DNA from: Patescibacteria group bacterium
Lineage (GTDB): Bacteria; Patescibacteriota; Minisyncoccia; Minisyncoccales; UBA10102
Length of the DNA: 64,000 nucleotides
Direction of reading: 5' to 3'
Assembly: GCA_024239055.1 (NCBI GenBank)
Contig: JANBVJ010000001.1
Coordinates: 368,572 to 432,571 of the forward strand
Below, in pieces: positions 1 through 64,000 of this stretch. How positions within the stretch are numbered: position 1 is the stretch's first letter; each line of letters starts with the position of its first letter. A program made the translations under genes and the position numbers. The notes under the pieces are model-generated. The model saw nothing but the letters and a program-made list of their open reading frames with translations. It was not told where the DNA came from and did not search any database.

Positions 1-3000
1 GAAATCCTCTCCTCCGGTTATAGTAATATTTGCAATAGATGGACATATCCCTCCTTGCATATAGAAACCATATGTATTATCAGTGAGTGTTAGATTAGAT
101 CCAGTCACTGTACTTGCATTAGAATAAATAGCGGAGTTAAGACTATCTTGAATAGTTATATTAACTAATGTGATATCACTATTATCTAAATGGAGAGTCC
201 CTTCATTATTCCTATTTCCACCGAATTTGAGAATCGTGTCTGTTAATACCGATCCGGTGCTAGTTGAAGTAAATTGTAAATACCTCCAACTATTTGTTAT
301 TATTCCTCCATCTCCAAGTGTAGCTCCACCAACACTATCGTCACTAACAGTAGTAAAAATAACTGGTGATTCAGAGGTACCTTGAGTTGTAAGCATACCT
401 TGTACAATAAAATCTGGCTTACCATTTGGATCTGCTACAAACTTTACTACTACACCAGCCTGAAGTGTAAGTTTCTTATCTTGTTGCACTGTAAACCGAC
501 TGACAATATATGGTAATGTCCCTGCTTGCCAAGTTAAATCTGTGGTAGCCGCTCCCTCTATATAAATACCATTATAGGTGTTATCGGAAGCCGTATTACC
601 AGAAATTGTTCCAGCCGAACTGCTAAATTTAATGGGATACTTATTATTAGTGAAAGTATTATTCTGAATAGTTGGCGTACCAGACGGAAACTTATTCCAT
701 ATTCCAATATGATTATTAGAAAAAGTTGAGTTTGTAATCGTGGGACTGCCTCCTGTAATAAGAATAGCACTAGCATCGGGATCACTTGGATTGTTTGCCC
801 CAGAGATAGTAACTGAATTAAGTGTAGAATTCGAGTTGTCGAGGTGGAGTTTATATCGTAGATCTCCATTTTGAATAGCCGTATTATTTATTGTGATATC
901 ACTATCTTCCACCCAAACTGAATACCTTGGACCTGTAACCGAGCAGCCAGATGCTCGAAAGGAAGCATTATCTATAAGTCCAAAAGTGATTTCAGAATTT
1001 ACAGAGGTAGAAGTAAAATACATACCACACCATGAACCAGAATCTGATGACTGAAAAGTAATTATTTCTTCTGATTGCCCAATAGCTGTTAAAGTACCAT
1101 CTATCCTCAAACTACCACCCCCTGACTTAAAGTTAACTGTAACACCTGGTTCAATCACAAGAGTCTTGCCGCCTGGAATGATCTGGGGGTTTAAAATAGA
1201 ATAAGGACTTCCTAAAAGCGTAAGAGTAACACTATCAAACTCTGTTAGGCGCAAACCCTGAATTTCTGTTTCGGCAAGAGAAAGGCTATTTTCTTGTCCA
1301 GGAGTTCCGTTAATGTATGCATTATCTGCATCGCGTCCATTATGCGTAATGAGGTTATTACTAGACCAATTCAAAGCATCTGAACCAGATGATGTTGCTT
1401 CAATACGTTCCATGGTTTGCTTCTTTGCATTATCTTCGACAAACCAAGCGCCAGTACTTAAACCCACTTCATCAATCAATCCATCTACACAGTCTTGTTG
1501 ATTAAAAAGTCTAAGTATACCTGGGGATGAATTATTCAATCCTATGGTAGCGTCCCACACGTCAGCAATGTTCACACTTAATCCTCCAATGCGTTCCATG
1601 ACGGTATTTTCATTATTGGCATATATTAAATATTCACTAGCCGCAATGATAAACCCTGGGTTCTCTCCGCCTTCCTTATAATTATCAGCCTCTGAAAAGT
1701 TTATACATTGCCCGGTATCAGCGCCAAATATAGACCACGTGCTCAAATCAACTTCTTCTTCGCTTGCGTTGTACAACTCAATCCACTCATCACTGCTGCT
1801 TGCATCTGTTCCCATCCAGGCAATTTCGTTAATCACTACAGACTTAGCTAAGCTAAGTTGTGTTTGAGCAGTAGAAAGCGCACTTTCATTTCCTGCAACA
1901 TCCTTGGCTTTTATTTGAAAATTATATTCTACTCCGTTTTGACCCCAAAGACTTAAGCTCGTTGTAGTAGCATCTAAAATAAGTTCTCCTGCTTGATCTT
2001 GCTGCCAACTTTGCCATATGTCGTTTTCCTCATATTGAAGAAAAACCCCATCTGCATTTGGAGTAACATTGTACTGGAGATAAAATTTATCTAATCCACT
2101 CGGCTCAGTTTCTCCAATAGGATCTTCTCCAGTCCATGAAAGAGTAAAATATACGGTTGATTGTGTTTCAGAAAGAATACTAAAAGAAACCTGGGGCGAA
2201 GTAATATCTTGTGCTTCTAGCTCAGGTTCCGGCTCGGACTCTGGCTCTGTGCTTGTATTTTTTGCTTTTGGCGTAGTAGAATTATAAACTTCAAAATCTA
2301 TAGAATTATCATCTCTATCATAGTAAGTTCCATTAATTTCATCCCAAATCCTATTCATAGATTGATTCTCTAAAGAATTCATTGTAACTGAATTCTCAAA
2401 ATCTTCTGCAAATCCAAATCCCACTTTATCTACTAATTCTCCATTAGGATTATAAAGTAAAATTGTATTATCTTTAGCAAAAGAATATGTTTTACCTGAA
2501 TAATAAAGATCTGGAGTTTCTGCTCCAGTAAAATTAACACTTCCGTCTTCATTAATTTGAGGAGTTATAAGGAAATATCCATTGGCTGGAATAGTTCTAG
2601 AAAACGCAGATGCGCTCACAAGGTTTGACTCTGTACCGCCAGAAGTCTTCTTTTTTAATGCCCATCCATCCAAATCAACATCACTATCATTTGGATTGTA
2701 TAACTCTACAAATTCATCTTTGACTGTTTCTCCTTCTGCCTGAACCTCAGAAATGAGAATCTTAGAATATGTCACAACAGCAATGGGAGTTCCACCTCCT
2801 CCGCCAGATCCAGTGCTTACACTACCGCTAGAAGTACTTATAGGGGGCTGCTGCGTCTCGACATAACCACTGCTGTTTAGTGCTTTAGGTGTGCCATCGG
2901 TACCGCTACTCGTCTGCCATGTATTATCTGCTCGTCGCTCCATGGTCTGGCGTACAGAGCTTAAGCCAGCTGGCCATTTTGATTCTGCGATGACTTTATC

Positions 3001-4521
3001 TCGCAATACACAGTCCCCATCAAAAAGGTATAGTGCTTCATTTGTATTACTGAGAGCCCCGGTATAAATTATGTCAGCTAATACATCAGAGATAGAGGTA
3101 TCATCCGTTCTTTCTAAAATAAAGAAGGTTTGGGCAGAAACTGTGTGTTCTTTTTTAAATATAACACTAATCTGCCTAGCCTTATCCATCAACTGCCAAC
3201 CTGCCAAATTGATTTCCTGATTTGTAATATTTTTCAATTCTATCCATTCATCACTCGCAGAATTTGTTGTTCCCATCCATGCGATTTCATTAAATATAAT
3301 TGAAGATAATTTAGGTTCATATAAAGGTATCTCGCATTGAACAATCTTAAGATCACTTTCTTTAACATCATTTATCTCTTCTGCTTTAACTTCTTCTTCT
3401 ATTTTTATATCTTCTACTATCTTTTTTTCAACAATTTCTATATCAACTACATCAGTATTTTCAATTTTTAAAACCAATTGGGTTGGAATTTCTTGTAATT
3501 CAACTTGTTCTTTAATAATTTCATTAAATTGACCTTCTAAATTTACATCTACAATCTTAATATTGTTATCCAATACTATACCAGCACCTCCTCTAATAGT
3601 TAACTTAGAAATAAACTCAGAAACATTATAAATAAAATTGTAGGCTGTGTCTGCTATTTTTCCTATTATTGCAGAAGTATCAATGCCCATATTCTCTAAT
3701 GCATCAATTACTTTCCTTGCGCTAACCAAATAATTCATAAGCTTTGTACGTTGTTCTTCTATTGGGTATGGTAAATCTTTAGAAAGTTCTAACTTAGGTA
3801 CTTCATCTGGAAATTCAATAGATACTTGCATTCTAGGAGTGGATTTAATTGCCCACCCTCTACCTTCAGATTTCACTTCTGCAATAACAGTAATTACAGA
3901 CGGCCTCACTCTACCATCGGAAGGGAGTTCGTCAGCAAAAAATGGAATTCCTATTGTTGATGAAGCAGTAGATTGTCCTGGATTAAAACTCTCTGGAGAA
4001 GAAAATTGTACCACAATCTTCCCTTCTCCTGACTCTATTTTCTTAAAAGAAAGAATATATTGAAATTCTGCTCTTGTCTTTTTATAAACAAGATTGCCAC
4101 TCGATGTACGAATCTCATTTGTAAATAACCAATCTCGTGCAATCTCATTTGCCTTCTCAATAGTTTGTTTTTCCAATTCTGTTAATAATTCTTTGACCGT
4201 TGTCTCTGGAATACTTACTAATAAACCTGCTACCTTAACTGCAATCTTAATAGTCTCTGTTGTAATAAAACCAGGTAAAAATCTTAAATATTCTTGATTT
4301 ATTGCTGCGCGTAATGTAAATAAGGCTGCTTGTTGTTCTCCATTTAAATCAACAAAGCGTACAACATTTTGATTGCTAAATTGATCAGAAATAGGTTGTA
4401 AAAACATCCAACTTTCTAAAGAAGACAAAACAAAGTCTTCTTGTGTTTGTGCACTAACAAAAATAGGAGCAACAAAAAAACTAGCAATAACTAAACATAT
4501 TGCTAATCTTTTTTGCATCAT
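1..4521 (-). CDS. Giant secreted surface protein with its C-terminus beyond the window edge (at least 1,507 codons). It has a signal peptide, three lamin-tail-domain (LTD) modules, an FN3-like module and parallel beta-helix repeats.
   Basis: My own translation of the minus strand from ATGATG (4521/4518) stays open to position 1. It is missing from the ORF track because it has no in-window stop. The N-terminus MMQKRLAICLVIASFFVAPIFVSAQ looks like a signal peptide. LTD signatures are NEIAWMGT..SDEWIELKN (~3300), ISEVQAEG..DEFVELYNPNDSDVDLDGW (~2760) and NEIAWMGTD..SDEWIELYN (~1840). NxTIxNN / GIW beta-helix repeats run from ~1250 to 1. Confidence 0.8.
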   Translation of the reverse strand, partial: MMQKRLAICLVIASFFVAPIFVSAQTQEDFVLSSLESWMFLQPISDQFSNQNVVRFVDLNGEQQAALFTLRAAINQEYLRFLPGFITTETIKIAVKVAGLLVSIPETTVKELLTELEKQTIEKANEIARDWLFTNEIRTSSGNLVYKKTRAEFQYILSFKKIESGEGKIVVQFSSPESFNPGQSTASSTIGIPFFADELPSDGRVRPSVITVIAEVKSEGRGWAIKSTPRMQVSIEFPDEVPKLELSKDLPYPIEEQRTKLMNYLVSARKVIDALENMGIDTSAIIGKIADTAYNFIYNVSEFISKLTIRGGAGIVLDNNIKIVDVNLEGQFNEIIKEQVELQEIPTQLVLKIENTDVVDIEIVEKKIVEDIKIEEEVKAEEINDVKESDLKIVQCEIPLYEPKLSSIIFNEIAWMGTTNSASDEWIELKNITNQEINLAGWQLMDKARQISVIFKKEHTVSAQTFFILERTDDTSISDVLADIIYTGALSNTNEALYLFDGDCVLRDKVIAESKWPAGLSSVRQTMERRADNTWQTSSGTDGTPKALNSSGYVETQQPPISTSSGSVSTGSGGGGGTPIAVVTYSKILISEVQAEGETVKDEFVELYNPNDSDVDLDGWALKKKTSGGTESNLVSASAFSRTIPANGYFLITPQINEDGSVNFTGAETPDLYYSGKTYSFAKDNTILLYNPNGELVDKVGFGFAEDFENSVTMNSLENQSMNRIWDEINGTYYDRDDNSIDFEVYNSTTPKAKNTSTEPESEPEPELEAQDITSPQVSFSILSETQSTVYFTLSWTGEDPIGETEPSGLDKFYLQYNVTPNADGVFLQYEENDIWQSWQQDQAGELILDATTTSLSLWGQNGVEYNFQIKAKDVAGNESALSTAQTQLSLAKSVVINEIAWMGTDASSSDEWIELYNASEEEVDLSTWSIFGADTGQCINFSEADNYKEGGENPGFIIAASEYLIYANNENTVMERIGGLSVNIADVWDATIGLNNSSPGILRLFNQQDCVDGLIDEVGLSTGAWFVEDNAKKQTMERIEATSSGSDALNWSSNNLITHNGRDADNAYINGTPGQENSLSLAETEIQGLRLTEFDSVTLTLLGSPYSILNPQIIPGGKTLVIEPGVTVNFKSGGGSLRIDGTLTAIGQSEEIITFQSSDSGSWCGMYFTSTSVNSEITFGLIDNASFRASGCSVTGPRYSVWVEDSDITINNTAIQNGDLRYKLHLDNSNSTLNSVTISGANNPSDPDASAILITGGSPTITNSTFSNNHIGIWNKFPSGTPTIQNNTFTNNKYPIKFSSSAGTISGNTASDNTYNGIYIEGAATTDLTWQAGTLPYIVSRFTVQQDKKLTLQAGVVVKFVADPNGKPDFIVQGMLTTQGTSESPVIFTTVSDDSVGGATLGDGGIITNSWRYLQFTSTSTGSVLTDTILKFGGNRNNEGTLHLDNSDITLVNITIQDSLNSAIYSNASTVTGSNLTLTDNTYGFYMQGGICPSIANITITGGEDF

Positions 4522-4539
4522 AAATCTTTCTATCTTTTC

Positions 4540-5136
4540 TTAATTAATTTCAAACCCTTCAAGTAATTTCTGAAAGTCTGCTTCGCAGTTATTTCTAAAT
4601 AATATAGTAGATATACTAAGAATATCTTCGTTATTTAAAGGCACTAATACTACAATATGAGTACCGTATTTACTAAATATCTTTGGATCCTCATAACGAT
4701 CTACAACTTGAAAACCATCATAATTACTTACCTTTATTATATCTTCATTATCATATAAGTCAGCCATCCTTCCTTTGATAGTATTAACCTCTACAAAATC
4801 TGAAATATCTTGAAATGACACATTAATTCCGCAACCTTTCGCTATAACTACTTCATCACGGAATTCTACATCTTGGCTAAATGCAGCAATCCAAAATTCA
4901 TCGTCCTCTTGTTCACCTTTTACGCTCCATCCATCTGGAACTTTAAATCTAAATCCAGCGCTTTCATTTGTTACAATAGTCCCTTCTGAAGTTTCACTAA
5001 TCTTATAATCTTCTTCTTGACTCCATTTTGTTGGTGTTAAAATAAATTCTTCTTCCTCTGTTTTGTTTAAAAATAAAAGAATCCCACCAAAAACAAGGAG
5101 AATTCCTACAGCACCAATAATAAATTTACTTTTCAT
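4540..5136 (-). CDS. Membrane-anchored hypothetical protein (198 aa)
   Basis: ORF with the N-terminal hydrophobic helix MKSKFIIGAVGILLVFGGILLFL and no recognisable motif. It lies 18 nt upstream of the giant LTD gene. Confidence 0.6.
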   Translation of the reverse strand: MKSKFIIGAVGILLVFGGILLFLNKTEEEEFILTPTKWSQEEDYKISETSEGTIVTNESAGFRFKVPDGWSVKGEQEDDEFWIAAFSQDVEFRDEVVIAKGCGINVSFQDISDFVEVNTIKGRMADLYDNEDIIKVSNYDGFQVVDRYEDPKIFSKYGTHIVVLVPLNNEDILSISTILFRNNCEADFQKLLEGFEIN

Positions 5137-5248
5137 ACTTCATTTTATACCACATTTATAACTTTTCAATTCTGCACTTGTCGAATTACTTTTGCCTTAT
5201 CTTTTGAATTCACATTCATAAAAAAATAATCATACAAAAGGTATTTTT

Positions 5249-5277
5249 AATATAACATCTATTAAACTAACTGTCAA
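5249..5277 (-). promoter_or_regulatory. Sigma70-type promoter, TTGACA-17-(TGt)TATATT, for the 198-aa gene and LTD gene
   Basis: The minus strand reads TTGACA (5277..5272), a 17-nt spacer, then TATATT (5254..5249) preceded by TGT. Confidence 0.5.
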
Positions 5278-5293
5278 ACTTACATCTATAAAC

Positions 5294-6019
5294 TTAAAAC
5301 CCTAAAAACTCACGTAGTAGTGAAGATGAGAATACGCTTACTCTAGTTCCTTTATTAAATCCAAGCCCAAGTACTTTACCCTCAATATCAAAGATAGGAA
5401 ATCCAGTTGTTATACTTCTATCCATTGTGGTTTGGAATACACTCTCCCCTGTTGCCGTTATAATACCTTGATCCACAAATCTCTGAAGTTTACCTTGAAT
5501 AAATATAAAGCCAGAAAGAAATACTCTTGAGCCGAGCTTCGTATCGTTACCGTTACCAAAACCTCTCGTAGGAAGCCCCCCGTTCTCAATCTTTAACAAG
5601 GCAAGATTGTTAAGAACATCCCGCTTTATTACACGCGCTAAAATTGCATCAGCATCTTCATTCAAATAAATGTTTGTTACATACCCGGTAGGAACAATAC
5701 TCGCTAAGGTAACAATAAGGCCATCTGAGGTAACAACAAGCCCGGAACCCGCTATCACATTAGCACCAGATGTGCTTTTAACTCCAACAACCACGTTCTT
5801 TGTTCTCTCAAAAGATGCAACCAAGGCTTCTCCTTCATTAACCACTATTTCTGAAACAGGACTCACAACAAGAGTTCTTGCGTTCCAATCCTTAATAAAC
5901 TGCATACCCTGAAATCCGGATTGTGAAGACATATATGGCAATAAAACAGCTTGGGCCCACATGCCTCCCCCGGCTCCCAAGATAAATACCAGCAATAATC
6001 CTAGAATATTTACTCTCAT
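5294..6019 (-). CDS. HtrA/S1C-like domain protein with the catalytic triad replaced (probable pseudo-protease), N-terminal membrane anchor
   Basis: It aligns by eye to the HtrA in this window: [19 protein letters not shown] vs GSGFIVSTDGLVLTNKHVV (His->Ser), NNLALLKIE vs QDLAILQIE (Asp->Asn), ITTGFPIF vs GNSGGPIL (Ser->Thr). It overlaps the clpB stop by 4 nt. Confidence 0.65.
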
Positions 6020-8733
6020 TTATTTGCCTCAGCTTTTACCACCTTTTGTTTTGGTGTTGTAATGTGCATTGGCTTAACTAATCCTTCAAATACAATCTTC
6101 TCCTTTTCAACATCAATAATAATCTTCTTTCCAGGCTGTACCTCCCCTGCCACTATCTTTAAAGCCAGTGGATCTAAGAGCAAGCGCTGAATAACTCTTT
6201 TTAATGGACGCGCTCCGAGATTCGGATCAAACCCTTTCTCTGCAAAAAACTCCTTTGCCTTACTGCTCACCTGAATCTCCAGATTCTTGGCTTTCATGCG
6301 CTTTGCCACTCTTAAAAGCTCAAGGTCCACGATTTCAGCTATCTCTTTCTTTGAAAGATAGTTAAATAGTATGGTCTCATCCACCCTGTTCAAAAACTCA
6401 GGACGGAAGCGCTCACGCAAAGCGGTCATCACTTTGTCTTTAACATCTTGTTTTGCTGCGGTAGCCGCATTTCCAATAAATCCAAGTGGCGCCATATCAG
6501 CTAGGTGCTGGGAACCCACATTTGAAGTCATAATAATAATTGAATTCTCAAAAGAAACAACTCTACCCTTGGCATCAGTAAGACGCCCATCATCTAAAAT
6601 CTGAAGTAGAATATTGAAAACATCAGGATGCGCTTTTTCTATTTCATCCAATAAAACCACACTGTAGGGACGCCTCCGAATCTTCTCAGTCAGCTGTCCA
6701 CCCTCGTCATACCCAACGTATCCTGGGGGAGAGCCAATCATCTTGGAAACTGTGTGGCGCTCCATATATTCTGACATATCTAACCTCACCAAAGATGCCT
6801 CGTCATTAAATAGAAACTCGGCTAACGCTTTTGCCGTTTCTGTCTTTCCAACGCCAGTAGGACCCAAGAATAAGAAGGAGCCAAGAGGTCTGTTTTCCTC
6901 AGCTACTCCCGCTCTACTCCTGCGAATTGCATTAGATACCGCCTTTATTGCTTCTTCTTGGCCAATTACCCTTCTTCTTAAGGTATCTTCCATCTTCTCT
7001 AACTTCTTTGCCTCTTCTTCCAAGAGGCGCATAGCAGGAATACCTGTCCATCGAGAGACAACAACTGCTACATCCTCTTCACCAACCTTTTCTTTTAAAA
7101 TAGGGTGATTGCTTTGGAACTTTGATAGGCGCTTTTCAGATAAATGTATCTTTTTCTCAAACTCTGGAATTGTAGAGTACTTGAGCTCTGCTACCGTACG
7201 CAGATTCCCAGCTCCCTGTTCTTTCTCCACGGTAAACTTTGCCTCATCCATCTTATGCTTTAACTCTTTAATCTCGTCAATAATTTCTTTCTCAGTAGTC
7301 CATCTTGCCTCAATGCCCTTAGCTTTCTCTTGAAGGTCGGCTAACGAGCGCTCAATAACATTAAGCCTTTTAGACTGATCATTTTCATTCTTTAATGCCT
7401 CCTTTTCAATCTCAAACTTCTGAATCTCACGGCGTAAACTATCCAGTTCAGCGGGTTCTGACTCCATATCTAGTCTTAAAGAAGACATAGATTCATCCAT
7501 TAAGTCCACCGCTTTATCTGGAAGCTGACGGTCTGCGATATACTGGGCAGAAAGATTGGCTGCGGCAATTAAGGCCGCGTCCTTAATTCCGACCCCGTGA
7601 TGAAGCTCATATCTTTCTTTAATGCCGCGCAAGATAGTAATAGTATCTTCAATTGAGGGTTCCACCACAAACACCGGCTGAAATCTTCGCTCTAAGGCAG
7701 CGTCCTTTTCAATATATTTCTGATACTCCCGTAATGTTGTTGCCCCTACAGCCCTCAACTCCCCTCTCGCAAGAGCAGGCTTTAAGAGATTAGAAGCGTC
7801 AATTGCACCTTCTGCCGCCCCAGCACCAATCAAGGTGTGCAGTTCGTCAATAAACAAAATGTATTTCCCTCCTGAGCGCTCAAGCTCTGAAAGCAATGCT
7901 TTAATTCTATCTTCAAACTCACCCCTGTATTTTGTTCCAGCCACGATTGCTCCCAAATCCAAAGCAATCAATTCTTTTTCTTTCAATGACTCTGGCACGT
8001 CCCCCCGAACAATCTTTTGAGCCAAGCCTTCAGCTACCGCTGTCTTTCCAACTCCGGCCTCTCCAATTAAAACAGGGTTGTTTTTGGTGCGACGTGAAAG
8101 AACCTGCATCAATCTTCTAATTTCATTATCCCTTCCAATTACAGGATCCAGCTTACCCTGTTGGGCCAAGTGCGTAAGATTACGTGCGTACTTTTCAATC
8201 ACCTGATATTTTGACTCCGGGCTTGGGTCTGTAATTCTAATCCCACCTCGAATATCAGCTAACATCTTTAAAACCGTATTATAATCCAATTTACTAAACT
8301 CAATCTCAGAATTACTCTCACCTCCTCCCTGCAGAAGAGTTACCTTATCTAAAACCTCCTTTGCTTTGGTATCTGTATCTAGAAGAGCTAAAAACAAATG
8401 TTCTACTGAGATATATTCATCTCCCATTTTGGAACTCTCCTGACGAGCGCGCTCCATGACTTGAGCTAAATCCTGAGTAAGATAAAACTGCCCAAACACC
8501 TGTACCCCAGCTGAAATTGGAAGTTTTGACATAGCAGTATCTGCCTTCTCCTTTATTCCATTCACATCAGCCCCAAGCTTTTGAAGCACAGTCAAGACTA
8601 CACTCCCTTCTTGAGAAGTTAAAGAAGATAACAAATGAAGGGCATCTACCTGCTGCTGTCCTCGTTCTTGAGACAGGTTTTGAGCATGCAAGATTGCCTC
8701 TTGAGCCTTGTGGGTAAAGTTACCACTATTCAT
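6016..8733 (-). CDS. clpB: ClpB AAA+ disaggregase
   Basis: 905 aa with a Clp N-domain, two Walker A motifs ([16 protein letters not shown]) and a long coiled-coil middle domain. Confidence 0.95.
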
Positions 8734-8739
8734 ATCCTA

Positions 8740-8767
8740 CTTATAGCACAAGATAGAAGGAAATCAA
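8740..8767 (-). promoter_or_regulatory. clpB promoter, TTGATT-16-(TGc)TATAAG, with the -10 box only 6 nt from the ATG (leaderless architecture)
   Basis: The minus strand reads TTGATT (8767..8762), a 16-nt spacer, GTGC, TATAAG (8745..8740), TAGGAT, then ATG (8733). Confidence 0.5.
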
Positions 8768-8857
8768 GAGGAAATTAAAGGTGAGTATTCGACCATAGCA
8801 TATATAAGTTTAAAGAGTATTTGACGAATTGCTATATTTGCAGGAAAATATGGGTAT

Positions 8858-9595
8858 ATGAATAATGCACTATATTTAATAATTCTTATACTCGGTGTTC
8901 TAACTGCAGTGGGACTTTCTGCGACGATTAATCCTTATTTAGATCCTTCTCAATATACTATCGTTAAAATAGATGGAGAAATAGTATTGGGTATTCTTAC
9001 TTTTCTTCTTGCGTTTCTAATTGCCACAGCAACTATTGCTTATAAGTTTGTAACTACACATTTCGATGAACGCAACGAGAAAAGTTTTGAAAAAGAACGC
9101 AAGATTCTTGGTGCTCAAATGAATATTAATATGGGAGTAATGCATATGCGAATATTCCGTACAACATATCATGGAGTTAGAAAGGGCAGCAAAAATGGTA
9201 AACTTGCATATGAAGAGATCAAAGAGGCTATAGTAAGTACACGAGATGCTCAAGATAAAATTGCAGGGTTAGAAATTGATGATACTATGAGAGAAACGGC
9301 TCTAATTAAAAATAATCTCGCTTATTACTTAGCAAGAAAATGGGAATATTTGAGAGATAAAAAAAGCAACTCTCAGTTTAAAAAAGATCTTGAGAAAAAG
9401 CCAGAAGATGGAAGGGAATATCTTGCAGATAAAGAAACAGCCGAATCGAGTCTGAGATTTTTCAAAGAGAATGAAATTAAAAATCCGCTCTTAAATCTTA
9501 GAGCAGAATTCCATGTAGAAAAGCTTACTGATGTAAAACAAGCTGTCAAGGATTCCTTCCAAGTAGAACCCACAATCAAACGCAAAGATCCCTAG
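8858..9595 (+). CDS. Hypothetical membrane protein (two N-terminal TM helices, charged C-terminal half)
   Basis: ORF only; hydrophobic segments LYLIILILGVLTAVGL and GILTFLLAFLIATATIAY. Confidence 0.55.
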   Translation: MNNALYLIILILGVLTAVGLSATINPYLDPSQYTIVKIDGEIVLGILTFLLAFLIATATIAYKFVTTHFDERNEKSFEKERKILGAQMNINMGVMHMRIFRTTYHGVRKGSKNGKLAYEEIKEAIVSTRDAQDKIAGLEIDDTMRETALIKNNLAYYLARKWEYLRDKKSNSQFKKDLEKKPEDGREYLADKETAESSLRFFKENEIKNPLLNLRAEFHVEKLTDVKQAVKDSFQVEPTIKRKDP

Positions 9596-9748
9596 ACTAG
9601 GCTTTTATGTCGTCTGAACATCGCATATATACTTTATTATAGCATACAAAAAACCTTGTCAATAGCACGATTTGATGAACGCTATCAAGCCGTGGTTTAA
9701 TAAATTTATGCGACAGGAACTAAAAATGGGCTCACGTTCTGTTTTTTC

Positions 9749-11050
9749 CTACTCCGACCGCTCCCCTAATGTAGCACGGAATATCTTCTCCTCATCCCCT
9801 CGCATCACCTTAATGACAATCTCGTCTTGCGGTTCGTACTTTTGTATTATCTTGGCCAAAGAGTTATCTAAAGTAATCTTCTCTCCGTTTATCTCCAAGA
9901 TCACATCCCCAACCTTCAACCCTGCCGTACCTGCAGCAGATCCAGGAGTCACCGCAAGACCTCCTTCTCCATCACGGAGAAAAGCTCCATAACTTACAGG
10001 AAGATCAAGCTCTGTCTGTAATTTTGGCGTAACGAGTGTATACCTGACTCCTAAAAACGGATAGACAATCTTTCCAGTTTCCTGAACCTGCCTAATAGCC
10101 CTTTTTGCTTTATTAACAGGAATGGCAAAACCAATGCTCTGGGCATTTAATATAGTGGCAGTGTTAATTCCAATAACCTCTCCCGCAAGATTTAAGATTG
10201 GGCCTCCTGAATTTCCTTTGTTGATTGCCGCATCCGTCTGCAAAACATCCTCTAAAGTCTCAACAAAGTTTCCGCCAGAAGCTGTAATAGTGCGTCCGAG
10301 CCCTGAGATAACACCAACGGAAACCGTATTCCGGAACTCAGCTAACGCGTTACCAATGGCAATGACGGTTTGTCCAATCTGAAGCCTATCTGAATCCCCT
10401 AGTTTAACTGAAGGAAATACAACGGGAACCAACTGTCCGTCATCATTCACTTCCTGCTCAGGTTCAATCTGAAGAATAGCCAAGTCCTGCACAGGATCCT
10501 TGGCAAGTACCTTTGTCGGGTAAGCCTTTCCGTTGTTTAAAAATACCGTGTATTCAGCATCTTCATCTAAAACCACGTGCTTGTTGGTAAGAACCAAGCC
10601 GTCTGTAGAAACAATAAATCCAGATCCTGCCCCAATCTCCTGCTTTTCCACGCCACGTTGTCTAATCTGAGGAATCTGGAAAGGTGAGGGTACGCCAAAA
10701 ATATCCCCAAAAGGGTCTTCAAAGAACTGCTCTAAAATTGGGACGTCTTTGGTAATAACAATAGAGACAACTGCCGGAGAAACAGATTTTACCGCCTCAA
10801 TAATCTTCTGCTCTTGGGAGGTTTGCGGAATATATTCTTTCTCAATAATGCGCTCTTGAATAATATTGGGAATACTGTCTCCCAAAATTCCAAGAGAAGA
10901 AAATAAAAACATTCCAGTAAATCCTCCAATTAATCCAAAGATTGACGCACCTAAAAATACACCTGCAAGCATCCATGTAGATTTCTTTTTACCAGTTAAA
11001 CTCTTTTTTGAAAGTATAGAGGGAAGTTCGGGAAATTCGTAATTAGACAC
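9749..11050 (-). CDS. htrA: HtrA/DegP serine protease with PDZ domain
   Basis: Intact triad motifs TNKHVV, DLAILQIE and GNSGGPIL; PDZ segment GLKVGDVILEINGEKI; GTG start. Confidence 0.9.
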   Translation of the reverse strand: MSNYEFPELPSILSKKSLTGKKKSTWMLAGVFLGASIFGLIGGFTGMFLFSSLGILGDSIPNIIQERIIEKEYIPQTSQEQKIIEAVKSVSPAVVSIVITKDVPILEQFFEDPFGDIFGVPSPFQIPQIRQRGVEKQEIGAGSGFIVSTDGLVLTNKHVVLDEDAEYTVFLNNGKAYPTKVLAKDPVQDLAILQIEPEQEVNDDGQLVPVVFPSVKLGDSDRLQIGQTVIAIGNALAEFRNTVSVGVISGLGRTITASGGNFVETLEDVLQTDAAINKGNSGGPILNLAGEVIGINTATILNAQSIGFAIPVNKAKRAIRQVQETGKIVYPFLGVRYTLVTPKLQTELDLPVSYGAFLRDGEGGLAVTPGSAAGTAGLKVGDVILEINGEKITLDNSLAKIIQKYEPQDEIVIKVMRGDEEKIFRATLGERSE

Positions 11051-11078
11051 GGTACTGAGATTAAAAACTATTTATTAA

Positions 11079-12245
11079 TTATACCCTCTTTTTCCTGAGT
11101 CTTTCAACTGTCTTCGTTAAAATCCTCATAACATGTTCTATATCCTGTCTATCTGTTCCTCTCCCTAATGTCATGCGTAATGAAGACATAGCGTCCTTTC
11201 CTGAACGCCCTAAAGCAAGTAAAACATGCGAGGGTTCATGCCTTCGTTCAGAACACGCAGAACCCGTGGATACGGCAATTCCTCTTTGATCCAATGCCAC
11301 AACTACCTCAAACCCCTCAACGTCTTTAAAAGAAACATTCACATTGTTCGCTAAACGATTCTTTAAAGATCCGTTTACTTGAACCTCTGGAATTAACTTG
11401 AGAATACTCTTAATCAGCGCATCTCGCATCTGACGAATCTTTATTCTATGAAGCTTTATCTTTGGATCCTGCACTTTTAAAAGAGCTGCTCCAAATCCAA
11501 CGATGCCAGCCACATTCTCAGTCCCTGATCTCATTCCTTTTTCCTGACCTCCTCCAATAACCAAAGGGTCAATCTCCGCCCCAGACCTAATATAAAGAGC
11601 TCCAACTCCCTTGGGTCCATATATTTTATGAGAGCTAAGGGTAAGAAGATCCACTGAAAGTAAATCAACATTGCAATCCAGGTAATTGACGGCTTGCACG
11701 GCATCTGTATGAAAGAGAATCTTTCTTGTGCGCTTTGTATTTACTTTCTTAAGCATCCTGCCAATCTCAGCTATAGGTTGTACTGTCCCAATCTCAGAAT
11801 TAGCGTACATAATAGAAACTAAAACTGTATTCTTTTTAATGGCATTCTCCACATCCTTCACGTTAACAATCCCATCTTCATCAACACCTATGTATGTTAC
11901 AGTAGCCAACCCCTGAGCTTCTAACTCCTGACATGGAGCAAGCACTGCCTCATGCTCAATAACACTTGTTATGACATGTGGCTTCTCTTTATCAGCAACT
12001 CCTCTAATTGCCATATTGTCAGCTTCCGTAGCACTCCCTGTAAACACAACCTCTTCTAACTCACACCCCAAGAATCCCGCCACGATAGAACGGGCGTTGT
12101 CTACGCCTGCCATTGCACGCTGCCCAAAGACATGCGAGGAGGATGGATTTCCATACTCTCCTTTCATATATGGAAGCATAGCTCTCAACACATCCTTGTC
12201 TAAAGGAGTGGTGGAGGCATAATCTAAATAGATCTTTTTTCTCAT
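11079..12245 (-). CDS. Cysteine desulfurase (NifS/IscS class V aminotransferase)
   Basis: SSHKIYGPKGVGALY (PLP lysine) and STGSACS (active-site Cys). Confidence 0.9.
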   Translation of the reverse strand: MRKKIYLDYASTTPLDKDVLRAMLPYMKGEYGNPSSSHVFGQRAMAGVDNARSIVAGFLGCELEEVVFTGSATEADNMAIRGVADKEKPHVITSVIEHEAVLAPCQELEAQGLATVTYIGVDEDGIVNVKDVENAIKKNTVLVSIMYANSEIGTVQPIAEIGRMLKKVNTKRTRKILFHTDAVQAVNYLDCNVDLLSVDLLTLSSHKIYGPKGVGALYIRSGAEIDPLVIGGGQEKGMRSGTENVAGIVGFGAALLKVQDPKIKLHRIKIRQMRDALIKSILKLIPEVQVNGSLKNRLANNVNVSFKDVEGFEVVVALDQRGIAVSTGSACSERRHEPSHVLLALGRSGKDAMSSLRMTLGRGTDRQDIEHVMRILTKTVERLRKKRV

Positions 12246-12943
12246 TACTCTTTGTGGTAATGATCAAACCTGTACTTGAATATATCAGATCTTACTGGTC
12301 CTAGGAAAAACATATAAAACTCAACTAAGATAAACTTTACATAAGTAGAAAAGGCTCCGTCTTTTAAATATCTCCTTGGGGTAGTAAGAATCCTTATGGA
12401 GCGCAAAATCCCGAACTTTCCTTTCTTTGCCGCCTCACGAACAAAATACAGATCTTCTGCAAACATAACACTCTCGTCAAATCCCCCGACTGTATTAAAT
12501 ATCTTCTTTCTGACAATTATTGTCATAGCTCCATGAGGAAGAATCTTCTCAAGCAGAAGAATGGGAATATTGTAAAAGATATCCATGCGCAATTGAAAAC
12601 TCCTTCCCTCTAAATTAAGCATAACACTAGCCACCTCCAGCTTTCTTTCCTCAAACTCCAAGAGTCCTTTTTTAAAAAAGTCGTTTGGAAAGACAACATC
12701 AGCGTCAGCAAAGATCAAGATATCTCCTTTTGCTGCCTTAGCGCCGGCATTTCTTCCTACGGCCGGAAGTCCTCCTTTTACAACCTTGCATCCATACTTC
12801 TTTGCAATCTCTGGTGTCTTGTCTTGAGAATCTGCATCGGCAACAATAATTTCCACGTCATCCCTTCCTTGTTCTTTGATGGATTTTAAAAGCTTGCCAA
12901 GATATTTCTCTTCATTTAAGGTAGGAATAATAATACTTATCAT
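12245..12943 (-). CDS. Family 2 glycosyltransferase
   Basis: MISIIIPTLNEEKYL.. and ..ADADSQDKT.. are GT2 signatures; the stop overlaps the nifS-like ATG by 1 nt. Confidence 0.8.
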   Translation of the reverse strand: MISIIIPTLNEEKYLGKLLKSIKEQGRDDVEIIVADADSQDKTPEIAKKYGCKVVKGGLPAVGRNAGAKAAKGDILIFADADVVFPNDFFKKGLLEFEERKLEVASVMLNLEGRSFQLRMDIFYNIPILLLEKILPHGAMTIIVRKKIFNTVGGFDESVMFAEDLYFVREAAKKGKFGILRSIRILTTPRRYLKDGAFSTYVKFILVEFYMFFLGPVRSDIFKYRFDHYHKE

Positions 12944-12966
12944 ACCCTGAAATTGTAGCAGAGACC

Positions 12967-13965
12967 TTAACTCTCATCAAACACTTTCTTTGCCTCATTC
13001 CACATACTATCATCCCCTTTTACCTTTTTTAACCAATACCACCACTCTCCTCCCCAAAGATATAAAGTATCAAGTCCAGTATTTCTTGCAAACTCAATGT
13101 TCTTGACAAAGCGCTCTAAATCCATACTTTTTTTCTGCTCCTCTACAGAAATATTATATAAGAGCTCAGGCCCCCATGGTTCTGCCTGCACCTCAACGCC
13201 AATCACTTTCTTTCCGTATAATGTTTTTATTAAGCCGGCTCGCCTTGCGTAAAACACAGACGGAAAAGGATAGGAAACATACATATCAATTTCTGAAAAC
13301 CAGACCTTTCTATACATAGTGGTTCCTACAACATCCCCTACCTGAGCAGCCCTTATCCAGAAAGAAAACTCACCTGAGTCTGAGATAATAACTGGATGCT
13401 CTGGATCAAGGGACCGTACAAGCTCCACCTCTTTTAAAAGAAAAGTATCATCCTTCCATGGACATTCCCCAAATACAAAGAAGGGCTCGTTCTCAACCTG
13501 CCAACCCGATAATGCAGGATTATCTTTATATCTATTCACGGTTTCTTTAAGCATTGCAAGAATAGCTATTTGCTGCTCTTCTTTTGAAGAATCCTCTATC
13601 CAGCCCGGCACATGACACTCAGGCCACCTTGGGGTCTTCATACCAACAACAAGCAGTACTTGAGCTCCGCGTACCTCTGCCTGTTCCATTAGCCAGTCTA
13701 GATTACGAAAACTAAACTCACGTCTTTCTTGATGAATCTCATCCCAGTGAACTGCTACCTTAAAGTTTCTCACTTCAAGATCATCCAATAAGGCTTCATA
13801 TGTCTTCTCCCAGTCAATACCCATTGCCCTTGCATGCTTTATAGAGAAGTTAACACCCCAGGCAATATTGCCTGCGGGAGTAGAAGAACCCACAAATAAA
13901 TATACAAAGGCCGCCATAAAAACAACCAGCAAGGAAAGCGAAAGAATTAGAAGAGTCTTTTTCAT
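12967..13965 (-). CDS. Membrane-anchored clan GH-A (TIM-barrel) glycoside hydrolase
   Basis: WQVENEPF acid/base motif. I trimmed the start to MKKTLLILSL (13965), which forms an ATGA overlap with the upstream permease stop. Confidence 0.6.
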   Translation of the reverse strand: MKKTLLILSLSLLVVFMAAFVYLFVGSSTPAGNIAWGVNFSIKHARAMGIDWEKTYEALLDDLEVRNFKVAVHWDEIHQERREFSFRNLDWLMEQAEVRGAQVLLVVGMKTPRWPECHVPGWIEDSSKEEQQIAILAMLKETVNRYKDNPALSGWQVENEPFFVFGECPWKDDTFLLKEVELVRSLDPEHPVIISDSGEFSFWIRAAQVGDVVGTTMYRKVWFSEIDMYVSYPFPSVFYARRAGLIKTLYGKKVIGVEVQAEPWGPELLYNISVEEQKKSMDLERFVKNIEFARNTGLDTLYLWGGEWWYWLKKVKGDDSMWNEAKKVFDES

Positions 13966-14879
13966 ACAGCCAGCAATAATAGTCCCGCTCCAATGATTAT
14001 AATAGACAATATCTTTTGCAGCAGTATCTTTCTGGAAATCTCTTCTTTGAGAATTGATGGAAAGTATATTGATAAGAACCACGCAATAAAGAAGAGGGAT
14101 ATATATTTTACACCCTCAAGCGCACTCACAAAGGCAAGAAGCCCAAAGGGTACTAAGGCTATGGCCCAGCTCTGCAGAACAAAGGCCAGTCCGCCCATTC
14201 CCTGATTAAGGAAAAAGATAAACATGGGAACAAAAGAACCCTTTCGTCTATTCTTTAGATAGAACATCTTAATTATTCCTTCCTTTGTTTCTCTAAATAA
14301 GAGAAAGAGCAGGGCTACCATAAAGCCACCAAGTAGCATCCAAAAGAATCCAGACCAGAAGGGCTGCACCTCATAGACAAACTTTGCAAGGAAGAAAGAA
14401 GAGGCAAAAAGAAAAGCTGTGATAAAAGAAATCGTAATGCTTGCCTGCGTCACAGAGAAACGTTTTTCCATACTCACTAAGATAGATCCCCCAACGAGCA
14501 AAGCAAAGGCGAGAATATCCAATCCTCCCAGATTTGCCTCCCTCGTAAAGATTAAGGTGAGCAGTAGAATTGCAATTGGAAGAAACCCTCCTATCGCAGG
14601 AACAACACGAGATGCCTCAAATCTCCTCAAGGCAGAAAAAAAGGCAAAGAGCGCCACAAGCCGCAGTGCTCCAGCTATAATTGCAACAAGTAAAGTTGAG
14701 AACTCTGGAATATCAACAAATCCTAGTGGAATCAAAAGAAGAGCAAAGGTAATAGAAAGCATACCAACTAAAAACGTATAGAACTTTGGATTCTGAATAG
14801 GACCAGAAAGCAGGTACCTGTCCAGCAACGCAACAATACCGAACAAAGAATGTGAAACAACTGCAACAATTAACCACAT
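13962..14879 (-). CDS. Polytopic membrane protein, DMT/EamA-like permease
   Basis: About 10 predicted TM helices in 305 aa; the family call is by architecture only. Confidence 0.5.
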   Translation of the reverse strand: MWLIVAVVSHSLFGIVALLDRYLLSGPIQNPKFYTFLVGMLSITFALLLIPLGFVDIPEFSTLLVAIIAGALRLVALFAFFSALRRFEASRVVPAIGGFLPIAILLLTLIFTREANLGGLDILAFALLVGGSILVSMEKRFSVTQASITISFITAFLFASSFFLAKFVYEVQPFWSGFFWMLLGGFMVALLFLLFRETKEGIIKMFYLKNRRKGSFVPMFIFFLNQGMGGLAFVLQSWAIALVPFGLLAFVSALEGVKYISLFFIAWFLSIYFPSILKEEISRKILLQKILSIIIIGAGLLLLAV

Positions 14880-14880
14880 A

Positions 14881-16038
14881 TTATATTTCTATTTTATTTG
14901 TCTTGCATATATCAGCATATACAAAAGCAGAAGGTCTTGGAGTTCTCTTTTGAGTGGTATAATCCACACCCACCAAACCAAATCTCGGATCTCTCCCTCT
15001 CTCCCACTCAATGTTATCAATAAAAGACCAATGAAAGTATCCTTTTACATCAGCTCCTTCTTCAATCGCTTTATGCAACCATTTAAGATGATCTTTTATA
15101 AACTCTTCGCGTCGTGTATCTTTTGCGTCAGCCAACCCGTTCTCCGTTATATATATAGGAAGCCCATACTTAGCTATCTCTACTACCGCATGATAGATGC
15201 CTTCAGGGTACACCTCCCATCCAAGATCTGAAACAACTTCATTCTTATTTATCTGTATTCCTGGAAATAGAATCCTTGAATGAAAGTAATAATTTATTCC
15301 AATAAAATCCAAAGAATCCTTCACCTTGTTTAAAAACCATCTGTTTTGAAAGAAGTGTGCAATGCCGGCAACAACTTTATCCCACGGGAGGAAAGAAAAA
15401 GCTTCTATATAGACAATATTCTGCACAATACCTACCTGAATATTCTTCTTTGCCTTATGCATTGCTTTATAAGCTTCCCTGTGTGCACGAGCCATATTTC
15501 CCAAAACCTGAAAGAATAAGAAAGGATTCTTCTTGCCCGGCGCCCACCTGCCTATTAAATATCCCAGCAAAGCATAGTTTAGGGGCTCGTTAATGGTAAC
15601 CCATAGGCCAACTAAATCTCCGTACTCCTTAACCATTCTTTCTGAAAACCTGACAAAATAATCCACTGCCTTTTTATCCGCCCATCCTCCCTTGTTGTCC
15701 AGCCATAATGGAGTGGTAAAGTGATGAAGCGTTACCATTGGAGTAATGTTCTTTTTTCTCAGACTCTCCAATACCTTTCTGTAATGGGCTATCTCTTTCT
15801 CGTCAAACACTCCCTCTTTTGGCATAATACGGGACCACTCAATAGATAAACGGTAGGCAGATTGAGACAAACTAGAAAGAAGTTGAAAATCTTTCTCAAA
15901 TAAATGATATTGATCTGCCGCATCTTGTGCCGGGGCAAACTGCGACCAGTCGGCCTTTTCAATCCCTCCCTCTACCTGAAAAGCCGAGGTAGCTGAACCC
16001 CACAGAAATCCTTTAGGGAAAGAAAGCATACTGGACAT
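14881..16038 (-). CDS. GH1 beta-glucosidase
   Basis: WVTINEP (acid/base) and YITENG (nucleophile) motifs. Confidence 0.9.
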   Translation of the reverse strand: MSSMLSFPKGFLWGSATSAFQVEGGIEKADWSQFAPAQDAADQYHLFEKDFQLLSSLSQSAYRLSIEWSRIMPKEGVFDEKEIAHYRKVLESLRKKNITPMVTLHHFTTPLWLDNKGGWADKKAVDYFVRFSERMVKEYGDLVGLWVTINEPLNYALLGYLIGRWAPGKKNPFLFFQVLGNMARAHREAYKAMHKAKKNIQVGIVQNIVYIEAFSFLPWDKVVAGIAHFFQNRWFLNKVKDSLDFIGINYYFHSRILFPGIQINKNEVVSDLGWEVYPEGIYHAVVEIAKYGLPIYITENGLADAKDTRREEFIKDHLKWLHKAIEEGADVKGYFHWSFIDNIEWERGRDPRFGLVGVDYTTQKRTPRPSAFVYADICKTNKIEI

Positions 16039-16058
16039 TTAATAAGTATACCAGAAAA

Positions 16059-17486
16059 CTAGAAAGGAGATGCATATTTCCTATGCCACCTCCATATGGC
16101 ATACCCCAGTAAGATATATACCAAAATTAAGACCACCCACAAAAACATGGATGAGGAAAGAAAAGCGCCTGGTATTGAAGAGAAAAACTCAATAATTCTT
16201 ACAACGTAGTCTAAGAGGAAAAAGACTGGAAGAAATAACAGATATCCAAAGCCTCCCCATACAGCTCCCATAATCATAAAGAGAAATCCAAGTCCTAAAA
16301 TAAACGGGACTAGGGGGACAACTAGAAGATTAGTAATAAAAGAGATAACAGAAAACCCTCCAAAGTACCAAGTTAATAAAGGAAGAGCAAAAATCTGAGC
16401 CGTAACTGTCATGCCCAAAACATCTCTTAACTGGAATGCCTCCGGAACAAACCTTAGTAACTCTCTTGCTAAAGGAAGAAACAAAGTAATTCCCAGTACC
16501 GCCAAAAACGACAACTGAAATCCAACATCTTTTATAAAGAGAGGATTAAACAGAAGCATAGCGCCTCCCACAAAGACAAGCATGCGCACTCCAACATTTG
16601 TCCTACCCATATTTTGCGAAAATAAAACGAGCCCTCCCATAAGACCTGCCCGTATGGCAGAAGGCTGAAAGCCCGTCAAGATAACAAATAAAACAATAAA
16701 TATGATGGAAAGAACAGTAGCTTGCGCCCGCCACAAGCCAAGGCCCAAAAGTAAGGAGAGTACAATTCCAGATAAAATGGCAACGTGCATGCCAGATACC
16801 GCTGTAATATGCCTGACTCCTGTAATATTAAGCTTTTCCTTGAGAGAATCTGACATCCTTCCCTTGTCTCCCAATATCATAGCAGCAAGAATCTCAGAGT
16901 GCGGCGGAGGAAGATATTTATTAATTACCTCTCCAAGTCGTCCCTTTATACCAGATACAAAACTTCCCTGACCTCGCTCTACCAATTCTATCTGCGGATG
17001 AAATACAATGGCATATATATCTTTTGCAGAAAGAAATGCACGGTAATCAAAACCATCAAAGACCGGGGGCTGCTCCAATACTCCGCGAACCAACAACACG
17101 TCTTTATAATAATACTCAGGATACTTTGGAGTACGCAGCAGTATTCTACCATTCATCTTTTCTGCTTGTACCACAAGTTCCGTATATTCAGCTCCCACAT
17201 CTTCATCAACCACCTCTACCTCCCAGTAAATCTCTTCTCCCAAATAGGGTATATCATTATTACGCGATATGTCTGCAATTCCATATCTCCATATACCAAA
17301 GAGAGCAGAAAGAAGAACAATTCCTGCAACAAAAACTTTCGGTTTCTTCCAAAAAAGGGTTACAAGAAAAATCCCAAGAATCAAAAGAGCCAGCATAACA
17401 GGCTGACTCATATCTATAAAGGCATTTAATACAACTCCCGCAACAAATCCTAAAGCCGCAACAAATACGACTTGAGCCGCACTCAT
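16059..17486 (-). CDS. comEC: ComEC/Rec2 competence channel, lacking the C-terminal metallo-beta-lactamase domain
   Basis: ITAVSGMHVAILSG signature and a polytopic membrane layout; only 475 aa; ATGA overlap with the ftsZ stop. Confidence 0.8.
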   Translation of the reverse strand: MSAAQVVFVAALGFVAGVVLNAFIDMSQPVMLALLILGIFLVTLFWKKPKVFVAGIVLLSALFGIWRYGIADISRNNDIPYLGEEIYWEVEVVDEDVGAEYTELVVQAEKMNGRILLRTPKYPEYYYKDVLLVRGVLEQPPVFDGFDYRAFLSAKDIYAIVFHPQIELVERGQGSFVSGIKGRLGEVINKYLPPPHSEILAAMILGDKGRMSDSLKEKLNITGVRHITAVSGMHVAILSGIVLSLLLGLGLWRAQATVLSIIFIVLFVILTGFQPSAIRAGLMGGLVLFSQNMGRTNVGVRMLVFVGGAMLLFNPLFIKDVGFQLSFLAVLGITLFLPLARELLRFVPEAFQLRDVLGMTVTAQIFALPLLTWYFGGFSVISFITNLLVVPLVPFILGLGFLFMIMGAVWGGFGYLLFLPVFFLLDYVVRIIEFFSSIPGAFLSSSMFLWVVLILVYILLGYAIWRWHRKYASPF

Positions 17487-18415
17487 TTATGAAAGCCCGT
17501 AGCAATAACAGTAATCTTTATCTCCCCTGCTTTTAAGGATTTATCATTCAAGGCCCCGAATATTATCTTTGCCTGAGGAGAGACCTTATTCTTTATAATC
17601 TTGGCAGCTTCATTAATCTCAACCAAACTCATGTCTTTGGACCCCGCCATATTAAACAGAACACCCTTAGCTCCCTCAATTGAGAGATTAAGGAGTGGGG
17701 AATTTAGGGCTTGCTCTAAAGCCAATTCTATTCTATTTTCCCCTTTTGCTTTCCCAGTCCCAAATACAGCGCGCCCCGAGTTTTTCATTATTGACTTCAT
17801 ATCAGCAAAGTCCACATTAATGATGCCCGGAAGCGTAATAAGGTCAGATATTCCCTGTACTGCTTGTCGCAAAACCTCATCTGCCTTCCAAAAAGCTGAA
17901 ATTACCTGTGTGTCTTCATCAGACATTTCAAGAATATGGTCGTTTGGAATTACTAAAAGCGTATCCACTCGTCCCTTGAGATTATCCAAAGCCCTGTCTG
18001 CTAATCTCATGCGCCAGGAACCCTCAAAAGAAAAAGGTTTAATGACCACAGCTACAGTTAGTATTCCTTGCTTTTTTGCTAGTTCTGCAATTACAGGAAT
18101 TGCTCCGCCACCGGTTCCGCCTCCTAAGCCCGCTACTAAAAATACCATCTCAGCATCCTTAAATAGTTCTGAAATCTCCTCTAAACTCTCTTGAGCTGCC
18201 TTTTTCCCCAAGTCCGGATTCATACCAGCTCCCAGGCCTCCCGTACTCTCATTTCCAATATGAAGCTTTTTATGAGCTTGAACCTTTTTTAAATCCTGAA
18301 TATCCGTATTTATTGCAATGAGCTCAATACCCTTTACTTTACACTGCATCATACGGTCAATTGCGTTTCCACCTCCTCCCCCAATACCAATTACTTTAAT
18401 ATTTGTAGATGACAT
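17483..18415 (-). CDS. ftsZ: FtsZ, core only (310 aa)
   Basis: GIGGGGGNAIDRM and the GGGTGGG tubulin signature. The protein ends ...VIATGFHK*, directly after the globular core. Confidence 0.9.
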   Translation of the reverse strand: MSSTNIKVIGIGGGGGNAIDRMMQCKVKGIELIAINTDIQDLKKVQAHKKLHIGNESTGGLGAGMNPDLGKKAAQESLEEISELFKDAEMVFLVAGLGGGTGGGAIPVIAELAKKQGILTVAVVIKPFSFEGSWRMRLADRALDNLKGRVDTLLVIPNDHILEMSDEDTQVISAFWKADEVLRQAVQGISDLITLPGIINVDFADMKSIMKNSGRAVFGTGKAKGENRIELALEQALNSPLLNLSIEGAKGVLFNMAGSKDMSLVEINEAAKIIKNKVSPQAKIIFGALNDKSLKAGEIKITVIATGFHK

Positions 18416-18427
18416 ATTATGCGTAGA

Positions 18428-19630
18428 TTAAGGAATAAATACCCCGAATACCTTTTTCAAAAACCCCGTAAATCCAATGCCGGGAATACCGTCTCCTCCT
18501 TCATAGTCACCAGTTCCCTGTATAACAAGTCCGAGAACCGTCATTAAGGCAGTATCATCTTGAGCAGTAACAACGTTATGTGGAGTTCCTATCTTAACAG
18601 GAAGTTTCAGCTCTTTTTTGGCAAGGTCTACAATCTTTGGAAGCTTAGCTCCCCCTCCACAAAGCACAACACCGGCAGGCAAATCCCCGTGCTTTGTAAC
18701 CTTTTTTATCTCTTTTTGCGCCTGTTGTAAAATCTCCTTGGTTCGTGCCTCAATAATATGAGAAAGGAAGTGCTGCGTAAATGTTACTGGTTCTGCTCCC
18801 TCCATCTCCACCTTTTCTGTCTTTCTGCCACGGGATGGCATGCACGTGCCATATTCTTTTTTAATTTGTTCTGCCGCATCATGTTCTGTTCTCAAGCCAA
18901 TTGCAATATCGTTAGTTATATTTTCTGAACCAATTGGAAAGATAGCTGTATGTAAGAGATCTCCTTCCTGAAAGACCGCTAGACCCGTTGTACCAGCCCC
19001 AATATCTAAAACAGCAACTCCTAGTTCTTTTTGATGAGGGGTTAAGACGGCAGCGGCCGCAGCCAAAGAGGTTGGAATCATATTTGGAATCTCGATACCC
19101 GACGCCAAAACAACAGAAGTAAGATTTTTAATGTAAGGTGTAAAACCGCAAACTGCCAAAACCTCAGACTCCAGCCGCACCCCCCGCATACCAACCACTT
19201 CTTTAATCCCTGTGACTCCATCTACTACAAACTCTTTGGGTATAACGTCTAGTATCTCTTTATTGGACTCTAGAGATAGGGCTTGAGCCGCCTGCAACAC
19301 ACGATCCACATCTTCTTGTGAAATCTGTCCGTCAGCCCTGGACACCGCAACTACTCCCCTGGAAGTCGCCAAAAATAAATGACTTCCTCCAATACTAATA
19401 AAGGCCTCTGAAATCTTTTTTGATATGACAGATTCCAAACGATTCTTAGCTACCACAACCGCTTTCGTAGCCTCCTCTAAATTCACAACAACTCCTCTCC
19501 TCACTCCAAATGAGGGTTCTTCTACAAATCCAAGTATCTCAAGTCCTGTTCCATCTTCCAATGGAGTTGCTGCCAGCATCTTAATTGAAGAGGTTCCAAT
19601 ATCTAATCCAATGATTATATTCTGCTTCAT
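18428..19630 (-). CDS. ftsA: FtsA
   Basis: Actin-fold phosphate motifs GLDIGTSSIK and VLDIGAGTTGLAVF; C-terminal amphipathic helix GFLKKVFGVFIP. Confidence 0.9.
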   Translation of the reverse strand: MKQNIIIGLDIGTSSIKMLAATPLEDGTGLEILGFVEEPSFGVRRGVVVNLEEATKAVVVAKNRLESVISKKISEAFISIGGSHLFLATSRGVVAVSRADGQISQEDVDRVLQAAQALSLESNKEILDVIPKEFVVDGVTGIKEVVGMRGVRLESEVLAVCGFTPYIKNLTSVVLASGIEIPNMIPTSLAAAAAVLTPHQKELGVAVLDIGAGTTGLAVFQEGDLLHTAIFPIGSENITNDIAIGLRTEHDAAEQIKKEYGTCMPSRGRKTEKVEMEGAEPVTFTQHFLSHIIEARTKEILQQAQKEIKKVTKHGDLPAGVVLCGGGAKLPKIVDLAKKELKLPVKIGTPHNVVTAQDDTALMTVLGLVIQGTGDYEGGDGIPGIGFTGFLKKVFGVFIP

Positions 19631-20031
19631 TGAAAATGAGCTCTATAGATTTCTTCTTTTTTCTCCATTGTTTTATGGGTATATCCCAGTAAATGCAATA
19701 TTCCGTGAATAACCATCCAAGTCATTGCGCTTGTAAATAGTATATCATACTTTTTTGCGTCCTTGCGAACTACAACCGGAGAAATAACTAATTCTCCTAA
19801 TCCAAACTCTTCTTGTGCAAATGAAAGAACATTAGCTTCCTCATCTTTTCCACGATATATTTTATTCAACTCTTGAGAACGCTTTGAGGAAACAAGAGCG
19901 ATAGATAGTCCCTTATCTTTCTTTCCTTCCCTTTCTAAAACATATAAAGCAACTCGCTTAAGATGAGTTTCAGAAATTACTGTCTTTGTAAGATTATTAA
20001 CCTCAATCATGCAAATGAGGTTATCCTGCAA
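19627..20031 (-). CDS. ybeY: YbeY rRNA maturation endoribonuclease
   Basis: HGILHLLGYTH zinc motif. The start may instead be MIEVNN at 20010. Confidence 0.85.
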   Translation of the reverse strand: MQDNLICMIEVNNLTKTVISETHLKRVALYVLEREGKKDKGLSIALVSSKRSQELNKIYRGKDEEANVLSFAQEEFGLGELVISPVVVRKDAKKYDILFTSAMTWMVIHGILHLLGYTHKTMEKKEEIYRAHFQ

Positions 20032-20467
20032 TCTGAATGGAGTTTACGTAATACTCCTCTAGTATCTCTACAATTTCAATAAGTTCCAAACTCACCATAA
20101 TACCCCTAGCATCAAAGAACGCCGTCTGAAAGAGAAAGGAACCCGTATCAGAAGATGTGGTTGATTGAATCTCAAATGAATCAAATGGAAGAGAGAGTTC
20201 AAATTGATTAGTCTCAAGTTCCAAAACAGAAACCTCTGTAAGAAAAGCCCGTGCCCTGTCTTCATTCTCTGCAAGTCTTGCTTGAAGAAAAACAATTAAA
20301 ATATCTTTCGCATTGCGTTGAGCTAACTCCTGCTCAATTCGTGGCAGACGTTCTGTCTCCAGGCGTTGATACTGCCAGGCCAAGACAAGTTCTCCGGCCA
20401 CAACCAAAATAATGGCTAGAAGTAAAGCCATCCACGCTCTCTTATTAAAAAAGGAATGTTCCTTCAT
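20021..20467 (-). CDS. Membrane-anchored hypothetical protein (148 aa)
   Basis: ORF with one TM helix (WMALLLAIILVVAGELVLAW). Confidence 0.5.
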   Translation of the reverse strand: MKEHSFFNKRAWMALLLAIILVVAGELVLAWQYQRLETERLPRIEQELAQRNAKDILIVFLQARLAENEDRARAFLTEVSVLELETNQFELSLPFDSFEIQSTTSSDTGSFLFQTAFFDARGIMVSLELIEIVEILEEYYVNSIQIAG

Positions 20468-20967
20468 TATAAACCAAGTTGTTCTTTTACAATTCTACTT
20501 ACAAGAGCACCGTCTGCCTTACCCTTTGTTTCTTGAGAAAGCTGAGCCATAACCTTACCCATGTCTTTTATATCTGCAGCTCCTACCTCAGTAATGACTT
20601 TTGTTACTAAGACCGCAATCTCCTGTTCTGAAAGCTGGGCAGGAAGATATGCAGCCAAGATATCAAGTTCTCTCTTTTCCTTATCTGCCATTTCCTGACG
20701 CCCGCCTTTTTTAAAGGCCTCAATAGCTTCTCTTCTCTTTTTTACTTCCCCTCCTATAATATCCAGTAATTCTTCTGAAGAAAGCTGACTCTCTTTATCT
20801 AACTGTTGGGAGGTCGCATCAGGATTCTTTTTGGATAGGGCATACCTATTTTCCTTCTCTTTATTCTGAACTGAAGCAAATAAAAGGCGAAGGGTTGTGA
20901 CCTTCTCTTCTTCTCTTGCGAGCATAGCTTCCTTGAGATCTACTTTGATTTGCTCTCTGAGTTCCAT
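20467..20967 (-). CDS. GatB/YqeY-domain protein
   Basis: An N-terminus of the form MELREQIKVDLKEAMLAREE..TLRLL is typical of YqeY, and it follows rpsU as in many bacteria. Confidence 0.75.
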   Translation of the reverse strand: MELREQIKVDLKEAMLAREEEKVTTLRLLFASVQNKEKENRYALSKKNPDATSQQLDKESQLSSEELLDIIGGEVKKRREAIEAFKKGGRQEMADKEKRELDILAAYLPAQLSEQEIAVLVTKVITEVGAADIKDMGKVMAQLSQETKGKADGALVSRIVKEQLGL

Positions 20968-20971
20968 GAGA

Positions 20972-21214
20972 TTATCTTCGTCCTCTTCTCTGATTTTTCT
21001 CTACCAATCCCAATTTTGATAGATGTTCATACTCAGCTCTCTTTTCAATACGTCGCAAAGCTGCCTTTCTTTTGGTAAAGTCTGACTTTGGACGATCTCG
21101 AAAACGCAAAGAGCGGGCGCGTATAAGAATACCTGAATTCTTCAAGCGTCTTGAAAAACGGCGCACCAAGGATTGCGCATTCTCCCTTTCTTGTTTTTTA
21201 ATTTCAAAACTCAT
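20972..21214 (-). CDS. rpsU: Ribosomal protein bS21
   Basis: ..LVRRFSRRLKNSGIL..R....F..KP..RKRK resembles the E. coli S21 pattern ALRRFKRSCEKAGVL. Confidence 0.75.
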   Translation of the reverse strand: MSFEIKKQERENAQSLVRRFSRRLKNSGILIRARSLRFRDRPKSDFTKRKAALRRIEKRAEYEHLSKLGLVEKNQRRGRR

Positions 21215-21528
21215 GCTTTACTTGCTAACACATGAAGGTGTATGTGGTCAACCTCTTGACCCCCCTCTTTTCCAACATTCATAAGAAGCTTGTATCCATT
21301 AAACCCCTTATCCTCAGCAACTTTCTTTGCAAGAAACACCATATCTCCCATTAAAGCACTATGGTCTTGTTTTGCTTCTATTAAAGAAACTATATGTTCT
21401 TTTGGAATAACAAGAACATGAAAAGGAGCTTTTGGATGAATATCCTTGAATACAACAAATCTCTCATCCTCATAAATGATATCAGATGGAATCTCTTTTG
21501 CTGCAATTGAACAAAAGGTGCAAGCCAT
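21211..21528 (-). CDS. HIT-family (Hint-like) protein
   Basis: Histidine triad HIHLHVL; CxxC near the N-terminus. Confidence 0.85.
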   Translation of the reverse strand: MACTFCSIAAKEIPSDIIYEDERFVVFKDIHPKAPFHVLVIPKEHIVSLIEAKQDHSALMGDMVFLAKKVAEDKGFNGYKLLMNVGKEGGQEVDHIHLHVLASKA

Positions 21529-21529
21529 G

Positions 21530-22822
21530 TTACTTGCGCTTCAAACGCTTTTTAATTTCAGCTGCTACTTTTTCAAGCTTTACCGTATCCTGTTTTCCTG
21601 TAGACATTGTACGAATAACAATATTTCCTTCCAGAGCCTCTTTCTGTCCGAGAATTAAAGCCAAGTCAACTCTCATGCGATTGGCACGACCAAGCTGAAC
21701 CCGCAGAGAATCCCGCCCCAGTGATTCTCCCACATCAATATCGGCTTTTCTTAATTCTTCCATAAGTTTTAAGGACTTTTTCTTTGGGAGATCTCCGAGC
21801 TGCGCAAGAAAAACTCTGGGTTGTGAAACATCCATTACATCCCCTCTCTCTTTCATTTCTGAAACTATTCTCTCAACTCCGGCTGCGGCTCCCAACCCCG
21901 GAATATCCCGTCCACCGAGCTGTTTCATTAAACTGTCGTACCTGCCTCCTCCAACCAGAGCTGACTGCGAACCTGTCTCCTCATCCTCTGACTTTTCAGT
22001 AAATATCTCAAAGACCGTTTTGGTATAATAATCCAGTCCCCGTACCAAATAAGGATCTAGGTGATAAGGAAGCTCTGTCTCGTCTAAAAACTCAAGAACA
22101 GATTTAAAGTGCCTTTTGCATTCATCATTTAAGTGGTCAATCATCTGGGGAGCTTGTGAACGTATTCTCTGACACTTTTCTTCTTTACAATCCAGAACGC
22201 GCAGAGGATTTTGCTTCATGCGGCGCCGACAATCTGCACATAGGACATGCTGATTGGACTTTAAAAATGCTGAAAGCACCTTTCTATAATAAGGACGACA
22301 CTGAGAGTCCCCAATGCTGTTTATCTTAATAATAAGATTCTTGAACTTCAGTCCCGAAAGAATAGCATAGAATATCTGTATCATCTGGGCATCAATTGCA
22401 GGGCTTTCCTCTCCAAACACCTCAAAGTCAAATTGACTGAACTGTCGAAAGCGCCCGGCTTGAGGATGCTCATAGCGAAAGAGCTGACCGTAAGTGTAAA
22501 GCTTTACTGGTTGGGGAAGATTATGCATTCCGTGCTCAATATATGAACGCGTAATACCGGGAGTAAACTCAGGACGGAGAGCCAAGTTGTCTCCTCCCCG
22601 TGTTTTTAAAGTAAACATCTGTTTTTCCACGATGTCCGTACTAACTCCTGTCCCCCGTTCATACAACTCAAAATTCTCAACAACCGGTGTGTCAATTCTC
22701 TCAAAACCGTAGAACCTGGCAATCTCATCTGTTACATCGTAGACCTTGCGATAATACGGCTGATCTTTTGGAAGGATGTCATGCATCCCTGTTGGTGTTT
22801 GTATGCGTGGTTTTCTTGCCAT
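21530..22822 (-). CDS. hisS: Histidyl-tRNA synthetase
   Basis: GMHDILP and LFRYEHPQAGRFRQF motifs. I trimmed the start to MARKPRIQTP (22822), 2 nt after the lepB stop. Confidence 0.9.
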   Translation of the reverse strand: MARKPRIQTPTGMHDILPKDQPYYRKVYDVTDEIARFYGFERIDTPVVENFELYERGTGVSTDIVEKQMFTLKTRGGDNLALRPEFTPGITRSYIEHGMHNLPQPVKLYTYGQLFRYEHPQAGRFRQFSQFDFEVFGEESPAIDAQMIQIFYAILSGLKFKNLIIKINSIGDSQCRPYYRKVLSAFLKSNQHVLCADCRRRMKQNPLRVLDCKEEKCQRIRSQAPQMIDHLNDECKRHFKSVLEFLDETELPYHLDPYLVRGLDYYTKTVFEIFTEKSEDEETGSQSALVGGGRYDSLMKQLGGRDIPGLGAAAGVERIVSEMKERGDVMDVSQPRVFLAQLGDLPKKKSLKLMEELRKADIDVGESLGRDSLRVQLGRANRMRVDLALILGQKEALEGNIVIRTMSTGKQDTVKLEKVAAEIKKRLKRK

Positions 22823-22824
22823 AG

Positions 22825-23340
22825 TTACAAAGGAAATACTTTCCAAAATACTTTTCCAATAATATTTTCTTCCGGAACTGATCCCCATGACCTGGAATCT
22901 GAAGAAAAGCTGCGGTTGTCTCCCATTACATAATACTCTTTATCTGAAAGTTCTATTTTTGAATTCCCGGGTGTACTTTCAGAAAGATATGGTTCTTCAA
23001 GTACAAAGGCATCTTGATGCTCCTCCCCCTTGCTGTACACTACCACTTTTCCATCTTCTATCTCAATGGATTCTCCGGGCAGACCAATCACGCGTTTTAT
23101 AAACCGCTGGGAAGGATCCTGAGGAAAACGGAACACAACAATATCGCCTCTTGCTGGCTCAGAAAATCTATAGGAAATTTCATCAATAATTAAATAGGTG
23201 CCACTTAAAAAAGTCGGCTCCATAGAAGCTCCCCTTACCAAAAAGGGCTGAAATAAAAATGCCCTGATAGGAATAACAATAAGGAATGCGATGATAAGAA
23301 TCTTACCTATCTCCCAAAATCCAGTAAATCTACTTTTCAT
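22825..23340 (-). CDS. lepB: Signal peptidase I
   Basis: GASMEPT (Ser box) and GDNRSFSSDSRSWG (box E). Confidence 0.9.
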   Translation of the reverse strand: MKSRFTGFWEIGKILIIAFLIVIPIRAFLFQPFLVRGASMEPTFLSGTYLIIDEISYRFSEPARGDIVVFRFPQDPSQRFIKRVIGLPGESIEIEDGKVVVYSKGEEHQDAFVLEEPYLSESTPGNSKIELSDKEYYVMGDNRSFSSDSRSWGSVPEENIIGKVFWKVFPL

Positions 23341-23406
23341 AATAAATCTGCGTGAATTATACCAGTCATTTCCCCTCTTAGCAAGATTGGTTTATGATAT
23401 ACTATT

Positions 23407-23907
23407 ATGATAATTATAGGACTTGGAAACCCGGGAACTCAATATAATAGAACCCGCCACAACGCGGGATTTGCTGCGATTGACGCAATTGCAAAAGCAA
23501 ACGGCTTTGGAGAATTTAAGTTATCAAAAAAACACAACTCTCTTATTTCAGAAGGTATTATTAATGATAATAAAGTTCTTTTAGCAAAACCCCAGAATTT
23601 CATGAATAATTCAGGTTCTCCAATTAAGTCACTAATAAAGCAGGATAAAAACTTTACTGTGATTCATGATGACATTGATATACCTCTTGGAAAAATAAAG
23701 ACTGCCGAAGATAGCAGTTCTGCAGGACACAAAGGTGTTCAAGATATTATTCAGGCGCTTGGCACAAAAGACTTCAATCGCATAAGAATCGGTATTCAGC
23801 CAAAACAAGGAAAACCTGATAATACGGAAGAATTCGTGCTTCAAAAATTCACTGAAGAGGAACAAAAACTCCTTAATAAAACTATTAAGGAAATCATATC
23901 TAAATAA
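23407..23907 (+). CDS. pth: Peptidyl-tRNA hydrolase
   Basis: GLGNPGTQYNRTRHNAGF N-terminal signature. Confidence 0.9.
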   Translation: MIIIGLGNPGTQYNRTRHNAGFAAIDAIAKANGFGEFKLSKKHNSLISEGIINDNKVLLAKPQNFMNNSGSPIKSLIKQDKNFTVIHDDIDIPLGKIKTAEDSSSAGHKGVQDIIQALGTKDFNRIRIGIQPKQGKPDNTEEFVLQKFTEEEQKLLNKTIKEIISK

Positions 23908-23908
23908 A

Positions 23909-23936
23909 AAAGGGGGAGAATTAGATTCCCTCCCTT
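23909..23936. terminator. Hairpin between convergent pth and the 123-aa orphan; a T6 run follows it on the minus strand
   Basis: GGGGGAG..CCCTCCC imperfect stem, flanked by A6 on the plus strand, which is U6 for the minus-strand transcript. Confidence 0.45.
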
Positions 23937-24307
23937 TAGAAGCTTCCGTATAACACATTAAGCCCCTGTGCCCCTCCCGCCGAACGAACTTCTTCTTCAA
24001 TAACTGCACTGATTTCCTGTGGTGACCACGAAAAATGACGAATCTCGCCACCCCGACATTTTGTCCAATCTAAAACTGGACCCTGAAACACGACACCTTC
24101 AATGGTTTCGAGTACTTCGCGACTAGCAAGAACTTCTGAACCAAACACCATTCCTCTACATTTAGAAATACTGCATGGAAAACTAAACTCCACAAACGCC
24201 CACCAACCAAATTTAATTTGGACAATGCGCACTTTTACAGAATCCTCAATGTCTATGGCCTTTTCAGAATGGAAACGATCAAGCCATTTAAATATCTGCT
24301 TTAGCAT
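23936..24307 (-). CDS. Orphan hypothetical protein (123 aa from MLKQIF)
   Basis: ORF with a strong SD (AAGGAGA, 5 nt before the ATG at 24307); no motif recognised. Confidence 0.55.
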   Translation of the reverse strand: MLKQIFKWLDRFHSEKAIDIEDSVKVRIVQIKFGWWAFVEFSFPCSISKCRGMVFGSEVLASREVLETIEGVVFQGPVLDWTKCRGGEIRHFSWSPQEISAVIEEEVRSAGGAQGLNVLYGSF

Positions 24308-24373
24308 ATCGTCTCCTTTCTTGAAATGATAGGGTTTTGACAGATGATCTACTTCCATCTATACTCATATTGA

Positions 24374-26332
24374 ATGGAATTGTCAAGTACGAACAAAGCT
24401 ATTCTGATTGCCGGAATCACCCCCTACTTTTTAGAAAAGGGGAATCTTTGGTTTGAGGAGAATAAAATAAAGATAGTTAATGCAAGAAAGAACCAGAGCT
24501 TTTTTCAAGATAATCTCCTACCTATACATACAGATGAAAAGATCTCGCAATCCGCATTTTTAAGAAGCTTGGACGAATTAGGATATGAAAAAGTACTCCA
24601 TATAGAAGAACCAGGAGAATTCAGTGTTGTTGGTGGAACTGTAGAGGTCTTCCCCATTAATACTGACAATGCCTTTCAAATAGAATTTATTGGAAACCGC
24701 ATTGAAGAGATACTTTCTCTAGCGTTATCTATTGAAAATGAAGAGGCATCAAAGAAACTCTTAAAAAAGAAATTAAAATCACAAAAGCTCTTCTCAGATC
24801 TTAAAAATCTCAAGGATGGTGACTACCTCGTGCACTTGGATCATGGAATAGGAAAGTTTACAGGTTTCACTACGCAACAGCACAGAGAAGATGAATTAAT
24901 ATATTACGCTTTAGAGTATGCTTCAAAAGATAAACTATACGTCCCCAAGGGCCTAGAAAGAAAACTCTCAAGGTATGTAGGATTTCGAGACCCTCATATT
25001 GCAAGACTAGGATCTCCATTCTGGCAGAAGACAAAAAGGAGAATAAAAGAAGAGGTTGAGAAATTAGCAAAGGAGTTATTGGAGCTCTACGCGAAAAAAG
25101 AAATGGTATCTCGCCTCCCCTATACACCAGAAGACGAACTTGACCAGAAGATTGCCGCATCTTTCCCTTATGAGGAAACACCAGACCAGATACAAACGCT
25201 ATCAGATATAAATAAAGACTTATCATCTAGTACTCCTATGGACCGTATCGTGGCAGGAGATGTTGGCTTTGGAAAGACAGAGATTGCTTTAAGAACTATG
25301 GCCAGGGCAGTAAAGTCAGGATACCAGGCAATTCTTCTAGCTCCCACAACAATCTTAGCCCACCAGCATTACTCAAACTTCAAAGAACGTCTAGATAATC
25401 TTCCAATTAACATAGCCCTGTTCTCCCGTCTTCAGACTAAAAAAGAACAGGCAAAAATAATTAAAGACCTAAAGGAAGGCAAAATAGATATTGTAATAGG
25501 AACACATCGCCTTCTCTCAAAAGACGTGAAGTTCAACAATCTGGGCCTACTTGTTATAGATGACGAACAAAAGTTTGGTGTCAAACAAAAAGAAAAACTT
25601 AGAGAACTCCGCTCTTCCTTAGACGTTCTGTCTCTGTCTGCAACTCCAATTCCAAGAACGCTATACATGGCACTCTCTTCTTTAAAAGGGGTAAGTACCA
25701 TTCAAACGCCACCTGATGGCAGAATGTCAGTAAAGACTATAATTGGTATATGGAACGGGAATAAGATAAAGGAAGCAATCGAAAAAGAATTAGACAGAAA
25801 AGGTCAGATATACTTTCTCCATAACAGAATAGGAACTATAGAGCAGATAAAGGGAAATTTAGAAAAGCTTGTTCCAAAAGCAAAGATACAGATAGCTCAT
25901 GGGAGAATGAATGAGGCAAAACTCATTGAGGTATTAGATGCCTTTAGAAATAAAGAGTTTGATATCCTGCTCTCCACCACTATTATTGAGAATGGTATGG
26001 ATATCCAGAACGTAAACACCATTATTGTGGATGATGCGGCAAAACTTGGATTAGCCCAGGCCTACCAATTAAAGGGAAGAGTCGGGAGATCCCATAAAAA
26101 AGCCTATGCACACTTCTTTCATAAAAAGCGCATGACGCCAAAGGCACGACTTCGCCTAAAAGCTCTAAAGGAAGCCGAAGAACTGGGTTCTGGATACAGG
26201 CTGGCTCTAAGAGACCTTGAGATTCGAGGAGCTGGAAACATACTAGGAAAAGAGCAGTCTGGCTCCATTAATACAATAGGGTTGAATCTGTTCTGCCAGA
26301 TGTTATCTCAAGCAGTGGAAAGATTGAAATAA
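24374..26332 (+). CDS. mfd: Short Mfd/TRCF-type helicase (CarD-like RNAP-interaction domain plus SF2 translocase)
   Basis: GDYLVHLDHGIGKFTG (CarD/TRCF), GDVGFGKTE, DDEQKFG, SATPIPRTL, GRVGRS and the TRG-like LEIRGAGNILG. It is only 652 aa. Confidence 0.8.
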   Translation: MELSSTNKAILIAGITPYFLEKGNLWFEENKIKIVNARKNQSFFQDNLLPIHTDEKISQSAFLRSLDELGYEKVLHIEEPGEFSVVGGTVEVFPINTDNAFQIEFIGNRIEEILSLALSIENEEASKKLLKKKLKSQKLFSDLKNLKDGDYLVHLDHGIGKFTGFTTQQHREDELIYYALEYASKDKLYVPKGLERKLSRYVGFRDPHIARLGSPFWQKTKRRIKEEVEKLAKELLELYAKKEMVSRLPYTPEDELDQKIAASFPYEETPDQIQTLSDINKDLSSSTPMDRIVAGDVGFGKTEIALRTMARAVKSGYQAILLAPTTILAHQHYSNFKERLDNLPINIALFSRLQTKKEQAKIIKDLKEGKIDIVIGTHRLLSKDVKFNNLGLLVIDDEQKFGVKQKEKLRELRSSLDVLSLSATPIPRTLYMALSSLKGVSTIQTPPDGRMSVKTIIGIWNGNKIKEAIEKELDRKGQIYFLHNRIGTIEQIKGNLEKLVPKAKIQIAHGRMNEAKLIEVLDAFRNKEFDILLSTTIIENGMDIQNVNTIIVDDAAKLGLAQAYQLKGRVGRSHKKAYAHFFHKKRMTPKARLRLKALKEAEELGSGYRLALRDLEIRGAGNILGKEQSGSINTIGLNLFCQMLSQAVERLK

Positions 26333-26404
26333 TAAAAGATGGTACAATAACTTGCAATGTATAAAATAATCAGTACACTAGTTATCGTATGAAGCTTGTA
26401 ATTG

Positions 26405-26433
26405 TTGAAAGCTTAACATAGTACTGCTATACT
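26405..26433 (+). promoter_or_regulatory. Promoter TTGAAA-17-TATACT, 6 nt before the ATG of the LAGLIDADG gene
   Basis: TTGAAA 26405-26410, 17-nt spacer, TATACT 26428-26433, AATATA, ATG 26440. Confidence 0.5.
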
Positions 26434-26439
26434 AATATA

Positions 26440-27564
26440 ATGAGAGCTACGGCATCAAAACAAAAGTATCAATATTGGACAGATAAAGAAGTCCGTTTCC
26501 TGAGGAATCTATACCCGCAAATGCGCCTTAAGGAACTAGCAAGATTATTCCCAAAACGGAATAAGGGGACAATTGTGGTTAAAGCACAGGATTTGGGAAT
26601 ACCGTCAGCAAAACTGTGGCAGGTAAAAGAAAATTCTATACTTCGTAAAAATTTTATCAACACATCCAAAGAAGAACTTTTAAGCCTTCTACCTAAAAGA
26701 TCCTGGCTGGCAATTATGGCACAAGGAGAAAGACTTCAGTTGAAACGCAATCGGCAAAAACCAAGAATGAAAGTAAATGAAGCTTATTTTCAAAAATGGT
26801 CTTCTCGTATGGCTTATATTCTTGGGTTTATATTAGCTGATGGATGCATTATTAAGGGAACATACAACGGATATAGTGATTCACTAAAATTTGGAGTACA
26901 GAAAAGCGACATTGATATCCTAGAAAAAATCAAAAAAGAACTCGACTCAGAACATAAAATCTCTCTACATAAGAATGCTGCTTATTTAAGCATTACAAGT
27001 CAAAAGATTGTTGACGATCTTAAATCCCTAAGTATTTCTTATAGGAAAAGCCTTCGTGAAAAAATTCCGGAGCTGCCTCCTAAATTTACGAAAGATTTCA
27101 TCCGAGGCATAGTAGACGGAGACGGAAGTGTTGCAATCGACAAGAAAGGCTACCCTAAATTAAGTGTCTATGGAGGAAAAAGAACCATCTTATTCCTCCA
27201 AAATCATTTCCTTATAAAATTAGATATGTACTCTAAAATAGCACGACTAACGAAGTCAAAAGACGGAAAACACTATCTTTTTAGTATCAACTATCGTACA
27301 AACCCCGCAAAAGAAATTATACAGTATCTCTACGAAGATGCCGACTTATATCTTGACAGAAAGTTTCAAATAGCTCAACAATGTTTAAGTATAAAGATAA
27401 AACGTCAGAAAAAGTATACGCCCCAGGAGGATCAGATTCTCACAGAGTCCTACCTTGTCCTAACGAAAGATGCAGTTTTTTCCGCCCTTTTAAACCGAAG
27501 TTGGTCTAGTATTGAGCAACGGGCACGAACACTAGGATTATATAAACATAACAAGAACACGTAG
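26440..27564 (+). mobile_element. Free-standing double-motif LAGLIDADG homing-endonuclease-like gene flanked by Myb/SANT-like repeats
   Basis: The two LAGLIDADG motifs are ILGFILADGCI and IRGIVDGDGSV. Three W/Y-x2-E-x2-L...R(S/N)W...LG(I/L) helix-turn-helix-like repeats are present, two N-terminal and one C-terminal. Confidence 0.75.
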
Positions 27565-27567
27565 ACA

Positions 27568-29583
27568 ATGCGCTTACTTATAGTAGAAAGTCCTACGAAG
27601 GCAGCTACCCTTAAACAATTTCTCGGGAAGGACTATGATGTCCAATCCTCTTTTGGGCATGTCCGGGATCTGCCAAAGTCAAAGCTCGGCATTGATGTAG
27701 AAAAGGATTTTGAGCCCTCCTATGTTATTCCAACCAAGTCCAGAAAGGCGGTAAACGTTCTCAAGAAAGCAGCTAAAGAAGCCACAGAGGTTATTCTAGC
27801 TACTGATGAAGATAGGGAAGGGGAAGCTATTGCCTTTCACCTAAAGGTAGCTTTGGAGTTAGACGACCCAAAACGCATTGTGTTTCACGAGATTACAAAG
27901 CAAGCAATTCAGGAAGCTCTTGAGAATCCCAGAAGCATTAATATGGACCTTGTGGATGCCCAGCAGGCCAGAAGAATATTAGACCGTCTTGTAGGATACA
28001 AACTATCTCCCTTCCTATGGAAGAAGGTAGCACGGGGATTATCTGCAGGACGCGTGCAGTCAGTTGCAATGCGCCTTATCTCAGAAAGAGAAAAAGAGAT
28101 AGCGGCATTCAAGCCAGAAGAATACTGGAGCATTGAGGCTGACCTGGAACAAAAAACAACTAAGAAAGAGTTTACAGCGCAACTTACAAAAGAAGATGCA
28201 AAGGCTCTTGCAAAGATGGCAATTACTTCAGAGAAGGATGCTAAAGCCATTCTTACAAACCTAAAGGAAGCTGCCTATACTGTCTCAAATGTAGAGATAA
28301 AAGAAGGAAAGCGTAATCCCCTTCCTCCCTTTACCACCTCAACTCTCCAGCAAACCGCATGGCAGCAGTTCAAGTACCCTGCCCGTCGTACAATGCAGTT
28401 GGCCCAGAAACTCTATGAAACAGGACTTATTACCTATCACAGAACTGACTCTTTTAACCTTTCTTCCCTTTCTCTTGCAGCAGCAGAAAAGGTTATTACT
28501 AAAAACTATGGAAAGGAGTACTGGGCAGGACCAAGAAGATTTAAGAACAGGTCAAAGGGAGCTCAAGAAGCCCATGAAGCAATACGGCCGTCTGACCCTG
28601 CAAAAGTACCCTCTGCAATTAAGCTCAGCCCAGATCAGATAAAGCTATATACCTTAATATGGAACAGGTTTACTGCTTCCCAGATGAAGGAAGCTGTCTT
28701 TAACGCCACAACAATAGATATTGAGGCCAAATCCTATACATTCCGCGCAACAGGACAGATTCTGCTATTTGATGGGTTCTTAAAAGTATACCCTATGCGA
28801 TTTGAGCAGGCAGAACTGCCAGAAGTAAAAGTAGAAGAAACACTTACTTTAAATAAGCTTAATCCTTTACAGCACTTTACCCAGCCTCCTCCAAGGTATA
28901 ACGAAGCTTCCTTAATTAAGGAGTTGGAGTCTGAAGGTATTGGAAGACCCTCAACCTATGCTTCTATTATCTCCACCATCCAGGATAGAAACTATGTTGA
29001 GAAAAACGATGACAAGCGCTTTGAACCTACTGAGATAGGAACAACTGTTAATGATCTTTTAGTAGAGCACTTCCCTAGTATTGTAGATATAAAGTTTACA
29101 GCTACTATGGAAGACGACTTAGATAAGGTTGCAGAAGGAACTACAGAATGGGTTCCTATGATACAGAAGTTCTACGATCCCTTTGCTAAAATCTTAGAAG
29201 AAAAGTACGAGGAGGTGGAAAAGTCAGATGTTTCAGTTCAAGAAACAGATGAGAAGTGTCCTGAATGTGGAAAGCCGCTTCTTATCCGCCTTGGTCGCTT
29301 TGGCAAGTTCTACGCCTGCTCTGGCTTCCCCGAGTGCAAGCATACCGCCCCTCTAAAAGAAAACACCCTGGGTATTGATTGCCCAAAGTGTAAGAAAGGC
29401 AACCTTGTTGCCAAGAGAACAAAGAGAAGAACAACATTCTACGGATGTGATAAATATCCTGAGTGTGACTTTGCCTTATGGGACAGGCCTACTGGAACAA
29501 AGTGTAAAGAGTGTGATTCTCTCTTAATAGAAAAAAACAAGAAGGTACAGTGCTCAAACTCTGAGTGTAGTTCTCATAAGTAA
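27568..29583 (+). CDS. topA: DNA topoisomerase I
   Basis: Toprim (LIVESPTKA, ATDEDREGEAIA), catalytic ITYHRTDS, and three C-terminal CxxC...CxxC zinc ribbons. Confidence 0.95.
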   Translation: MRLLIVESPTKAATLKQFLGKDYDVQSSFGHVRDLPKSKLGIDVEKDFEPSYVIPTKSRKAVNVLKKAAKEATEVILATDEDREGEAIAFHLKVALELDDPKRIVFHEITKQAIQEALENPRSINMDLVDAQQARRILDRLVGYKLSPFLWKKVARGLSAGRVQSVAMRLISEREKEIAAFKPEEYWSIEADLEQKTTKKEFTAQLTKEDAKALAKMAITSEKDAKAILTNLKEAAYTVSNVEIKEGKRNPLPPFTTSTLQQTAWQQFKYPARRTMQLAQKLYETGLITYHRTDSFNLSSLSLAAAEKVITKNYGKEYWAGPRRFKNRSKGAQEAHEAIRPSDPAKVPSAIKLSPDQIKLYTLIWNRFTASQMKEAVFNATTIDIEAKSYTFRATGQILLFDGFLKVYPMRFEQAELPEVKVEETLTLNKLNPLQHFTQPPPRYNEASLIKELESEGIGRPSTYASIISTIQDRNYVEKNDDKRFEPTEIGTTVNDLLVEHFPSIVDIKFTATMEDDLDKVAEGTTEWVPMIQKFYDPFAKILEEKYEEVEKSDVSVQETDEKCPECGKPLLIRLGRFGKFYACSGFPECKHTAPLKENTLGIDCPKCKKGNLVAKRTKRRTTFYGCDKYPECDFALWDRPTGTKCKECDSLLIEKNKKVQCSNSECSSHK

Positions 29584-29635
29584 CGCCCTACCTGACAATC
29601 TTCTGTCGCATAACAGTGATTATCAGACTAATCCA

Positions 29636-30397
29636 TTAAAGCCATCTCTTCAACCACTTTGAAGTTATAGAAATAACTTCTCTTTGAATACCTTGCTTGC
29701 CAGTAAAATCATGTGTAAGATTTTGCAATATCTTTATTTCCGCTTTTCCTTTTGTAAGTCTTTTTGCCAACTCCCCTTCTGATATTGGAACCGTGTCGTC
29801 AGCCTTCCCATATAAAAGACCAAAAGGAATTCTTAACTTGGAAAGCGCCTTTTCTGAATTATACTTAAAAGTATCTTTTATAAACGGATTGTATTTAACC
29901 TCATACCCCGCCCAAGCTTCAATGTACCCCTTGCGTTTTGCCTCCTCAACCCATATCTTGGACACAAAATCTTTATAATCTGAGATCCTTCCCATCCATG
30001 AGATAAGAGCCTTCACTCTTTTGTCTTTTGCTGCATGCAAAAGAGCTATGTATGCGCCCTGACTATGTCCTATTAGAGCAACACGATTTCTATCTATTCC
30101 CTCTTTCTTAACTGTCTGATTGATAACTACATTCAGATCACTAAGCATTGAAGAAGTAGTCTGCTTTTCAAAAATCCCATCAGAATCTCCGCTTCCACGA
30201 AAATCAAAGCGCAAAACGGCAAACCCTTCTTTTACTAAACCCTTTGCAGCTTGATTAAAAAAGGAATTCCACGTGCCTAAGTGATTTCCAGTCCAGCCAT
30301 GACAAAATACCACGAGAGGCACCTCCTTTTTAGCTTTTGGCATATCTAAAATGCCAAAAATGTCTTGTCTCTTGTTTTTAAATATGACTGGCTTCAT
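29636..30397 (-). CDS. Alpha/beta-fold hydrolase
   Basis: GHSQGA nucleophile elbow and a C-terminal LTHDF His motif. Confidence 0.75.
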   Translation of the reverse strand: MKPVIFKNKRQDIFGILDMPKAKKEVPLVVFCHGWTGNHLGTWNSFFNQAAKGLVKEGFAVLRFDFRGSGDSDGIFEKQTTSSMLSDLNVVINQTVKKEGIDRNRVALIGHSQGAYIALLHAAKDKRVKALISWMGRISDYKDFVSKIWVEEAKRKGYIEAWAGYEVKYNPFIKDTFKYNSEKALSKLRIPFGLLYGKADDTVPISEGELAKRLTKGKAEIKILQNLTHDFTGKQGIQREVISITSKWLKRWL

Positions 30398-30480
30398 ATC
30401 AATAGTCTATCAAAAAATCGCCTTCTTGGCGACTTTGGGTCCCCGCTCATATATTTTACGACTTTGAGTCTGGCTTCATA
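30395..30480 (-). repeat. Copy A of a ~86-bp direct repeat containing a terminator-like hairpin plus U6
   Basis: It aligns to 30885-30970 at an offset of exactly 490 nt. Positions 30408-30437 vs 30898-30927 are identical, followed by 11 mismatches over the remaining 43 nt. The hairpin AAAGTCGCC-AAGAA-GGCGATTTT then TT lies on the minus strand. Confidence 0.8.
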
Positions 30481-30887
30481 TAATCTCTCATTTGTTTGAC
30501 CATTTCTTTAACTTCAGATAAAACCTTCTCATTTGCCATATTTTCCTTCGCGTAGTTAATGATAGGTCTTATTGATTCAATTTTTTCACCAAATTTGTTC
30601 ATCCACTCATATCGAGGAAAAATCCATAAGTGAAATAAATGATGTGTTCCTTCATCTTGGAAAAAGCATACGGTTTCAATTCTTAAAACTTCTCGCATAC
30701 CTCTTCTTAATTTTCTAACCAAACTGAAAAACTCATCTGCCTCTTCATTATTAAATTCATCCAAAGAAACCTTTCCTGTTTTTGAGGCGATAATAAAAAA
30801 ACCAGGAATAGAAACATCCCAATCTTGATGCACATCAAAATATTTTGTGATAATTATTTTTTCATTTGGAAAAAGTTGCTTCGCCAT
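30456..30887 (-). CDS. HIT-like domain protein (143 aa)
   Basis: A ..GTHHLFHLWIFPR.. histidine-rich motif in the position of a HIT triad; weak family call. Confidence 0.5.
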   Translation of the reverse strand: MAKQLFPNEKIIITKYFDVHQDWDVSIPGFFIIASKTGKVSLDEFNNEEADEFFSLVRKLRRGMREVLRIETVCFFQDEGTHHLFHLWIFPRYEWMNKFGEKIESIRPIINYAKENMANEKVLSEVKEMVKQMRDYMKPDSKS

Positions 30888-30970
30888 ATTCTTATCTTAT
30901 CAAAAAATCGCCTTCTTGGCGACTTTGAGTCCTCAATCATATATTTTATAACTCTAAATCCAGCTTCATA
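30885..30970 (-). repeat. Copy B of the ~86-bp direct repeat
   Basis: See copy A. Copy B carries a degenerate relic (ATGAAGCTGGATTTAGAGTTATAA) of the last 8 codons of the HIT-like gene (ATGAAGCCAGACTCAAAGTCGTAA). Confidence 0.8.
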
Positions 30971-30975
30971 AAAGC

Positions 30976-31004
30976 TTTACAATAAGTCCTAAATTCTGTA
31001 TAAT
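30976..31004 (+). promoter_or_regulatory. tRNA-Leu promoter, TTTACA-17-TATAAT
   Basis: TTTACA 30976-30981, 17-nt spacer, TATAAT 30999-31004, 13 nt before the tRNA 5' end. Confidence 0.55.
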
Positions 31005-31017
31005 CTAGGTTGTTTCA

Positions 31018-31104
31018 GCCTGGGTGGCGGAACTGGCAGACGCGTAGCACTCAAAATGCTATGAGAGCAATCTCGTGTGGGTTCGACTCCCACCCCAGGC
31101 ACCA
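31018..31104 (+). tRNA. tRNA-Leu(CAA), type II with long variable arm, CCA encoded
   Basis: Acceptor GCCTGGG/CCCAGGC, anticodon stem-loop TAGCA-CTCAAAA-TGCTA, variable arm TGAGAGCAATCTCGT, T arm GTGGG-TTCGACT-CCCAC, and a 3' ACCA. Confidence 0.9.
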
Positions 31105-31129
31105 AAAAACAGGGAATATACCCTGTTTT
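31105..31129. terminator. Bidirectional intrinsic terminator between tRNA-Leu and folD
   Basis: AAAACAGGG-AATATA-CCCTGTTTT: a perfect stem flanked by an A-run and a T-run. Confidence 0.7.
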
Positions 31130-31133
31130 AGTA

Positions 31134-31955
31134 TTACTCTGAAAGTAAAAGAAGATTAGAGAACAGACAAGCCACAGTAACAGGACCTACTCCTCCTGGC
31201 ACAGGAGAAATATAGGATGCTTTTTCACTTACGCTTTCTGTATCTATATCTCCAGTAGTTACTCCGCCCTCAACTGAAATACCAGCATCAATTACTACAG
31301 CTCCCTCTTTAACCATCTCCCCTGTTATTAATCCTGCCTTTCCTACGCCAGATACAACAATATCTCCCTGCTGTATTGTTTTTGCAAGATCACTTGTTTG
31401 AGAATGAGCAACAATAACATTAGCTCCTGCTGACTCAAAGTATATTTGAGCCGGAAGTCCAACTAATCTCCCCCTTCCTACAATAACAACAGTCTTTCCC
31501 TGTACTGGAATCTCATAATGAAGCAGTATCTCAGCAATAGCTGAAATAGTAGGAGGAAGAATAGAGAGCTCCCCTTTCTGAAACTTATTAAATGCAGTTT
31601 CGGAAAGAACATCAACATCCTTTTCTTCTGGAATCTTATTAAGTACAGCTTCTGTATTAAATGCAGAAGGCAAAGGAAGCTGAACAATCATACCAGTAGT
31701 TGAAGAAGTATTACCTATCTTCTCTACTTCAGACTCTAGCTCCTGTTGTAAAATATCCTCTGGGAACTTATATAGCTTAAATGAAACACCAAGAGACAAA
31801 GCAATCTCTTTCTTTCTTTCAATATAGGTTACAGAAGCAGGATGCGTGCCTACCTGAACTACAGCTAACTCAAGGGAAGCTTCTTTAGCTTCTTTCTTCA
31901 CACGAGAGAGAATATGAGAGGCAACTTCTTTGCCGTCAAGAATACGAGCTATCAT
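31134..31955 (-). CDS. folD: Bifunctional methylene-THF dehydrogenase/methenyl-THF cyclohydrolase
   Basis: ILDGKEVA N-terminus, VVQVGTHPAS, VIVGRGRLVGLP and PVPGGVGPVT motifs. Confidence 0.9.
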   Translation of the reverse strand: MIARILDGKEVASHILSRVKKEAKEASLELAVVQVGTHPASVTYIERKKEIALSLGVSFKLYKFPEDILQQELESEVEKIGNTSSTTGMIVQLPLPSAFNTEAVLNKIPEEKDVDVLSETAFNKFQKGELSILPPTISAIAEILLHYEIPVQGKTVVIVGRGRLVGLPAQIYFESAGANVIVAHSQTSDLAKTIQQGDIVVSGVGKAGLITGEMVKEGAVVIDAGISVEGGVTTGDIDTESVSEKASYISPVPGGVGPVTVACLFSNLLLLSE

Positions 31956-33283
31956 TGTGGAAGAGGGAAGTTCTCAGCTAATTGCGTAACCTCTTTTTTA
32001 ATTGAAAGTATTGTTTCATTCTTGCTTGTAGCGTCATCAAACTCCTTTAAATACGCGGCTCTGGCTTCTTTTCCCTTGGGAAGCTGATAATCCTTAACTT
32101 CTTCAATTATTGCAGCTATCCAGCCTGCAATCTGCTCCATTTCCTTTTCCTTCATACCTCTTGTGGTAATAGCTGGAGTTCCTATTCTTACTCCGCTTGG
32201 GTAGAAAGGAGACCCAGGGTCTTTTGGTATAGTATTCTTGTTTACGGTAATGCCAGCCATATCCAAAGCTTCCTGCACAAAGATTCCGTTGCCCACTCCG
32301 TACTTGGTAAGGTCAACAAGCATCATATGGTTGTCAGTACCGCCTGAAACTAACTTCACTCCTTTATCTATTAAGGCTGCAGCTAGAGCCTTAGCATTAG
32401 CTACAATCTGCTTTCCATACTCAGAAAACTCTGGAGTCATAGTTTCACCCAAGGCTACGGCAATGGCTGCTGTCTGGTGATTATGAGGTCCCCCTTGTAC
32501 TCCTCTTGGGAAGACAGCTGCATCTATCTTATCTGCCAACTCAGGGTCTTTCTCCAATCCCCTTTCTGTAACCATAATCATAGCTCCCCTGGGACCTCGC
32601 AGAGTCTTGTGAGTTGTAGTTGTAATAATATGGGCATACGGAGCCGGACTTACATGAGCTCCAGCTATTATAAGTCCCGCAATATGAGCTATATCTGCAA
32701 CAAAGTATGCTCCAACTTCGTCTGCAATCTTAGCAAACTCTTCAAAAGGAAACTCTCTTACGTAAGCTGTAGCCCCGCACCAGATAAGTTTTGGCTTGTG
32801 CTCCTGAGCTAACGCTCTGACCTCCTCAAAGTCAATATACCCGTCTTCTTTTACATGATAGGGAACTCTTTTAAAATATCTACCTGAGATATTTATCTTC
32901 CATCCGTGAGTCAAATGCCCACCATCTGGCAAATCCAATCCCATTACCTTGTCTCCCAGCTCACATACCGCAAGATATACTGCGGTATTCGCAGGAGAGC
33001 CAGAATACACCTGCACATTTGCATGTGGGACCGAAAAAGCCTTCTTTGCCCTGTTAATAGCTAGATTCTCAATCTTATCTATTACCTGGTTACCTGCATA
33101 ATAACGCTTACCAGGATACCCTTCAGAATATTTATCTGTTAAACGAGAACCCAAAGCTTCCAATACTGATGAGGAAGTATGGTTTTCAGAGGGAATCATC
33201 TCTAATCCCCCTTTCTGCCGTGCTATCTCAGCCTCTATCAACTCATATACCTCCGGATCCGTCTGTTTTATCTTATCTAACAT
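31952..33283 (-). CDS. glyA: Serine hydroxymethyltransferase
   Basis: TTTTHKTLRGPRG PLP-lysine motif; 4-nt overlap with folD. Confidence 0.95.
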   Translation of the reverse strand: MLDKIKQTDPEVYELIEAEIARQKGGLEMIPSENHTSSSVLEALGSRLTDKYSEGYPGKRYYAGNQVIDKIENLAINRAKKAFSVPHANVQVYSGSPANTAVYLAVCELGDKVMGLDLPDGGHLTHGWKINISGRYFKRVPYHVKEDGYIDFEEVRALAQEHKPKLIWCGATAYVREFPFEEFAKIADEVGAYFVADIAHIAGLIIAGAHVSPAPYAHIITTTTHKTLRGPRGAMIMVTERGLEKDPELADKIDAAVFPRGVQGGPHNHQTAAIAVALGETMTPEFSEYGKQIVANAKALAAALIDKGVKLVSGGTDNHMMLVDLTKYGVGNGIFVQEALDMAGITVNKNTIPKDPGSPFYPSGVRIGTPAITTRGMKEKEMEQIAGWIAAIIEEVKDYQLPKGKEARAAYLKEFDDATSKNETILSIKKEVTQLAENFPLPQ

Positions 33284-33289
33284 AGTAAT

Positions 33290-34486
33290 TTATTTTATTC
33301 TCATTGTAGGACTATTCTGCAAGAACATAAAGCAGAGAACAGCTATAGCGGCAACAAAGAATATGACGCCAAGCGGAAAGCTAGGAACAACAAGAAATAG
33401 GACTCCAAGTAATGCAAAGAATATAAACTTTGCCCCTCCATTAATCACCTCTCTGTAGACGATAAACTCATCAGCCTGTTCCTTTAAGCTCCCTGCTTTT
33501 TCATAAAAGAAGGTAAAGAATGGAATACCTACCGCAGCCCTCGAGGTCTTGTAGACTGTCTGGGCCAAGAAGGCATCAAATGGCGTCTGCACAAAGTACT
33601 TCATCACCCATGCAATAGATGTCCAGATAGCCCCAATATTTAACAGCCACGAGCGATCCTTGGTATCAGAAAGCTTCCCAATATAGAGAATGAAGAGAGC
33701 TGAAATCAACAGGGAAAAAGAGGTAATCCCTCCAATCTGAGAGAAGGTAATGGCTGCCATAAACATAAAGAGAGGCCATATCGTAAGGTTTATCGCTATC
33801 TCCAAGGCTACCGAAGAAAAGGCTAAACTTGCGCGCCAGCGTTCCCTTGAGAATATCTTTCCAAAGACCTTTCTATAGGAATCTGTATACATCTCGTGGG
33901 TTTCCTTCGTATACATAAGCGGAATAGCAGAAGCCAATAGTGTTATAAGTACAGCCACAAACAATGCAGGATATCCAAGGGTTGTTATAATCCAACCCCC
34001 GATAAAAGGACTGGCTACCATAGGAAGCAAGGCCGCCACATTCACCTTCCCTACTTCTTTTCCACGATGAGAAGTAGAGGAGAACCTTACAAAGTCAATA
34101 TGGAAAGAAGGCCAGTACAAAGCCATTCCTGCAGCCCCCGCTACAACTGCCAATGGAACAAAGAAGAAAGACTGGGAAAAGAGAAAAAGGGAGATATAAA
34201 ATATAAAGTACAGAAAGTAGCTGACTAAAATGCTGCGCGTTGGCCCTATCTTTGATATAACCTTAGCCCCCATCACCACAAACAATCCGTACAACAGATA
34301 GAGAGCCGCAAAGAAAAAGAAGACAGGAGCTATGGTTTGGTTAAAGAATAAAAAGATATAGACCGCCTCAAAAACTAAGACCATTCCCATTGCCAGATTG
34401 CGAATGGCAACTGCAATAAAGAACTTATCTACGTCCCGTTTTACAAAATAGTCAAAGTAGTGAACAAATGTATTGGGGGCTATCAT
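33290..34486 (-). CDS. MFS-type transporter
   Basis: About 12 TM helices in 398 aa; call by architecture only. Confidence 0.5.
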   Translation of the reverse strand: MIAPNTFVHYFDYFVKRDVDKFFIAVAIRNLAMGMVLVFEAVYIFLFFNQTIAPVFFFFAALYLLYGLFVVMGAKVISKIGPTRSILVSYFLYFIFYISLFLFSQSFFFVPLAVVAGAAGMALYWPSFHIDFVRFSSTSHRGKEVGKVNVAALLPMVASPFIGGWIITTLGYPALFVAVLITLLASAIPLMYTKETHEMYTDSYRKVFGKIFSRERWRASLAFSSVALEIAINLTIWPLFMFMAAITFSQIGGITSFSLLISALFILYIGKLSDTKDRSWLLNIGAIWTSIAWVMKYFVQTPFDAFLAQTVYKTSRAAVGIPFFTFFYEKAGSLKEQADEFIVYREVINGGAKFIFFALLGVLFLVVPSFPLGVIFFVAAIAVLCFMFLQNSPTMRIK

Positions 34487-35076
34487 TGTATCTTCCCAGA
34501 TCCCTTCCTAATAATTGCTGCTTGATGTATAAAATCTACCACAGAAGAGGGGGGAGAGGAAGTAAGATCTCCTGCGTCATACACAACATCCGGAGTATAT
34601 TTGCGACCTGCAAACTCCGCAATAACTTTCTGCCCACTCAGTATGGGCGGGTTTCCCGAGAGGTTAGCTGAGGTTCCAATCAAAGGAATATCAATCTTCT
34701 TTAATATCTCCTGTAAAAAAGGATACCCTGGTATGCGCATACCTATCTTTTCTGTGGTTCCTGTAACATCTGGCAATACTCCTCTGCTTCTTACAATAAC
34801 CGTTACCTTGCCAGGCCAATATTTTTTCATAAATGACTCTTGAGAAGAATCTACAACTCCAAATTCCTTTGCCATCTCAATATCTCTTACAAAAATAGGG
34901 AATGCCTTTCCTGGCTCCCGTCCCTTTATAGTAAATATCCTCTCAACCGCCTCTTTATTTGTCGCATCAGCAACTAACCCATACACAGTGTCTGTGGGAC
35001 AGATAATTACCTTTCCCTGCTGTAAGGCAACAACTACTGAATCCACATTCGTTTCTTTAATCTTCCAAGTATCCAT
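34483..35076 (-). CDS. tsaC: L-threonylcarbamoyladenylate synthase (YrdC/TsaC)
   Basis: ICPTDTVYGLVADATN and ..IKGREPGKAFPIFV.. motifs. I trimmed the start to MDTWKIKE (35076); TATAAT lies 6 nt upstream. Confidence 0.85.
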   Translation of the reverse strand: MDTWKIKETNVDSVVVALQQGKVIICPTDTVYGLVADATNKEAVERIFTIKGREPGKAFPIFVRDIEMAKEFGVVDSSQESFMKKYWPGKVTVIVRSRGVLPDVTGTTEKIGMRIPGYPFLQEILKKIDIPLIGTSANLSGNPPILSGQKVIAEFAGRKYTPDVVYDAGDLTSSPPSSVVDFIHQAAIIRKGSGKIQ

Positions 35077-35101
35077 GTTCCTATTATATGTGCTTTTGGA
35101 G

Positions 35102-35358
35102 AAAAAAAAAGACCTTTTAAGGGAAGACCTTTGAGGAGGGTGATCTGTTATATCCGAGGGAAAGTCGCCGCGAGAAACTCTCCCATAACAGACCACCCTC
35201 CATCGGAAGGGATGAACCTAGACTCTGAACTTCTGCCTCGCGTTGGCACGCCGCGTGCCTGCGAGTACCAAAGTCTAAGACATCCTAGAAGAATAGCAAG
35301 AAAAGGAGGAGGAAGGGATGCTAAAACCCAAAAGCCTTTCCTGCTACTCAAAAGATCT
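35102..35358 (-). ncRNA. Candidate structured RNA of ~255 nt, class unknown, with its own promoter and 3' U9 run
   Basis: The promoter TTGACC-16-(TGg)TATAAA lies at 35392..35365. Hand-folding gives a 17-bp helix (35201-35185 with 35151-35135), a ~76-nt compound hairpin (35285-35210) and 5'/3' closing pairing. Three helices contain G-U pairs that would be A-C mismatches on the plus strand. A U9 run sits at 35110..35102. The region looks GC-richer than its flanks by eye. Confidence 0.6.
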
Positions 35359-35364
35359 ACATCC

Positions 35365-35392
35365 TTTATACCATATCACTCTACCTGGTCAA
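35365..35392 (-). promoter_or_regulatory. Promoter of the candidate ncRNA, TTGACC-16-TGgTATAAA
   Basis: The -35 is at 35392..35387 (overlapping the 3' end of the upstream CDS) and the -10 at 35370..35365, with a TGG extension. Confidence 0.55.
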
Positions 35393-36052
35393 GAAGTTCT
35401 CAGCGGCATCAAGAGACTCTGGAGTCGCAATAGGAAACCATTTTTCTGCAACAGAATAGAAAAGAGAAGAGTTTTGTAAAACTTGTTTCACATAATCTGT
35501 AAACTCATATTCCCCACGCACGGACTTTTGAATTGATACCTTGAGGATAGAGCTGGGAAGATGATAGGCTCCCGTATTCACCAATTTGCTCGTAGGATTC
35601 TCTGGTTTTTCAAGTAATTCTATAACTCTGTTCCCATTTGTTGTAATAACACCAAAGTTCTCTGGATGTTCTGACTCTGCCACCATAATGGCAGGAAAAA
35701 TCTTCAAAAGAGCTGCGATATCATCTTTATGGTACAAATCATCTCCATTTAAAAAGAGACAGGATTCATCAAGAAAAGGAGCGGCCTGAAGAGCTGCGTC
35801 ACCCGTTCCTTTTTGCGTACTCTGCCATACATATTTAATCTTAATATCGCCATATGAGTCACCAAGCTTAGACTCAATCATCTCACCCTTATACCCAACA
35901 ACAAGAATAACCTCGTTCACCAAACCTGCAAGTTGAGATAGATTATGCTCTAAAATAGATGTATCCCCTACAGATAAAAGGGATTTTGGTGTTGAATTCG
36001 TAAGGGGACGCATACGTATTCCCTTTCCTGCAGCAAAAATAACAGCCTGCAT
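35381..36052 (-). CDS. Sugar-phosphate nucleotidyltransferase (GlmU N-terminal/RmlA-like)
   Basis: MQAVIFAAGKGIRMRPLT.. signature. Confidence 0.8.
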   Translation of the reverse strand: MQAVIFAAGKGIRMRPLTNSTPKSLLSVGDTSILEHNLSQLAGLVNEVILVVGYKGEMIESKLGDSYGDIKIKYVWQSTQKGTGDAALQAAPFLDESCLFLNGDDLYHKDDIAALLKIFPAIMVAESEHPENFGVITTNGNRVIELLEKPENPTSKLVNTGAYHLPSSILKVSIQKSVRGEYEFTDYVKQVLQNSSLFYSVAEKWFPIATPESLDAAENFLTR

Positions 36053-36056
36053 ATAA

Positions 36057-37007
36057 TTATTTCAATATATTCATTATTGATTGGGCTAAAACATCTGAAT
36101 CGTGTCGAATAAATCCATTAGGTCGAAGTAAATCTTTCTCTACGATAGTTATAGATGAATCCTTAAAATCCTCTGGCGCATACACAACAAACTCTGCCTG
36201 TTCTTTTTCATATGTTTTGATACGCTCAGGCAGTGGAGTTTTTGTATTAACCAACATATATTGAATACCATCTTTCAGATATTTTTCAATGGTATTTAGA
36301 AAATCTTTTGAGGAAAAACCAGATGTCTCTCCAAATTTTGTCATAATATTGCATACATATATCTTCTTTGCCTTGGTCTTGCTACATGCCTCTGAAATAC
36401 CATCAACAAGAAAATTAGGAATAATACTTGTGAAAAGATCCCCTGGACCTATAACAATGGCGTCGGCCTCTAAAATTGCCTCAACTGCCTTGGGATTTGC
36501 TTTACATGTAGGTTCTAACCAGATTTTTTCAATTTTAAGATTTCCATCATGTGCTGGAATATCAATATTTGTCTCACCTTTTATAACTTCCCCATTCTCC
36601 AACTCCGCCATTAATCTGACATTCTCTAAAGTTGAAGGAATAACTCTTCCTTTTATATTCAATATCTTACCTGCCTCCTCAATTGCCTTTTCAAAACTTC
36701 CAAGATTTTGTGCAAGAGCAGTTAAAAGAAGATTTCCTATATTGTGCTCCTTTAAACTGCCATTGGAAAAACGAAAGGAGAAAAGATCAGCAACTGACTT
36801 TTCAGCGTTTGAGAGGGCAACTAATGCAGGGCGCACAGAGCCCGGAGGAAGCACACCAAACTCTTCCCTAAGAATTCTGCTTGAGCCTCCGTCATCTGCC
36901 ATTGATACCACGGCCGAAAGCTCCACTTCGTGCTTTTTTAATCCTGAGAGAACTGTATACGTTCCTGTTCCCCCTCCTATTACAACAATGCGTTTTTTTT
37001 CTTTCAT
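36057..37007 (-). CDS. YvcK/CofD-family protein (UPF0052, gluconeogenesis factor-like)
   Basis: VVIGGGTGTYTVLSGLK N-terminal motif and length. Confidence 0.8.
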   Translation of the reverse strand: MKEKKRIVVIGGGTGTYTVLSGLKKHEVELSAVVSMADDGGSSRILREEFGVLPPGSVRPALVALSNAEKSVADLFSFRFSNGSLKEHNIGNLLLTALAQNLGSFEKAIEEAGKILNIKGRVIPSTLENVRLMAELENGEVIKGETNIDIPAHDGNLKIEKIWLEPTCKANPKAVEAILEADAIVIGPGDLFTSIIPNFLVDGISEACSKTKAKKIYVCNIMTKFGETSGFSSKDFLNTIEKYLKDGIQYMLVNTKTPLPERIKTYEKEQAEFVVYAPEDFKDSSITIVEKDLLRPNGFIRHDSDVLAQSIMNILK

Positions 37008-37009
37008 AT

Positions 37010-38836
37010 CTATTCAACCGTTACTGATTTTGCAAGATTACGTGGCTTATCCACGTCATACCCGCGCTTAACTCCAATCTCGTATGCGAACAGCTGTAAA
37101 GGAAGTACGGAAAGAATTGGAGTAAGCATCTCTATGGTCTTTGGAATATAAATAACGTCATCAGCCAGATTTGCTATCTCTTTATCTCCCACAGAAGCTA
37201 TAGCGATAATAGAACCTCCTCGTGCTTTTATCTCCTGAATATTAGAAATCATTTTTTCATACACACTGTCACTAGGACAGATAGCTAAAGTGGGAAAGTT
37301 CTCGTCTATTAAGGCAATGGAGCCGTGTTTCATCTCCCCCGCCCCATATCCCTCAGCATGCACATAGGAAATCTCTTTTAACTTTAAGGCTCCCTCCAAG
37401 GCTATAGGATAGTTATACTTTCTGCCAATATAAAGCATATTTGAAAAGCTAGCGTATTTCTGCGCCAATTGTGCAATTACTTCTTTCTGCCCCAACACCT
37501 GCTTAACCAAATCTGGAAGACGAGCTATCTCCTCCACAATGCGTTTTCCCAACACCAGAGACATACTTCTTTGTCTTGCCAAAAAGACCGTAAGCATAGC
37601 TAGGGCAACGAGTTGGGAAGTAAAAGCCTTTGTTGAGGCAACTCCAATTTCAGGACCGGCATGATTGTAAATACCCGCCGTAATCTCACGCGCAACAGAA
37701 GATCCCACTGTATTGACAATACCAAGAGTCAGACCACCCTTTCGCTTAACTTCTCGTAACGCCGCCAATGTATCTGCAGTTTCGCCGGATTGCGAAATAA
37801 AGAGAAAGGCGGTATCTGGACTCACGATTGGCTTTCTATATCGAAACTCAGAAGCAATATCAACCTCACATGAAAGACCAGCATACTCCTCAATCATGTA
37901 TTTTCCTGTCATTGCAGAAAAGAACGCAGTTCCGCACGCAATAATGTGAATGCGCTTCATGCCCCGCAACTTCTCTTCCACTTCTTCTAATCCTCCAAGC
38001 TTTACCGCTCCTTCTTTTGGTAGAAGGCGTCCGCGAATAACATTTCGTATGCTTTCTGGCTGCTCTAAAATCTCCTTTAACATAAAGGTCTCATGTCCTC
38101 CTTTCTGTGCCTCCTCTGCACTCCATTCAAGTTCTGTAATTTCTTTTTCTTTTTTAATATTATGAAGATCGGTAACCGTAAAAGTACCTGATTCTAAAAC
38201 CGCAACCTCTCCATCATCCAAAAACACCATTTTGTTTGAATGAGAAACAATGGCAGACGGGTCAGAAGCAACAAATCCTCCAGAGTCATTTACCGATATA
38301 ACAAGAGGGGAGGATACTCGGGCAGCAACAATCTTTCCAGGATCATCCCTAGCCACCACGGCCATACCATAACTCCCCTTTACCAATAAAAGTGCCTGGC
38401 GCACGGCCTTTGGCAAGTCACCCTTAAAAAAATGCTCAATTAGGTGGGGAAGGACTTCTGTATCGGTTTCTGAGTGAAATACATGTCCCTTCTCCTCTAA
38501 CTGTCTCTTAAGAGACATAAAGTTCTCAATAATGCCATTGTGTACTACAAAGATATTATTATTACAGTCAGCGTGAGGATGCGCGTTAGCTTCTGTAACC
38601 TCTCCATGCGTTGCCCATCTTGAATGTCCTAATCCTACTGTTCCCTTAAAGTCAGACTTCTGAACTTTTTCCTCTAAAACCTCTAGTTTTCCCACTGCCC
38701 TAACAAGTTCTGGTTTTTCTTTTTCAAACACAATAATGCCACTTGAGTCATATCCTCGATAGCTTTGTTTTCTCAGACCATCTAAAATCAGAGGTGTCGC
38801 TGACTTATTCCCAATATATCCAATAATTCCACACAT
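37010..38836 (-). CDS. glmS: Glutamine--fructose-6-phosphate aminotransferase
   Basis: I trimmed the start to MCGIIGYIG (catalytic Cys2). Two SIS domains; C-terminal ..AKSVTVE. Confidence 0.95.
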   Translation of the reverse strand: MCGIIGYIGNKSATPLILDGLRKQSYRGYDSSGIIVFEKEKPELVRAVGKLEVLEEKVQKSDFKGTVGLGHSRWATHGEVTEANAHPHADCNNNIFVVHNGIIENFMSLKRQLEEKGHVFHSETDTEVLPHLIEHFFKGDLPKAVRQALLLVKGSYGMAVVARDDPGKIVAARVSSPLVISVNDSGGFVASDPSAIVSHSNKMVFLDDGEVAVLESGTFTVTDLHNIKKEKEITELEWSAEEAQKGGHETFMLKEILEQPESIRNVIRGRLLPKEGAVKLGGLEEVEEKLRGMKRIHIIACGTAFFSAMTGKYMIEEYAGLSCEVDIASEFRYRKPIVSPDTAFLFISQSGETADTLAALREVKRKGGLTLGIVNTVGSSVAREITAGIYNHAGPEIGVASTKAFTSQLVALAMLTVFLARQRSMSLVLGKRIVEEIARLPDLVKQVLGQKEVIAQLAQKYASFSNMLYIGRKYNYPIALEGALKLKEISYVHAEGYGAGEMKHGSIALIDENFPTLAICPSDSVYEKMISNIQEIKARGGSIIAIASVGDKEIANLADDVIYIPKTIEMLTPILSVLPLQLFAYEIGVKRGYDVDKPRNLAKSVTVE

Positions 38837-38844
38837 AGAAACAA

Positions 38845-41262
38845 TTAAACTACAATATTCACCAATCGTCCTTGAACAACAACAACCCGCTTGGGTTTTT
38901 TTCCACCCACCCATTTTTTAATCTTTTCTGAATCTAATGCTAACTGCTTTGCTTCAGATTCCGTAATATCTGGGGAAACCTCAACTACATCTCTAACCTT
39001 TCCATTGACTTGAAGCACTAGCCGACTTTGAACATCCTTTACAAGGAAAGAATCATATTCTGGCCATTTTTGATTATGTATGCTTCCTTGATTCTTTAGT
39101 CTTCCCCATAACTCCTCTCCAATATAAGGGGCAAAGGGAGAAAGGAGTATAAGTAAAGTATTAAGATCTTTTTTTAGAACGGAATCCTTAGCTGAGATTG
39201 CATTTAAGTATTCCATAAGAGCTGCAATCGCAGTATTATATCTCAAATTCTCAAGGTCTAAGGTAACCTTTTTAATAGTCTTGTGTCTAATCTGCTCAAG
39301 CTCATCATTTTTTGTCTTTGGCTTTTTAGAAAAGGTTTCTGCATATTCCCATAGCCGATTGAGGAATCTTCTTATTCCAACAATCCCCTGGTCTGACCAA
39401 TCTCCGGCTTCTGATAAGGGACCCAAAAACATAAGATACATTCTCACTGTATCAGCTCCATATTTATCAAAGTATTCATCGGGGTTTACTACGTTTCCAC
39501 GGGACTTTGACATTTTTGCTCCGCCTTTTGTCAATAGACCATGAGCACGGAATTTCTTAAAGGGTTCTTCAAAATCAATGTAGCCAAGTTTATGAAGCAC
39601 CATGGTGGTAAACCGAGAATAGAGAAGATGTAAGACCGCGTGCTCTTGTCCGCCAATATACATATCTACGGGAAGCCATTTTTTAGTCAATCTCCTGTCA
39701 AAAGGTTTCTTTACATCCCCAGAAGAAGGATACCTGAGAAAGTACCAGGCAGAGTCCAAAAAAGTATCAGATACATCTGTCTCACGCTCAGCTTCCCTTT
39801 TGCATTTAGGGCACTTAGTTTTTACAAATGAAGGAACAGAAGCCAAAGGAGAAACTCCTTTTCCTCTGGGTCTAAAATCTTTCACATACGGAAGCTTAAC
39901 AGGTAAATCTTTTTCGGGTACCGGTACTGTTCCGCACTCTTTGCAATAAATAATTGGGATAGGAGGACCCCAGTATCGCTGGCGAGAGATTAGCCAGTCG
40001 CGGAGATGGTACTGCACTACCTTTTTGGCATGCTTTAATTCAATACTATGCTCTGCCACCGCATTACGTGCCTTATTATCTGACATCCCTGCAAACTTAC
40101 CAGTGGCCTCGGTCATGACTCCAGGACCTATATATGCTTCCTTGAGCTTGTCTACTGTAAGATTATTGCCTTTAGGCCGCACAACAAGAATAATAGGGAG
40201 CTTATACTGCTTGGCAAACTCAAAATCTCTTTGGTCATGCGCTGGGGCGCCTTTTATTATCCCGGTTCCGTAACCCATAACCACAAAGTTCGCAATGTAA
40301 ATAGGTATCTCTTCTCCAGTAAGAAAATTCATTGCGTTCCATCCTACGAAGAACCCTTTCTTTTTCCTCTCAATGGAAGCAGTATCCTTGAGCTTCTCTC
40401 TTCGAACCCCCTCAATAAACTTTCTCGCACCCTCCTCAACCTTTGTCCCTTTTATGAGCTTTTCAATAATCGGGTGTTCAGGAGCAATGGCAAGAAAGGT
40501 GGCTCCGTACGTAGTATGAGGCCATGTGGTAAAGGTTTCCAAGGTGAGGTTAAGACCTCCAACCTTCCATTTCTCAATCAGTCCTTCTGACTTTCCAATC
40601 CAATTTCTCTGAGCTATCTTTGTTCTTTCTGACCAGTCAATCCACTCAAGGTTTTTCAAAAGCTTGTCTGCATACTTGGTAATTCCAAAGAACCACTGCT
40701 CCATTTCTTTTTGTATAACCTCAGTATCACACCGCTCACATTTCCCATTAATCACCTGCTCATTAGCCAAAACAGTCTTACACGAAGGACACCAATCAAC
40801 AGGAGCCTTTGCTCGATATGCCAATCCTGCCTTATACAACTGCAAGAACAACCACTGAGTCCATTTGTAATATGAAGGGTGGGTAGTATCTACTTCATTC
40901 TCCCACGCAAATATGGCGCCCATGCGTTTTAACTGCCTCCTAAAGTTATTGACGTTACGCTTTATTAAAATACTAGGATGAATTCCCTGCTTAATAGCAA
41001 AGTTTTCAGAATGAATCCCAAAAGCATCAAAGCCCATGGGTTCAAAAACATCATATCCCTGCATCCTTTTGAATCTTCCGTGTATATCAGATCCAGTAAA
41101 CGCATAGACGTTTCCTACGTGTAGCCCTTCGGCAGAAGGATATGGAAACATCATCAAGTTGTAATACGGTTTTTTGGGTTTAGAAAGATTAACCTTCCAT
41201 ATTTTCTCTTTTTCCCAAAGCTTTTGTATCTTTTTCTCAACCTTCTGAGGATTGTATTGCAT
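38845..41262 (-). CDS. leuS: Leucyl-tRNA synthetase
   Basis: MQYNPQKVEKKIQKLW start (the ATG at 41262 is preferred over the track's TTG at 41268), the HIGH-region GLHVGN and KMSKSRGN. Confidence 0.95.
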   Translation of the reverse strand: MQYNPQKVEKKIQKLWEKEKIWKVNLSKPKKPYYNLMMFPYPSAEGLHVGNVYAFTGSDIHGRFKRMQGYDVFEPMGFDAFGIHSENFAIKQGIHPSILIKRNVNNFRRQLKRMGAIFAWENEVDTTHPSYYKWTQWLFLQLYKAGLAYRAKAPVDWCPSCKTVLANEQVINGKCERCDTEVIQKEMEQWFFGITKYADKLLKNLEWIDWSERTKIAQRNWIGKSEGLIEKWKVGGLNLTLETFTTWPHTTYGATFLAIAPEHPIIEKLIKGTKVEEGARKFIEGVRREKLKDTASIERKKKGFFVGWNAMNFLTGEEIPIYIANFVVMGYGTGIIKGAPAHDQRDFEFAKQYKLPIILVVRPKGNNLTVDKLKEAYIGPGVMTEATGKFAGMSDNKARNAVAEHSIELKHAKKVVQYHLRDWLISRQRYWGPPIPIIYCKECGTVPVPEKDLPVKLPYVKDFRPRGKGVSPLASVPSFVKTKCPKCKREAERETDVSDTFLDSAWYFLRYPSSGDVKKPFDRRLTKKWLPVDMYIGGQEHAVLHLLYSRFTTMVLHKLGYIDFEEPFKKFRAHGLLTKGGAKMSKSRGNVVNPDEYFDKYGADTVRMYLMFLGPLSEAGDWSDQGIVGIRRFLNRLWEYAETFSKKPKTKNDELEQIRHKTIKKVTLDLENLRYNTAIAALMEYLNAISAKDSVLKKDLNTLLILLSPFAPYIGEELWGRLKNQGSIHNQKWPEYDSFLVKDVQSRLVLQVNGKVRDVVEVSPDITESEAKQLALDSEKIKKWVGGKKPKRVVVVQGRLVNIVV

Positions 41263-41322
41263 AGTCAAAATTGTACCCTTTTGCCCTTGTTTTGTCTACG
41301 CCTAATTTAGTAAAGTATATGT

Positions 41323-42123
41323 ATGGAAATTAAAATATTTCAGCAACATATTCTTACTTGGTACAAAAAGAATCGAAGAGATCTCCCCTGGAGAAATACA
41401 AAAGATCCCTATAAAATTCTTGTGTCTGAAATTATGCTTCATCAAACCCAGGTTTCCAGGGTGTTAGAAAAGTATGAGGAGTTTCTCAAGGCATTTCCCA
41501 CTATTGAAGATTTAACCAATACTTCAGAACAAAAATTACTTTCTACATGGAAAGGACTTGGGTACTGGAAAAGGGCTTTATACCTTAAAGAAACGGCAAC
41601 AATCTTGTCCAAGAAACCATTTCCCAGAGACGCAGCTACACTCCAAAAACTTCCTGGTATTGGTCCATATACTGCACGTGCCATTGCATGCTTTGCCTTT
41701 CAGAACACAGATGCCTTTATTGATACCAATATTCGCAGAGTATATCTCCACTTCTTCTTTCAAGGAAAAGAAAATGTTTCAGATAAAGAGATTGAAAGTA
41801 TTGCTCAAAAAGCTGTATATACAGACAATCCAAGGGAATGGCATTATGCCCTCTTTGATTATGGAGCTATAAAACTAAAAGACAAAAGCATTAACAGGCA
41901 GAGCCAACACTACCACAGGCAAAGCAAATTTGAGGGATCCCTGCGGTCATTTCGCACTAAGGTCATACAGCTTCTTCTTTCTGAAACCTCAGTATCTAAC
42001 ACAGCTCTTCAAAAATTCCTTACAAAAGAACTTAAACAAACATCCTACTCTCCAAGAGAGATTATTGATTCCTTAGTAAAAGACAAGCTCATCAAGCATA
42101 AGGGAAAATACTACTCTCTCTAA
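41323..42123 (+). CDS. MutY-like HhH-GPD DNA glycosylase lacking the Fe-S cluster cysteines
   Basis: WYKKNRRDLPWR..PYKILVSEIMLHQTQV and LPGIGPYTARAIACFAF. No Cys-X6-C-X2-C-X5-C loop follows. Confidence 0.75.
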   Translation: MEIKIFQQHILTWYKKNRRDLPWRNTKDPYKILVSEIMLHQTQVSRVLEKYEEFLKAFPTIEDLTNTSEQKLLSTWKGLGYWKRALYLKETATILSKKPFPRDAATLQKLPGIGPYTARAIACFAFQNTDAFIDTNIRRVYLHFFFQGKENVSDKEIESIAQKAVYTDNPREWHYALFDYGAIKLKDKSINRQSQHYHRQSKFEGSLRSFRTKVIQLLLSETSVSNTALQKFLTKELKQTSYSPREIIDSLVKDKLIKHKGKYYSL

Positions 42124-42992
42124 AGAGAAAAGAGATTTTTGGCGTTCTGAGTAGTAGCTTTAGCTATTTCTTCAACACGAAACTTTTTAATTTCAGCCAC
42201 CCGTTCCGCAACATATCTTACGTTTAGGGGTTCATTCCTCTCTGTCAAAGATTGAGGAGGAGTAAGATATGGAGAATCAGTCTCAAGTACAATTCTTTCT
42301 AATGAAATATGCGAGATAACCTCTATAGGGTCTGGGAGAGCTGCAACATCCTTAAAGATAAGGCCATTTAGACCAATATACATTCCAAGCTCCATAAACT
42401 TGTCTGCCTGCTCTTTTGTTCCAGTGTATGAATGTATAACTCCTCTTAAAACTCCTTTATGTTGTTTTTGTATATCGCCAATAAAGGCAATTAAGTCATC
42501 ATGCGCAACTCGACAGTGAAAGATAACAGGAAGATTAAGCTCTAAAGCCAACTCTACTTGTTGCTGTAATATCTTTAGCTGATTCACCTTCATCTCCGAT
42601 CTCCTGGCTTTTCCTTTTGGCTGATAATAATAATCCAACCCTACTTCTCCTATGGCTACCGTCTTTTTGCTTTTAGCTAACAAACGATATGATTCTAAAT
42701 CAAACTCTTCGGCTCTCGTCTCAAATGTACGCCAAGATTCCTCTGAGCTCTCTTCTGACTCTACTTCTAAGGAATCCACTCGGCGTTTGCCAAGATGAAT
42801 GGGATGTATACCAACAGCCGCATATACTCCTTCTTTGTATTCCTCTGCTATTCTCACAGCTCTCTCTGAAGTAGAGAGTTGGGAACCTGGCATAATAACC
42901 CAAATATTATTTTTGAGAGTATTCTCTAAAACTTTCTTTGCATCTTCCTTAAACGCATTAAAGTTTACATGTCCATGTGTATCAATAAGCAT
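42120..42992 (-). CDS. TatD-family metal-dependent hydrolase
   Basis: MLIDTHGHVNF start and the ..GEVGLDYYY.. motif, with an acidic ~35-aa insertion. Confidence 0.85.
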   Translation of the reverse strand: MLIDTHGHVNFNAFKEDAKKVLENTLKNNIWVIMPGSQLSTSERAVRIAEEYKEGVYAAVGIHPIHLGKRRVDSLEVESEESSEESWRTFETRAEEFDLESYRLLAKSKKTVAIGEVGLDYYYQPKGKARRSEMKVNQLKILQQQVELALELNLPVIFHCRVAHDDLIAFIGDIQKQHKGVLRGVIHSYTGTKEQADKFMELGMYIGLNGLIFKDVAALPDPIEVISHISLERIVLETDSPYLTPPQSLTERNEPLNVRYVAERVAEIKKFRVEEIAKATTQNAKNLFSL

Positions 42993-43052
42993 ACTCCTTA
43001 TTGTACTGGAAAATATCCCAAAGAAAACAAGGGTTTTAAAGAATATAAGGGA

Positions 43053-44180
43053 TTAAGAGGATTGCTGTGGATTGCTCAAAAACCTCAGGAGTATCTCCTT
43101 GTGCATATCCAGGCTCTCAAGATCCACCCATTCTGCGGCCGCGTGCATATTTCCTCCAACAGCCCCAAAGATAAGACTCGGTACTCCAATCTCTCCAAAG
43201 TATCTGGCATCTGTAGCACCATGAGCAAAATCTAACGGTACATCTCTCCCACTCACCTCTTCTGCTACCTGTTTGAATCGCTGAACAAAAGGGTTACTTT
43301 CATCCACAAACAACATTGAAACCTTATCGAGTACTTGAACACTCACCTCAGGAACAAGGTTCTGTAGAGCCTCAAACAACTCATCTGGGGTAGAAGCCAA
43401 ATCCTCCGTGAATCTAACATCCAGTACTGCCCGTGCGTCTGCTGGCACCTTATTGGGAGTGAAATTCGAGGTTTCAATTAATCCAATGTTCACGGTGCTC
43501 TTCCACACTTCAGGTTCCATCTCCCCGACAAACTCCTTAATCTTCTTAACTGCCCCAATAATTATATCTATGGCGTTCTCTCCCTTCCATGGAAATGCAG
43601 CATGGGCACCTCTACCCTGGGCCGTAAGTTCAATCCATACTCCTCCTTTTTCTTTGGTGGTGAGACGCAAGATGTCTTCTGAGGGCCCATCTGCACACAG
43701 CACAAACTCAGGTCGCAGACCAATCTCACGCACTAAGTACCCTGCACCATCTTTACCCCCTACTTCCTCATCTGCGTTCAAGAGCAGAGCAACATTCGGG
43801 GGGTTCTCCTTTCTACCTAGCTCTTGCATCACAAGAATAAGAACTGCAACCATTCCTTTCATATCTACTGTTCCTCTCCCAATAGCTTTAGTCCCCATAA
43901 TCTTTAAAGTATACTGATCTTCCGTGTCTGCCGGAACCACATCAACGTGACCATTCAGCAAGATTGATGGTCGAAGTGCATCATATCCTTTTACAGATAC
44001 TAAAAGTGAATATTTACCATCCTTCTCAAACATCTTTGTCTCAAACACAGGATCGTCAAAGAAAGAAGTAATGTATGTGAACTCCTGCTGTATCACCTCT
44101 GGATTCTTTGCTGTCGTCTGAAAGGCAACAAGACTCCTTAGGATCTCTGTAATATCCTTTTTAGTAGTTGTATTGATCAT
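43053..44180 (-). CDS. M20-family metallopeptidase (ArgE/DapE/CPG2-like)
   Basis: LNGHVDVVP, GRGTVDMKG and NADEEVGG metal-ligand motifs. Confidence 0.85.
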   Translation of the reverse strand: MINTTTKKDITEILRSLVAFQTTAKNPEVIQQEFTYITSFFDDPVFETKMFEKDGKYSLLVSVKGYDALRPSILLNGHVDVVPADTEDQYTLKIMGTKAIGRGTVDMKGMVAVLILVMQELGRKENPPNVALLLNADEEVGGKDGAGYLVREIGLRPEFVLCADGPSEDILRLTTKEKGGVWIELTAQGRGAHAAFPWKGENAIDIIIGAVKKIKEFVGEMEPEVWKSTVNIGLIETSNFTPNKVPADARAVLDVRFTEDLASTPDELFEALQNLVPEVSVQVLDKVSMLFVDESNPFVQRFKQVAEEVSGRDVPLDFAHGATDARYFGEIGVPSLIFGAVGGNMHAAAEWVDLESLDMHKEILLRFLSNPQQSS

Positions 44181-44200
44181 ATTGTATGGGTATGAGGTGC

Positions 44201-44541
44201 CGGCGAGGAGAAAGATCTTCTCCCCGCCGACCCTTTATCTAACTACCAGCCTCGGCTGTAGCTGTGGAAGTGTCCCTTATCCATTAAGAGAACTCCTTTC
44301 TCAGATCACTCCAGGCTGTGATCTTCTAGTTATATGCAAGAAAGATGGACTTCATCTCCTTGGCCTGGAGAGCCTCCGGTATCGATCCCGGAGGCACTTC
44401 AACTCAAGCAGAATGAAAACCGACCCTCTGAAAGGGCCGTGGATATATAACCAAAATAGAAAGAATTACAATAACCAGCCCTTGTGCAAAGAGTGTCGCT
44501 TATGCCAAACGTGATGATGTCGGCTGGTAATAAAATTCATA
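44201..44541 (-). ncRNA. Candidate ~340-nt highly structured leader/ncRNA upstream of the M20 peptidase gene, class unknown
   Basis: The promoter TTGACA-16-TATACT lies at 44575..44548. At least six hand-folded hairpins are present, for example GCCTCCGG-GATCGATA-CCGGAGGC (44395-44372) and CGGCG..GGAGAA..TTCTCC..CGCCG (44229-44201). A long-range 8-bp pair joins TACCAGCC (44529-44522) to GGCTGGTA (44251-44244). Two stems are extended by G-U pairs possible only on the minus strand. Confidence 0.55.
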
Positions 44542-44547
44542 TGCTTT

Positions 44548-44575
44548 AGTATACGCATTCCAATATTCCTGTCAA
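44548..44575 (-). promoter_or_regulatory. Promoter TTGACA-16-TATACT driving the structured leader
   Basis: -35 at 44575..44570, -10 at 44553..44548. Confidence 0.55.
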
Positions 44576-44701
44576 GGACTTGTAAAAACTTTAATGGGGT
44601 TAATGGAGTATATACTTCTTGACTTTTTGCATATTATATGGTAAGAAAATACTCAGCGATAGGAAATACCAAGCAATACCAAACAGAATTGGAGCAAGAA
44701 G

Positions 44702-45154
44702 ATGAAAGTGAAAGCTACGGTTGCAACCGTAGACTCAATCAAGTTCCCAAAGCTCGCTCAGGCGCTTGATGACTTAGCGGCCGTATTCACTAATCTGAGG
44801 GATGAAGCTCAAGCAAAAGTGTTGGGTCCAAACATTACTGGGGTCGATAAAATGGGACCCGCGGAGCTATTCTTCCAAACATCAGACCGGATGGGCCTCA
44901 CAGAGAGTGGCCTGGGATGCGATATTCAAGTCTCAAGGGCGTCGACCAGCATACATCGAGCCCCAGCGAGTTTCTCAGATGCACTGATTGCGTTTGAAGA
45001 ACTCTGCAAAGAAAAAATAAGGGAGCACCTCCCTAGAGGGGAACGAATGCAGCTGCTCATGTCTTTTGCGGTCGATGCCGAAGTGCCCGACTCAAAAGGC
45101 AACTTCACTACCCTCCCTGAGACTGATGCTAACTGGGTAGATGGTGAAGCCTAA
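44702..45154 (+). CDS. Orphan hypothetical protein (150 aa), GC-enriched
   Basis: ORF with a GGAG SD 7 nt upstream and its own intrinsic terminator. GC is about 47-58% in hand-counted 60-nt blocks. No motif recognised. Confidence 0.6.
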   Translation: MKVKATVATVDSIKFPKLAQALDDLAAVFTNLRDEAQAKVLGPNITGVDKMGPAELFFQTSDRMGLTESGLGCDIQVSRASTSIHRAPASFSDALIAFEELCKEKIREHLPRGERMQLLMSFAVDAEVPDSKGNFTTLPETDANWVDGEA

Positions 45155-45176
45155 AACCCAAAGTGTGTTAAGCGCA

Positions 45177-45210
45177 ATAGTCCATTCCGAGTGAGTGGAC
45201 TATTTTTTTT
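45177..45210 (+). terminator. Intrinsic terminator of the 150-aa orphan
   Basis: ATAGTCCA-ttccgagtgag-TGGACTAT, followed by a T run to 45210. Confidence 0.8.
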
Positions 45211-45215
45211 GAAAC

Positions 45216-46652
45216 TTAGCTAAGTCGAGGAAAGAGAGAATCGCCCTTACCTTTCTGGAGTTGATGGATAATTTTCTCTGATGTCTCCGGAAGAAACGGC
45301 TCCAGAAACTTTGCAACATGAGATACTACAAAGAGCAAATCCCCAATCACTTCCTTTTGATTGTCTGACTCTTCCCATGGACGCTCTTTCTCAATAAGGC
45401 GATCGGCATCATGAATCAAACTCCAAACTGACTCTAAGGCCTCATGGAACTTAAAGTCTTCTAATGCTGAATCTACATCTTCCTTTACTATCTTTATTGT
45501 TTTTTTGAGCTCGGAGTTCTTTATACTCTTTGGTTCTTTTATTCCTTCCTTTTCAGCCATTGCAAGAACTCTTGAAACAAGATTACCCAATCCTCCCGCA
45601 AGGTCAGCGTTATATCGCGTCTCAAACTTCTCATAGCTAAAGTCTCCATCATCATATGCTGGTATCTCTCGCAAGAAAAAGTACCTAACCGCATCTACCC
45701 CATACTTCTCTACAAGTTCAACAGGGTCTATGACATTACCCAAGGACTTTGACATCTTCTGGCCATCTACAGTAATGTATCCATGTACAAAAATACTCTT
45801 TGGTAGGGGAAGTCCGGCAGATAAAAGAAAGGCCGGCCAGTAAATGGCATGAAAGCGAATAATACCTTTACCAATTACATGAAGGTCTGCTGGCCACCAC
45901 TTCTTATACTCTTTTTCATTAAGCCCAAACCCTACTCCTGACTGATAGATATTTAAGGCATCAAACCAGACATATATTCTCTGTGAATCATCTCCAGGAA
46001 CAGGAACTCCCCAGTTCTTTGCACGCTCATTTGTTCTTGAGATACTAATATCTTCTAAGGGCTCTTTAAGAAAAGATAAAACTTCATTCTTCCTTGAAGC
46101 AGGAATAATCTTAAATTCATCTTTCTCTATAAGTGCAATCAACTGCTTTTGATACTTTGAAAGTTTAAAAAAGTAGTTTTCTTCAGAAATTGTTTCTAAC
46201 TTCTTACCTAGATGCTCGTGACACTCTTGCTTTTTATTAAGTTCGACAAGAGTATAGAATGTCTCACATCCCACACAATATAAACCTTTATATGATGTTT
46301 TATAAATATCTCCTGCCTTATCACATAACTGCCATAATTTCTGACTAGATGTATGATGATCTGGATTACTTCCCTTTTGAAATACATCAAGTTGTACTCC
46401 TAATACTCCCGAAAGATCTGAGAATAGTTTGGTGTTCTTATTAATAAAATCCTCCACCGAAACACCAGCCTGCTCTGCTGCCTGAACATTTTTAATTGCA
46501 TTCTCGTCGCTTCCAGACAACAACAAAACCTCCTCACCCTTTTGACGGTGAGAACGTGCAATAACATCTGCCTGTATAAATTCCAAAGCATGGCCAACAT
46601 GAGGAGGCGCATTAACATATGGGATTGCTGCTGTTATATAAAACTTGTTCAT
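45216..46652 (-). CDS. metG: Methionyl-tRNA synthetase (short form)
   Basis: PYVNAPPHVGHALE (HIGH region) and KMSKSLGN. Confidence 0.95.
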   Translation of the reverse strand: MNKFYITAAIPYVNAPPHVGHALEFIQADVIARSHRQKGEEVLLLSGSDENAIKNVQAAEQAGVSVEDFINKNTKLFSDLSGVLGVQLDVFQKGSNPDHHTSSQKLWQLCDKAGDIYKTSYKGLYCVGCETFYTLVELNKKQECHEHLGKKLETISEENYFFKLSKYQKQLIALIEKDEFKIIPASRKNEVLSFLKEPLEDISISRTNERAKNWGVPVPGDDSQRIYVWFDALNIYQSGVGFGLNEKEYKKWWPADLHVIGKGIIRFHAIYWPAFLLSAGLPLPKSIFVHGYITVDGQKMSKSLGNVIDPVELVEKYGVDAVRYFFLREIPAYDDGDFSYEKFETRYNADLAGGLGNLVSRVLAMAEKEGIKEPKSIKNSELKKTIKIVKEDVDSALEDFKFHEALESVWSLIHDADRLIEKERPWEESDNQKEVIGDLLFVVSHVAKFLEPFLPETSEKIIHQLQKGKGDSLFPRLS

Positions 46653-47320
46653 TTTTCTTGAAAGATAAGTACTGTAAACTCACCCTTCACCTCTTTGTTT
46701 TGCATGTTTTTTGCCACCAGGTCAAGAGGACCTCGTATTATCTCTTCAAATTTCTTGGTTAATTCACGCCCTATAACCACCTGTAAATCCTCTCCTTTCT
46801 CAGATAACTCTCTTAGAGTTTTCTGTATACGATAAGGCGACTCAAAAAATATAACAGGATGGGGAGAGTTTATTATCTCTTCAAAAAACTTGTTTCGTTT
46901 CTTTTGCGGAACAAATCCTAAAAAGAGAAAGGAGTCTGTTGGAATGCCAGCCACCGAAACTAAAGCCGTAATTGCAGACGGACCTGGAATTGGAACAATG
47001 GCCACATCAGGTAGCTCTTTATATACCGCTTCTACAAGTTTGTTCCCCGGATCTGAAACCCCAGGGGTTCCAGCGTCTGATACCAAGGCAATATCCTTTC
47101 CTTCTTTTAATAAAGAAAGAATGCTGTTTAATTTAGACTCAGAACTATGATGATGATAACTCTCCAAAGGAGTTTTAATATCGTGCCGTACTAGTAATCG
47201 CTTGGTTACTCTTGTGTCTTCTGAAAGTATTAAATCAACCTCTTTTAAAACACGAAGAGACCTTAAGCCTACATCCTCAAGGTTTCCAATGGGGGTGGCA
47301 ACAATATAGAGCGTATTCAC
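46649..47320 (-). CDS. rsmI: 16S rRNA (cytidine1402-2'-O)-methyltransferase
   Basis: LYIVATPIGNLEDV N-terminal signature. Confidence 0.85.
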   Translation of the reverse strand: MNTLYIVATPIGNLEDVGLRSLRVLKEVDLILSEDTRVTKRLLVRHDIKTPLESYHHHSSESKLNSILSLLKEGKDIALVSDAGTPGVSDPGNKLVEAVYKELPDVAIVPIPGPSAITALVSVAGIPTDSFLFLGFVPQKKRNKFFEEIINSPHPVIFFESPYRIQKTLRELSEKGEDLQVVIGRELTKKFEEIIRGPLDLVAKNMQNKEVKGEFTVLIFQEK

Positions 47321-48360
47321 AAGACAACAGCCTTCTCTTTTTCTGCCTTTCTTTTCTCTAGAAAGTCCCGCAAGAACTCAAAGAAGATGCCAGCCAATGG
47401 AATGGCTAAAATAGCCCCCATAACTCCCCAGAGCTGACCTCCAATAGCCAAAGAGATTAAGACAACTGCCGGAGGAAGACCAATAAAACGCTTGGTGAGA
47501 ATCGGGGTTAAAATGTTGCCCTCAATCTGCTGGATTAAGATAAAGGAGATAGCCACAAAGACAGCTCTTAATACAGAATCCAAAGAAACAACAAGTATAA
47601 TAAGGGCTCCTGCAAACAGAGGTCCCACGATAGGAATGAAGTTTAAAACTCCAGAGAACATGGCAAGGGAAACAGGATACTGTACATTCAAGACCAGCAG
47701 AGCAAAGTAAGTTGCCACTCCAACGAACAAAGAACTTAATACTCTTGCGAGAAACCATCCTGAAACCTTTCTTTGAGAACGCTCCCACACATTCAAAGCA
47801 AGAGCCTCTTGCCGCTTTGGAAATAGTAGCCGGATGCTTCGCTCCATCCACTTCTCTTCAATAGAAAGAAAGATGGCAATTGAGATAACAAAGACAGTAG
47901 AGAATAATCCTCCGAATATTGCAAAGAGCGCAGAAAACACACTAGAACCCAACCCCTCTATATTCTGACCTATGGTATTCAAAAATGTCTGTGCATCAGA
48001 AAAAGCTTCAATCCCCAACCCCTCTAATGGGGAAGCTACGGTATTAAAGTACTGAGGGATGAGCTGCGAAAATCTATCAATCTCGTTGAAAAAGAACGGG
48101 GCTGTGGCAAAGATACTTAAAGCAATAAAACCAAAGATGAAAAGATATACTCCAATCACTCCAACAACACGAGGGATACGAAACCGTTGAAGCAAATCAA
48201 TTAAAGGATCGAACAGAATTGAGATGATAAATCCAAAGAGCACCCAAATTAAGATATCTTTCACTAAAAAGATTACATACAAAGCAAGTCCTGCAATTGA
48301 AATCTTAAGGATTGTACTCCACGTAATATCTAATGTTCCTTTGTTTGCAATATATGCCAT
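47317..48360 (-). CDS. AI-2E/PerM (UPF0118) family membrane transporter
   Basis: Polytopic, with the ..NFIPIVGPL.. motif typical of the family. Confidence 0.7.
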   Translation of the reverse strand: MAYIANKGTLDITWSTILKISIAGLALYVIFLVKDILIWVLFGFIISILFDPLIDLLQRFRIPRVVGVIGVYLFIFGFIALSIFATAPFFFNEIDRFSQLIPQYFNTVASPLEGLGIEAFSDAQTFLNTIGQNIEGLGSSVFSALFAIFGGLFSTVFVISIAIFLSIEEKWMERSIRLLFPKRQEALALNVWERSQRKVSGWFLARVLSSLFVGVATYFALLVLNVQYPVSLAMFSGVLNFIPIVGPLFAGALIILVVSLDSVLRAVFVAISFILIQQIEGNILTPILTKRFIGLPPAVVLISLAIGGQLWGVMGAILAIPLAGIFFEFLRDFLEKRKAEKEKAVVL

Positions 48361-48363
48361 AAG

Positions 48364-49626
48364 TTATATACGCAGTAGCTTTCGTAATTTCTTTGTATCT
48401 TGAAATGGACCTAGCACGGCGAGATTTATCTTTTCTGGCACAAACAGCTCTTTAGCCAGTGCCTTTATATCCTTTCTTGATACTACATCAATTTTATCAT
48501 AAATCTTCTCAGGAAGGTAAATATCCTTTTGTAAAATCTCTTGCAAACCATAAAACATAGTCTGCTCGTTGGACGACTCCAAGGTAAGCGCCATCTTTCC
48601 TTTCATATTCTCTTTTGCCTTTTTAAGCTCATCTGGAGAAACTAAAGAGGTAGAAACCTTTTTATATTCTTTTAATATCGTGCCAATTGCCTTTTCTACA
48701 TTCTCATTCTGCAAGCCTGCCTGTGTGACGAAAAATCCAACATCTGGATCAGCTTCCGCTGCCGTAGAAATGGAATAGGCAAGTCCAAGTTTCTCTCTTA
48801 TCTCAACAAACATCCGAGAGCTCATCATGCCTCCCAATAACACAGCTAAAACACTCTGAGTATAGCGCTTTTTATGAAACAAGTTATATCCTCTTGCGCC
48901 AAGCATAATGTGTGTCTGATCTGTCTTACGATACTCAAGTAAAACTCCCGGAGTATCTTGATGATCAATTACTTCTGGCTTTTGCATAAATGGAGTTGTT
49001 GGCATTCCTTTAAACTTTGTCTTTATTATGTTCTCAACTTCTTTTGTTGTAATATTTCCAGCAACACAAACTACTGTATTTGAAGCTACATATTGATGAG
49101 ATACATAATCAATTAAAGATTTCCTTGAGATATTCAAGATACTTTCTCTTGTTCCGATAATATCCCAACCAGCTGGCTGATCTCCATATAAAAGTCTTCT
49201 CCAGAGATTCTGAACATGAGATCCTGGCATATCTTTATACATATTCATCTCCTCAATAACCACTCCCTTTTCTCGTTCAATCTCGCCTTTAGGAAGCTTA
49301 GAGTTTAAAAAGATATCAGAGACCCAATCAATGGCTAAACTCAAGTGTCTTGAATCAACCTTAGCAAAATACATCGTAATATCCTCTCCCGTAAACGCAT
49401 TAAATACTCCTCCAACTTGATCTAAAGACTCTGAAATCTCAAGATGAGTTGGGCGCTTTGTAGTCCCTTTAAAGAACATATGTTCCAAGAAATGGGAGAT
49501 ACCAGACACTGTCTTGTTCTCATACTTTGAGCCCGTACCCACCAATACTAAAACAGTCACGGTCTTTGTGCTCTTTTGCGGAACCGTGACGATTCTTAGA
49601 CCGTTTGGAAGCGTTATCTTACGCAT
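48364..49626 (-). CDS. M16-family (pitrilysin-like) zinc peptidase
   Basis: HFLEHMFFKGT inverted zinc motif. I trimmed the start to MRKITLPNG (49626). Confidence 0.85.
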   Translation of the reverse strand: MRKITLPNGLRIVTVPQKSTKTVTVLVLVGTGSKYENKTVSGISHFLEHMFFKGTTKRPTHLEISESLDQVGGVFNAFTGEDITMYFAKVDSRHLSLAIDWVSDIFLNSKLPKGEIEREKGVVIEEMNMYKDMPGSHVQNLWRRLLYGDQPAGWDIIGTRESILNISRKSLIDYVSHQYVASNTVVCVAGNITTKEVENIIKTKFKGMPTTPFMQKPEVIDHQDTPGVLLEYRKTDQTHIMLGARGYNLFHKKRYTQSVLAVLLGGMMSSRMFVEIREKLGLAYSISTAAEADPDVGFFVTQAGLQNENVEKAIGTILKEYKKVSTSLVSPDELKKAKENMKGKMALTLESSNEQTMFYGLQEILQKDIYLPEKIYDKIDVVSRKDIKALAKELFVPEKINLAVLGPFQDTKKLRKLLRI

Positions 49627-50983
49627 TAAACTTGACTGAGAGTGTTTCAACAAGATCTGAAACCAATACGCGTTCTTGCTTCATTGTATCTCTGTCCCGA
49701 AGCGTAACGTCATTATTCTCCAAAGACTCCACATCCACAGTTATTGCATACGGGGTTCCAATCTCGTCCTGTCTTCTGTATCTTCTTCCAATCGCCCCAG
49801 CCTCGTCATACTGAACCTCAAAATGCTCTTGCAGAATATCTGTAACCTCTCTTGCCTTTTTTACCAACTCTGGCTTGTTCTTTACTAAAGGGAAGACCGC
49901 CACCTGTATTGGAGCTATATTCTTTTTCAGCTTTAACATAATCTCAGCCTCTTTTGTTGACTCTGTTGTAGTAGTTCTCCCTCCCTGCACCTCCTCATAT
50001 GCATCAATTAGGAGAGCTAGGACCAATCTCTCAATTCCTAGAGTAGGTTCAATGACATATGGGTAATATTTCTTCTTTGTTGCTTCGTCAAAATACTGAA
50101 GATCTTCTCCTGAGCCTTTTGCATGCTGTTTTAAGTCAAAATCCCCTCTGTTTGCTATTCCGGCAAGTTCTGCCCAACCAAAAGGAAACTTATATTCAAT
50201 ATCCACGGTACGTTTTGAGTAGTGAGCCAAGCTCTTTTTAGGATGCTCATACCTTCTCAAGTTTGCCTTTTTTAATCCCATATCCAAGAAGAACTGCTCC
50301 CATTTATTAACCCATATATCAAACTCTTTATCTGCGTCTTTTGGATTCACAAAATATTCAACCTCCGCTATCTCAAACTCACGGGAACGAAAAGTAAAGT
50401 TTCCCGTTGTAATCTCGTTGCGAAATGACTTTCCAACCTGAGCGATACCAAAAGGAATCTTGAATCTCATGGTTTCCTGTACTAACTTAAAGTTAGTAAA
50501 CATTGACTGAGCGGTTTCTGGTCTTAAATAAGTAATATTCTTTTCATCCTCAACTGGACCCAAATAAGTCTTAAACATTAAGTTGAAGTTCTTGGGAGAG
50601 GTAAACTCCTTTTTCCCGCATGCAGGGCATTGATTCTTTGCCTTTGCCTTTCCTTCTCCGACAAATCTGCCTTCCTCCATGTAATCTGCACGAAATCTTA
50701 AATGGCATCCCTTACACTCAACTAGCGCATCAGTAAAGTTTTCCTCGTGTCCCGATGCTTTCCATACCTTTGGATGCATTAAAACAGACCCATCAATCAA
50801 GGCCACATTGTCCATTCCCTGCACAAATGTCTTTAACCACTCTTTTTTTACATTGTTCTTTAGTAAGGCGCCAAGTGGACCATAATCCCACAAGGCCTCA
50901 ACTCCCCCATATATCTCAGAGGAAGGAAAGATAAATCCCCTTCGCTTAGCCAACGATACGATTTTCTGCATAAGGCCATCCAT
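49619..50983 (-). CDS. glyQS: Glycyl-tRNA synthetase (alpha2 type)
   Basis: IVSLAKRRGFIFPSSEIYGG and FRNEITTGNFTFRSREFE motifs. I trimmed the start to MDGLMQKIV (50983). Confidence 0.9.
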   Translation of the reverse strand: MDGLMQKIVSLAKRRGFIFPSSEIYGGVEALWDYGPLGALLKNNVKKEWLKTFVQGMDNVALIDGSVLMHPKVWKASGHEENFTDALVECKGCHLRFRADYMEEGRFVGEGKAKAKNQCPACGKKEFTSPKNFNLMFKTYLGPVEDEKNITYLRPETAQSMFTNFKLVQETMRFKIPFGIAQVGKSFRNEITTGNFTFRSREFEIAEVEYFVNPKDADKEFDIWVNKWEQFFLDMGLKKANLRRYEHPKKSLAHYSKRTVDIEYKFPFGWAELAGIANRGDFDLKQHAKGSGEDLQYFDEATKKKYYPYVIEPTLGIERLVLALLIDAYEEVQGGRTTTTESTKEAEIMLKLKKNIAPIQVAVFPLVKNKPELVKKAREVTDILQEHFEVQYDEAGAIGRRYRRQDEIGTPYAITVDVESLENNDVTLRDRDTMKQERVLVSDLVETLSVKFNA

Positions 50984-51025
50984 AAAGATTACTTTACCAG
51001 ATTTAAAGTAAATGTACACCAAAAG

Positions 51026-51054
51026 TTGACAAATCATACAATTAGGTGTACACT
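51026..51054 (+). promoter_or_regulatory. Possible promoter TTGACA-17-TACACT for the GC-rich ORF
   Basis: TTGACA 51026-51031, 17-nt spacer, TACACT 51049-51054. It lies in the divergent region shared with glyQS. Confidence 0.35.
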
Positions 51055-51122
51055 ATTGTTATACCTGTCGGCGGGAGAAACTCCCTTAAACATCTAGGCC
51101 GGCAAGAAGAAAGGAAAAAACG

Positions 51123-51998
51123 ATGACGACACAAACGTCGATCACGTCAGGACAAAAGAAGCAGTACCTAAGATTTATGGAGGATGCAGCCGAGCGCGCA
51201 CTCGTGGAGGTCGGCCTTGACAAGGACGGCATCCAGAACCTCATTGAGCGGGGCGACGAGTTCCATGCGCACGTCATTGCCGGCATACGGAAGCTCTCCT
51301 TGAGCAACCAGTACGCCGACGAGAAGGTAAAGTCCAACTACGGCTACCTCTCGGGCTACACGCCCAAGGGGATCGCAGAGCAAGTAGCGATTCTGCGTGA
51401 ACTCTTCCCGGAGCTCAAGGACGCCACGTTCGACGAGAGCATCGCCAGCCAGGCCTTACCCGAGGGCGCCGAAGGGTGGTTCGCTATCCCAAGGTGGGAG
51501 CTGATCGCGTCAACCAACGGCGAGGCTGTTCAGAAGGTTCTGGACCTGATCAAGCAGACCAGAAACGATAAGTTCTACAACTACCGCCAAGACCGGCTTG
51601 GCCCTAACTGGCTCCGTCAGCGCGGGCGCACGGTGATGATGCTCCAGAAGCTGGGCGAACAGCAAGCAAAACACGACATCCTCGTGATACCGGCCCAGTT
51701 CGGGCTCCATCACAGGGGCCGTTCGGTCCGCTTGGCTCGTGAGGACTTCAACGCCTCAGAGTTCGGCCTCGGAGCCTTCGCGATCGGGATCATGCTCCTG
51801 ACACACTCGGAACGTTTCCAGCACTTCAACGATCTCTGGATCGACTGTGCCGGAGAGGAATACGCTCCGGGTGCCGATGGCCAGTTCAACAGCGCGCCGT
51901 ACTTCTTCTTCGGCGGCGACGGGGTCGGGTTCGGCACATACCAGATTGTCCAGGCCCCCGACTTCTGTGGCTCGGCGTCGGCGTTCGTACCGCAGTAG
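51123..51998 (+). CDS. Compositionally foreign orphan protein (291 aa), function unknown
   Basis: Long ORF with strongly G/C-ending codons. Hand-counted 60-nt blocks give 68%, 62%, 67% and 65% GC, against 42-43% in the flanking host genes. AAGGA SD 7 nt upstream and a host-type terminator downstream. No family recognised. Confidence 0.7.
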   Translation: MTTQTSITSGQKKQYLRFMEDAAERALVEVGLDKDGIQNLIERGDEFHAHVIAGIRKLSLSNQYADEKVKSNYGYLSGYTPKGIAEQVAILRELFPELKDATFDESIASQALPEGAEGWFAIPRWELIASTNGEAVQKVLDLIKQTRNDKFYNYRQDRLGPNWLRQRGRTVMMLQKLGEQQAKHDILVIPAQFGLHHRGRSVRLAREDFNASEFGLGAFAIGIMLLTHSERFQHFNDLWIDCAGEEYAPGADGQFNSAPYFFFGGDGVGFGTYQIVQAPDFCGSASAFVPQ

Positions 51999-52069
51999 AA
52001 CCTTAAATTCTTGTTCCCTTGAATCTTTTGACTTCTTGTCTTTTGATTCTTGAATCCGCGGACAAAAAT

Positions 52070-52118
52070 GAGAGAGTTATCCACAATTCGAAGTGGCTCT
52101 GACTCTCTCTTTTCTTTT
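52070..52118 (+). terminator. Intrinsic terminator downstream of the GC-rich ORF
   Basis: GAGAGAG...(inner CCAC-AATTCGAA-GTGG)...CTCTCTC, followed by TTTTCTTTT. Confidence 0.6.
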
Positions 52119-52216
52119 ACTTAATGTTTTAACCTATTCTCTATTTTCTGTTAAGGTTATTAGGATGGATGGAAATGAAACTGTCTTCATTATATCTATT
52201 CTACTTAAAGTAACCT

Positions 52217-52257
52217 AAAAGAAGGGGGATGTGATTAAAATATCATCACTTCTCCCC
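52217..52257 (-). terminator. Probable terminator of the 555-aa gene
   Basis: Minus strand: GGGGA-GAA-GTGAT-loop-ATCAC-A-TCCCC, followed by CTTCTTTT. Confidence 0.45.
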
Positions 52258-52277
52258 GCTTGAGATAAGAGTCAAAA

Positions 52278-53945
52278 CTACTGCACTCTTCCGTCTGTTA
52301 TACTTTCGTCATCTTCAAGTATTGTGGTAATTGCCTCGTCAGTTGAGGAAACAAGTCTATTGGTAAAGATATCGTCTCCCGTAATCCTTACCTCTGAAAT
52401 AAGCTCTGGGGTAGTGCCTACCTGAAACTCTTGCGGGGTAAAACTGACCTGAAAGGAAACCGAAGCTGCCGAACCAAAGGTTCCGCTCCCCGCTACAATA
52501 TCTCCTGCATCCCAGACAACCTCACGAGATGCTGAATCATACACCAGAGAACTATCTTGAGGAAAGATATTGCCAGACAACTGCACTCCCTGCCCCAAAG
52601 ACGCCCTTACTTTTACGTTATTAACATCATTATATGAGTTAGAAGCTGTCCAAGTAATGGTATAGGTAGTTGAAGTTTCGACTTGCGGAGGCAGGGGCCC
52701 CTGATTACCAAAGACCTCATCCTGGAATCTTCCTGTCTGCTCAATTAAAAGCTTGGAAGATACGGGAACCTTAAACTCTTCTCTAATGTCCGACAAGACC
52801 ACTGTTGTCTTTATGGAGAAGTCCTTATCTTGAGCACTAAACTGTTCCCATTCCTCTAGAACATTCACCCAAAACTCAACTCTTCCTTCCTCGCCCTTTC
52901 CCAGAAATCTTAAGCGCCCAACATCGCGGGACTCCCAAAGAATAGATTTTCCTCCCTGCTGGGATTCCCCATATGTTGATGTAAGAGTTGAGAGATTAAG
53001 AGGGCGACCATCAAGATTAATCACCAAGAACAGATTTTCTAAGTTCTTATCGGAAACATTCTTAAAAGAAATCTCGTAATGCAGGGTATCTCCAGGTAAG
53101 GCTACAAATCCTACCTCGTCATTCACGCGTTGTGAAATAATCATCTGAGGAACCGCAATCTCAACTCCTCTGACTGACTCCTTAAACAATGTAAAGTCTC
53201 CGTCTTCCCAACTGCCGATTCTTGCTTCAAATATCTTCGCCTCATTCAATTCCCCTTCAATAGATCCGGTAATGGTAATACGTCCACCCTCAGCTCTGTT
53301 TACAAGGCCCAAAGACCACTCTGAATCTCCAATGGATGTAGGGGAGGCGCTTTTAAAAGTAAATCCATCTGGGTAGTCAATTGATATTCTCATATTAGAA
53401 AGCGGATACTCTGAATTTGAGAAATAGTTTAGAGAAAATTCAAACTCCTGTCCTGACTCAATCCTCGAAGGAAGATCAAGTTCAAAGTTCAGGGGCACAA
53501 AAGAAATGACGGTGGAAGCCGTGGTTTCAGCTGAGAAGCGACCAGTTAGATTCTTTGGAGTATAGGTAATCTGAGCTTTGGCTTCCTTAACCTCATTTTT
53601 CTTTCCAAAGAGACGGGCGGGAAACTCCATAGTTCGTTCCTGTCCAGGATAAATATCTTCTAACTCCTGAGTAACGCGTCTTGAATCTCCCTCCAAAAAT
53701 ACCGCTCCCCCTGGATACTCAAAGATAAGAATAGGATTCTCCAATCTTACATTCCCATTGTTCTTGTACTTCACCGTATAGACAACCTCTTGGCCCATGT
53801 CAGCCTCATCAGGCGCTAAAATCTCAAGCCGCAATACTTCTTTTGAAAAAATATTCTGCTGCCATACAAAAGCTGCTATTGCAATAACAACAAGAACGGA
53901 AATTGCAATAATCCACGAACGTTTTATTTTTTTTCTTGAACGCAT
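52278..53945 (-). CDS. Membrane-anchored protein with repeated beta-sandwich (DUF11/CARDB-like) modules
   Basis: N-terminal TM helix WIIAISVLVVIAIAAFVW. Repeated Y-x-I/V-x-Y/F-x-N-x-(G/S) strands, for example VVYTVKYKNNGNVRLEN, LHYEISFKNVSDKNLEN and YTITWTASNSYNDVNN. Confidence 0.6.
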   Translation of the reverse strand: MRSRKKIKRSWIIAISVLVVIAIAAFVWQQNIFSKEVLRLEILAPDEADMGQEVVYTVKYKNNGNVRLENPILIFEYPGGAVFLEGDSRRVTQELEDIYPGQERTMEFPARLFGKKNEVKEAKAQITYTPKNLTGRFSAETTASTVISFVPLNFELDLPSRIESGQEFEFSLNYFSNSEYPLSNMRISIDYPDGFTFKSASPTSIGDSEWSLGLVNRAEGGRITITGSIEGELNEAKIFEARIGSWEDGDFTLFKESVRGVEIAVPQMIISQRVNDEVGFVALPGDTLHYEISFKNVSDKNLENLFLVINLDGRPLNLSTLTSTYGESQQGGKSILWESRDVGRLRFLGKGEEGRVEFWVNVLEEWEQFSAQDKDFSIKTTVVLSDIREEFKVPVSSKLLIEQTGRFQDEVFGNQGPLPPQVETSTTYTITWTASNSYNDVNNVKVRASLGQGVQLSGNIFPQDSSLVYDSASREVVWDAGDIVAGSGTFGSAASVSFQVSFTPQEFQVGTTPELISEVRITGDDIFTNRLVSSTDEAITTILEDDESITDGRVQ

Positions 53946-53962
53946 TTATTTATTCTACCAGA

Positions 53963-54685
53963 TTAAGAAATTCGCTCCAAGACATGAGCTAAGTAATTCC
54001 GCGATGCCTGACGAAACGCCCTAGTCTCAGAAAGGGGCATTGTGGTATTAGAAAGAAAAGCTGTATCTGAAATTAACATATTACGCAGCTGTCTTAAAGT
54101 TTCGGGAGACAGCTTTATGCCTTTTGATGCAGCGCATTGCGTACATTTAATTCCTCCGTCTATTGCATGAAAGAAAACATCTCTATCCTCCACTCCTCCC
54201 TTACACGAAACACAGGAATTAAGATGAGGTTTATATCCAGTTAAGGAAACAAGATTCCATAAAAAGTGATATGGGAGAAGATTCAAGGTTTTTACATCAA
54301 GAGTTTTTTGATTCAACGCATACAAACTATTCATTATTAAACGCCAAGCTGTTTGTTCTTCCTGCTCTTGTGAAAGTAGAACATCCATAGAACGAAAAAT
54401 ACTGAAAGCAGTTCTCAATCTCTTCATATCTTTTGCAATATTAGAATAATGAATCTCAACCTCAGCTGCAGTAAGAGTCTTCCCTACTTTTCCTTGAATA
54501 AACTCCAGATTCACAACGGCACAAGAGACCAACCCACCTCTGAGTTTTGAAGTGATTTTTCTTTGTGAAACCGCACGAAGCCGTATCTTACCAAATAATT
54601 CGGTAAACACAACAAAAATACGGTCAGCTTCTCCAGTGTTAAAAGAAGTAAGGATAATTCCAGGTGTGCGATAATATGTTGCCAT
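53963..54685 (-). CDS. recO: DNA repair protein RecO
   Basis: OB-fold N-terminus (YRTPGIILTSFNTGEADRIFVVFT) and the zinc motif CVSC..CTQC. Confidence 0.85.
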   Translation of the reverse strand: MATYYRTPGIILTSFNTGEADRIFVVFTELFGKIRLRAVSQRKITSKLRGGLVSCAVVNLEFIQGKVGKTLTAAEVEIHYSNIAKDMKRLRTAFSIFRSMDVLLSQEQEEQTAWRLIMNSLYALNQKTLDVKTLNLLPYHFLWNLVSLTGYKPHLNSCVSCKGGVEDRDVFFHAIDGGIKCTQCAASKGIKLSPETLRQLRNMLISDTAFLSNTTMPLSETRAFRQASRNYLAHVLERIS

Positions 54686-57600
54686 TAGAATTTGCGAATA
54701 CCCATCCAGAGTTTCATGCCTTCCAAGAGAAAGTCCTGCTCCACGTCAAAGACCTGTTTTGGGCGATCCCCCACTTGAATATCAGACACTCCAACTAACT
54801 GAGTTATTTGTTTTGAGTTGGTACCAATAAGATTTTGCAGTTCTTTGTTTCCTGAATATCTAAGCCGTATTCTATCAGATGGTTTATACCCAGCCTTTCT
54901 TCTCATGCTCTGAATATGACGAATAATCTCACGCACCTGACCCTCTTTTCTAAGTTCCAGAGTAATATTTATATCGAGCTCAACATCTGTTTTTAAAGAA
55001 GAGGAAAACACAATTTTTTTCACATTTACCTCTTCTACAACTAAGGATGCTAATTTAGGATCCAGTTTTTTTCCTTTAACACTAAGTTTTCCCAGGGGTT
55101 GCCTAACCCGAATACCTTCTGCTGCTCTCACAGCCAGCGTATGCTGAACAATTTTTCTAGCTAAAGTCATGTCTTCCTGGAGTTTCTTTTTTATAAGAGC
55201 TGTCTTTGCCTTTGGCCAGTCTTCTAAATGCACACTCTCCATCTCACCCTTCAACTCTCCGTATATATGTTCTGTGAGAAAAGGAATAAAAGGAGCAGAA
55301 AGCTTAGAAACATTCAGCAATACCTCGCGCAGAGTATTTGATGCTTGTTTTAAATCTGCCCTAGACGATGGATTCTGAAATCGACTTCGGGACCTCCTGA
55401 TATACCATAAAGACATATCGTCTAAAACAAAGGATTCTATTGCGCGCGCGGCTCCCGTAACATCATATTTTGAAAGCAAATCTGTTGTTTCTTTTACAAG
55501 AGAATTCAGACGAGAGAGAATCCAGACATCCAGCACATTACTGGACTTTGTACTCATACCTGGCTTTGCATACGTCTCATAAAACACATAGGAGTTTAGG
55601 AGAGGAAGCATAAACTTTCTGACTGCTAAAGCCACGTCTTTTTCAGAAAAGAGCTTTGGTTCAGAAGGATTATTTATTGTGTAGAAATACCATCTCGTAG
55701 CATCACTACCATATTCTTCCATTATATCTGAGGGATTCACTACATTATCCTTGGACTTTGACATCTTCTGCCCTTTTTCATCTAATACATGGGCGGGCGC
55801 GATAACATTCTTAAACGGAGCTCCCTTACCCAATAAGGTTGAGATGGTCAACAACGTATAAAACCATCCCCTTGTTTGGTCAATTGCTTCAGAAATGTAA
55901 TCTGCAGGAAACTGTTCTTTTTTATCTATCAAGTTTTTATTCTCAAAAGGATAATGATACTGCGCAAAAGGCATGGCACCAGAATCAAACCAGACATCCA
56001 CAACCTCCTTTACTCTTTGCATCTCTCCATTACATGTTGCGCATGATAAAACAACATCATCAATATAAGGCCGATGAAGGTCTAACTCCATATCTTCATT
56101 ATATGGAAGGTGTTTAAACTCCAGCTTCCTGCATTGAGCCGTTGCAATACTTTTATTTTCCTTATATTCAAAAGATTCCTTATTGGTTAATCCTAGTACA
56201 GCTGTTTCAAGCATAGTTATAGGAGTCTGATGAGAAATTAATAATATAGTCTTTCCTTTATACTTTTTCTCCAGAGCTTTAAGTAAGTTATATGTTCTCT
56301 TTTTTACATCACTGTAACTCTCTCCTTTTGGATGTCTGATACGCATCTTTTTCTCAAAGATTTCATACGGCGTTAAATCATCTTCTCCAAAAAATGCCTT
56401 AGCCTCCTTGCGAAGCTTCCCATTAAAAATACCGACATCATCCTCGCGCAATGCCTTTTCAGGCAGAAATTTCACATCCAGCTTCTCCGCTATAATTTCA
56501 GCTGTTTCTTTGGTTCGCAGTAGATCGGAGGATAAAATAATATCTATTCCTTTATTTTTAAGTTGTTTGGCGGTGGCAACCGCTTCCTTTCTTCCTTTTG
56601 CAGTAAGGTGCAGTTTTAGATTCTCAGGCCATGAAAGGTCCACATCATCCATATTCTGGCGCTCAGAATGTCCATGACGCATAACGTAATAAGTGTTCTT
56701 TGACTTTTGCTTTGAGAGTAAATCATTCCGAGAACCAATAACCTCATACTCCTTACAATTATTACACTCCCAAACAGGAAGTGGGGTTCCCCAGTAACGT
56801 TCTCTGGAAAACGTCCAGTCCTTTGCCTCAGCTAACCACTTACCGAATCTTCCTTCTTTCATATGGGAAGGCACCCAGTTTATGGTCTTGTTGTTTGAAA
56901 TGAGTTTTGTACGGTCTTTCTGCACATTCACAAACCATCCCTCCTTTGCATAGTACAAAAGAGGGGTAGAACACCTCCAGCAAAATGGATACTCGTGCTC
57001 ATACATCTCTTCTTTGAATAAAAGACCTCTTTTCTTTAAATCCTGAATAATTAAGGGGTCTGCATCTTTTACAAACTTCCCCTTCCACGGAGTCACGCTC
57101 TCAATAAACTTTCCTTGTTCATTAACCAAATGAAGCATGGCCAGATTCTCTTTCTTTCCAAGCTCAAAGTCGTCAGATCCATAGGCTACCGCTGTATGAA
57201 CAATGCCGGTTCCCTCTTTTGAAGAAACAAAGTCAGCTCCAACTACTTCCCATACCTTCTTTCCTTCCTCTGGCTTTCCAAAGGAAAAAACAGGCTCATA
57301 TTTTAAACCAATGAGTTTCTTTCCTTTTTCTTTTCTTATCTCTTCATACTCTCCCAAAACTGCAGTAGCGCGGGAGGCTGCTACCACATAGGTCTTTCCG
57401 TCTTTCTTTCCAACTACATAATCTAAGTCAGGGTTTACAGCTAACGCCACGTTGCCAGGAAGCGTCCAGGGAGTCGTAGTCCATGCAAGCAGGTGCATGT
57501 TCTTGCCTTTAACCTTAAAGGATACATATATAGAAGGTTCCTTTACGGTCTCATATCCCTGGGCTACCTCGTGAAAGGAAATAGGGGTTTCACATCTCGG

Positions 57601-58128
57601 ACAGTAGGGAACCACCTTGTAATCCTTATATAAAAGCTTTCTGTCTGAGAACTGTTTTATCACCCACCATAAACTCTCCATATACTCTGTCTCATAAGTA
57701 ATGTAGGAATCCTTCTGGTCAATCCAAAAAGCAATACGCTCAGTTAAGTCTTCCCATTCTTTTTTATACTTAAATACAGATTCCCTGCACACCTTATTAA
57801 ACTTTGCGATTCCATACTTTTCAATATCCTGTTTTGACTTTAAGCCAAGCTTTTTTTCCACCTCAAGCTCCACGGGCAGGCCGTGCGTATCCCATCCAGC
57901 ACGCCTTCTAACATAAAATCCCTGCATGGTCTTAAAACGGCATATTATATCTTTATATGCCCGTCCCAGAACATGATGAATTCCAGGACTTCCGTTTGCA
58001 GTAGGAGGACCTTCATAAAATACAAAAGTAGACGACTTTCTGCGCCTATCAAGAGATTTTTGAAAGATATTATTTGACTTCCAGAGCTTCAATATCTGCT
58101 CTTCTCTCTCAGAAAAATTAAATGCCAT
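54685..58128 (-). CDS. ileS: Isoleucyl-tRNA synthetase carrying an internal histidine-phosphatase domain
   Basis: PPTANGSPGIHHVLGR, WTTTPWTLPGN (editing domain), KMSKSKDN. The insert at aa ~478-672 carries RHG...SH phosphatase motifs (see findings). Confidence 0.95.
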   Translation of the reverse strand: MAFNFSEREEQILKLWKSNNIFQKSLDRRRKSSTFVFYEGPPTANGSPGIHHVLGRAYKDIICRFKTMQGFYVRRRAGWDTHGLPVELEVEKKLGLKSKQDIEKYGIAKFNKVCRESVFKYKKEWEDLTERIAFWIDQKDSYITYETEYMESLWWVIKQFSDRKLLYKDYKVVPYCPRCETPISFHEVAQGYETVKEPSIYVSFKVKGKNMHLLAWTTTPWTLPGNVALAVNPDLDYVVGKKDGKTYVVAASRATAVLGEYEEIRKEKGKKLIGLKYEPVFSFGKPEEGKKVWEVVGADFVSSKEGTGIVHTAVAYGSDDFELGKKENLAMLHLVNEQGKFIESVTPWKGKFVKDADPLIIQDLKKRGLLFKEEMYEHEYPFCWRCSTPLLYYAKEGWFVNVQKDRTKLISNNKTINWVPSHMKEGRFGKWLAEAKDWTFSRERYWGTPLPVWECNNCKEYEVIGSRNDLLSKQKSKNTYYVMRHGHSERQNMDDVDLSWPENLKLHLTAKGRKEAVATAKQLKNKGIDIILSSDLLRTKETAEIIAEKLDVKFLPEKALREDDVGIFNGKLRKEAKAFFGEDDLTPYEIFEKKMRIRHPKGESYSDVKKRTYNLLKALEKKYKGKTILLISHQTPITMLETAVLGLTNKESFEYKENKSIATAQCRKLEFKHLPYNEDMELDLHRPYIDDVVLSCATCNGEMQRVKEVVDVWFDSGAMPFAQYHYPFENKNLIDKKEQFPADYISEAIDQTRGWFYTLLTISTLLGKGAPFKNVIAPAHVLDEKGQKMSKSKDNVVNPSDIMEEYGSDATRWYFYTINNPSEPKLFSEKDVALAVRKFMLPLLNSYVFYETYAKPGMSTKSSNVLDVWILSRLNSLVKETTDLLSKYDVTGAARAIESFVLDDMSLWYIRRSRSRFQNPSSRADLKQASNTLREVLLNVSKLSAPFIPFLTEHIYGELKGEMESVHLEDWPKAKTALIKKKLQEDMTLARKIVQHTLAVRAAEGIRVRQPLGKLSVKGKKLDPKLASLVVEEVNVKKIVFSSSLKTDVELDINITLELRKEGQVREIIRHIQSMRRKAGYKPSDRIRLRYSGNKELQNLIGTNSKQITQLVGVSDIQVGDRPKQVFDVEQDFLLEGMKLWMGIRKF

Positions 58129-58135
58129 ATCTCAT

Positions 58136-58164
58136 ACAATATCATTTTTAAGAGTGTTTTTCAA
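58136..58164 (-). promoter_or_regulatory. ileS promoter, TTGAAA-17-(TGa)TATTGT, 7 nt before the ATG
   Basis: -35 at 58164..58159, -10 at 58141..58136, TGA at 58144..58142, ATG at 58128. Confidence 0.55.
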
Positions 58165-58198
58165 AGTAAAAGACGAGAGCAACATTGCACTCTCGTCT
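58161..58198 (-). terminator. Terminator of the 134-aa gene
   Basis: 9-bp stem AGACGAGAG / CTCTCGTCT with a 10-nt loop, then TTTACTTTG on the minus strand. Confidence 0.55.
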
Positions 58199-58221
58199 CT
58201 TGTGACTGTCTTGCGACTGTC

Positions 58222-58626
58222 TTAGTCTTCAGGAATTGCTTCCTCGGGGATTCCAAGAATTGCTCCAAAAAATCGTTTCCGATTAGTTCCAAGCATTCTC
58301 TTGTCCACCACAGTAATCCCAACCTCATCACTACTGAGTCTAAGATACTCAGGTTTATCGGTTAAGACAACAATTCTTGCTGACTTGTGGGTATCACGAA
58401 CCTTGACTGCTTCCTCCCATGCAAGGCTCGTGGGGAATATGAATATCTCCCCAGAAGGGAAACCCATATTCGGATTCCACCCAACAATCTGAATTTTATC
58501 CTGTCCCGGATAAATTTGTTCAAATCGTAACTTGAGGCTCTCCAAGAATATCTCAAAAGTTCTTGGGGAATCAACTGCTTCGCCTCCGAATATGGCGACG
58601 ATTTTGGCTTGTGTATTTGTTGACAT
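58222..58626 (-). CDS. Orphan hypothetical protein (134 aa), alternating beta/alpha pattern
   Basis: ORF with its own near-consensus promoter, a GGAG upstream and a terminator; no motif recognised. Confidence 0.6.
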   Translation of the reverse strand: MSTNTQAKIVAIFGGEAVDSPRTFEIFLESLKLRFEQIYPGQDKIQIVGWNPNMGFPSGEIFIFPTSLAWEEAVKVRDTHKSARIVVLTDKPEYLRLSSDEVGITVVDKRMLGTNRKRFFGAILGIPEEAIPED

Positions 58627-58667
58627 GTTTACTCACTTTCTCCATGTCAGTAGCTAGAACTAATCCT

Positions 58668-58696
58668 ATACTAACACATTCTTATAAAAATGTCAA
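58668..58696 (-). promoter_or_regulatory. Promoter TTGACA-17-(TGt)TAGTAT for the 134-aa gene
   Basis: -35 at 58696..58691, -10 at 58673..58668. Confidence 0.55.
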
Positions 58697-58720
58697 GCTA
58701 TATTTATTAGATATTATCTA

Positions 58721-58749
58721 TTGACAAATCTATATTCTTATGTTATCAT
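58721..58749 (+). promoter_or_regulatory. Promoter TTGACA-17-(TGt)TATCAT for the receiver-domain gene
   Basis: -35 at 58721-58726, -10 at 58744-58749. The ~75-nt 5' UTR contains a 9-bp hairpin, CGCTGTAAG-ATTT-CTTATAGCG. Confidence 0.6.
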
Positions 58750-58824
58750 TTCTATTATCCTGAACATTACAAACAACCTCGCTGTAAGATTTCTTATAGC
58801 GAACAGCACTTTTAAGGAAAGATA

Positions 58825-59205
58825 ATGACAAAGAAAATTCTTATTGTAGATGACTCAGATGATGATTCTGATGCAGCAACAGTTGCATTGAGAGGTATCA
58901 TGGGTAGAGATGAAATATCCATAATTTACGCCAACACTATCTTGGATGCAGAGAGAAAATTCTTTGCTCCTGAAAATCAAGATATTGTTGGCATCATTAT
59001 GGATGGCCACGTCTCTGCTGGATCTACTAACGCAAAGGACACTCCTGAACTTGTAAAAGAGTTCAGAGAAACCTTTGAGGGTCCAATTATTGCTTCTTCC
59101 AGTGACTCAGCTTTAGCTGAAAGATTAGTTGAAGCTGGTTGTGATGAAGCTGGAGACAAAGGAATCGGAGTAGCAAGGATAATGCATAAACGTCTTGCTA
59201 CATAA
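58825..59205 (+). CDS. Stand-alone CheY-like receiver-domain protein
   Basis: KILIVDDSDDD (acidic pocket), GIIMDGH (putative phospho-Asp) and IIASSS (Thr/Ser position). There is no output domain and no kinase in the window. Confidence 0.6.
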   Translation: MTKKILIVDDSDDDSDAATVALRGIMGRDEISIIYANTILDAERKFFAPENQDIVGIIMDGHVSAGSTNAKDTPELVKEFRETFEGPIIASSSDSALAERLVEAGCDEAGDKGIGVARIMHKRLAT

Positions 59206-59226
59206 TAGCTCTAAGAAACGTTTAAG

Positions 59227-59262
59227 GCCAGTGGACGACTTTTGTCGAAAGCTGGCTTTTTT
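59227..59262 (+). terminator. Intrinsic terminator of the receiver gene
   Basis: GCCAG..(CGAC-TTTT-GTCG)..CTGGC, followed by T6. Confidence 0.7.
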
Positions 59263-59263
59263 C

Positions 59264-60970
59264 TTACATTTGTTCAGGAGTTTCAATACCTAAAAGATAT
59301 AAGGAGTTGGAAAGAAGTTGTGCAACTGCCGCCGTAAGCATAATACGAAAGTTCTTCTGTTCTTTGTTTTCTGCCTGGAGCACACGATGAGTATTATAAA
59401 AACTATTGTATGCCTGAGCCAACTCAATAGAAAAAGATGCAATAAGATTAGGAGAGAATCTATCTCCTGCTTCCTTTACATATTCTTGGAATCTATATAC
59501 CTGACGAAGTATTGCTTGTTCTTGTAAAGAAAAATCTGAGTATGTAGTTTTCTTAGATACTTTTGCCTTCCTTAAAATACTTTTGCATCTTGCATAAGTG
59601 TACTGAATATATGGACCACTGTCTCCTTCAATACTCAAAGACTTTTCAATATCAAATATAATATCTTTTCCAATGCCAACTCTTAGTAAAGAATACTTTA
59701 CCGCCCCCACAGCAACCTGTTCCTCCACTCCTTTCACTTTTTGAATCTCAGAGGATTCCATAAGGATAACCACGCGAGATTTCATTTCATCCAATAGGTC
59801 TTTTGCTAAAATTATGGTCCCCGTTCTACTAGACATCTTTCCTCTAGACATTCTAACCATGCCATGAGCTATATGATTGGTCTTTTCGCCCAATTCCGGC
59901 TCCATCTCCTTTAAGGCAGAAAGTAAGACCTTAAAATACCCAATGATTTCATTCCCAGTAATAATGATGGATAAATCATATTCAAAGTCCTTATACTTTG
60001 TAAGAGCTAAACCAAGTTCCTTTGCCTCATAAGTTGGAAGTCCTTTAGAATTAATGAACACTCGATTATGCAGACCCTTTTTCTCTCCTGGGTAAATCAC
60101 AGCTCCCTCACTCTCCTCAAATACACCTTTTTTTAATCCTTCTTTTACTATCTTTAACCCAACCTCTGCTGAATCTCTCTCAAAATAGTAGCTATCAAAC
60201 TTAGTTCCTAATCTTTTATACATCTCTTCAAAGTAATCCAAAGACCATTTTCTTCCTTTCTCATATATATCTTTAATATCTTTATTTAAATCAAAGATTT
60301 TTTGGTTGAGCTCTGTAATCTCTTCCTTTGCCTTCTTATTATTCTCAAAAGCAGTATTGCCCAAGGCATATGACTGACCTAAGAATTCCATCTTCTCCTC
60401 TAAGGTCTTTTTTGAAAGAACAGTCAAGGATGCCTTCTTTTTCTCCATACCCCATATTGCCTTTGCCACATGCATTCCAACGTCTCCCTGATAATTCACT
60501 CTTCTTATATTAGCTCCATTTGCCTCCAGAAGTCTGGAAATACTCTCTCCAACAATATTGCTATAAAGATGTCCAATGTGAAACTCTTTGAAGGGATTGG
60601 GATCAGTAAACTCCACAATAATCTTCTTTCCCTTTAACTCATCCCCTCTTCCGTACTTCTCCTTTTGCTTTATAACTTCTATAAACTCATTTACGAGATA
60701 ATCTCTTGAGAGAAATATATTAATAAACCCGGGACCCGCTACCTCAACTTTCTCAATGAACTTTGATTTCTGCTCCTTAATCTTCTCTGCTATTTCTTGC
60801 GCTAACTCCCTTGGGGAACGACCAAGCTTAGGGGCTGCAACCAAAGCAATATTGGTAGCGTAATCTCCATGCTCTAAGACCTCTGGATGTTCAATCACAA
60901 TCTCAAAATCCCCAATCTTCATTTCCTTGAGAACCTTTTTAAATAATATTCGAATTTCCTCGCGTATCAT
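59264..60970 (-). CDS. argS: Arginyl-tRNA synthetase
   Basis: FHIGHLYSN (HIGH), MSSRTG, and a C-terminal DALR anticodon-binding region ending ..PEQM. Confidence 0.95.
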   Translation of the reverse strand: MIREEIRILFKKVLKEMKIGDFEIVIEHPEVLEHGDYATNIALVAAPKLGRSPRELAQEIAEKIKEQKSKFIEKVEVAGPGFINIFLSRDYLVNEFIEVIKQKEKYGRGDELKGKKIIVEFTDPNPFKEFHIGHLYSNIVGESISRLLEANGANIRRVNYQGDVGMHVAKAIWGMEKKKASLTVLSKKTLEEKMEFLGQSYALGNTAFENNKKAKEEITELNQKIFDLNKDIKDIYEKGRKWSLDYFEEMYKRLGTKFDSYYFERDSAEVGLKIVKEGLKKGVFEESEGAVIYPGEKKGLHNRVFINSKGLPTYEAKELGLALTKYKDFEYDLSIIITGNEIIGYFKVLLSALKEMEPELGEKTNHIAHGMVRMSRGKMSSRTGTIILAKDLLDEMKSRVVILMESSEIQKVKGVEEQVAVGAVKYSLLRVGIGKDIIFDIEKSLSIEGDSGPYIQYTYARCKSILRKAKVSKKTTYSDFSLQEQAILRQVYRFQEYVKEAGDRFSPNLIASFSIELAQAYNSFYNTHRVLQAENKEQKNFRIMLTAAVAQLLSNSLYLLGIETPEQM

Positions 60971-61051
60971 AATAGTTTACTGTATCACAGAGCCTCAAAG
61001 AATAAAAAGGTATGATTATCTGTATTTATTGAATCATGATACACTCAATAT

Positions 61052-61498
61052 ATGGCTACATTTGCTGACAACAGAAAAGCGTGGCATGATTATGAAATAT
61101 TAGAGACCTTCCAGGGAGGTCTTTCTTTAAACGGACAAGAAGTAAAATCTATTCGGGGAGGAAGAATAAATCTAGCGGGTTCCTACGTAGACTTAAAAGA
61201 CCAGGAATTGTTCCTAGTCGGAGCAAATATACCGCCCTATCAGCCTGCAAACGCACCGGCTAACTATAATCCAGAACGCGCAAGAAAACTTCTTCTAACA
61301 GCTAAAGAAATTAGGTATTTAATCGGGAAAGTAAAGGAGCGAGGCTTGACTTTGGTACCCTTAAAGGTGTATAGTATGAAGAGCAAAATCAAGCTTGAGT
61401 TCGGACTCGTAAAATCAAAGAAAAAACAGGATAAAAGAAATATCCTAAAGAAACGCGATGCCGAACGAGAGATGAGGAAAGCTATATTACGGGGGTGA
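61052..61498 (+). CDS. smpB: SsrA-binding protein
   Basis: NRKAWHDYEILETFQGGLSLNGQEVKS and the basic C-terminal tail. TGaTACACT lies 6 nt before the ATG. Confidence 0.95.
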   Translation: MATFADNRKAWHDYEILETFQGGLSLNGQEVKSIRGGRINLAGSYVDLKDQELFLVGANIPPYQPANAPANYNPERARKLLLTAKEIRYLIGKVKERGLTLVPLKVYSMKSKIKLEFGLVKSKKKQDKRNILKKRDAEREMRKAILRG

Positions 61499-61846
61499 CC
61501 GTTTTGACAGAAATGTACTTTAAAAGCTGCAAGTCGAGGGTGTCTAAGACCTCGCAAATCCATTAGACAAGGCTTTAAATGCCAACATATTTGCCCCTCA
61601 AAGGGCACTTGCTTACGCGTAATAACGCTTAAGCCATCCCTCTTTTGAGGCTCCATAGAAAGAGAAGGGTGTCATTATGGAGATAGGCTGAGATGATAAT
61701 TCGGCGTCTTAGTTAAAATCAAACGAATTAAAGATTGAGTACACAAGGTTGCCTTGTTTCCGTACTTAATCTCAAACAAACAAGGATACACTTGTAGAAG
61801 CTTTTAAGGAAACCTTCTGGACGGGAATTCATCTTCCCCACCTCCA
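61491..61846 (+). ncRNA. ssrA: tmRNA (ssrA)
   Basis: The 5' GGGGGTG pairs with the 3' CACCTCC, including the G3-U wobble, followed by discriminator A. A T-arm-like GGGAA-TTCATC-TTCCC is present. The tag reading frame is GCC AAC ATA TTT GCC CCT CAA AGG GCA CTT GCT TAC GCG TAA TAA (61581-61625), giving ANIFAPQRALAYA**. CCA is not fully encoded. Confidence 0.85.
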
Positions 61847-61876
61847 CAAAAATAACAAAACAATCTGGCAAATAGA

Positions 61877-62374
61877 ATATACATAAATCAGCAAATAAGG
61901 GCCCATGAGGTCAGACTTGTTGACGAGACAGGAAGCCAGATGGGAATCATTCCAATAGCCGACGCCTTAAAGGCAGCGGAAGAAAAAGGGCTTGATTTAA
62001 TTCAGGTCACAGAAAAAGTAGACCCTCCTGTATGCCGTATAGGCGACTATGGAAAGTACCTCTACCAGCAGGAAAAGAAAGGGAGGGAGGGAAAAAAGCA
62101 GACTGGCGGGGAACTAAAAGAAGTTAGACTCACATATACTATGTCCCCACACGATATGGAAACGCGGGCTAAGAGAGCTGAGAAATTCCTATCAAGGGGC
62201 AGTAAAGTAAGAGTTACCCTTCCGCTTCGTGGACGACAACGGGCCCTGGAGGGATACGCAAGGGAGAAACTAACAACTTTTATTAACTCTCTGAAGGAAA
62301 TTATACCAATTAAGATTGAACGGGAGATTAAACGAGAACCTCGAGGATTATCTATCCTCATTACAAAAGGATAA
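61877..62374 (+). CDS. infC: Translation initiation factor IF-3, probable non-AUG (ATA) start
   Basis: The conserved N-terminus INQQIRAHEVRLVDETGSQ lies upstream of the first ATG (61940), in frame and open back to the stop at 61853. The candidate starts are ATA at 61877 or 61883. Confidence 0.8.
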   Translation: MYINQQIRAHEVRLVDETGSQMGIIPIADALKAAEEKGLDLIQVTEKVDPPVCRIGDYGKYLYQQEKKGREGKKQTGGELKEVRLTYTMSPHDMETRAKRAEKFLSRGSKVRVTLPLRGRQRALEGYAREKLTTFINSLKEIIPIKIEREIKREPRGLSILITKG

Positions 62375-62375
62375 T

Positions 62376-62570
62376 ATGCCAAAGATAAAAACAAGAAAAT
62401 CTATTCAGAAGCGCTTTAAGATTACCAAGACAGGTAAGGTATTACGGCGTGCAACAGGACAGGACCATTTTCGCGCAAAGAAATCTAGTAAAGCAAAACG
62501 ACAGAAAAGAAAATGGATTGTCATGCCAAAAGTTGAGGCAAAGAAAATAGTAAAAGCGCTTCACTCATAA
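62376..62570 (+). CDS. rpmI: Ribosomal protein bL35
   Basis: MPKIKTRKSIQKRFKITKTGKV; the start is 1 nt after the infC stop. Confidence 0.9.
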   Translation: MPKIKTRKSIQKRFKITKTGKVLRRATGQDHFRAKKSSKAKRQKRKWIVMPKVEAKKIVKALHS

Positions 62571-62574
62571 TCAT

Positions 62575-62919
62575 ATGGCACGAGTAAAACGAGGAGTAAC
62601 AGCAAATAAAAGAAGGAAAAATGTCTTAAAGCAGGTAAAGGGTTTTAAGTGGGGAAGAAAGACAAAATACAAATTGGCAAAGGATGCCCTCGCCCACGCA
62701 GGAGTATATTCATTTCGAGACCGCAAAGCAAAAAAGCGTGTCTTCCGTAAACTATGGCAGGTTCAGATATCAGCCGCTCTTGGAGATATGATATCCTACA
62801 GCAAATTTATTGCCGAGTTAAAGAAAAACAATATAGAGATAGATAGAAAGATATTGTCCCAACTAGGTAAAACTCGCCCTGAAACTTTCAAAAAGATTGT
62901 AGAGAAGGTAAAAAGCTAA
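62575..62919 (+). CDS. rplT: Ribosomal protein bL20
   Basis: MARVKRGVTANKRRKNVLKQVKGF. Confidence 0.95.
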   Translation: MARVKRGVTANKRRKNVLKQVKGFKWGRKTKYKLAKDALAHAGVYSFRDRKAKKRVFRKLWQVQISAALGDMISYSKFIAELKKNNIEIDRKILSQLGKTRPETFKKIVEKVKS

Positions 62920-63200
62920 ATCTTTACTCCTTCTTTGTGTAAAAGTTCCAGCTTTTTTTCAGCTCCTCCCATTCCATATCCTCCAACACTGCCGTCTTCA
63001 CGAATAACACGATGACAAGGAACCTTAGGGTTCCTGTTTTTGTTTAGAGCGTTTCCAACGGCGCGACAAGCCAAAGGTTGACCTATATACTCAGCTATTT
63101 GCCTATACGTTCTTGTTTCGCCTTTTGGGATTCTCTTGACGGCTTCTGCCACCTTTTTTTGAAAGGAGGTTATTGGCCTTTTTGAGTAAAGTCTTTGCAT
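62916..63200 (-). CDS. ogt: Methylated-DNA--protein-cysteine methyltransferase (single-domain MGMT)
   Basis: TSFQKKVAEAVKRIPKGETRTY and the active site VPCHRVI. Confidence 0.85.
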   Translation of the reverse strand: MQRLYSKRPITSFQKKVAEAVKRIPKGETRTYRQIAEYIGQPLACRAVGNALNKNRNPKVPCHRVIREDGSVGGYGMGGAEKKLELLHKEGVKI

Positions 63201-63585
63201 TAGCCCACTTTAAATGTTCCAGTCCCTCTTCATACGGAATCCATACGTATCCTATGTGCTCATGTGAGGTCCTTACGTGTCGATGTTTGGACTCCGCCAA
63301 ATAAAAAGTTACCCTTTTTCTAACTGTTTTGCCGTCTGCACGAAAGTAATACACAATCTCTTCTCGAAATCCGGGTATAAAATGCAGATGCTTCAATCCC
63401 GTCTCTTCTCTTACCTCACGCTTAATGGTGTCCGCCTCTTTTTCCCCTTCTTCAATATGGCCTTTTGGAAGATCCCAATATGCCCTGTTGGTACGTGGAG
63501 AGGGAGGATAGCGCAATAGGAGATAATGCCGTTTATTACGAATGGTTATGTAAACCACAGCGCCAGCTGAAAATTCTTTTGCCAT
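63103..63585 (-). CDS. NUDIX hydrolase
   Basis: Nudix box GHIEEGEKEADTIKREVREETGL. The 3' 98 nt overlap the MGMT gene out of frame. Confidence 0.85.
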   Translation of the reverse strand: MAKEFSAGAVVYITIRNKRHYLLLRYPPSPRTNRAYWDLPKGHIEEGEKEADTIKREVREETGLKHLHFIPGFREEIVYYFRADGKTVRKRVTFYLAESKHRHVRTSHEHIGYVWIPYEEGLEHLKWANAKTLLKKANNLLSKKGGRSRQENPKRRNKNV

Positions 63586-63586
63586 A

Positions 63587-64000
63587 TTATTTTGGAATAA
63601 TCTTTCCTATCCTTTCAAGAAATCTATTTTTAATGAAATTAATACTTAATGGAACAACTAAAATAATACCAATAAAGGCCAATAGAAATTCTACTGCTCT
63701 TATTATAAGGGCAAAAGCAGCTCCAGTGGAAGCTCCTACTCCCAAAGCCCCAAATGCAAAAGCCTGAAAAGCATCATGAATTCCAAGTGCCGCTGGTATT
63801 GGAATAAGCATTGAGATATAGAAAAAAGAAAGAATTGATAAAATAGGAAGAAGGCTAATTGTCTTTCCCAAGAAGATTATCAGAAGCCACGCACGAGCCA
63901 AGGCAAAAAGATTTTTAATAACAGACCACATCAGCCCCTCCCAGAATCTGGGATTGCGGAATGTAAAGAAGCGGAATACCTCCCGCTCCAACTCCAATAT
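63587..64000 (-). CDS. Polytopic membrane protein, probably N-terminally truncated by the window edge (flippase-like/UPF0104-like)
   Basis: Hydrophobic ORF. The track's 'M' at 63997 is a TTG, and the frame is open to the window edge. Confidence 0.5.
   Translation of the reverse strand: MLELEREVFRFFTFRNPRFWEGLMWSVIKNLFALARAWLLIIFLGKTISLLPILSILSFFYISMLIPIPAALGIHDAFQAFAFGALGVGASTGAAFALIIRAVEFLLAFIGIILVVPLSINFIKNRFLERIGKIIPK

Follow-up and report, generated by a model that had tools for sequence, protein, structure and literature searches.

RsaE/RoxS and the other Rsa RNAs of Firmicutes are terminator-ended, trans-acting small RNAs (sRNAs) that carry C/U-rich unpaired seeds and are found in Hfq-independent bacteria. 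6S RNA is a rod with a large central bubble between a long closing stem and a terminal one; it binds the sigma-70 holoenzyme and serves as the template for short transcripts, the product RNAs (pRNAs); in E. coli, its gene (ssrS) adjoins ygfA. Helix 8 of bacterial SRP RNA contains a GNRA-type tetraloop with conserved symmetric and asymmetric loops, and RNase P RNA has universal regions, CR-I and CR-IV/CR-V, the latter forming helix P4. In the raiA motif, OLE, ROOL, GOLLD, and HEARO, pseudoknots and numerous conserved nucleotides that are unpaired point to elaborate tertiary folds. To our knowledge, next to nothing is known about the regulatory RNAs of candidate phyla radiation (CPR; Patescibacteria) bacteria, whose tiny genomes encode few protein regulators. 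A literature search on 6S RNA, sRNAs, RNA motifs, and leaderless mRNAs in CPR/Patescibacteria found nothing relevant.

The locus described here lies in a 64,000-nt stretch of DNA from a Patescibacteria group bacterium, the whole of which was analysed (hereafter, the window). A gap of 305 bases upstream of tsaC separates this gene from a nucleotidyltransferase gene and probably encodes a strongly folded non-coding RNA of ~257 nt that falls outside the known RNA families (Table 1). The upstream operon has the order leuS-glmS-cofD-nucleotidyltransferase, and the downstream genes are tsaC-MFS-glyA-folD. When the minus strand was read, the promoter of the original prediction (TTGACC, 16 nt, and TGgTATAAA), its U9 run, and the TATAAT-N6-ATG arrangement of tsaC were all recovered at the same positions. 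The 5′ end of the putative transcript was placed ~7 nt past the -10 box and its 3′ end at the U9 run. The RNA promoter was omitted by a generic promoter scan because its -10 box ends in A, and the terminator of the RNA was not listed by the terminator scan.

Similar to the Rsa sRNAs, the window RNA has a promoter of its own, several stem-loops, and a terminator-like U-run end, and its most conserved unpaired sequence is a C/U motif exposed in a loop (CCUCC, UCCC-like). It is also lineage-restricted and fast-evolving. However, it is two to three times longer, contains very long helices, and shows no sequence or covariance-model similarity to the Rsa sRNAs. In addition, the host is nearly devoid of Shine-Dalgarno (SD) sequences, so that the classical targets, G-rich ribosome-binding sites, are largely missing. 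With 6S RNA (RF00013) and actinobacterial Ms1, the window RNA shares an apparently autonomous and strong promoter, a high degree of structure, a size of 200–300 nt, and poor sequence conservation; its location beside one-carbon/folate genes is a further similarity to 6S RNA. Unlike these two RNAs, it has no model match and no rod with a central bubble, ends in a putative terminator, and is absent from close syntenic relatives. A length of >200 nt, several helices, an intergenic location, and an uncultured or under-studied host lineage are features common to the window RNA and to the raiA motif, OLE, ROOL, GOLLD, and HEARO, but it matches none of these families and, in contrast to them, is a simple string of hairpins in which conservation is mostly confined to stems and one pyrimidine tract. 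Terminating riboswitches and T-box leaders resemble the locus in having a domain of ~200–250 nt with a hairpin and a U-run directly before an amino-acid/tRNA-metabolism gene, and competition between a closing helix and the terminator is possible in the window RNA. It differs from them in that no model matches, no conserved junction core is present, the closing helix is unsupported, and the downstream tsaC gene has its own leaderless promoter.

Table 1. Features of the RNA locus and of the start of tsaC in window coordinates
Feature	Coordinates	Strand	Remarks
-35 box TTGACC	35387..35392	-	Overlaps the final codons of the nucleotidyltransferase gene
Extended -10 TGgTATAAA (TGg + TATAAA)	35365..35373	-	16-nt spacer from the -35 box
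Predicted transcript, ~257 nt	35102..35358	-	Both ends predicted
5′ segment AGATCTTTTGAG (RNA AGAUCUUUUGAG)	35347..35358	-	Conserved, single-stranded
Hairpin A	35291..35349	-	15-bp stem (35349-35335 with 35305-35291), 29-nt loop (35334-35306)
Pyrimidine-rich tract, 34 nt, CAUCCCUUCCUCCUCCUUUUCUUGCUAUUCUUCU	35287..35320	-	Longest pyrimidine run
Hairpin B, 76-nt compound hairpin	35210..35285	-	Variable module
Hairpin C	35135..35201	-	17-bp lower stem (35201-35185/35151-35135), 8-9 bp upper stem
Closing-helix 3′ strand proposed earlier, CTCAAAGGTCT	35135-35125	-	Sequence confirmed
A-tract, weak terminator hairpin (AAAGGUCUU/AAGGUCUUU), and U9	35102..35134	-	Consensus helix 6
U9 run (T9 in DNA)	35110-35102	-	Read from sequence
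tsaC -10 box TATAAT	35088-35083	-	Followed by 6 nt, then ATG at 35076
tsaC start region, -10 through ATG	35074..35088	-	Putatively a transcription unit separate from the RNA

The whole transcript has a minimum free energy (MFE) of -112.3 kcal/mol (z = -6.97), which none of 200 shuffles equalled on the minus strand, whereas the fold of the same stretch on the plus strand gave z = -3.14. In the alignment of three sequences, 91.5% of the cells pair on the minus strand versus 83.0% on the opposite strand, and 24 G-U cells stand against 10 A-C cells. These results support the minus-strand function that had been proposed from the G-U pairs. The MFE structure and the consensus of the three lineages agree on three tandem hairpins followed by the terminator. 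The closed multi-helix shape envisaged in the original prediction is not supported: the helix between the 5′ segment and CTCAAAGGTCT that would close it is missing from the RNAalifold consensus and shows no covariation, and two of the three observed substitutions in it break pairing. In 14 units (with approximate boundaries), the energies of duplexes between the 5′ end and the region preceding the terminator were not better than those of shuffles. This closing helix (≤11 bp) and the terminator stem compete: the 3′ strand of the helix includes CUCAAAGGUCU, which overlaps AAAGGUCUU on the 5′ side of the stem, so that the two structures are mutually exclusive.

Hairpin A, which was overlooked in the earlier reading, has z = -3.5 when folded alone, with 91% of its cells paired and one double-sided change. 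Its loop reads CCUCCUUUUCU in RNA and contains the conserved sequence CAUCCC..UCCUCCUCC; the 5′ segment preceding the hairpin is conserved as AUCUYUURAG in the three lineages. The long pyrimidine tract runs from the 3′ part of loop A through the 3′ strand of its stem into the linker, and the longest purine run in the RNA is, by comparison, only 11 nt. The mean unpaired probability of the tract is 0.47, with values of 0.5–0.8 at the CCUCC sites. The CU tract at 35317-35298, which had been described as single-stranded, was thus correctly located, but its 3′ half sits in stem A, and the unpaired loop portion around it is confined to ~35334-35306.

Hairpin B is composed of the helices GGAUG/CAUCC, CUUAGACUUUGG/UCAGAGUCUAGG, CUCGC/GCGAG, and GGCACG-CGG-CGUGCC. 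The compound hairpin was found exactly where it had been predicted and is significant by itself (-38.1 kcal/mol, z = -4.85), but its counterpart is longer and different in L008 and comprises just ~20 nt in L014. Hairpin C also agrees with the earlier reading in its 17-bp helix and in its cap (GGGAGAGT/ACTTTCCC in DNA), which forms the upper stem GGGAGAGU/ACUUUCCC; it additionally contains a 3′ internal loop, UCGGAU, and folds alone at -41.5 kcal/mol (z = -6.65). In this region (consensus helices 3–5), 80–100% of the cells are paired, and 6 pairs have double-sided changes. The relatives carry an additional 13-nt segment, GUCAGACGC, in the 5′ internal loop of hairpin C, which has been deleted in the window. 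The terminator hairpin of the window is weak (-3.7 kcal/mol, z = 0.15), and read-through from the RNA into tsaC is therefore possible. In contrast, L008 and L014 have canonical terminator hairpins with a U-run (-10.6 and -11.0 kcal/mol, respectively).

At the corresponding position, flanked by the nucleotidyltransferase and tsaC genes, an alignable element occurs in L008-L011 (74% identity in TsaC) and in L014/L101 (61%). Both of these related lineages have retained the promoter, the terminator, and two of the hairpins (A and C), and the promoter is TTGACC in the window and L008 and TTGACT in L014, with 16 nt and TATAAA following in all three. Compensatory (double-sided) changes were identified in 9 of the 55 consensus pairs in the three sequences, so the structure is conserved in syntenic relatives, as had been looked for. 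When the pairing partners were slid by 1–3 columns, the proportion of pairing cells fell to 50–60% and the number of double-sided changes from 9 to 0–5. The observed number of compensatory pairs was reached in 28 of 500 shuffles, a statistic that is weak because only three distinct sequences are available. Two general hallmarks of an sRNA gene were found, namely a conserved promoter of its own, as judged from sequence, and a non-coding sequence with compensatory structure in three sequences.

A covariance model built from the three lineages (R1) scores 292 bits at the locus, where it detects a single copy in the window. Across 91 sources, it identified the window, L008-L011, and L014, together with a weak match in L017 (20 bits), and did not match L099 or L100; an nhmmer search of 98 loci with the three-sequence profile detected nothing beyond the window, L008-L011, and L014. 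Alignment of the RNA sequence fails already at 77% identity of the adjacent nucleotidyltransferase protein. The RNA is missing from the syntenic relatives L012, L100, and L018, and the gap in syntenic relatives without the RNA is 84 nt; its loss from L012 and L100 indicates that it is dispensable there. A scan of genome contigs for TsaC yielded distant relatives only (≤44% identity), and none of the 80 tsaC loci obtained from a metagenome scan contained a sequence homologue of the RNA. Four viral contigs that match a 20-nt degenerate pattern of the RNA represent chance matches, because none fits the covariance model. The RNA therefore appears to be lineage-restricted, being recognizable in sequence only in two other related lineages. 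In L017, the weakly homologous RNA lies between the divergently transcribed prs and tsaC genes, has the consensus promoter TTGACA-16 nt-TATGAT, and is preceded by no co-directional gene. A consensus promoter is found also in L020, L021, L028, and L029. Furthermore, many more distant relatives (47–58% identity in TsaC) contain non-alignable pyrimidine-rich RNAs, each extending from a promoter to a terminator, in this slot; compensatory changes are seen inside sub-families of these positional analogues, most of which have a mostly unpaired pyrimidine run of 13–24 nt. The sizes of the RNAs in the window and the relatives range from 210 to 300 nt.

The Rfam 15 models, which include 6S, SRP, and RNase P RNAs, gave no match at the RNA locus when the whole window was searched at the gathering thresholds; tRNA and tmRNA (61491-61849) were detected elsewhere in the window. 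In E-value mode, region 34900-35600 (E ≤ 10) and 20 related loci (E ≤ 5) produced only noise, such as microRNA, snoRNA, and a 14-bit twister-P1 match on the wrong strand, although very weak similarity could stay hidden because the E-values were multiplied by 4227 families. The RNA can thus be placed in no described class, as originally suggested. ARAGORN detected no tRNA or tmRNA in region 34800-35600. The element has no conserved coding capacity: neither the 67-aa minus-strand ORF nor the 100-aa plus-strand ORF matched Pfam, and in a six-frame comparison, no frame was open throughout the three lineages.

Individual candidates were also rejected on structural grounds. The tandem hairpins of the consensus are distinct from the rod with a central bubble of 6S RNA (RF00013), which also has no model match. 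The SRP models (RF00169 and RF01854) match neither the locus nor the 20 related loci; a helix 8-like string, GUCAG..GGAAGG..AGCAG, in L014 is incidental, because GGAAGG is a strand of a covarying stem there, and the GUCAGACGC segment is deleted in the window. The RNase P models (RF00010 and RF00011) do not match, and the RNA is too small for this class. On the plus strand, GAGGGAAAGUCG comes close to CR-I (GAGGAAAGUCC); this string is complementary to the hairpin C apex, is not conserved in L008/L014, and was dismissed as incidental. T-box (RF00230) and known riboswitch models do not match either, and a whole hairpin is optional in the element. The suggestion of a housekeeping-like RNA comparable with 6S, SRP, or RNase P RNA is not supported either, because the element is confined to three lineages, turns over rapidly, and has been lost in syntenic relatives.

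Taken together, the sequence data indicate that the element is quite likely to be a genuine, independently transcribed structured RNA gene. Our preferred reading, to which we assign a probability of roughly 0.4, is a lineage-restricted, fast-evolving, independently transcribed regulatory sRNA that probably acts in trans via its CU tract. Transcription of the gene would start at a dedicated promoter of the sigma-70 type, follow the minus strand, and end at the U-run just ahead of the tsaC promoter, yielding a presumed discrete transcript whose exact ends are those predicted above and whose three autonomous hairpins would comprise A with its large pyrimidine-rich loop, the variable B, and the long, G+C-rich C. 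Through its accessible CU-rich tract, hairpin A may base-pair with other RNAs where these are rich in purines or, alternatively, may hold a protein that binds pyrimidine tracts, and hairpins B and C would serve chiefly as a stabilizing scaffold. Trans action through the CU tract as the mechanism is doubtful in itself.

The genome almost lacks SD sequences, and most genes of the window are apparently leaderless. The proposed resemblance of the CU tract to an anti-SD sequence is weakened by this predominantly leaderless appearance, because, where SD sequences are nearly absent, a seed of the CCUCC type is deprived of its most obvious targets. When the window was scanned for duplexes with the CU tract, all sites returned were purine-rich coding stretches; the best one lies in the linker of infC (62056-62105) and probably reflects composition.

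A housekeeping-type RNA that binds or sequesters protein, either as a 6S/Ms1 analogue titrating RNA polymerase or as a ligand of S1 or of some other protein that recognizes pyrimidine tracts or dsRNA, in a phylum from which no 6S RNA is known, would account for the strong conserved promoter (-35 plus extended -10), the large size (210–300 nt), and the long near-perfect helices. Nothing found in the literature search linked 6S RNA to the CPR. We nevertheless regard this explanation as unlikely, because Rfam 6S gives no match (E ≤ 10 at the locus and E ≤ 5 at the 20 related loci), tandem hairpins replace the rod with a central bubble, helices B and C vary freely in length, and the syntenic L012, L100, and L018 manage without the RNA. 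The structured RNAs with compensatory changes in the same slot of many relatives (TsaC 47–58%) would be in line with such a role, but these positional analogues are at most putative homologues.

The element is not separated by any terminator from the stop codon of the nucleotidyltransferase gene (35381), and transcripts of the operon must therefore enter it. The element may accordingly be viewed as a structured 3′UTR of the leuS-glmS-cofD-nucleotidyltransferase operon that stabilizes the mRNA and insulates the leaderless tsaC promoter, without any function as a free RNA. The free variation of hairpins B and C, which nonetheless stay hairpins, and the need of a leaderless downstream gene for insulation from read-through fit this explanation, but an 84-nt spacer suffices in relatives. 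We judge it to be quite unlikely, since three lineages conserve a dedicated promoter, with an extended -10 box and a -35 box close to consensus, where the element begins, consensus promoters also occur in L017, L020, L021, L028, and L029, and the RNA of L017 has no co-directional upstream gene to which it could belong. Moreover, conservation of the 5′ segment and loop A extends to their sequences, beyond the ability to form hairpins.

The position of the terminator, ~14 nt from the tsaC -10 box, its weakness in the window, and the mutual exclusiveness of the closing helix and the terminator stem (CUCAAAGGUCU versus AAAGGUCUU) raise the possibility that the element acts in cis, as a tRNA-sensing or riboswitch-like leader or attenuator whose structured domain would decide between a stop at the U-run and read-through over the tsaC promoter. 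Read-through would then occlude this promoter or yield a leadered tsaC mRNA. The link to tsaC even survives a change of the upstream gene, as seen in L017. However, such a leader is decidedly improbable. The tsaC gene has its own promoter, set for a leaderless mRNA as is the rule in this genome, and its mRNA is predicted to start leaderless from this -10 box; the same -10/6 nt/ATG layout recurs in related loci, often with an extended -10 box (TGnTATAAT or TATACT), as well as ahead of most genes in the window, and read-through would only add a 5′ extension without an SD sequence. Relatives without the RNA keep this promoter layout and apparently express tsaC without the element, which, together with the -10 box of tsaC itself, suggests that the RNA is transcriptionally independent of tsaC. 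In addition, comparison does not support the closing helix, T-box and riboswitch models find no match, conserved positions lie mostly in stems and the CU tract with no conserved junction nucleotides seen, and an optional hairpin and fast sequence turnover are unlike ligand-binding aptamers.

A bolder and very improbable interpretation is that the tsaC-upstream slot in a wide range of Paceibacteria/Parcubacteria-type CPR bacteria houses one ancient RNA family, a CPR-specific global regulator. Owing to rapid sequence evolution, its members would share no more than a layout, made up of a promoter, a RUAG motif at the 5′ side (R, purine), hairpins, a pyrimidine or CCUCC tract that is exposed, and a terminator. 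Such a family might mimic the 3′ tail of 16S rRNA or act as a pyrimidine-tract decoy, tuning initiation on mostly leaderless mRNAs, or it might be the functional counterpart of 6S RNA in CPR bacteria. It is highly improbable that the element is without function, as an inverted-repeat-rich spacer, a decayed gene, or a mobile-element relic, because, against its narrow distribution, its rapid turnover and losses in relatives, and the modest covariation statistics of three sequences, compact genomes keep the 305-nt gap, promoter, and terminator at a TsaC identity of only 61–74%, the fold has a z-score of -7 with strand asymmetry, the element is single-copy in the window and in the 91 searched sources, and it shows neither protein similarity nor a conserved frame.

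The finding would be ordinary if the RNA proved to be merely a lineage-specific sRNA or a 3′UTR element. As an apparently strongly promoted RNA of ~250 nt that has been kept in a compact genome, however, it is a concrete candidate for a regulator. For specialists, the apparently leaderless, SD-poor initiation of translation may be of no less interest than the RNA, and an SD-poor genome changes how any anti-SD-like RNA in such organisms should be read. The analogous pyrimidine-rich RNAs at the same slot in many relatives provide a handle for comparative and metatranscriptomic work.

The minimum free energy of the predicted transcript was −112.3 kcal/mol; compared with dinucleotide shuffles, its z value was −6.97, whereas the plus strand reached −3.14. 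Folded singly, hairpin A gave z = −3.5, hairpin B −4.85 and hairpin C −6.65. The G+C content of the RNA locus is 0.49, compared with 0.40 window-wide. All of the motifs and helices listed in the original prediction were found at the positions it gave. The helix proposed to close the 5' and 3' ends was missing from the RNAalifold consensus; substitutions break its pairs rather than compensate them, and its duplex energies are no better than those of shuffles. The conserved fold is three tandem hairpins plus a terminator, with no closed junction. The CU tract described as single-stranded is so only in its 5' half, which forms a loop, because the remainder lies in the stem of hairpin A, a hairpin that had been overlooked. 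The terminator hairpin is weak in the window (−3.7 kcal/mol), whereas those of the relatives are canonical.

Positions of the RNA, its neighbours and other features discussed
Feature	Position	Strand
Predicted RNA (~257 nt)	35102-35358	−
Hairpin A	35291-35349	−
Hairpin A helix	35349-35335 with 35305-35291	−
Hairpin B	35210-35285	−
Hairpin C	35135-35201	−
Terminator and U9	35102-35134	−
Nucleotidyltransferase gene (223 aa)	35381-36052	−
Gap holding the RNA (305 nt)	between nucleotidyltransferase gene and tsaC	−
tsaC	34483-35076	−
tsaC TATAAT box and ATG	35074-35088	
glmS start (ATG at 38836)	38836-38850	−
CR-I-like string	35162-35175	+
tRNA (84 nt)	31018-31101	+
tmRNA gene	61491-61849	+
infC	61940-62374	+
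Two genes preceded by a repeated module	29636-30397; 30456-30887	
Repeated modules	~30398-30440; 30888-30930	−
Slot RNA, L019 and L099	165-405; 2188-2462	
14-codon ORF, L015	~2150-2215	
RNA-less tsaC spacer, L100 and L012	2185-2268; ~286-369	

Syntenic contigs were found through TsaC and nucleotidyltransferase homologues, and the element was alignable in the gaps of two related lineages, L008-L011 (TsaC 74% and nucleotidyltransferase 90% identical; 342-nt gap) and L014/L101 (61% and 86% identical; 237-nt gap). The conserved features are the RNA promoter (TTGACY, 16 nt, TATAAA in the window, L008 and L014), a 5' segment (AUCUYUURAG), hairpin A with a loop containing CAUCCC..UCUCCUC, hairpin C, an A-tract (CUCAAARG), the terminator hairpin with its U-run and the tsaC promoter. 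Hairpin B is not conserved, being a longer, different hairpin in L008 and cut to ~20 nt in L014, and hairpin C of the window is without a 13-nt internal-loop segment carried by L008 and L014. Nine of the 55 consensus pairs show double-sided changes, and pairing is kept in 91.5% of alignment cells versus 50-60% with partners slid by 1-3 columns, in an alignment of three sequences only, for which the shuffle control is no more than suggestive. On the opposite strand, pairing falls to 83% (24 G-U versus 10 A-C cells). No conserved reading frame was found across the aligned lineages, and the two window ORFs, of 67 and 100 aa, had no Pfam match. From this comparison, we conclude that the element is non-coding, minus-strand and structure-constrained. 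We put the probability that the RNA gene is real at about three in four. A spacer without function is the least likely of the rival explanations.

No Rfam family reached the threshold at the RNA locus, the permissive mode giving noise only, and no tRNA or tmRNA was found there. The 6S, SRP and RNase P classes, suggested earlier by the size and autonomy of the element, were rejected together with T-box and known riboswitches, having no model match, an unfitting architecture and none of the universal motifs. Fast turnover and loss in syntenic relatives also argue against an essential housekeeping RNA. An SRP-like string in L014 was rejected as incidental. The plus-strand GAGGGAAAGUCGCC, which differs by one insertion from CR-I of RNase P (GAGGAAAGUCC), is a chance resemblance, because it is the complement of the hairpin C apex and neither L008 nor L014 conserves it.

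Searches with nhmmer and a covariance model (R1, built from the window, L008 and L014) confined the family to the window, where it is single-copy, the two related lineages and a marginal member, L017. In L099 and L019 (nucleotidyltransferase 77% identical), an RNA of like layout that is not alignable to that of the window occupies the same slot; its 3' half (hairpin C, terminator and tsaC promoter) is identical between the two, whereas the 5' halves are strongly diverged, with a 14-bp G+C-rich helix preserved through three compensatory changes. Eight further loci (L015, L020, L021, L023, L028, L029, L031 and L042; TsaC 47-56% identical) carry well-folded promoter-to-terminator units of 160-340 nt in this slot. 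The slot units share a 5' RUAG motif, a pyrimidine excess on the sense strand (49-63% pyrimidine) and a stretch of 10-34 consecutive pyrimidines that is often unpaired and frequently contains CCUCC or CCUUCC; none of those in relatives matched Rfam. The L015 slot opens with a consensus SD, an ATG and a 14-codon ORF (AGGAGGTGAGGGATG..., MKYPMTAAPKPKPK), unusual for SD-poor genomes, which might encode a leader peptide or small protein.

The TATAAT box of tsaC lies 6 nt 5' of its ATG, an arrangement, often with an extended −10, that recurs before tsaC in most related loci. Likewise, a −10-like TAnnnT box lies 6-8 nt 5' of the start codon in most window genes that follow an intergenic gap (e.g. 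24374, 26440, 29636-30397 and 38845-41262), and SD-like motifs (GGAG/AGGA-like) precede only ~10 of the 51 crude ORFs. Leaderless mRNAs therefore appear to be the rule in this organism. The leaderless tsaC promoter is kept without the RNA in L012 and L100, whose gaps measure 84 nt, and in L018, where the gap is 115 nt. In L017, a weak match to R1 (20 bits) preceded by TTGACA, 16 nt and TATGAT lies between a divergent prs gene and tsaC. Together, these arrangements make it more likely that the RNA is transcribed as a unit of its own than that it is a leader of tsaC. One rival explanation is a read-through attenuator, which would work on the tsaC promoter. The 84-nt spacers of L100 and L012 contain a tandem direct repeat (AATCTTCACTAAyGTTCAGATTAT, two copies), the second copy extending into the tsaC ATG.

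The closest named relatives of this metagenome-assembled genome are Candidatus Wildermuthbacteria. The minus-strand order is leuS, glmS, a CofD/YvcK-like gene, the nucleotidyltransferase gene, the gap, tsaC, an MFS transporter gene, glyA and folD. In another rival reading, the element would be a structured 3'UTR of the upstream operon or would insulate it. P0044, a 323-aa JGI homologue with NTP_transferase and Sua5/YciO/YrdC domains, represents the two genes flanking the slot, either fused or mis-called as one read-through frame. The glmS gene (MCGIIG...) starts 8 nt past the leuS stop codon without an SD sequence, and no glmS ribozyme was found in the whole window. A tRNA with a long variable arm (55.7 bits) is encoded opposite to the folD/glyA cluster, a short distance downstream of it. 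The same terminator hairpin and promoter module (GGACyCAAAGTCGCCAAGAAGGCGATTTTTTGATA...) precedes each of two adjacent genes; these genes may be paralogues, or the regulatory cassette may have been duplicated. The tmRNA gene (130 bits) is directly followed by infC, which encodes the IF3 N- and C-terminal domains and whose annotated ATG is probably not the true start.

Among unpaired features, conservation is strongest in the 5' segment and in the pyrimidine tract that belongs to hairpin A, and hairpins B and C seem to behave as exchangeable scaffolds. We favour a regulatory sRNA that would act in trans via the CU tract, which would pair with purine-rich RNA or hold a protein, although we consider this mechanism less likely than not. 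The best complement of the tract in the 64 kb lies in the purine-rich linker of infC and probably reflects composition. A protein-sequestering, 6S/Ms1-like RNA is a further rival; the 6S model gave no match. The structured minus-strand RNA of the original prediction is upheld with a corrected anatomy, and it can be counted as a genuine candidate for a structured sRNA that is new and restricted to one lineage of uncultured Patescibacteria. Neither the housekeeping nor the anti-SD reading is supported. In a leaderless-looking genome from which SD sequences are nearly absent, the classical SD-masking reading of the CU tract becomes less likely.

Follow-up and report, generated by a model that had tools for sequence, protein, structure and literature searches.

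The minus-strand stretch from 44575 to 44181 is, in our judgement, rather likely to be the cis-regulatory 5' leader of an M20 peptidase operon in a member of the Patescibacteria (CPR), and it appears to work in two stages. It probably acts mainly as an amino-acid-sensing switch made of a leader peptide and a terminator, and probably also holds a conserved folded domain without a known family. The evidence consists of conservation, open reading frames (ORFs), a terminator, alternative pairings and covariation. All coordinates refer to the window, which is the whole stretch of 64,000 nucleotides that was analysed.

The predicted regulated gene lies directly behind the leader:

43053..44180, minus strand: M20 (ArgE/DapE-like) metallopeptidase or deacylase, by Pfam and NCBIfam.

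The comparison set consists of 11 lineages of Wildermuthbacteria/Paceibacteria-like metagenome-assembled genomes (MAGs), which are few and related. A contig search with the M20 protein yielded one useful relative. Contig P0057 is uninformative for the leader, as its end is too near the gene.

Promoter, composition and folding

Transcription of the leader is predicted to start from a single strong promoter:

44548..44575, minus strand: sigma-70-type promoter TTGACA-16-TATACT, matching 11 of 12 consensus positions.

An earlier note on this DNA had read a near-consensus minus-strand promoter here, and this reading stands: a promoter scan of 44000-44900 finds no second promoter-like site, and TTGACA and the -10 box are at the same position in all 11 lineages. 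From the sequence, the predicted transcription start is at about 44541-44540.

The M20 gene has no Shine-Dalgarno sequence (SD). No promoter of its own was seen by eye, a scan of 44548-44180 found no other promoter-like site on the sense strand, and neither the window nor any of the four relatives scanned has a consensus promoter between leader and gene. The leader is always found directly upstream of peptidase genes and on the same strand. These are M20, M24 followed by M20, or an operon that ends in M20.

The leader was earlier described as GC-richer than the genome. In 44200-44499 the GC content is 0.487; most neighbouring windows have about 0.38-0.42, but 43600-43899 and 44650-45099 are equally rich (0.49-0.52).

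The leader was also described as densely base-paired. The minus strand of 44545-44181 has a minimum free energy (MFE) of −136.6 kcal/mol, where shuffled sequences reach −103.4 ± 5.5 (z = −6.0). The plus strand comes to −121.0 kcal/mol (z = −4.3). All six helices that had been folded by hand recur in the MFE structure. Those named T1, Pa2, Pb, Pc and T2 below are backed by relatives, but GAGAA-AGGAG-TTCTC has no conserved counterpart. G-U pairs had been taken to indicate the minus strand as the sense strand. They do: T1 has two, and Pa1 has a U-G pair in 11/11 lineages.

A plus-strand ORF at 44173-44514 (113 aa) is taken as spurious, having no family match and overlapping conserved minus-strand features. 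A repeat or mobile element was also rejected. The hairpin is unique in the window, and a second copy of the leader is absent from it.

Predicted leader peptide and terminator

The first stage is, as far as sequence can tell, laid out as a textbook ribosome-mediated transcription attenuator, and it is the best-supported part of the leader. Its elements are:

44466..44540, minus strand: ORF1, leaderless, 24 codons and a stop, MNFITSRHHHVWHKRHSLHKGWLL; its ATG lies 7 nt past the -10 box.
44522..44530, minus strand: region 1, UUACCAGCC, partner of region 2; the 1:2 duplex is part of the MFE structure.
44472..44483, minus strand: region 2, AAGGGCUGGUUA, codons K-G-W-L; pairs with region 1 or, as antiterminator, with T1's 5' half.
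44406..44439, minus strand: T1, an intrinsic terminator by terminator scan, with stem-loop CGGCCCUUUCAGAGGGUCG at 44439-44421 and U-rich tail GUUUUCAUUCUGCUU at 44420-44406.

The combination of promoter, short ORF and terminator occurs only once in the 64-kb window. The earlier note had overlooked both small ORFs of the leader, and also that its first hairpin is a U-tailed terminator.

In all 11 lineages an ATG 6-10 nt past the -10 box opens a frame of 24-29 codons (the promoter of L014 was read by hand for this spacing). Frame 0 is open in 11/11 lineages, frame +1 is closed in 11/11 and frame +2 in 7/11. ORF1 is thus predicted to be a translatable short ORF at the start of the leader, which is what attenuators need.

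In ORF1, Trp makes up 7.5% and His 8.9%, versus 1.3% and 1.8% in the long ORFs of the window, which is a 5-6x enrichment. Within the part where a stalled ribosome would matter, His reaches 12%, Trp 6.4% and Tyr 6.4%, versus 1.8%, 1.3% and 3.3% in long ORFs. This stall-competent part contains His and either Trp or Tyr in every lineage. The ORF1 of the window reads HHH-V-W-H here; relatives carry one or two of each such codon, and no runs. One Trp codon of ORF1 falls within region 2.

ORF1 spans region 2, and mutually exclusive 1:2, 2:3 and 3:4 pairings are found in 11/11 lineages. In the window the 1:2 duplex has an energy of −13.9 kcal/mol; across lineages, with differing sequences, it ranges from −11 to −17. 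The 2:3 duplex (44483-44476 with 44441-44434) comes to −14.1 kcal/mol in the window, and the 11 lineages range from −14 to −21.6, with a shuffle p ≤ 0.02 in each. Two partners had been suggested earlier for TACCAGCC (44529-44522). The pairing with GGCTGGT (44480-44474) is conserved, and is the 1:2 pairing. The long-range one with 44251-44244 lacks conservation, judging the sequences of relatives by eye, and was dropped as a closing helix.

T1 corresponds to the GGCCCT hairpin of the earlier note. All 11 lineages have a hairpin and U-rich tail at this position, and the stems vary among them. In the MAFFT alignment of T1 two rows are out of register, and the alignment was left out of pair counting. 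The window has a modest version, with 8 bp, −10.5 kcal/mol and an interrupted U tract.

The position of a ribosome can be imitated in silico by masking bases. Masking the first 30-42 nt leads to the 2:3 pairing, and masking up to 10 nt beyond the stop leads to T1, in all 10 lineages in which T1 was correctly located. Unmasked, the MFE structure has 1:2 and T1 in four lineages. The unconstrained MFE favours the antiterminator in 5/11 lineages, so basal termination would hinge on folding kinetics or on the ribosome.

The central domain

The region between T1 and the second ORF is of a different kind. It is a three-hairpin domain of about 105 nt (44408-44303), called Pa-Pb-Pc here, and it covaries in relatives:

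44359..44408, minus strand: Pa, a long hairpin, from covariation and RNAalifold; Pa2 GCCUCCGG/CCGGAGGC at 44395-44372, loop GAUCGAUA; the outer Pa1 uses CUCCAGGCC.
44363..44370, minus strand: CUCCAGGC, the most conserved stretch of the leader; pairs with the 5' strand of Pa1 or with the Pc loop.
44337..44362, minus strand: Pb, hairpin CAAGGAGAUG-AAGUC-CAUCUUUCUUG.
44303..44324, minus strand: Pc, hairpin AGAUCAC-AGCCUGGA-GUGAUCU; its loop GCCUGGAG (44316-44309) complements CUCCAGGC.

Only this part of the leader behaves as a non-coding structured domain. The idea of a single RNA or riboswitch of about 340 nt does not survive, as a leaderless short ORF and an intrinsic terminator take up the first 135 nt, and an SD-led mini-ORF a further 42 nt. 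A regulatory leader had been offered as another reading, and the conservation of the helices and of two alternative pairings agrees with it.

Three of the hand-folded hairpins make up the domain. The GCCTCCGG hairpin is Pa2. Pa has 16 pairs, with 92.6% of cells paired versus 78% in shuffles, and 6 pairs altered on both sides. Its covariation score is 0.367, compared with 0.102 in shuffles (0/500 reach 0.367). The apical loop contains the palindrome AUCGAU. The GGAGATG hairpin is Pb, present in 9/11 lineages, with compensatory changes CAAGG/CCUUG, CGAGG/CCUCG and CGCG/CGCG. The AGATCAC hairpin is Pc, which recurs with a GYCUGG loop in 10/11 lineages (combined shuffle p ~2e-11). Its stem differs in nearly every lineage, and the close relatives L001 and L059 share one.

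Rfam 15 has no family that reaches the gathering threshold for the leader locus of the window and 8 relatives; its models include T-box, RNase P, SRP, 6S, lysine, TPP, ZTP and the Trp, His and Phe leaders. Nothing credible came from scans at E ≤ 10 either, whose matches were to eukaryotic miRNAs, snoRNAs and lncRNAs and scored far too low. A comparison by eye also led to RNase P, SRP and T-box being set aside, and all three are absent from the E ≤ 10 scan of the region. The earlier failure to place the RNA in a known family is therefore upheld.

Pa-Pb-Pc remains unclassified and could be a new sensor. It is a conserved, structured and covarying domain in a 5' UTR, as riboswitch aptamers are. 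It is possible, if doubtful, that it is a real sensor, either riboswitch-like or binding a tRNA or protein, in which a CUCCAGGC switch controls ORF2 and M20. Candidate ligands would be an aromatic amino acid, a peptide or tRNA-Trp, and such a sensor may act alongside the upstream attenuator.

The covariation of the three hairpins and the empty Rfam result speak for a sensor. So does an invariant single-stranded or switch element of 8-12 nt: TCCAGGCC is identical in 11/11 lineages. The earlier note had paired CTCCAGGC (44370-44363) with the Pc loop. This long-range CCAGGC:GCCUGG helix is kept in 11/11 lineages, and RNAalifold chooses it independently. The two mutually exclusive partners of CUCCAGGC, the Pa1 strand and the Pc loop, have comparable duplex energies. 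Moreover, Pa-Pb-Pc always directly precedes an SD-led ORF, of whatever kind, for example in L065 and L051.

Other observations weigh against a sensor. Conserved unpaired bases that would amount to a binding pocket are not defined in the domain. Between CCAGGC and GCCUGG there is no covariation, the sole changes being compatible with G-U pairing. No conserved helix sequesters the SD or a terminator. In the window the Pa1 partner of CUCCAGGC is weak (−6.4 vs −16.3 kcal/mol), and the switch may therefore be lacking in it. The distribution is also very narrow. A pattern scan of 241 million metagenome records gave 34 matches, of which only L020 is real, and a scan of viral contigs gave 120 chance matches and no true ones.

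A further pseudoknot, between a box in the 5' flank and the Pa loop, can be drawn in 7/11 lineages. It was rejected, being absent in the window and sterically incompatible with Pa1.

A more specific version is slightly more doubtful still. Here the Pa-Pb-Pc pseudoknot would be a new class of sensory RNA of one CPR branch, sensing a metabolite or tRNA, in series with the leaderless leader-peptide attenuator. If so, one leader would integrate tRNA charging, read by the ribosome, with a second signal read by RNA. Amino-acid scavenging in an organism of minimal biosynthesis would then be under the control of two signals.

The second ORF and the last hairpin

Behind Pc follow a second short ORF and a final hairpin:

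44243..44300, minus strand: SD GAAAGGAG at 44300-44293 and ORF2 at 44284-44243, MDKGHFHSYSRGW-stop, 13 codons.
44196..44233, minus strand: T2, a very stable hairpin of about 17 bp without a U tract; ends 15 nt before the M20 ATG (44180).

The ORF2 of the window has many His, Tyr and Phe codons, and its last codons are Gly-Trp-stop. An SD with a short ORF of 11-29 codons is present in 8 lineages, and 6/8 of these end in G-W-stop. The overall composition of ORF2 is His 11.5%, Tyr 8.6%, Trp 6.5% and Gly 17.3%.

T2 is the hairpin that was earlier noticed just before the M20 ATG. At its position, 8/8 lineages examined have a hairpin of 16-19 bp, whose G-rich and C/U-rich strands covary. A role of T2 as a switch under translational control was rejected: it is unchanged with ORF2 masked, and its distance from the ORF2 stop lies anywhere between 9 and 31 nt.

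Alternative explanations

ORF1 and ORF2 might encode functional small peptides, such as a signal, a toxin or a RiPP- or cofactor-like precursor with a C-terminal Trp, that are processed by M20. We hold this to be unlikely. In favour of it, ORF2 has a conserved C-terminus of [YH]-[CS]-R-G-W-stop, with in-frame 3-nt indels and synonymous changes. ORF1 has a recurring pattern W-H-x-Y ... [KR]-G-W-L among lineages, and a third small-ORF family adjoins the two in relatives. Yet L013 has lost ORF2 and L001 has a truncated one, and apart from codon composition the peptides diverge strongly between lineages. There are no linked modifying enzymes (radical SAM, P450, cyclase) and no linked transporter.

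In L065 the conserved GCUGGUU is read in a different frame and ORF1 is still open, so the constraint acts on the RNA; an attenuator fits this and a functional peptide does not. Arrest leaders of the TnaC, SecM and SpeFL type depend on a conserved amino-acid motif for stalling of the ribosome. The G-W-L motif of ORF1 is missing at the peptide level in L065, and also in L051, which has G-L-L, and the G-W-stop of ORF2 is kept in 6/8 lineages. The Phe-run and Cys-rich ORFs that lie nearby, each with a terminator, are sensors of a classic type.

A little less probable again is an independent non-coding RNA of about 340 nt that is structured and has a function of its own. The strong and conserved promoter, the folding score of z = −6 and the conserved helices would suit it. 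The RNA of about 130 nt that ends at T1 could also act in trans, like rnTrpL of Sinorhizobium, which is reported to do so (PMC6614838). But the longer RNA would be split by an internal terminator and would contain two conserved ORFs with proper start signals, and its closing helix (44529-44522 / 44251-44244) is not conserved. Nor would its 3' end be defined, T2 having no U tract. An independent RNA is also made unlikely by the position of the leader, always in sense and directly upstream of peptidase genes, with no promoter-like site in between.

The least probable explanation, and a very improbable one, is that the palindromic boxes are DNA operators for a TrpR-family repressor acting as a roadblock, and the hairpins by-products of DNA palindromes: in relatives a TrpR-family gene does follow M20 and bears GTACTAGTAC in its own promoter, many leaders have GTACTAGT just 5' of Pa1 and ACTAGTAC in the Pa loop, and CTAG is under-represented genome-wide (89 found vs ~226 expected), but the Pa loop of the window has AUCGAU instead of CTAG, tblastn finds no TrpR-like gene in the 64-kb window, L051 combines a GTACTAGTAC operator with a UAAUUA loop, the U-G pairs of the stem make sense only in RNA, and the sites lie some 150 nt downstream of the start. 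For the palindromic Pa loop, an operator was rejected in the window (no GTACTAGTAC-like box, loop GAUCGAUA) and in L051.

Proposed mechanism

The preferred reading remains a two-stage leader. We infer the transcription start, translation, the identity of the sensed amino acid and the whole second stage.

In stage 1, transcription would begin at the ORF1 AUG (44540), or 1 nt before it, and the leaderless mRNA would be translated. With ample charged tRNA, the ribosome would reach the stop codon (44468-44466) and cover region 2. T1 could then form, and transcription would end at the U tail, around 44410. Should the ribosome stall in the His/Trp cluster (codons 8-13, HHHVWH), it would cover region 1 and leave region 2 free. 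Region 2 would then pair with the 5' half of T1 as antiterminator, and RNA polymerase would read on.

In stage 2, the read-through RNA would fold as Pa-Pb-Pc, with CUCCAGGC as a switch that pairs either at the Pa base or with the GCCUGG loop of Pc. Situated just upstream of the ORF2 SD, this switch might be a second checkpoint on translation or stability, ahead of T2 and the SD-less M20 start.

The net logic would be that the peptidase, which can release amino acids, is switched on when His, Trp or other aromatic amino acids run short. This logic is a guess, since comparison by family and structure did not narrow the substrate of M20; the closest solved structure, 2rb7, is itself uncharacterised.

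Relation to known systems

Attenuation by leader peptides is well known from E. coli trpL, hisL and pheL (Rfam Trp_leader, His_leader and Phe_leader). The leader described here shares with these a short ORF enriched in codons for the amino acid or acids that would be sensed, and four segments that pair as 1:2 and 3:4 or else as 2:3. It also shares a U-tailed terminator before the structural gene and a stop codon at which a terminating ribosome would cover region 2. It has no sequence or covariance-model similarity to the Rfam Trp, His and Phe leaders. Unlike in E. coli, ORF1 is leaderless and without SD, with its AUG at the predicted 5' end of the transcript, and the putative regulatory codons are mixed (His, Trp, Tyr) and form no run. 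The genes that would be regulated are peptidases, not a biosynthetic operon, and the first stage is followed by a second mini-ORF and another 230 nt or so of conserved structure.

The leader of the at (rtpA) operon of B. subtilis combines a T-box with rtpLP, a leader peptide with Trp codons. It too has two stages, read-through and then a mini-ORF with Trp codons beside the stop. There the T-box of stage 1 senses tRNA directly; no T-box is detectable here. The stop of the B. subtilis mini-ORF overlaps the next SD, whereas here T2 intervenes, with a spacing of 9-31 nt.

The central domain bears some likeness to pseudoknotted aptamers such as ZTP/pfl and preQ1-III. In these also, a loop pairs with a distant conserved strand, encloses a hairpin, and sits directly upstream of an SD. 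Unlike them, Pa-Pb-Pc has no Rfam riboswitch match even at E ≤ 10, and its pairing competes with an ordinary stem.

Leaderless leader peptides are not new. Mycobacteria have leaderless polycysteine sORF attenuators (Canestrari et al., 10.1101/834739), and leaderless leader peptides have been predicted in Deinococcus deserti (PMC4007540). As proposed here, a leader peptide with a 5'-AUG is the first cistron of a polycistronic mRNA, and stalling at specific codons alters the RNA structure downstream. Several sORFs of differing codon bias are found per genome or clade; here these are His/Trp, Phe-run and Cys-rich. The mycobacterial mechanism is translational, releasing a sequestered ribosome-binding site, whereas the U-tailed terminator here indicates transcriptional attenuation. 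The phylum also differs, being CPR/Patescibacteria.

Occurrence in the clade

To our knowledge, gene regulation in CPR/Patescibacteria is almost unexplored, as most of these bacteria are uncultured and work on their intergenic regions is rare. A literature search for attenuators in CPR found no report. The M20 leader and its Phe-run and Cys-rich sister elements in relatives together suggest that CPR bacteria use ribosome-mediated attenuation with leaderless leader peptides, for peptidases and for the few amino-acid enzymes they retain.

These leaders offer a way to test how amino-acid supply is sensed by an obligate scavenger. The locus is also an example of how short ORFs at a transcript's 5' end, when unannotated, may pass for non-coding RNA. 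Pa-Pb-Pc, with its covariation, built-in alternative pairing and lack of an Rfam match, is a candidate for a new class of regulatory RNA.

In relatives, leaderless Phe-run ORFs (MQSQSSRYFFFFFFTSPAKSLEVLI and similar) with terminators lie upstream of DAHP synthase and prephenate dehydratase, and L062 has a Cys-rich leaderless ORF with a terminator. These adjoining elements indicate that the clade uses the leaderless attenuator as a device. Leaderless starts are common in the genome studied here, with 10 of 51 long ORFs having one.

The leader and its promoter

The M20 peptidase gene (43053-44180, minus strand) borders a 521-nt gap (44181-44701), with a divergent ORF on the other side. This orphan ORF (44702-45154, plus strand, 150 aa) has no Pfam or NCBIfam match, and in relatives its position holds a histidine kinase or different small ORFs. 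The gap contains the leader.

Features of the leader, in window positions
44575-44548, minus: promoter TTGACA-16-TATACT
44540-44466, minus: ORF1, a short leaderless ORF, MNFITSRHHHVWHKRHSLHKGWLL
44530-44522, minus: region 1, codons 4-7 of ORF1, partner of region 2
44483-44472, minus: region 2, conserved AAGGGCUGGUU, pairs with region 1 or with region 3 (5' half of T1)
44439-44421, minus: T1, hairpin flagged as terminator-like, followed by GUUUUCAUUCUGCUU
44408-44303, minus: central domain of three hairpins (Pa, Pb, Pc), about 105 nt, 3' of T1
44300-44293, minus: SD GAAAGGAG, precedes ORF2
44284-44243, minus: ORF2, a mini-ORF, MDKGHFHSYSRGW
44233-44196, minus: T2, last hairpin before M20, 16-19 bp in the eight lineages examined, strands covarying

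Transcription would start at this promoter, the sole promoter-like site found in a scan of 44000-44900. No further sense-strand site of this kind was found between it and M20 in the window and the four relatives scanned. M20 itself has no SD in the window and, by eye, no promoter of its own. The stretch before its ATG (44181-44195) is C/A-rich and G-poor, and the sequences after T2 in relatives are also G-poor, and pyrimidine-rich. It is speculation that this resembles a Rho-utilisation site.

The GC content is 0.487 across 44200-44499, and two stretches nearby are equally rich. The minus-strand RNA (44545-44181) folds with an MFE of -136.6 kcal/mol, versus -103.4 ± 5.5 for shuffles (z = -6.0). 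The plus strand reaches -121.0 kcal/mol (z = -4.3), so the minus strand is favoured. An earlier note had proposed a structured RNA of about 340 nt here and drawn six helices by hand, all of which are found in the minus-strand MFE structure. The note could not match it to RNase P, SRP, a T-box, or lysine or TPP riboswitch cores. Rfam has no match at the leader; its matches in the window are one tmRNA and one tRNA elsewhere. A permissive scan of 44100-44750 returned only eukaryotic miRNA and snoRNA matches, far below threshold. What the note observed is confirmed, and its interpretation holds in part.

The tmRNA (61491-61849) is full-length according to Rfam (130 bits), while ARAGORN reports none in the window. 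It may be divergent.

Distribution

NCBI gives the source of the M20 protein as "Patescibacteria group bacterium". Homologues at 50-66% identity are from Wildermuthbacteria and Paceibacterota MAGs. Their contigs keep the same order: AI-2E transporter, rsmI, metS, a gap, and M20. This gap measures 650-1000 nt and has few or no called genes.

Searches by nhmmer, begun with the window RNA and continued with a profile, located the element in this gap in ten more lineages (contigs L014/15, L012/13, L001, L020, L052/53, L059, L054-58, L062-64, L065-68 and L051). Scanning 241 million metagenome records for a pattern brought in just L020, and a similar scan of viral contigs gave no additional copy of the leader. 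Rfam scans of eight relatives had zero matches, and the leader belongs to no Rfam family. The element is thus real, conserved, limited to a narrow CPR clade and outside the described RNA families. The sample is 11 lineages only, mutually related, and T1, Pb, Pc and the pairing of regions 2 and 3 (2:3) were assessed with custom scripts and shuffle controls that are not phylogeny-aware.

A probable leaderless attenuator

The best-supported reading of these sequences is a composite cis-regulatory leader of the peptidase operon. Its first stage would be a transcription attenuator with a leaderless leader peptide. The layout of this stage and its conservation are observed; its transcription, its translation and the amino acid sensed are predictions.

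In all 11 lineages, an ATG 6-10 nt past the -10 hexamer opens an ORF of 24-29 codons (the L014 promoter was read by hand). Frame 0 is open in every lineage, frame +1 is closed in every lineage, and frame +2 is closed in seven. The chance of an open frame is 0.15-0.36 per lineage. Leaderless layouts are common in this genome: among the 51 long ORFs of the window, 10 follow a sigma-70-like promoter with just 5-10 nt between the end of its -10 box and a start codon, and only 12 have an SD-like motif. The combination of promoter, short ORF and terminator is unique to ORF1 there.

Taken together, the ORF1 codons are 7.5% Trp and 8.9% His, against 1.3% and 1.8% in the window's long ORFs. In the window, codons 8-13 of ORF1 read HHH-V-W-H. 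In every lineage, His plus Trp or Tyr is found among the codons at stall-competent positions. In this genome, the attenuator would most likely sense the charging of His- and Trp-tRNA. L065 reads the GCUGGUU motif as E-L-V and not as G-W-L, with the ORF still open. The constraint on this motif therefore acts on the RNA, as would be expected of attenuator region 2.

T1 is the GGCCCT hairpin of the earlier note. Every lineage has a hairpin with a U-rich tail at this position, with differing stems. The pairing of region 1 with region 2, proposed as an alternative in that note, is kept in the comparison. The 2:3 antiterminator duplex measures -14 to -21.6 kcal/mol in 11 of 11 lineages (shuffle p <= 0.02 each). 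Its strands covary, from AAGGGCUG/CGGCCCUU in the window to GAGAGCUGGUUA/UGACCAGCUCUC in L065 and AAGGAGUUGGUUGU/ACAGCCACUCCUU in L054.

The free RNA folds into 1:2 plus T1 in four lineages, including the window, and already prefers 2:3 in five. During constrained folding T1 was mislocated in L065 and correctly located in ten lineages. Masking the first 30-42 nt, which mimics a stalled ribosome, gives 2:3 pairing and no T1 in all ten. If the mask extends to stop+10, T1 forms in all ten. As modelled, this reproduces textbook attenuator behaviour.

Stage 1 has four of the structural features that define an attenuator, and the codon run only in part. In function it would resemble the attenuators trpL, hisL and pheL, as well as those of Deinococcus and mycobacteria, which use leaderless sORFs. 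There is precedent for leaderless leader peptides in Deinococcus deserti (PMC4007540) and in mycobacteria (10.1101/834739). Searching found no literature on such attenuators in CPR. The element as a whole would be new in three respects: its leaderless layout with mixed codons, its control of peptidases in CPR bacteria, and a conserved domain, either pseudoknot or switch, that is unclassified.

Sister elements

In relatives, M20 precedes DAHP synthase or prephenate dehydratase. Upstream of these genes is a leaderless short ORF with five or six Phe codons in a run, plus an intrinsic terminator. Examples are MQSQSSRYFFFFFFTSPAKSLEVLI and MKRQSSKNFFFFFTSLAKSLENFVA, with MKQSNRFCFYFFFTGPAKSQDFLM as a weaker variant. 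Loci are L012 6163-6240, L059 3860-3937, L051 5140-5214 (weaker, FCFYFFF), L014 ~5708-5785 and L052 ~3622-3699. These look like pheL-type attenuators in leaderless form, in CPR bacteria. L062 has a leaderless Cys-rich ORF, MNFMQASMRNCCPCCVVCRARSLKL, with a terminator downstream of M20 (3573-3753), which gives a weak match to the leader profile in its 5' part (E ~8e-5). From the Phe-run and Cys-rich elements it follows that the clade demonstrably carries a putative leaderless attenuator device with varied codon specificities.

The central domain

Three hairpins of the earlier note make up this domain. Its GCCTCCGG hairpin is the inner stem of Pa, and is strongly supported by covariation. Pa has 16 pairs, with 92.6% of cells paired versus 78% in shuffles, and six pairs changed on both sides. 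The covariation score is 0.367 versus 0.102 in shuffles, is reached by none of 500 shuffles, and falls sharply on sliding the partners. The GGAGATG hairpin, Pb, occurs in 9 of 11 lineages, where the stem CAAGG/CCUUG changes to CGAGG/CCUCG or CGCG/CGCG. The AGATCAC hairpin, Pc, occurs in ten (combined shuffle p ~2e-11). Pc stems are lineage-specific, shared only by the close pair L001/L059, with GYCUGG in the loop throughout.

The TCCAGGCC switch element is invariant across lineages. All 11 keep the second alternative pairing of the note, between this element and the Pc loop, and RNAalifold picks the same. This pairing competes with the Pa outer stem at similar energy; for the window, the Pc loop is clearly the stronger partner (-16.3 versus -6.4 kcal/mol). 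The arrangement is either a pseudoknot or a switch.

The domain might instead be a new riboswitch-like sensor, which is rather improbable and would be compatible with stage 1. Of the note's readings, the regulatory leader is borne out, and five of the six helices are supported by relatives; a stand-alone ncRNA is unlikely, since a terminator and ORFs lie within it and its context is fixed.

ORF2 and T2

In the composite leader, the central domain, ORF2 and T2 would form a second stage. In every case, 1-8 nt separate the end of the domain from an A-rich linker and SD. ORF2 is found in eight lineages with 11-29 codons, and has a high content of His, Tyr, Phe, Trp and Gly. G-W-stop closes it in six of these, among which there are synonymous changes and in-frame indels. 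L001 has a truncated ORF2, in L013 it is deleted, and L065 and L051 have another ORF after the SD. Its stop lies 9 to 31 nt from T2. T2 has no consistent U tract in the eight lineages examined, and masking ORF2 did not switch it in folding. Stage 2 is conserved and structured; that it acts as a second checkpoint, at which the read-through mRNA would be controlled in its translation or stability, is proposed with low confidence.

L012 and L013 are MAGs with identical M20 protein, separated by a ~106-nt deletion (L012 ~4690-4795) that takes the bulk of ORF2 and a portion of T2, and joins the start of ORF2 to ORF3. This may be strain variation or an assembly artefact. L051 has a strong SD and a four-codon mini-ORF, MQGW-stop, then a terminator (~4660-4790). 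This ending matches the G-W-stop of ORF2.

Most relatives have a third small ORF between T2 and M20 (19-63 aa), with its own SD and a hairpin after it. Its N-terminus is MxCPxxFW[DE]xRW, in many cases with VPVP further along. Loci are L014 4402-4533, L054 2226-2417, L059 2268-2384, L012 4832-4948 and L051 2235-2411. This ORF and its hairpin are absent in the window and L020.

That the ORFs encode functional small peptides processed by M20 is quite unlikely, as no modifying enzymes are linked to the ORFs, which vary or have been lost.

Palindromes

The Pa apical loop (44383-44388 in the window) always includes a 6-nt palindrome, which varies by lineage (AUCGAU, ACUAGU, AGUACU, UAAUUA). Seven of the 11 lineages have a second copy of it immediately 5' of the hairpin. 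It could serve in dimerisation through the loops, in an alternative pseudoknot or as a site for a protein.

Such palindromic boxes could also be TrpR-type operators, since GTACTAGT boxes occur in relatives, together with a TrpR-family gene that has GTACTAGTAC in its own promoter. However, the window loop is AUCGAU, its 64 kb lack a TrpR-like gene, and L051 breaks the correlation, which makes operators very improbable.

The TrpR-family gene (PF01371) comes after M20 in several relatives, and its leaderless promoter has GTACTAGTAC as a perfect palindrome (L060 3610-3660 and ~4010-4030; L065 3630-3670; L062 ~4060-4090; L051 4235-4280). GTACTAGTAC is identical to the E. coli trp operator core. In the window, CTAG is strongly under-represented (89 found versus ~226 expected), and the single GTACTAGT box, at 47188, is within a gene.

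Follow-up and report, generated by a model that had tools for sequence, protein, structure and literature searches.

The ileS gene of an ultra-small Patescibacteria bacterium, which lies in the 64,000-nucleotide stretch of DNA analysed here (the window), encodes an isoleucyl-tRNA synthetase (IleRS) with a histidine phosphatase domain nested in its polypeptide (Table 1). Among GTDB species representatives, phosphatases of the same clade are found either within IleRS at the same site or as a free gene beside ileS, and this alternation between adjacent gene and nested domain suggests a previously undescribed working partnership of phosphatase and IleRS. Few enzymes are as highly conserved as the bacterial aminoacyl-tRNA synthetases, whose accessory domains usually serve in tRNA binding or in the editing of mischarged products. 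An earlier note on this DNA knew of no description of a phosphatase module in a synthetase core, and our full-text literature searches likewise returned none; targeted reading of recent IleRS papers and of a domain-insertion survey gave no mention of a phosphatase in IleRS either.

Table 1. Features of the ileS gene and of the phosphatase nested in it (window positions; aa, residues of the 1,147-aa protein)
Feature	Position	Strand	Basis or remark
ileS ORF, 1,147 aa plus stop, type-2 IleRS with nested phosphatase	54685..58128	-	ORF list, Pfam, TIGR00392
IleRS N-terminal part, aa 1-470: first Rossmann half, CP1/editing domain, first half of zinc knuckle	56719..58128	-	Pfam, motifs
GIHH, aa 49-52, non-canonical GXHH form of class I HIGH	57973..57984	-	Sequence; meaning from PMC10485003
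TTTPWT (aa 217-222) and GTGIVH (aa 306), in CP1/editing domain	within 56719..58128	-	Motifs
First CxxC of split zinc knuckle, CNNC, C455-x2-C458	56755..56766	-	Alignment
Inserted segment, aa 471-682, ~212 aa: N-linker, histidine phosphatase domain, C-linker (..EFKHLPYNEDMEL)	56083..56718	-	Alignment with insert-less syntenic IleRS
Pfam His_Phos_1 match, aa 481-660	56149..56688	-	E=3.6e-31; AlphaFold2 model and Foldseek agree
R484-H485 of RHG motif; H485 predicted phospho-accepting nucleophile	56674..56679	-	Invariant; roles from superfamily knowledge
R538 (LLRTKETA), predicted second phosphate-binding Arg	56515..56517	-	Embedded/free comparison, alignment A1
E562 (LRE), predicted general acid	56443..56445	-	Embedded/free comparison
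H633 (SHQ), predicted second catalytic His	56230..56232	-	Embedded/free comparison
Second CxxC of split zinc knuckle, CATC, C696-x2-C699	56032..56043	-	Alignment
IleRS C-terminal part, aa 683-1147: WFDSG, KMSKS, anticodon-binding domain, DUF5915 C-terminal domain	54688..56082	-	Pfam, motifs
WFDSG (aa 713-717) and KMSKS (aa 788-792)	within 54688..56082	-	Motifs

The IleRS host and its inserted domain

The open reading frame is uninterrupted, as the earlier note had read it. Pfam finds tRNA-synt_1 in two stretches of the protein (best 11-478) with His_Phos_1 nested between them, together with Anticodon_1 and DUF5915. The ileS equivalog TIGR00392 is matched at 890.5 bits (cutoff 621.4), again in two stretches with the insert between. 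MupA/MupB-like sequence and a DUF5915 C-terminal domain, the sole C-terminal domain family reported by Pfam or NCBIfam, identify a type-2 IleRS; the scores for MupA (858 bits) and MupB (838 bits) are both below the 1900-bit "exception" cutoffs in NCBIfam, which rules out MupA or MupB itself. Membership in ileS_w_GNAT (NF040702) was also rejected, at 288.5 bits against a cutoff of 1999 and with no acetyltransferase match in Pfam or NCBIfam. The protein carries the class Ia signatures listed in Table 1. KMSKS and the other motifs quoted in the earlier note are indeed present, but the HIGH motif that it took as normal is the GXHH variant, a form documented in a subset of IleRS2 in PMC10485003. 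The IleRS2 with GXHH described there (Brkic et al. 2023) shares with the window protein both Rossmann halves, CP1 editing, KMSKS, anticodon-binding and a type-2 C-terminal domain, whereas the window protein has ~212 extra residues, a second enzyme in the zinc-knuckle hairpin before the WFDSG helix. The smpB-argS-ileS-recO synteny of the locus is common to insert-less relatives. Across the whole window the embedded copy is the only match to the phosphatase-family profile, and no remnant phosphatase gene was found upstream of ileS, where neither of the two ORFs that separate argS from ileS has a Pfam match.

Alignment of orthologues bore out the presence of an extra segment and moved its bounds outward from the ~195 aa first proposed (aa 478-672, 56110-56700). 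At the insertion point the normal hairpin of insert-less orthologues has just 0-8 residues. The alignment places the insertion on the tip of the second zinc-knuckle hairpin (CxxC...CxxC) of the connective-peptide region, directly N-terminal of the WFDSG helix; the first CxxC is kept in many orthologues, both with and without the insert. The phosphatase is inside the IleRS catalytic domain in sequence only, and not in the Rossmann β-sheet core to which the earlier note had assigned it.

The match to His_Phos_1 (PF00300) reaches 108.8 bits (cutoff 21.7), spanning 2-175 of the 194 profile positions. A confident AlphaFold2 model of aa 440-720 (pLDDT 91, pTM 0.87) gave Foldseek matches of probability 1.00, with target-normalised TM of 0.73-0.76 to solved branch-1 histidine phosphatases (PspA 4IJ5/4IJ6, GpgP 4PZ9 and PhoE 1H2E). 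Profile and model together establish a complete branch-1 histidine phosphatase domain with its motifs in canonical order, and so confirm the complete domain in an otherwise normal IleRS that had been proposed.

The best sequence and structure matches are PhoE/YhfR (1EBB, 1H2E), PspA (4IJ5), GpgP Rv2419c (4PZ9) and CobC (6NRU), which share the fold of the insert and its catalytic set (RHG Arg and His, second Arg, Glu and second His) and are of similar length (~190-200 aa). The insert differs from them in that identity is only about 20-25% and that most copies are very basic. Its pI is 9.3 and that of most copies 9.5-10.5; this is not distinctive because the IleRS host parts are equally basic (~9.0-9.2), and charge is thus uninformative as a hint of RNA binding. 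Every NCBIfam equivalog cutoff lies above the insert's score, including those for the CobC α-ribazole phosphatase (TIGR03162, 74.0 vs 162.9), the PspA phosphoserine phosphatase (NF045917, 77.6 vs 350) and dPGM (42-66 bits vs cutoffs of 225-320). The domain has the ~190 aa of PhoE, and the residues specific to mutases that follow the Glu and the second His appear to be lacking (LREDDVG; SHQTP). The best phosphatase-family NCBIfam match is the RNase H/acid phosphatase of the Rv2228c type (NF005567, 81.5 bits, far under its cutoff of 326), which likewise joins a CobC/PhoE-like histidine phosphatase to a nucleic-acid enzyme; there the fusion is end-to-end with another partner, whereas the window phosphatase is nested in IleRS. 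We know of no clear reason for the Rv2228c-type fusion.

All residues of the branch-1 catalytic core are present in the window copy. R484 and H485 are invariant in 61/61 embedded and 22/22 free copies, as is H633. The position of E562 holds Glu in 55 and Asp in six of the 61 embedded copies, and Glu in all 22 free ones. R538 is also conserved in 61/61 embedded and 22/22 free copies, a biased count for the embedded ones as it sits in the pattern used to collect them; it is invariant in alignment A1 as well. Roles are assigned to the Arg and His of the RHG motif from what is established for the superfamily. Mean pairwise identity is 47% in the phosphatase domain, compared with 51% in the editing domain and 41% in the C-terminal domain. 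The invariant catalytic residues and the 47% identity indicate purifying selection on the phosphatase domain, and to judge from these residues the embedded phosphatase is apparently catalytically competent.

A phosphatase beside or inside ileS

We surveyed GTDB species representatives by inspecting the loci of the best 80 of 356 matches. The phosphatase is nested at the same IleRS site in 60 of these 80 loci (38-51% identity) and is a free gene of ~190 aa in the remaining 20. In 18 of the 20 free-state loci it precedes, on the same strand, a syntenic ileS that lacks the insert; 13 of these genes end within 140 nt of the ileS start or overlap it, and five are 0.7-1.4 kb upstream. In one of the other two, ileS is close by but on the opposite strand, and the last is truncated at a contig end. 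Both states occur in smpB-argS-ileS-recO synteny. Within 6 kb of the embedded loci there is no free copy, and the two states exclude each other. The insert family is a Patescibacteria-specific clade found only within ileS or next to it. Since sister lineages encode a separate phosphatase directly upstream of ileS, we read the phosphatase as a dedicated synthetase partner, which in the window is tethered in cis.

The link between hydrolase and IleRS takes three forms, namely an adjacent upstream gene (often abutting or overlapping ileS), a nested domain and multiple nested copies. At two loci (L041 and L042) IleRS has a second phosphatase copy in a different loop, and in two more distant IleRS (P0147 and P0215) the copies are at site 1 and where the anticodon-binding domain begins. 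A tandem pair is present in P0177, and a free tandem double phosphatase of 410 aa also exists (P0160). A ValRS fragment (P0125) contains four copies, one of them right after WWGHRIPVWY, the same topological site. These additional copies fall outside the core family in a neighbour-joining tree, which suggests separate acquisitions. Insertions were thus seen in the connective-peptide hairpin, in the loop after the WFDSG helix and in the anticodon-binding domain, a spread over several regions that speaks against any fixed placement of the phosphatase relative to the synthetic site. These loops also accept unrelated domains: P0272 carries a GNAT and an IS200/REP-type (Y1) transposase-like domain, with the GNAT in the loop after HYPFEN that holds the second phosphatase copy of L042. 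This indicates that the loops are simply permissive.

Free-state lineages are mostly basal in a neighbour-joining tree of the IleRS core, and free and embedded copies are interleaved in the phosphatase tree; the two trees, both crude, disagree on the ancestral state. Some IleRS matches are ~915-980 aa long and have the domain at ~aa 260; these are probably genes called too short rather than a new, editing-less architecture, as the one that we inspected (P0158) starts inside the editing domain. For a fragmented valS locus (L088) genetic code 25 was ruled out, since the frame changes between its pieces, as indel errors would cause.

An extra enzyme domain in IleRS has a curated precedent in ileS_w_GNAT, where the inserted superfamily is GNAT and not histidine phosphatase. 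A further parallel is CAAD, a lineage-specific domain with free-standing homologues that class I synthetases have acquired repeatedly. CAAD is a membrane anchor and belongs to another phylum, whereas the window insert is an enzyme domain. Insertions of CAAD in cyanobacterial class I synthetases are described in PMC4893482.

Possible roles of the nested phosphatase

These comparisons show the architecture and how widely it occurs, the link by operon or fusion and the intact catalytic residues; from them we infer phosphatase activity, functional coupling and the class of substrate. The reading that we favour, tentatively and at a little less than an even chance, is an active phosphomonoesterase tethered and functionally coupled to IleRS, with a nucleotide or a tRNA end as substrate. 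The window protein would be the organism's housekeeping type-2 IleRS, in which the tip of a surface zinc-knuckle hairpin has received an entire in-frame branch-1 histidine phosphatase, and one polypeptide would thereby hold three catalytic centres (synthetic, editing and phosphatase). tRNA-Ile would be charged as usual, while a phosphomonoester would be hydrolysed via phospho-His485, with R484 and R538 binding the phosphate, E562 acting as acid and H633 assisting. Selection would keep proximity to the synthetase and not precise channelling. The likeliest substrate would be one that meets the synthetase, either a nucleotide-type phosphomonoester or a terminal phosphate that blocks the acceptor end of the tRNA. 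As precedents we count yeast branch-1 members that take the terminal phosphate off DNA and ATP (PMC2737285) and the RNase H fusion of NF005567. We count against coupling that solved relatives act on small metabolites, that the sites are scattered, that the loops are permissive and that the trees disagree. The earlier note had suggested phosphorylated nucleotides, a tRNA 3' end, Ap4A-type by-products or an inhibitor as possible targets; Ap4A and aminoacyl-adenylate-type inhibitors are not phosphomonoesters and are therefore poor substrate candidates for this enzyme family.

The main rival, which we consider somewhat unlikely, is that an ordinary metabolite phosphatase with no mechanistic link to aminoacylation entered first the ileS operon and then a permissive loop in drift-prone reduced genomes, with IleRS providing constitutive, stoichiometric expression. 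The nearest solved relatives are indeed small-molecule phosphatases, whose substrates are phosphoserine, glucosyl-3-phosphoglycerate and α-ribazole phosphate (PhoE having broad specificity) and not RNA. This reading also fits the scatter of insertion sites and the tolerance of these loops for other domains, as in P0272 and in the NCBIfam family ileS_w_GNAT, and the catalytic residues would stay conserved here too. It is weakened by the repeated recruitment of the superfamily into IleRS and ValRS at several sites and from apparently different phosphatase lineages (by neighbour-joining only), by the adjacency to ileS in 18/20 free-state loci and by the mutual exclusion of the two states.

A non-hydrolytic role as a phospho-ligand sensor, allosteric regulator or dimerisation module appears improbable to us. 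Many branch-1 members are dimers, including PhoE, PspA and dPGM, and tandem or double copies could pair intramolecularly while single copies could dimerise IleRS. The free tandem double, the double and quadruple embedded forms and the rigid packing on the hairpin predicted by the AlphaFold2 model are consistent with such a role, but the catalytic set is strict in 61 embedded copies, beyond the needs of binding or dimerisation.

Quite improbable, too, is a protein phosphatase acting on the synthetase itself, for example by undoing an inhibitory phosphorylation that a Hip-type kinase toxin places on the KMSKS loop. The kinases HipA and HipT inactivate class I synthetases (GltX and TrpS) by phosphorylating the ATP-binding loop, the superfamily includes the protein phosphatases SixA, PGAM5 and Sts-1, and the window protein does have a KMSKS motif. 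Against this, the insert has no special sequence or structure likeness to the protein-phosphatase members, the conserved neighbourhood showed no kinase partner, and PADLOC gave no defence-system match for the insert or for one free homologue.

An artefact or a removed element (a chimeric assembly, a spliced-out intein-like sequence or an ordinary connective peptide misread as a phosphatase) has next to no chance and is effectively refuted: beyond its a-priori oddity only a slightly low GC content of the insert (0.34-0.40 vs about 0.38-0.45 in the flanks) speaks for it, whereas the identical protein (NCBI MCP6726861.1) is on three contigs, the longest recorded at 568 kb, 60 species-level orthologues have the same junctions, the profile and fold matches are strong, the insert-less hairpin is short, and Pfam finds no intein, Hint or homing-endonuclease family at E<=0.01. 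This absence of intein families, together with free-living enzyme homologues, also supports the expectation in the earlier note that the insert should stay in the mature enzyme.

Meaning for synthetases and Patescibacteria

Pairing in an operon in some lineages and fusion in others is classic evidence for a functional partnership, here apparently undescribed, and it recurs in ValRS and is seen among species representatives of a major uncultivated radiation. Whatever the function, these loci offer a clean natural case of an operon neighbour set against a domain nested in an essential enzyme, and the insertions show which loops of class Ia synthetases are permissive. A real coupling would point to an unrecognised step in the way that organisms with minimal genomes charge tRNA or handle nucleotides. 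We also consider, as an unlikely speculation, that a third catalytic activity has arisen in the class Ia synthetases of Patescibacteria (in IleRS and occasionally in ValRS), an "end-healing" or ligand-clearing phosphatase that, ahead of charging, would free the acceptor end of the tRNA or a nucleotide ligand from a blocking phosphate and that would have evolved repeatedly, from a two-protein complex to a nested fusion. If true, this would give an aminoacyl-tRNA synthetase a new, built-in form of quality control or substrate repair.

Domain structure and insertion site of the IleRS

The isoleucyl-tRNA synthetase (IleRS) gene of the window is an unbroken ORF on whose product Pfam places tRNA-synt_1 in two stretches, Anticodon_1 and DUF5915, with His_Phos_1 at aa 481-660 (108.8 bits, gathering cutoff 21.7, E=3.6e-31) splitting tRNA-synt_1. 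This bears out the claim of the earlier note that a histidine phosphatase is nested in IleRS, and every motif it cited is found in the ORF. The host part is IleRS by NCBIfam (TIGR00392, 890.5 bits versus a cutoff of 621.4), and its strong resemblance to MupA and MupB in that collection makes it a type-2 IleRS. The phosphatase part falls below all NCBIfam equivalog cutoffs, including those of RNase H/acid phosphatase, PspA, CobC, GpmB and dPGM. Modelled with AlphaFold2 from 36 aligned sequences, aa 440-720 give a confident structure (pLDDT 91, pTM 0.87) that lies closest in the PDB to the ~200-aa phosphatases PspA (4IJ5/4IJ6), GpgP (4PZ9) and PhoE (1H2E), in accord with a profile-versus-PDB sequence search of the insert.

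Insert-less orthologues read CxxC-x5-IGSxxEL-(0-8 aa)-DLHRPxID-x4-CxxC at the site, and alignment with them fixed the limits of the inserted segment (see table). The second zinc-knuckle hairpin (C455/C458 ... C696/C699) carries the phosphatase at its tip; this hairpin is the final connective-peptide element ahead of the second Rossmann half's WFDSG helix (aa 713-717), and authors name the region with this knuckle either CP2 or CP3. The earlier placement in the catalytic core therefore holds in that the insert lies within the catalytic domain by sequence, but the hairpin tip is outside the beta-sheet core. Editing motifs TTTPWT and GTGIVH are present together with KMSKS (aa 788-792), and the remainder of the enzyme looks functional from such motifs. 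Its HIGH signature has the swapped GXHH form, a variant that Brkic et al. (PMC10485003) showed to be restricted to IleRS2 and to confer mupirocin hyper-resistance. GXHH is common to the embedded relatives L042 and P0124, and canonical HYGH occurs in the more distant two-domain IleRS P0147 and P0177.

The identical protein MCP6726861.1, labelled 'class I tRNA ligase family protein [Patescibacteria group bacterium]' at NCBI, is present on three contigs (longest recorded 568 kb), and a first homology search returned many Patescibacteria IleRS fragments with PF00133 and PF00300, the same junctions and 37-50% identity. Together these observations rule out an artefact. Some embedded Patescibacteria fragments lack the knuckle cysteines, which indicates that the architecture is old.

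Coordinates and composition of the features described (L, loci from GTDB species representatives; P, proteins from the wide profile search)
Feature	Location	Strand	Description
ileS ORF	window 54685-58128	-	1,147 aa
Inserted segment	aa 471-682, window 56083-56718	-	about 212 aa; alignment with insert-less orthologues
HIGH signature, swapped GXHH variant GIHH	aa 49-52, window 57973-57984	-	sequence
DUF11 protein	window 52278-53945	-	555 aa
Spacer ORF	window 58222-58626	-	134 aa
Spacer ORF	window 58825-59205	+	126 aa
smpB ORF	window 61052-61498
tmRNA gene	window 61491-61849	+	Rfam RF00023, 130 bits
L041/L042	L042:3754-7839	+	IleRS, 1,368 aa; two copies: knuckle; loop between HYPFEN and FPADYI..DQTRGWF; JBAZJI010000001.1, 957-kb contig
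P0215 (1,419 aa) and P0147			IleRS, canonical HYGH; two copies: knuckle; start of anticodon-binding domain
P0177			IleRS (HYGH); tandem pair at knuckle
P0236 (partial; labelled Candidatus Peribacteria)			IleRS; two copies
P0125 (partial, 1,161-aa fragment)			ValRS; four copies, one directly after WWGHRIPVWY
P0160			free, no host; tandem double phosphatase
L088 valS (GCA_942491595.1)	L088:4369-8188		several histidine phosphatase domains; frameshifted
L077 wedged ORF	L077:6649-7293		~200 aa
L082 wedged ORF	L082:6689-7279		~200 aa

Embedded and free-standing phosphatases

Scanning one genome per GTDB species with a pattern seeded by a single motif yielded 356 stretches encoding relatives of the insert, the best 80 of which we classified by architecture. 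Of these 80, 60 have the phosphatase embedded at this same position of IleRS, within open frames of about 1,130-1,230 aa (two are 1,368 aa; contig ends cut some), and in the other 20 it is a free-standing gene of ~190-205 aa. Thirteen of the free genes overlap the start codon of an insert-less ileS or stop no more than 140 nt short of it. Another five are found 0.7-1.4 kb upstream of ileS in the same orientation, an accessory ORF being wedged between the two genes; in one locus a nearby ileS is on the opposite strand, and one locus is cut by a contig end. Three more free cases from metagenomes show the order smpB / argS / phosphatase / ileS / small ORF / recO / large surface protein with an ileS of 934-987 aa, an order that the window matches minus the free phosphatase gene. 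In both states alike, ileS is flanked by argS, smpB, recO and the DUF11 protein. No free copy accompanies any embedded locus within 6 kb, which makes the two states mutually exclusive, and this fusion-plus-neighbourhood pattern ties the phosphatase to IleRS. On which state is ancestral, two neighbour-joining trees conflict.

Wedged ORFs occur in five free-state genomes (L077, L082, L064, L081 and L085); those of L077 and L082 look homologous by eye, and the L085 wedge holds 113-aa and 338-aa ORFs. The argS-ileS spacer of the window, which in relatives holds the free phosphatase gene, contains two small ORFs with no match in Pfam or, by tblastn, in any of 87 related loci; they are either lineage-specific genes or not genes. 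The tmRNA gene, which begins at the 3' end of smpB, is absent from ARAGORN output. Downstream of recO, in a position kept in most related loci, the 555-aa protein has weak DUF11 and NPCBM-associated repeats and an N-terminal hydrophobic stretch, which makes it probably a surface protein.

Recurrence in other IleRS and ValRS

When 1.84 billion representatives were searched exhaustively with a profile, 380 proteins matched at E<=1e-30; among the best 150, the candidates for unusual architecture by length and match position are either class Ia synthetases or free-standing phosphatases in tandem. Phosphatase-bearing synthetases have several insertion points and copy numbers. The two copies in L041/L042 are only 40% identical to each other, and P0215 shares its 90% cluster with five other sequences, on contigs up to 1.06 Mb. 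P0238 is another more distant HYGH-type IleRS with two phosphatase domains; like P0236, it has them either in tandem at the knuckle or divided between the knuckle and the start of the anticodon-binding domain. P0125 was assigned to ValRS by 411 bits with NF004349 versus 199 bits with ileS, and its copy after WWGHRIPVWY occupies the same topological site as the IleRS knuckle insertion. ValRS with phosphatase is rare, comprising three further clusters and the L088 locus. We rejected an alternative genetic code at L088, where frameshifts break the valS gene calls; the adjoining uvrD and ftsH are fragmented too, which suggests indel errors.

In a neighbour-joining tree the second L042 copy falls inside the core Paceibacteria-type family and the outlying copies outside it, which suggests that the latter are independent acquisitions. 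P0272, a 1,066-aa partial IleRS from JGI whose gene call is possibly chimeric, combines three added domains in one reading frame: the editing region holds a Y1 transposase-like (IS200/REP-type) domain, the knuckle a histidine phosphatase and the loop after FPFEN a GNAT acetyltransferase. On this evidence the loops of IleRS in this radiation look like hot spots where domains are gained in frame.

Conservation and possible role of the phosphatase

The RHG Arg, the RHG His and the second His do not vary across 61 embedded and 22 free copies, and the acid residue is Glu in all 22 free copies and Glu (55) or Asp (6) in the embedded ones. The second Arg is also invariant in both sets, although it is part of the search pattern; it is likewise invariant in A1, an independently gathered phosphatase alignment. 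The branch-1 fold is complete, its catalytic residues are intact and its linkage to IleRS, genetic or physical, is persistent. Between embedded proteins the insert averages 47% pairwise identity, amid the values for the C-terminal (41%), editing (51%) and anticodon-binding (53%) domains and the Rossmann halves (68%). This and the conserved catalytic residues argue that the module evolves in the manner of a functional peripheral domain rather than a decaying passenger.

We predict an active phosphomonoesterase working via phospho-His485. Since insertion sites occur in the connective peptide, in the loop that follows the WFDSG helix and in the anticodon-binding domain, selection may have favoured tethering to the synthetase over precise active-site channelling. 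Our tentative preference is for a substrate that meets the synthetase, which could be a monoester of nucleotide type or a phosphate that blocks the acceptor end of the tRNA. This is favoured because small phosphomonoesters, among them the nucleotide analogue alpha-ribazole 5'-phosphate, are the substrates of the closest characterised relatives, because yeast branch-1 enzymes remove terminal phosphates from DNA and ATP (PMC2737285), and because the top NCBIfam phosphatase-family match of the insert is a fusion with a nucleic-acid enzyme (RNase H/acid phosphatase). The main rival, in which a housekeeping phosphatase unrelated to charging is simply carried along by IleRS, draws on loops that are clearly permissive, as in P0272, and on the existence of a curated ileS_w_GNAT family, and we consider it somewhat less likely than the coupled reading. 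A purely structural or sensing role, or a protein phosphatase acting on the synthetase itself, is less likely still. Ap4A and adenylate-type inhibitors are unlikely substrates because they are not monoesters.

The earlier note knew of no phosphatase inside the Rossmann core of an aminoacyl-tRNA synthetase, and we found no description of one in IleRS in the 8 million papers and preprints searched; nor is it mentioned in two recent papers on IleRS or in a survey of domain insertions that we queried. Database labels read just 'class I tRNA ligase family protein' or 'isoleucine--tRNA ligase'. IleRS and the histidine phosphatase each come from well-known families and what is new is their combination, which belongs to a known kind, that of aminoacyl-tRNA synthetases bearing an accessory domain. 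In concept it is preceded by ileS_w_GNAT, by the CAAD insertions of cyanobacteria and by the fusion of RNase H with acid phosphatase. The interest is high in that the added module is a second, unrelated (predicted) enzyme, whose link to IleRS is backed by independent genomic arrangements and is directly testable.
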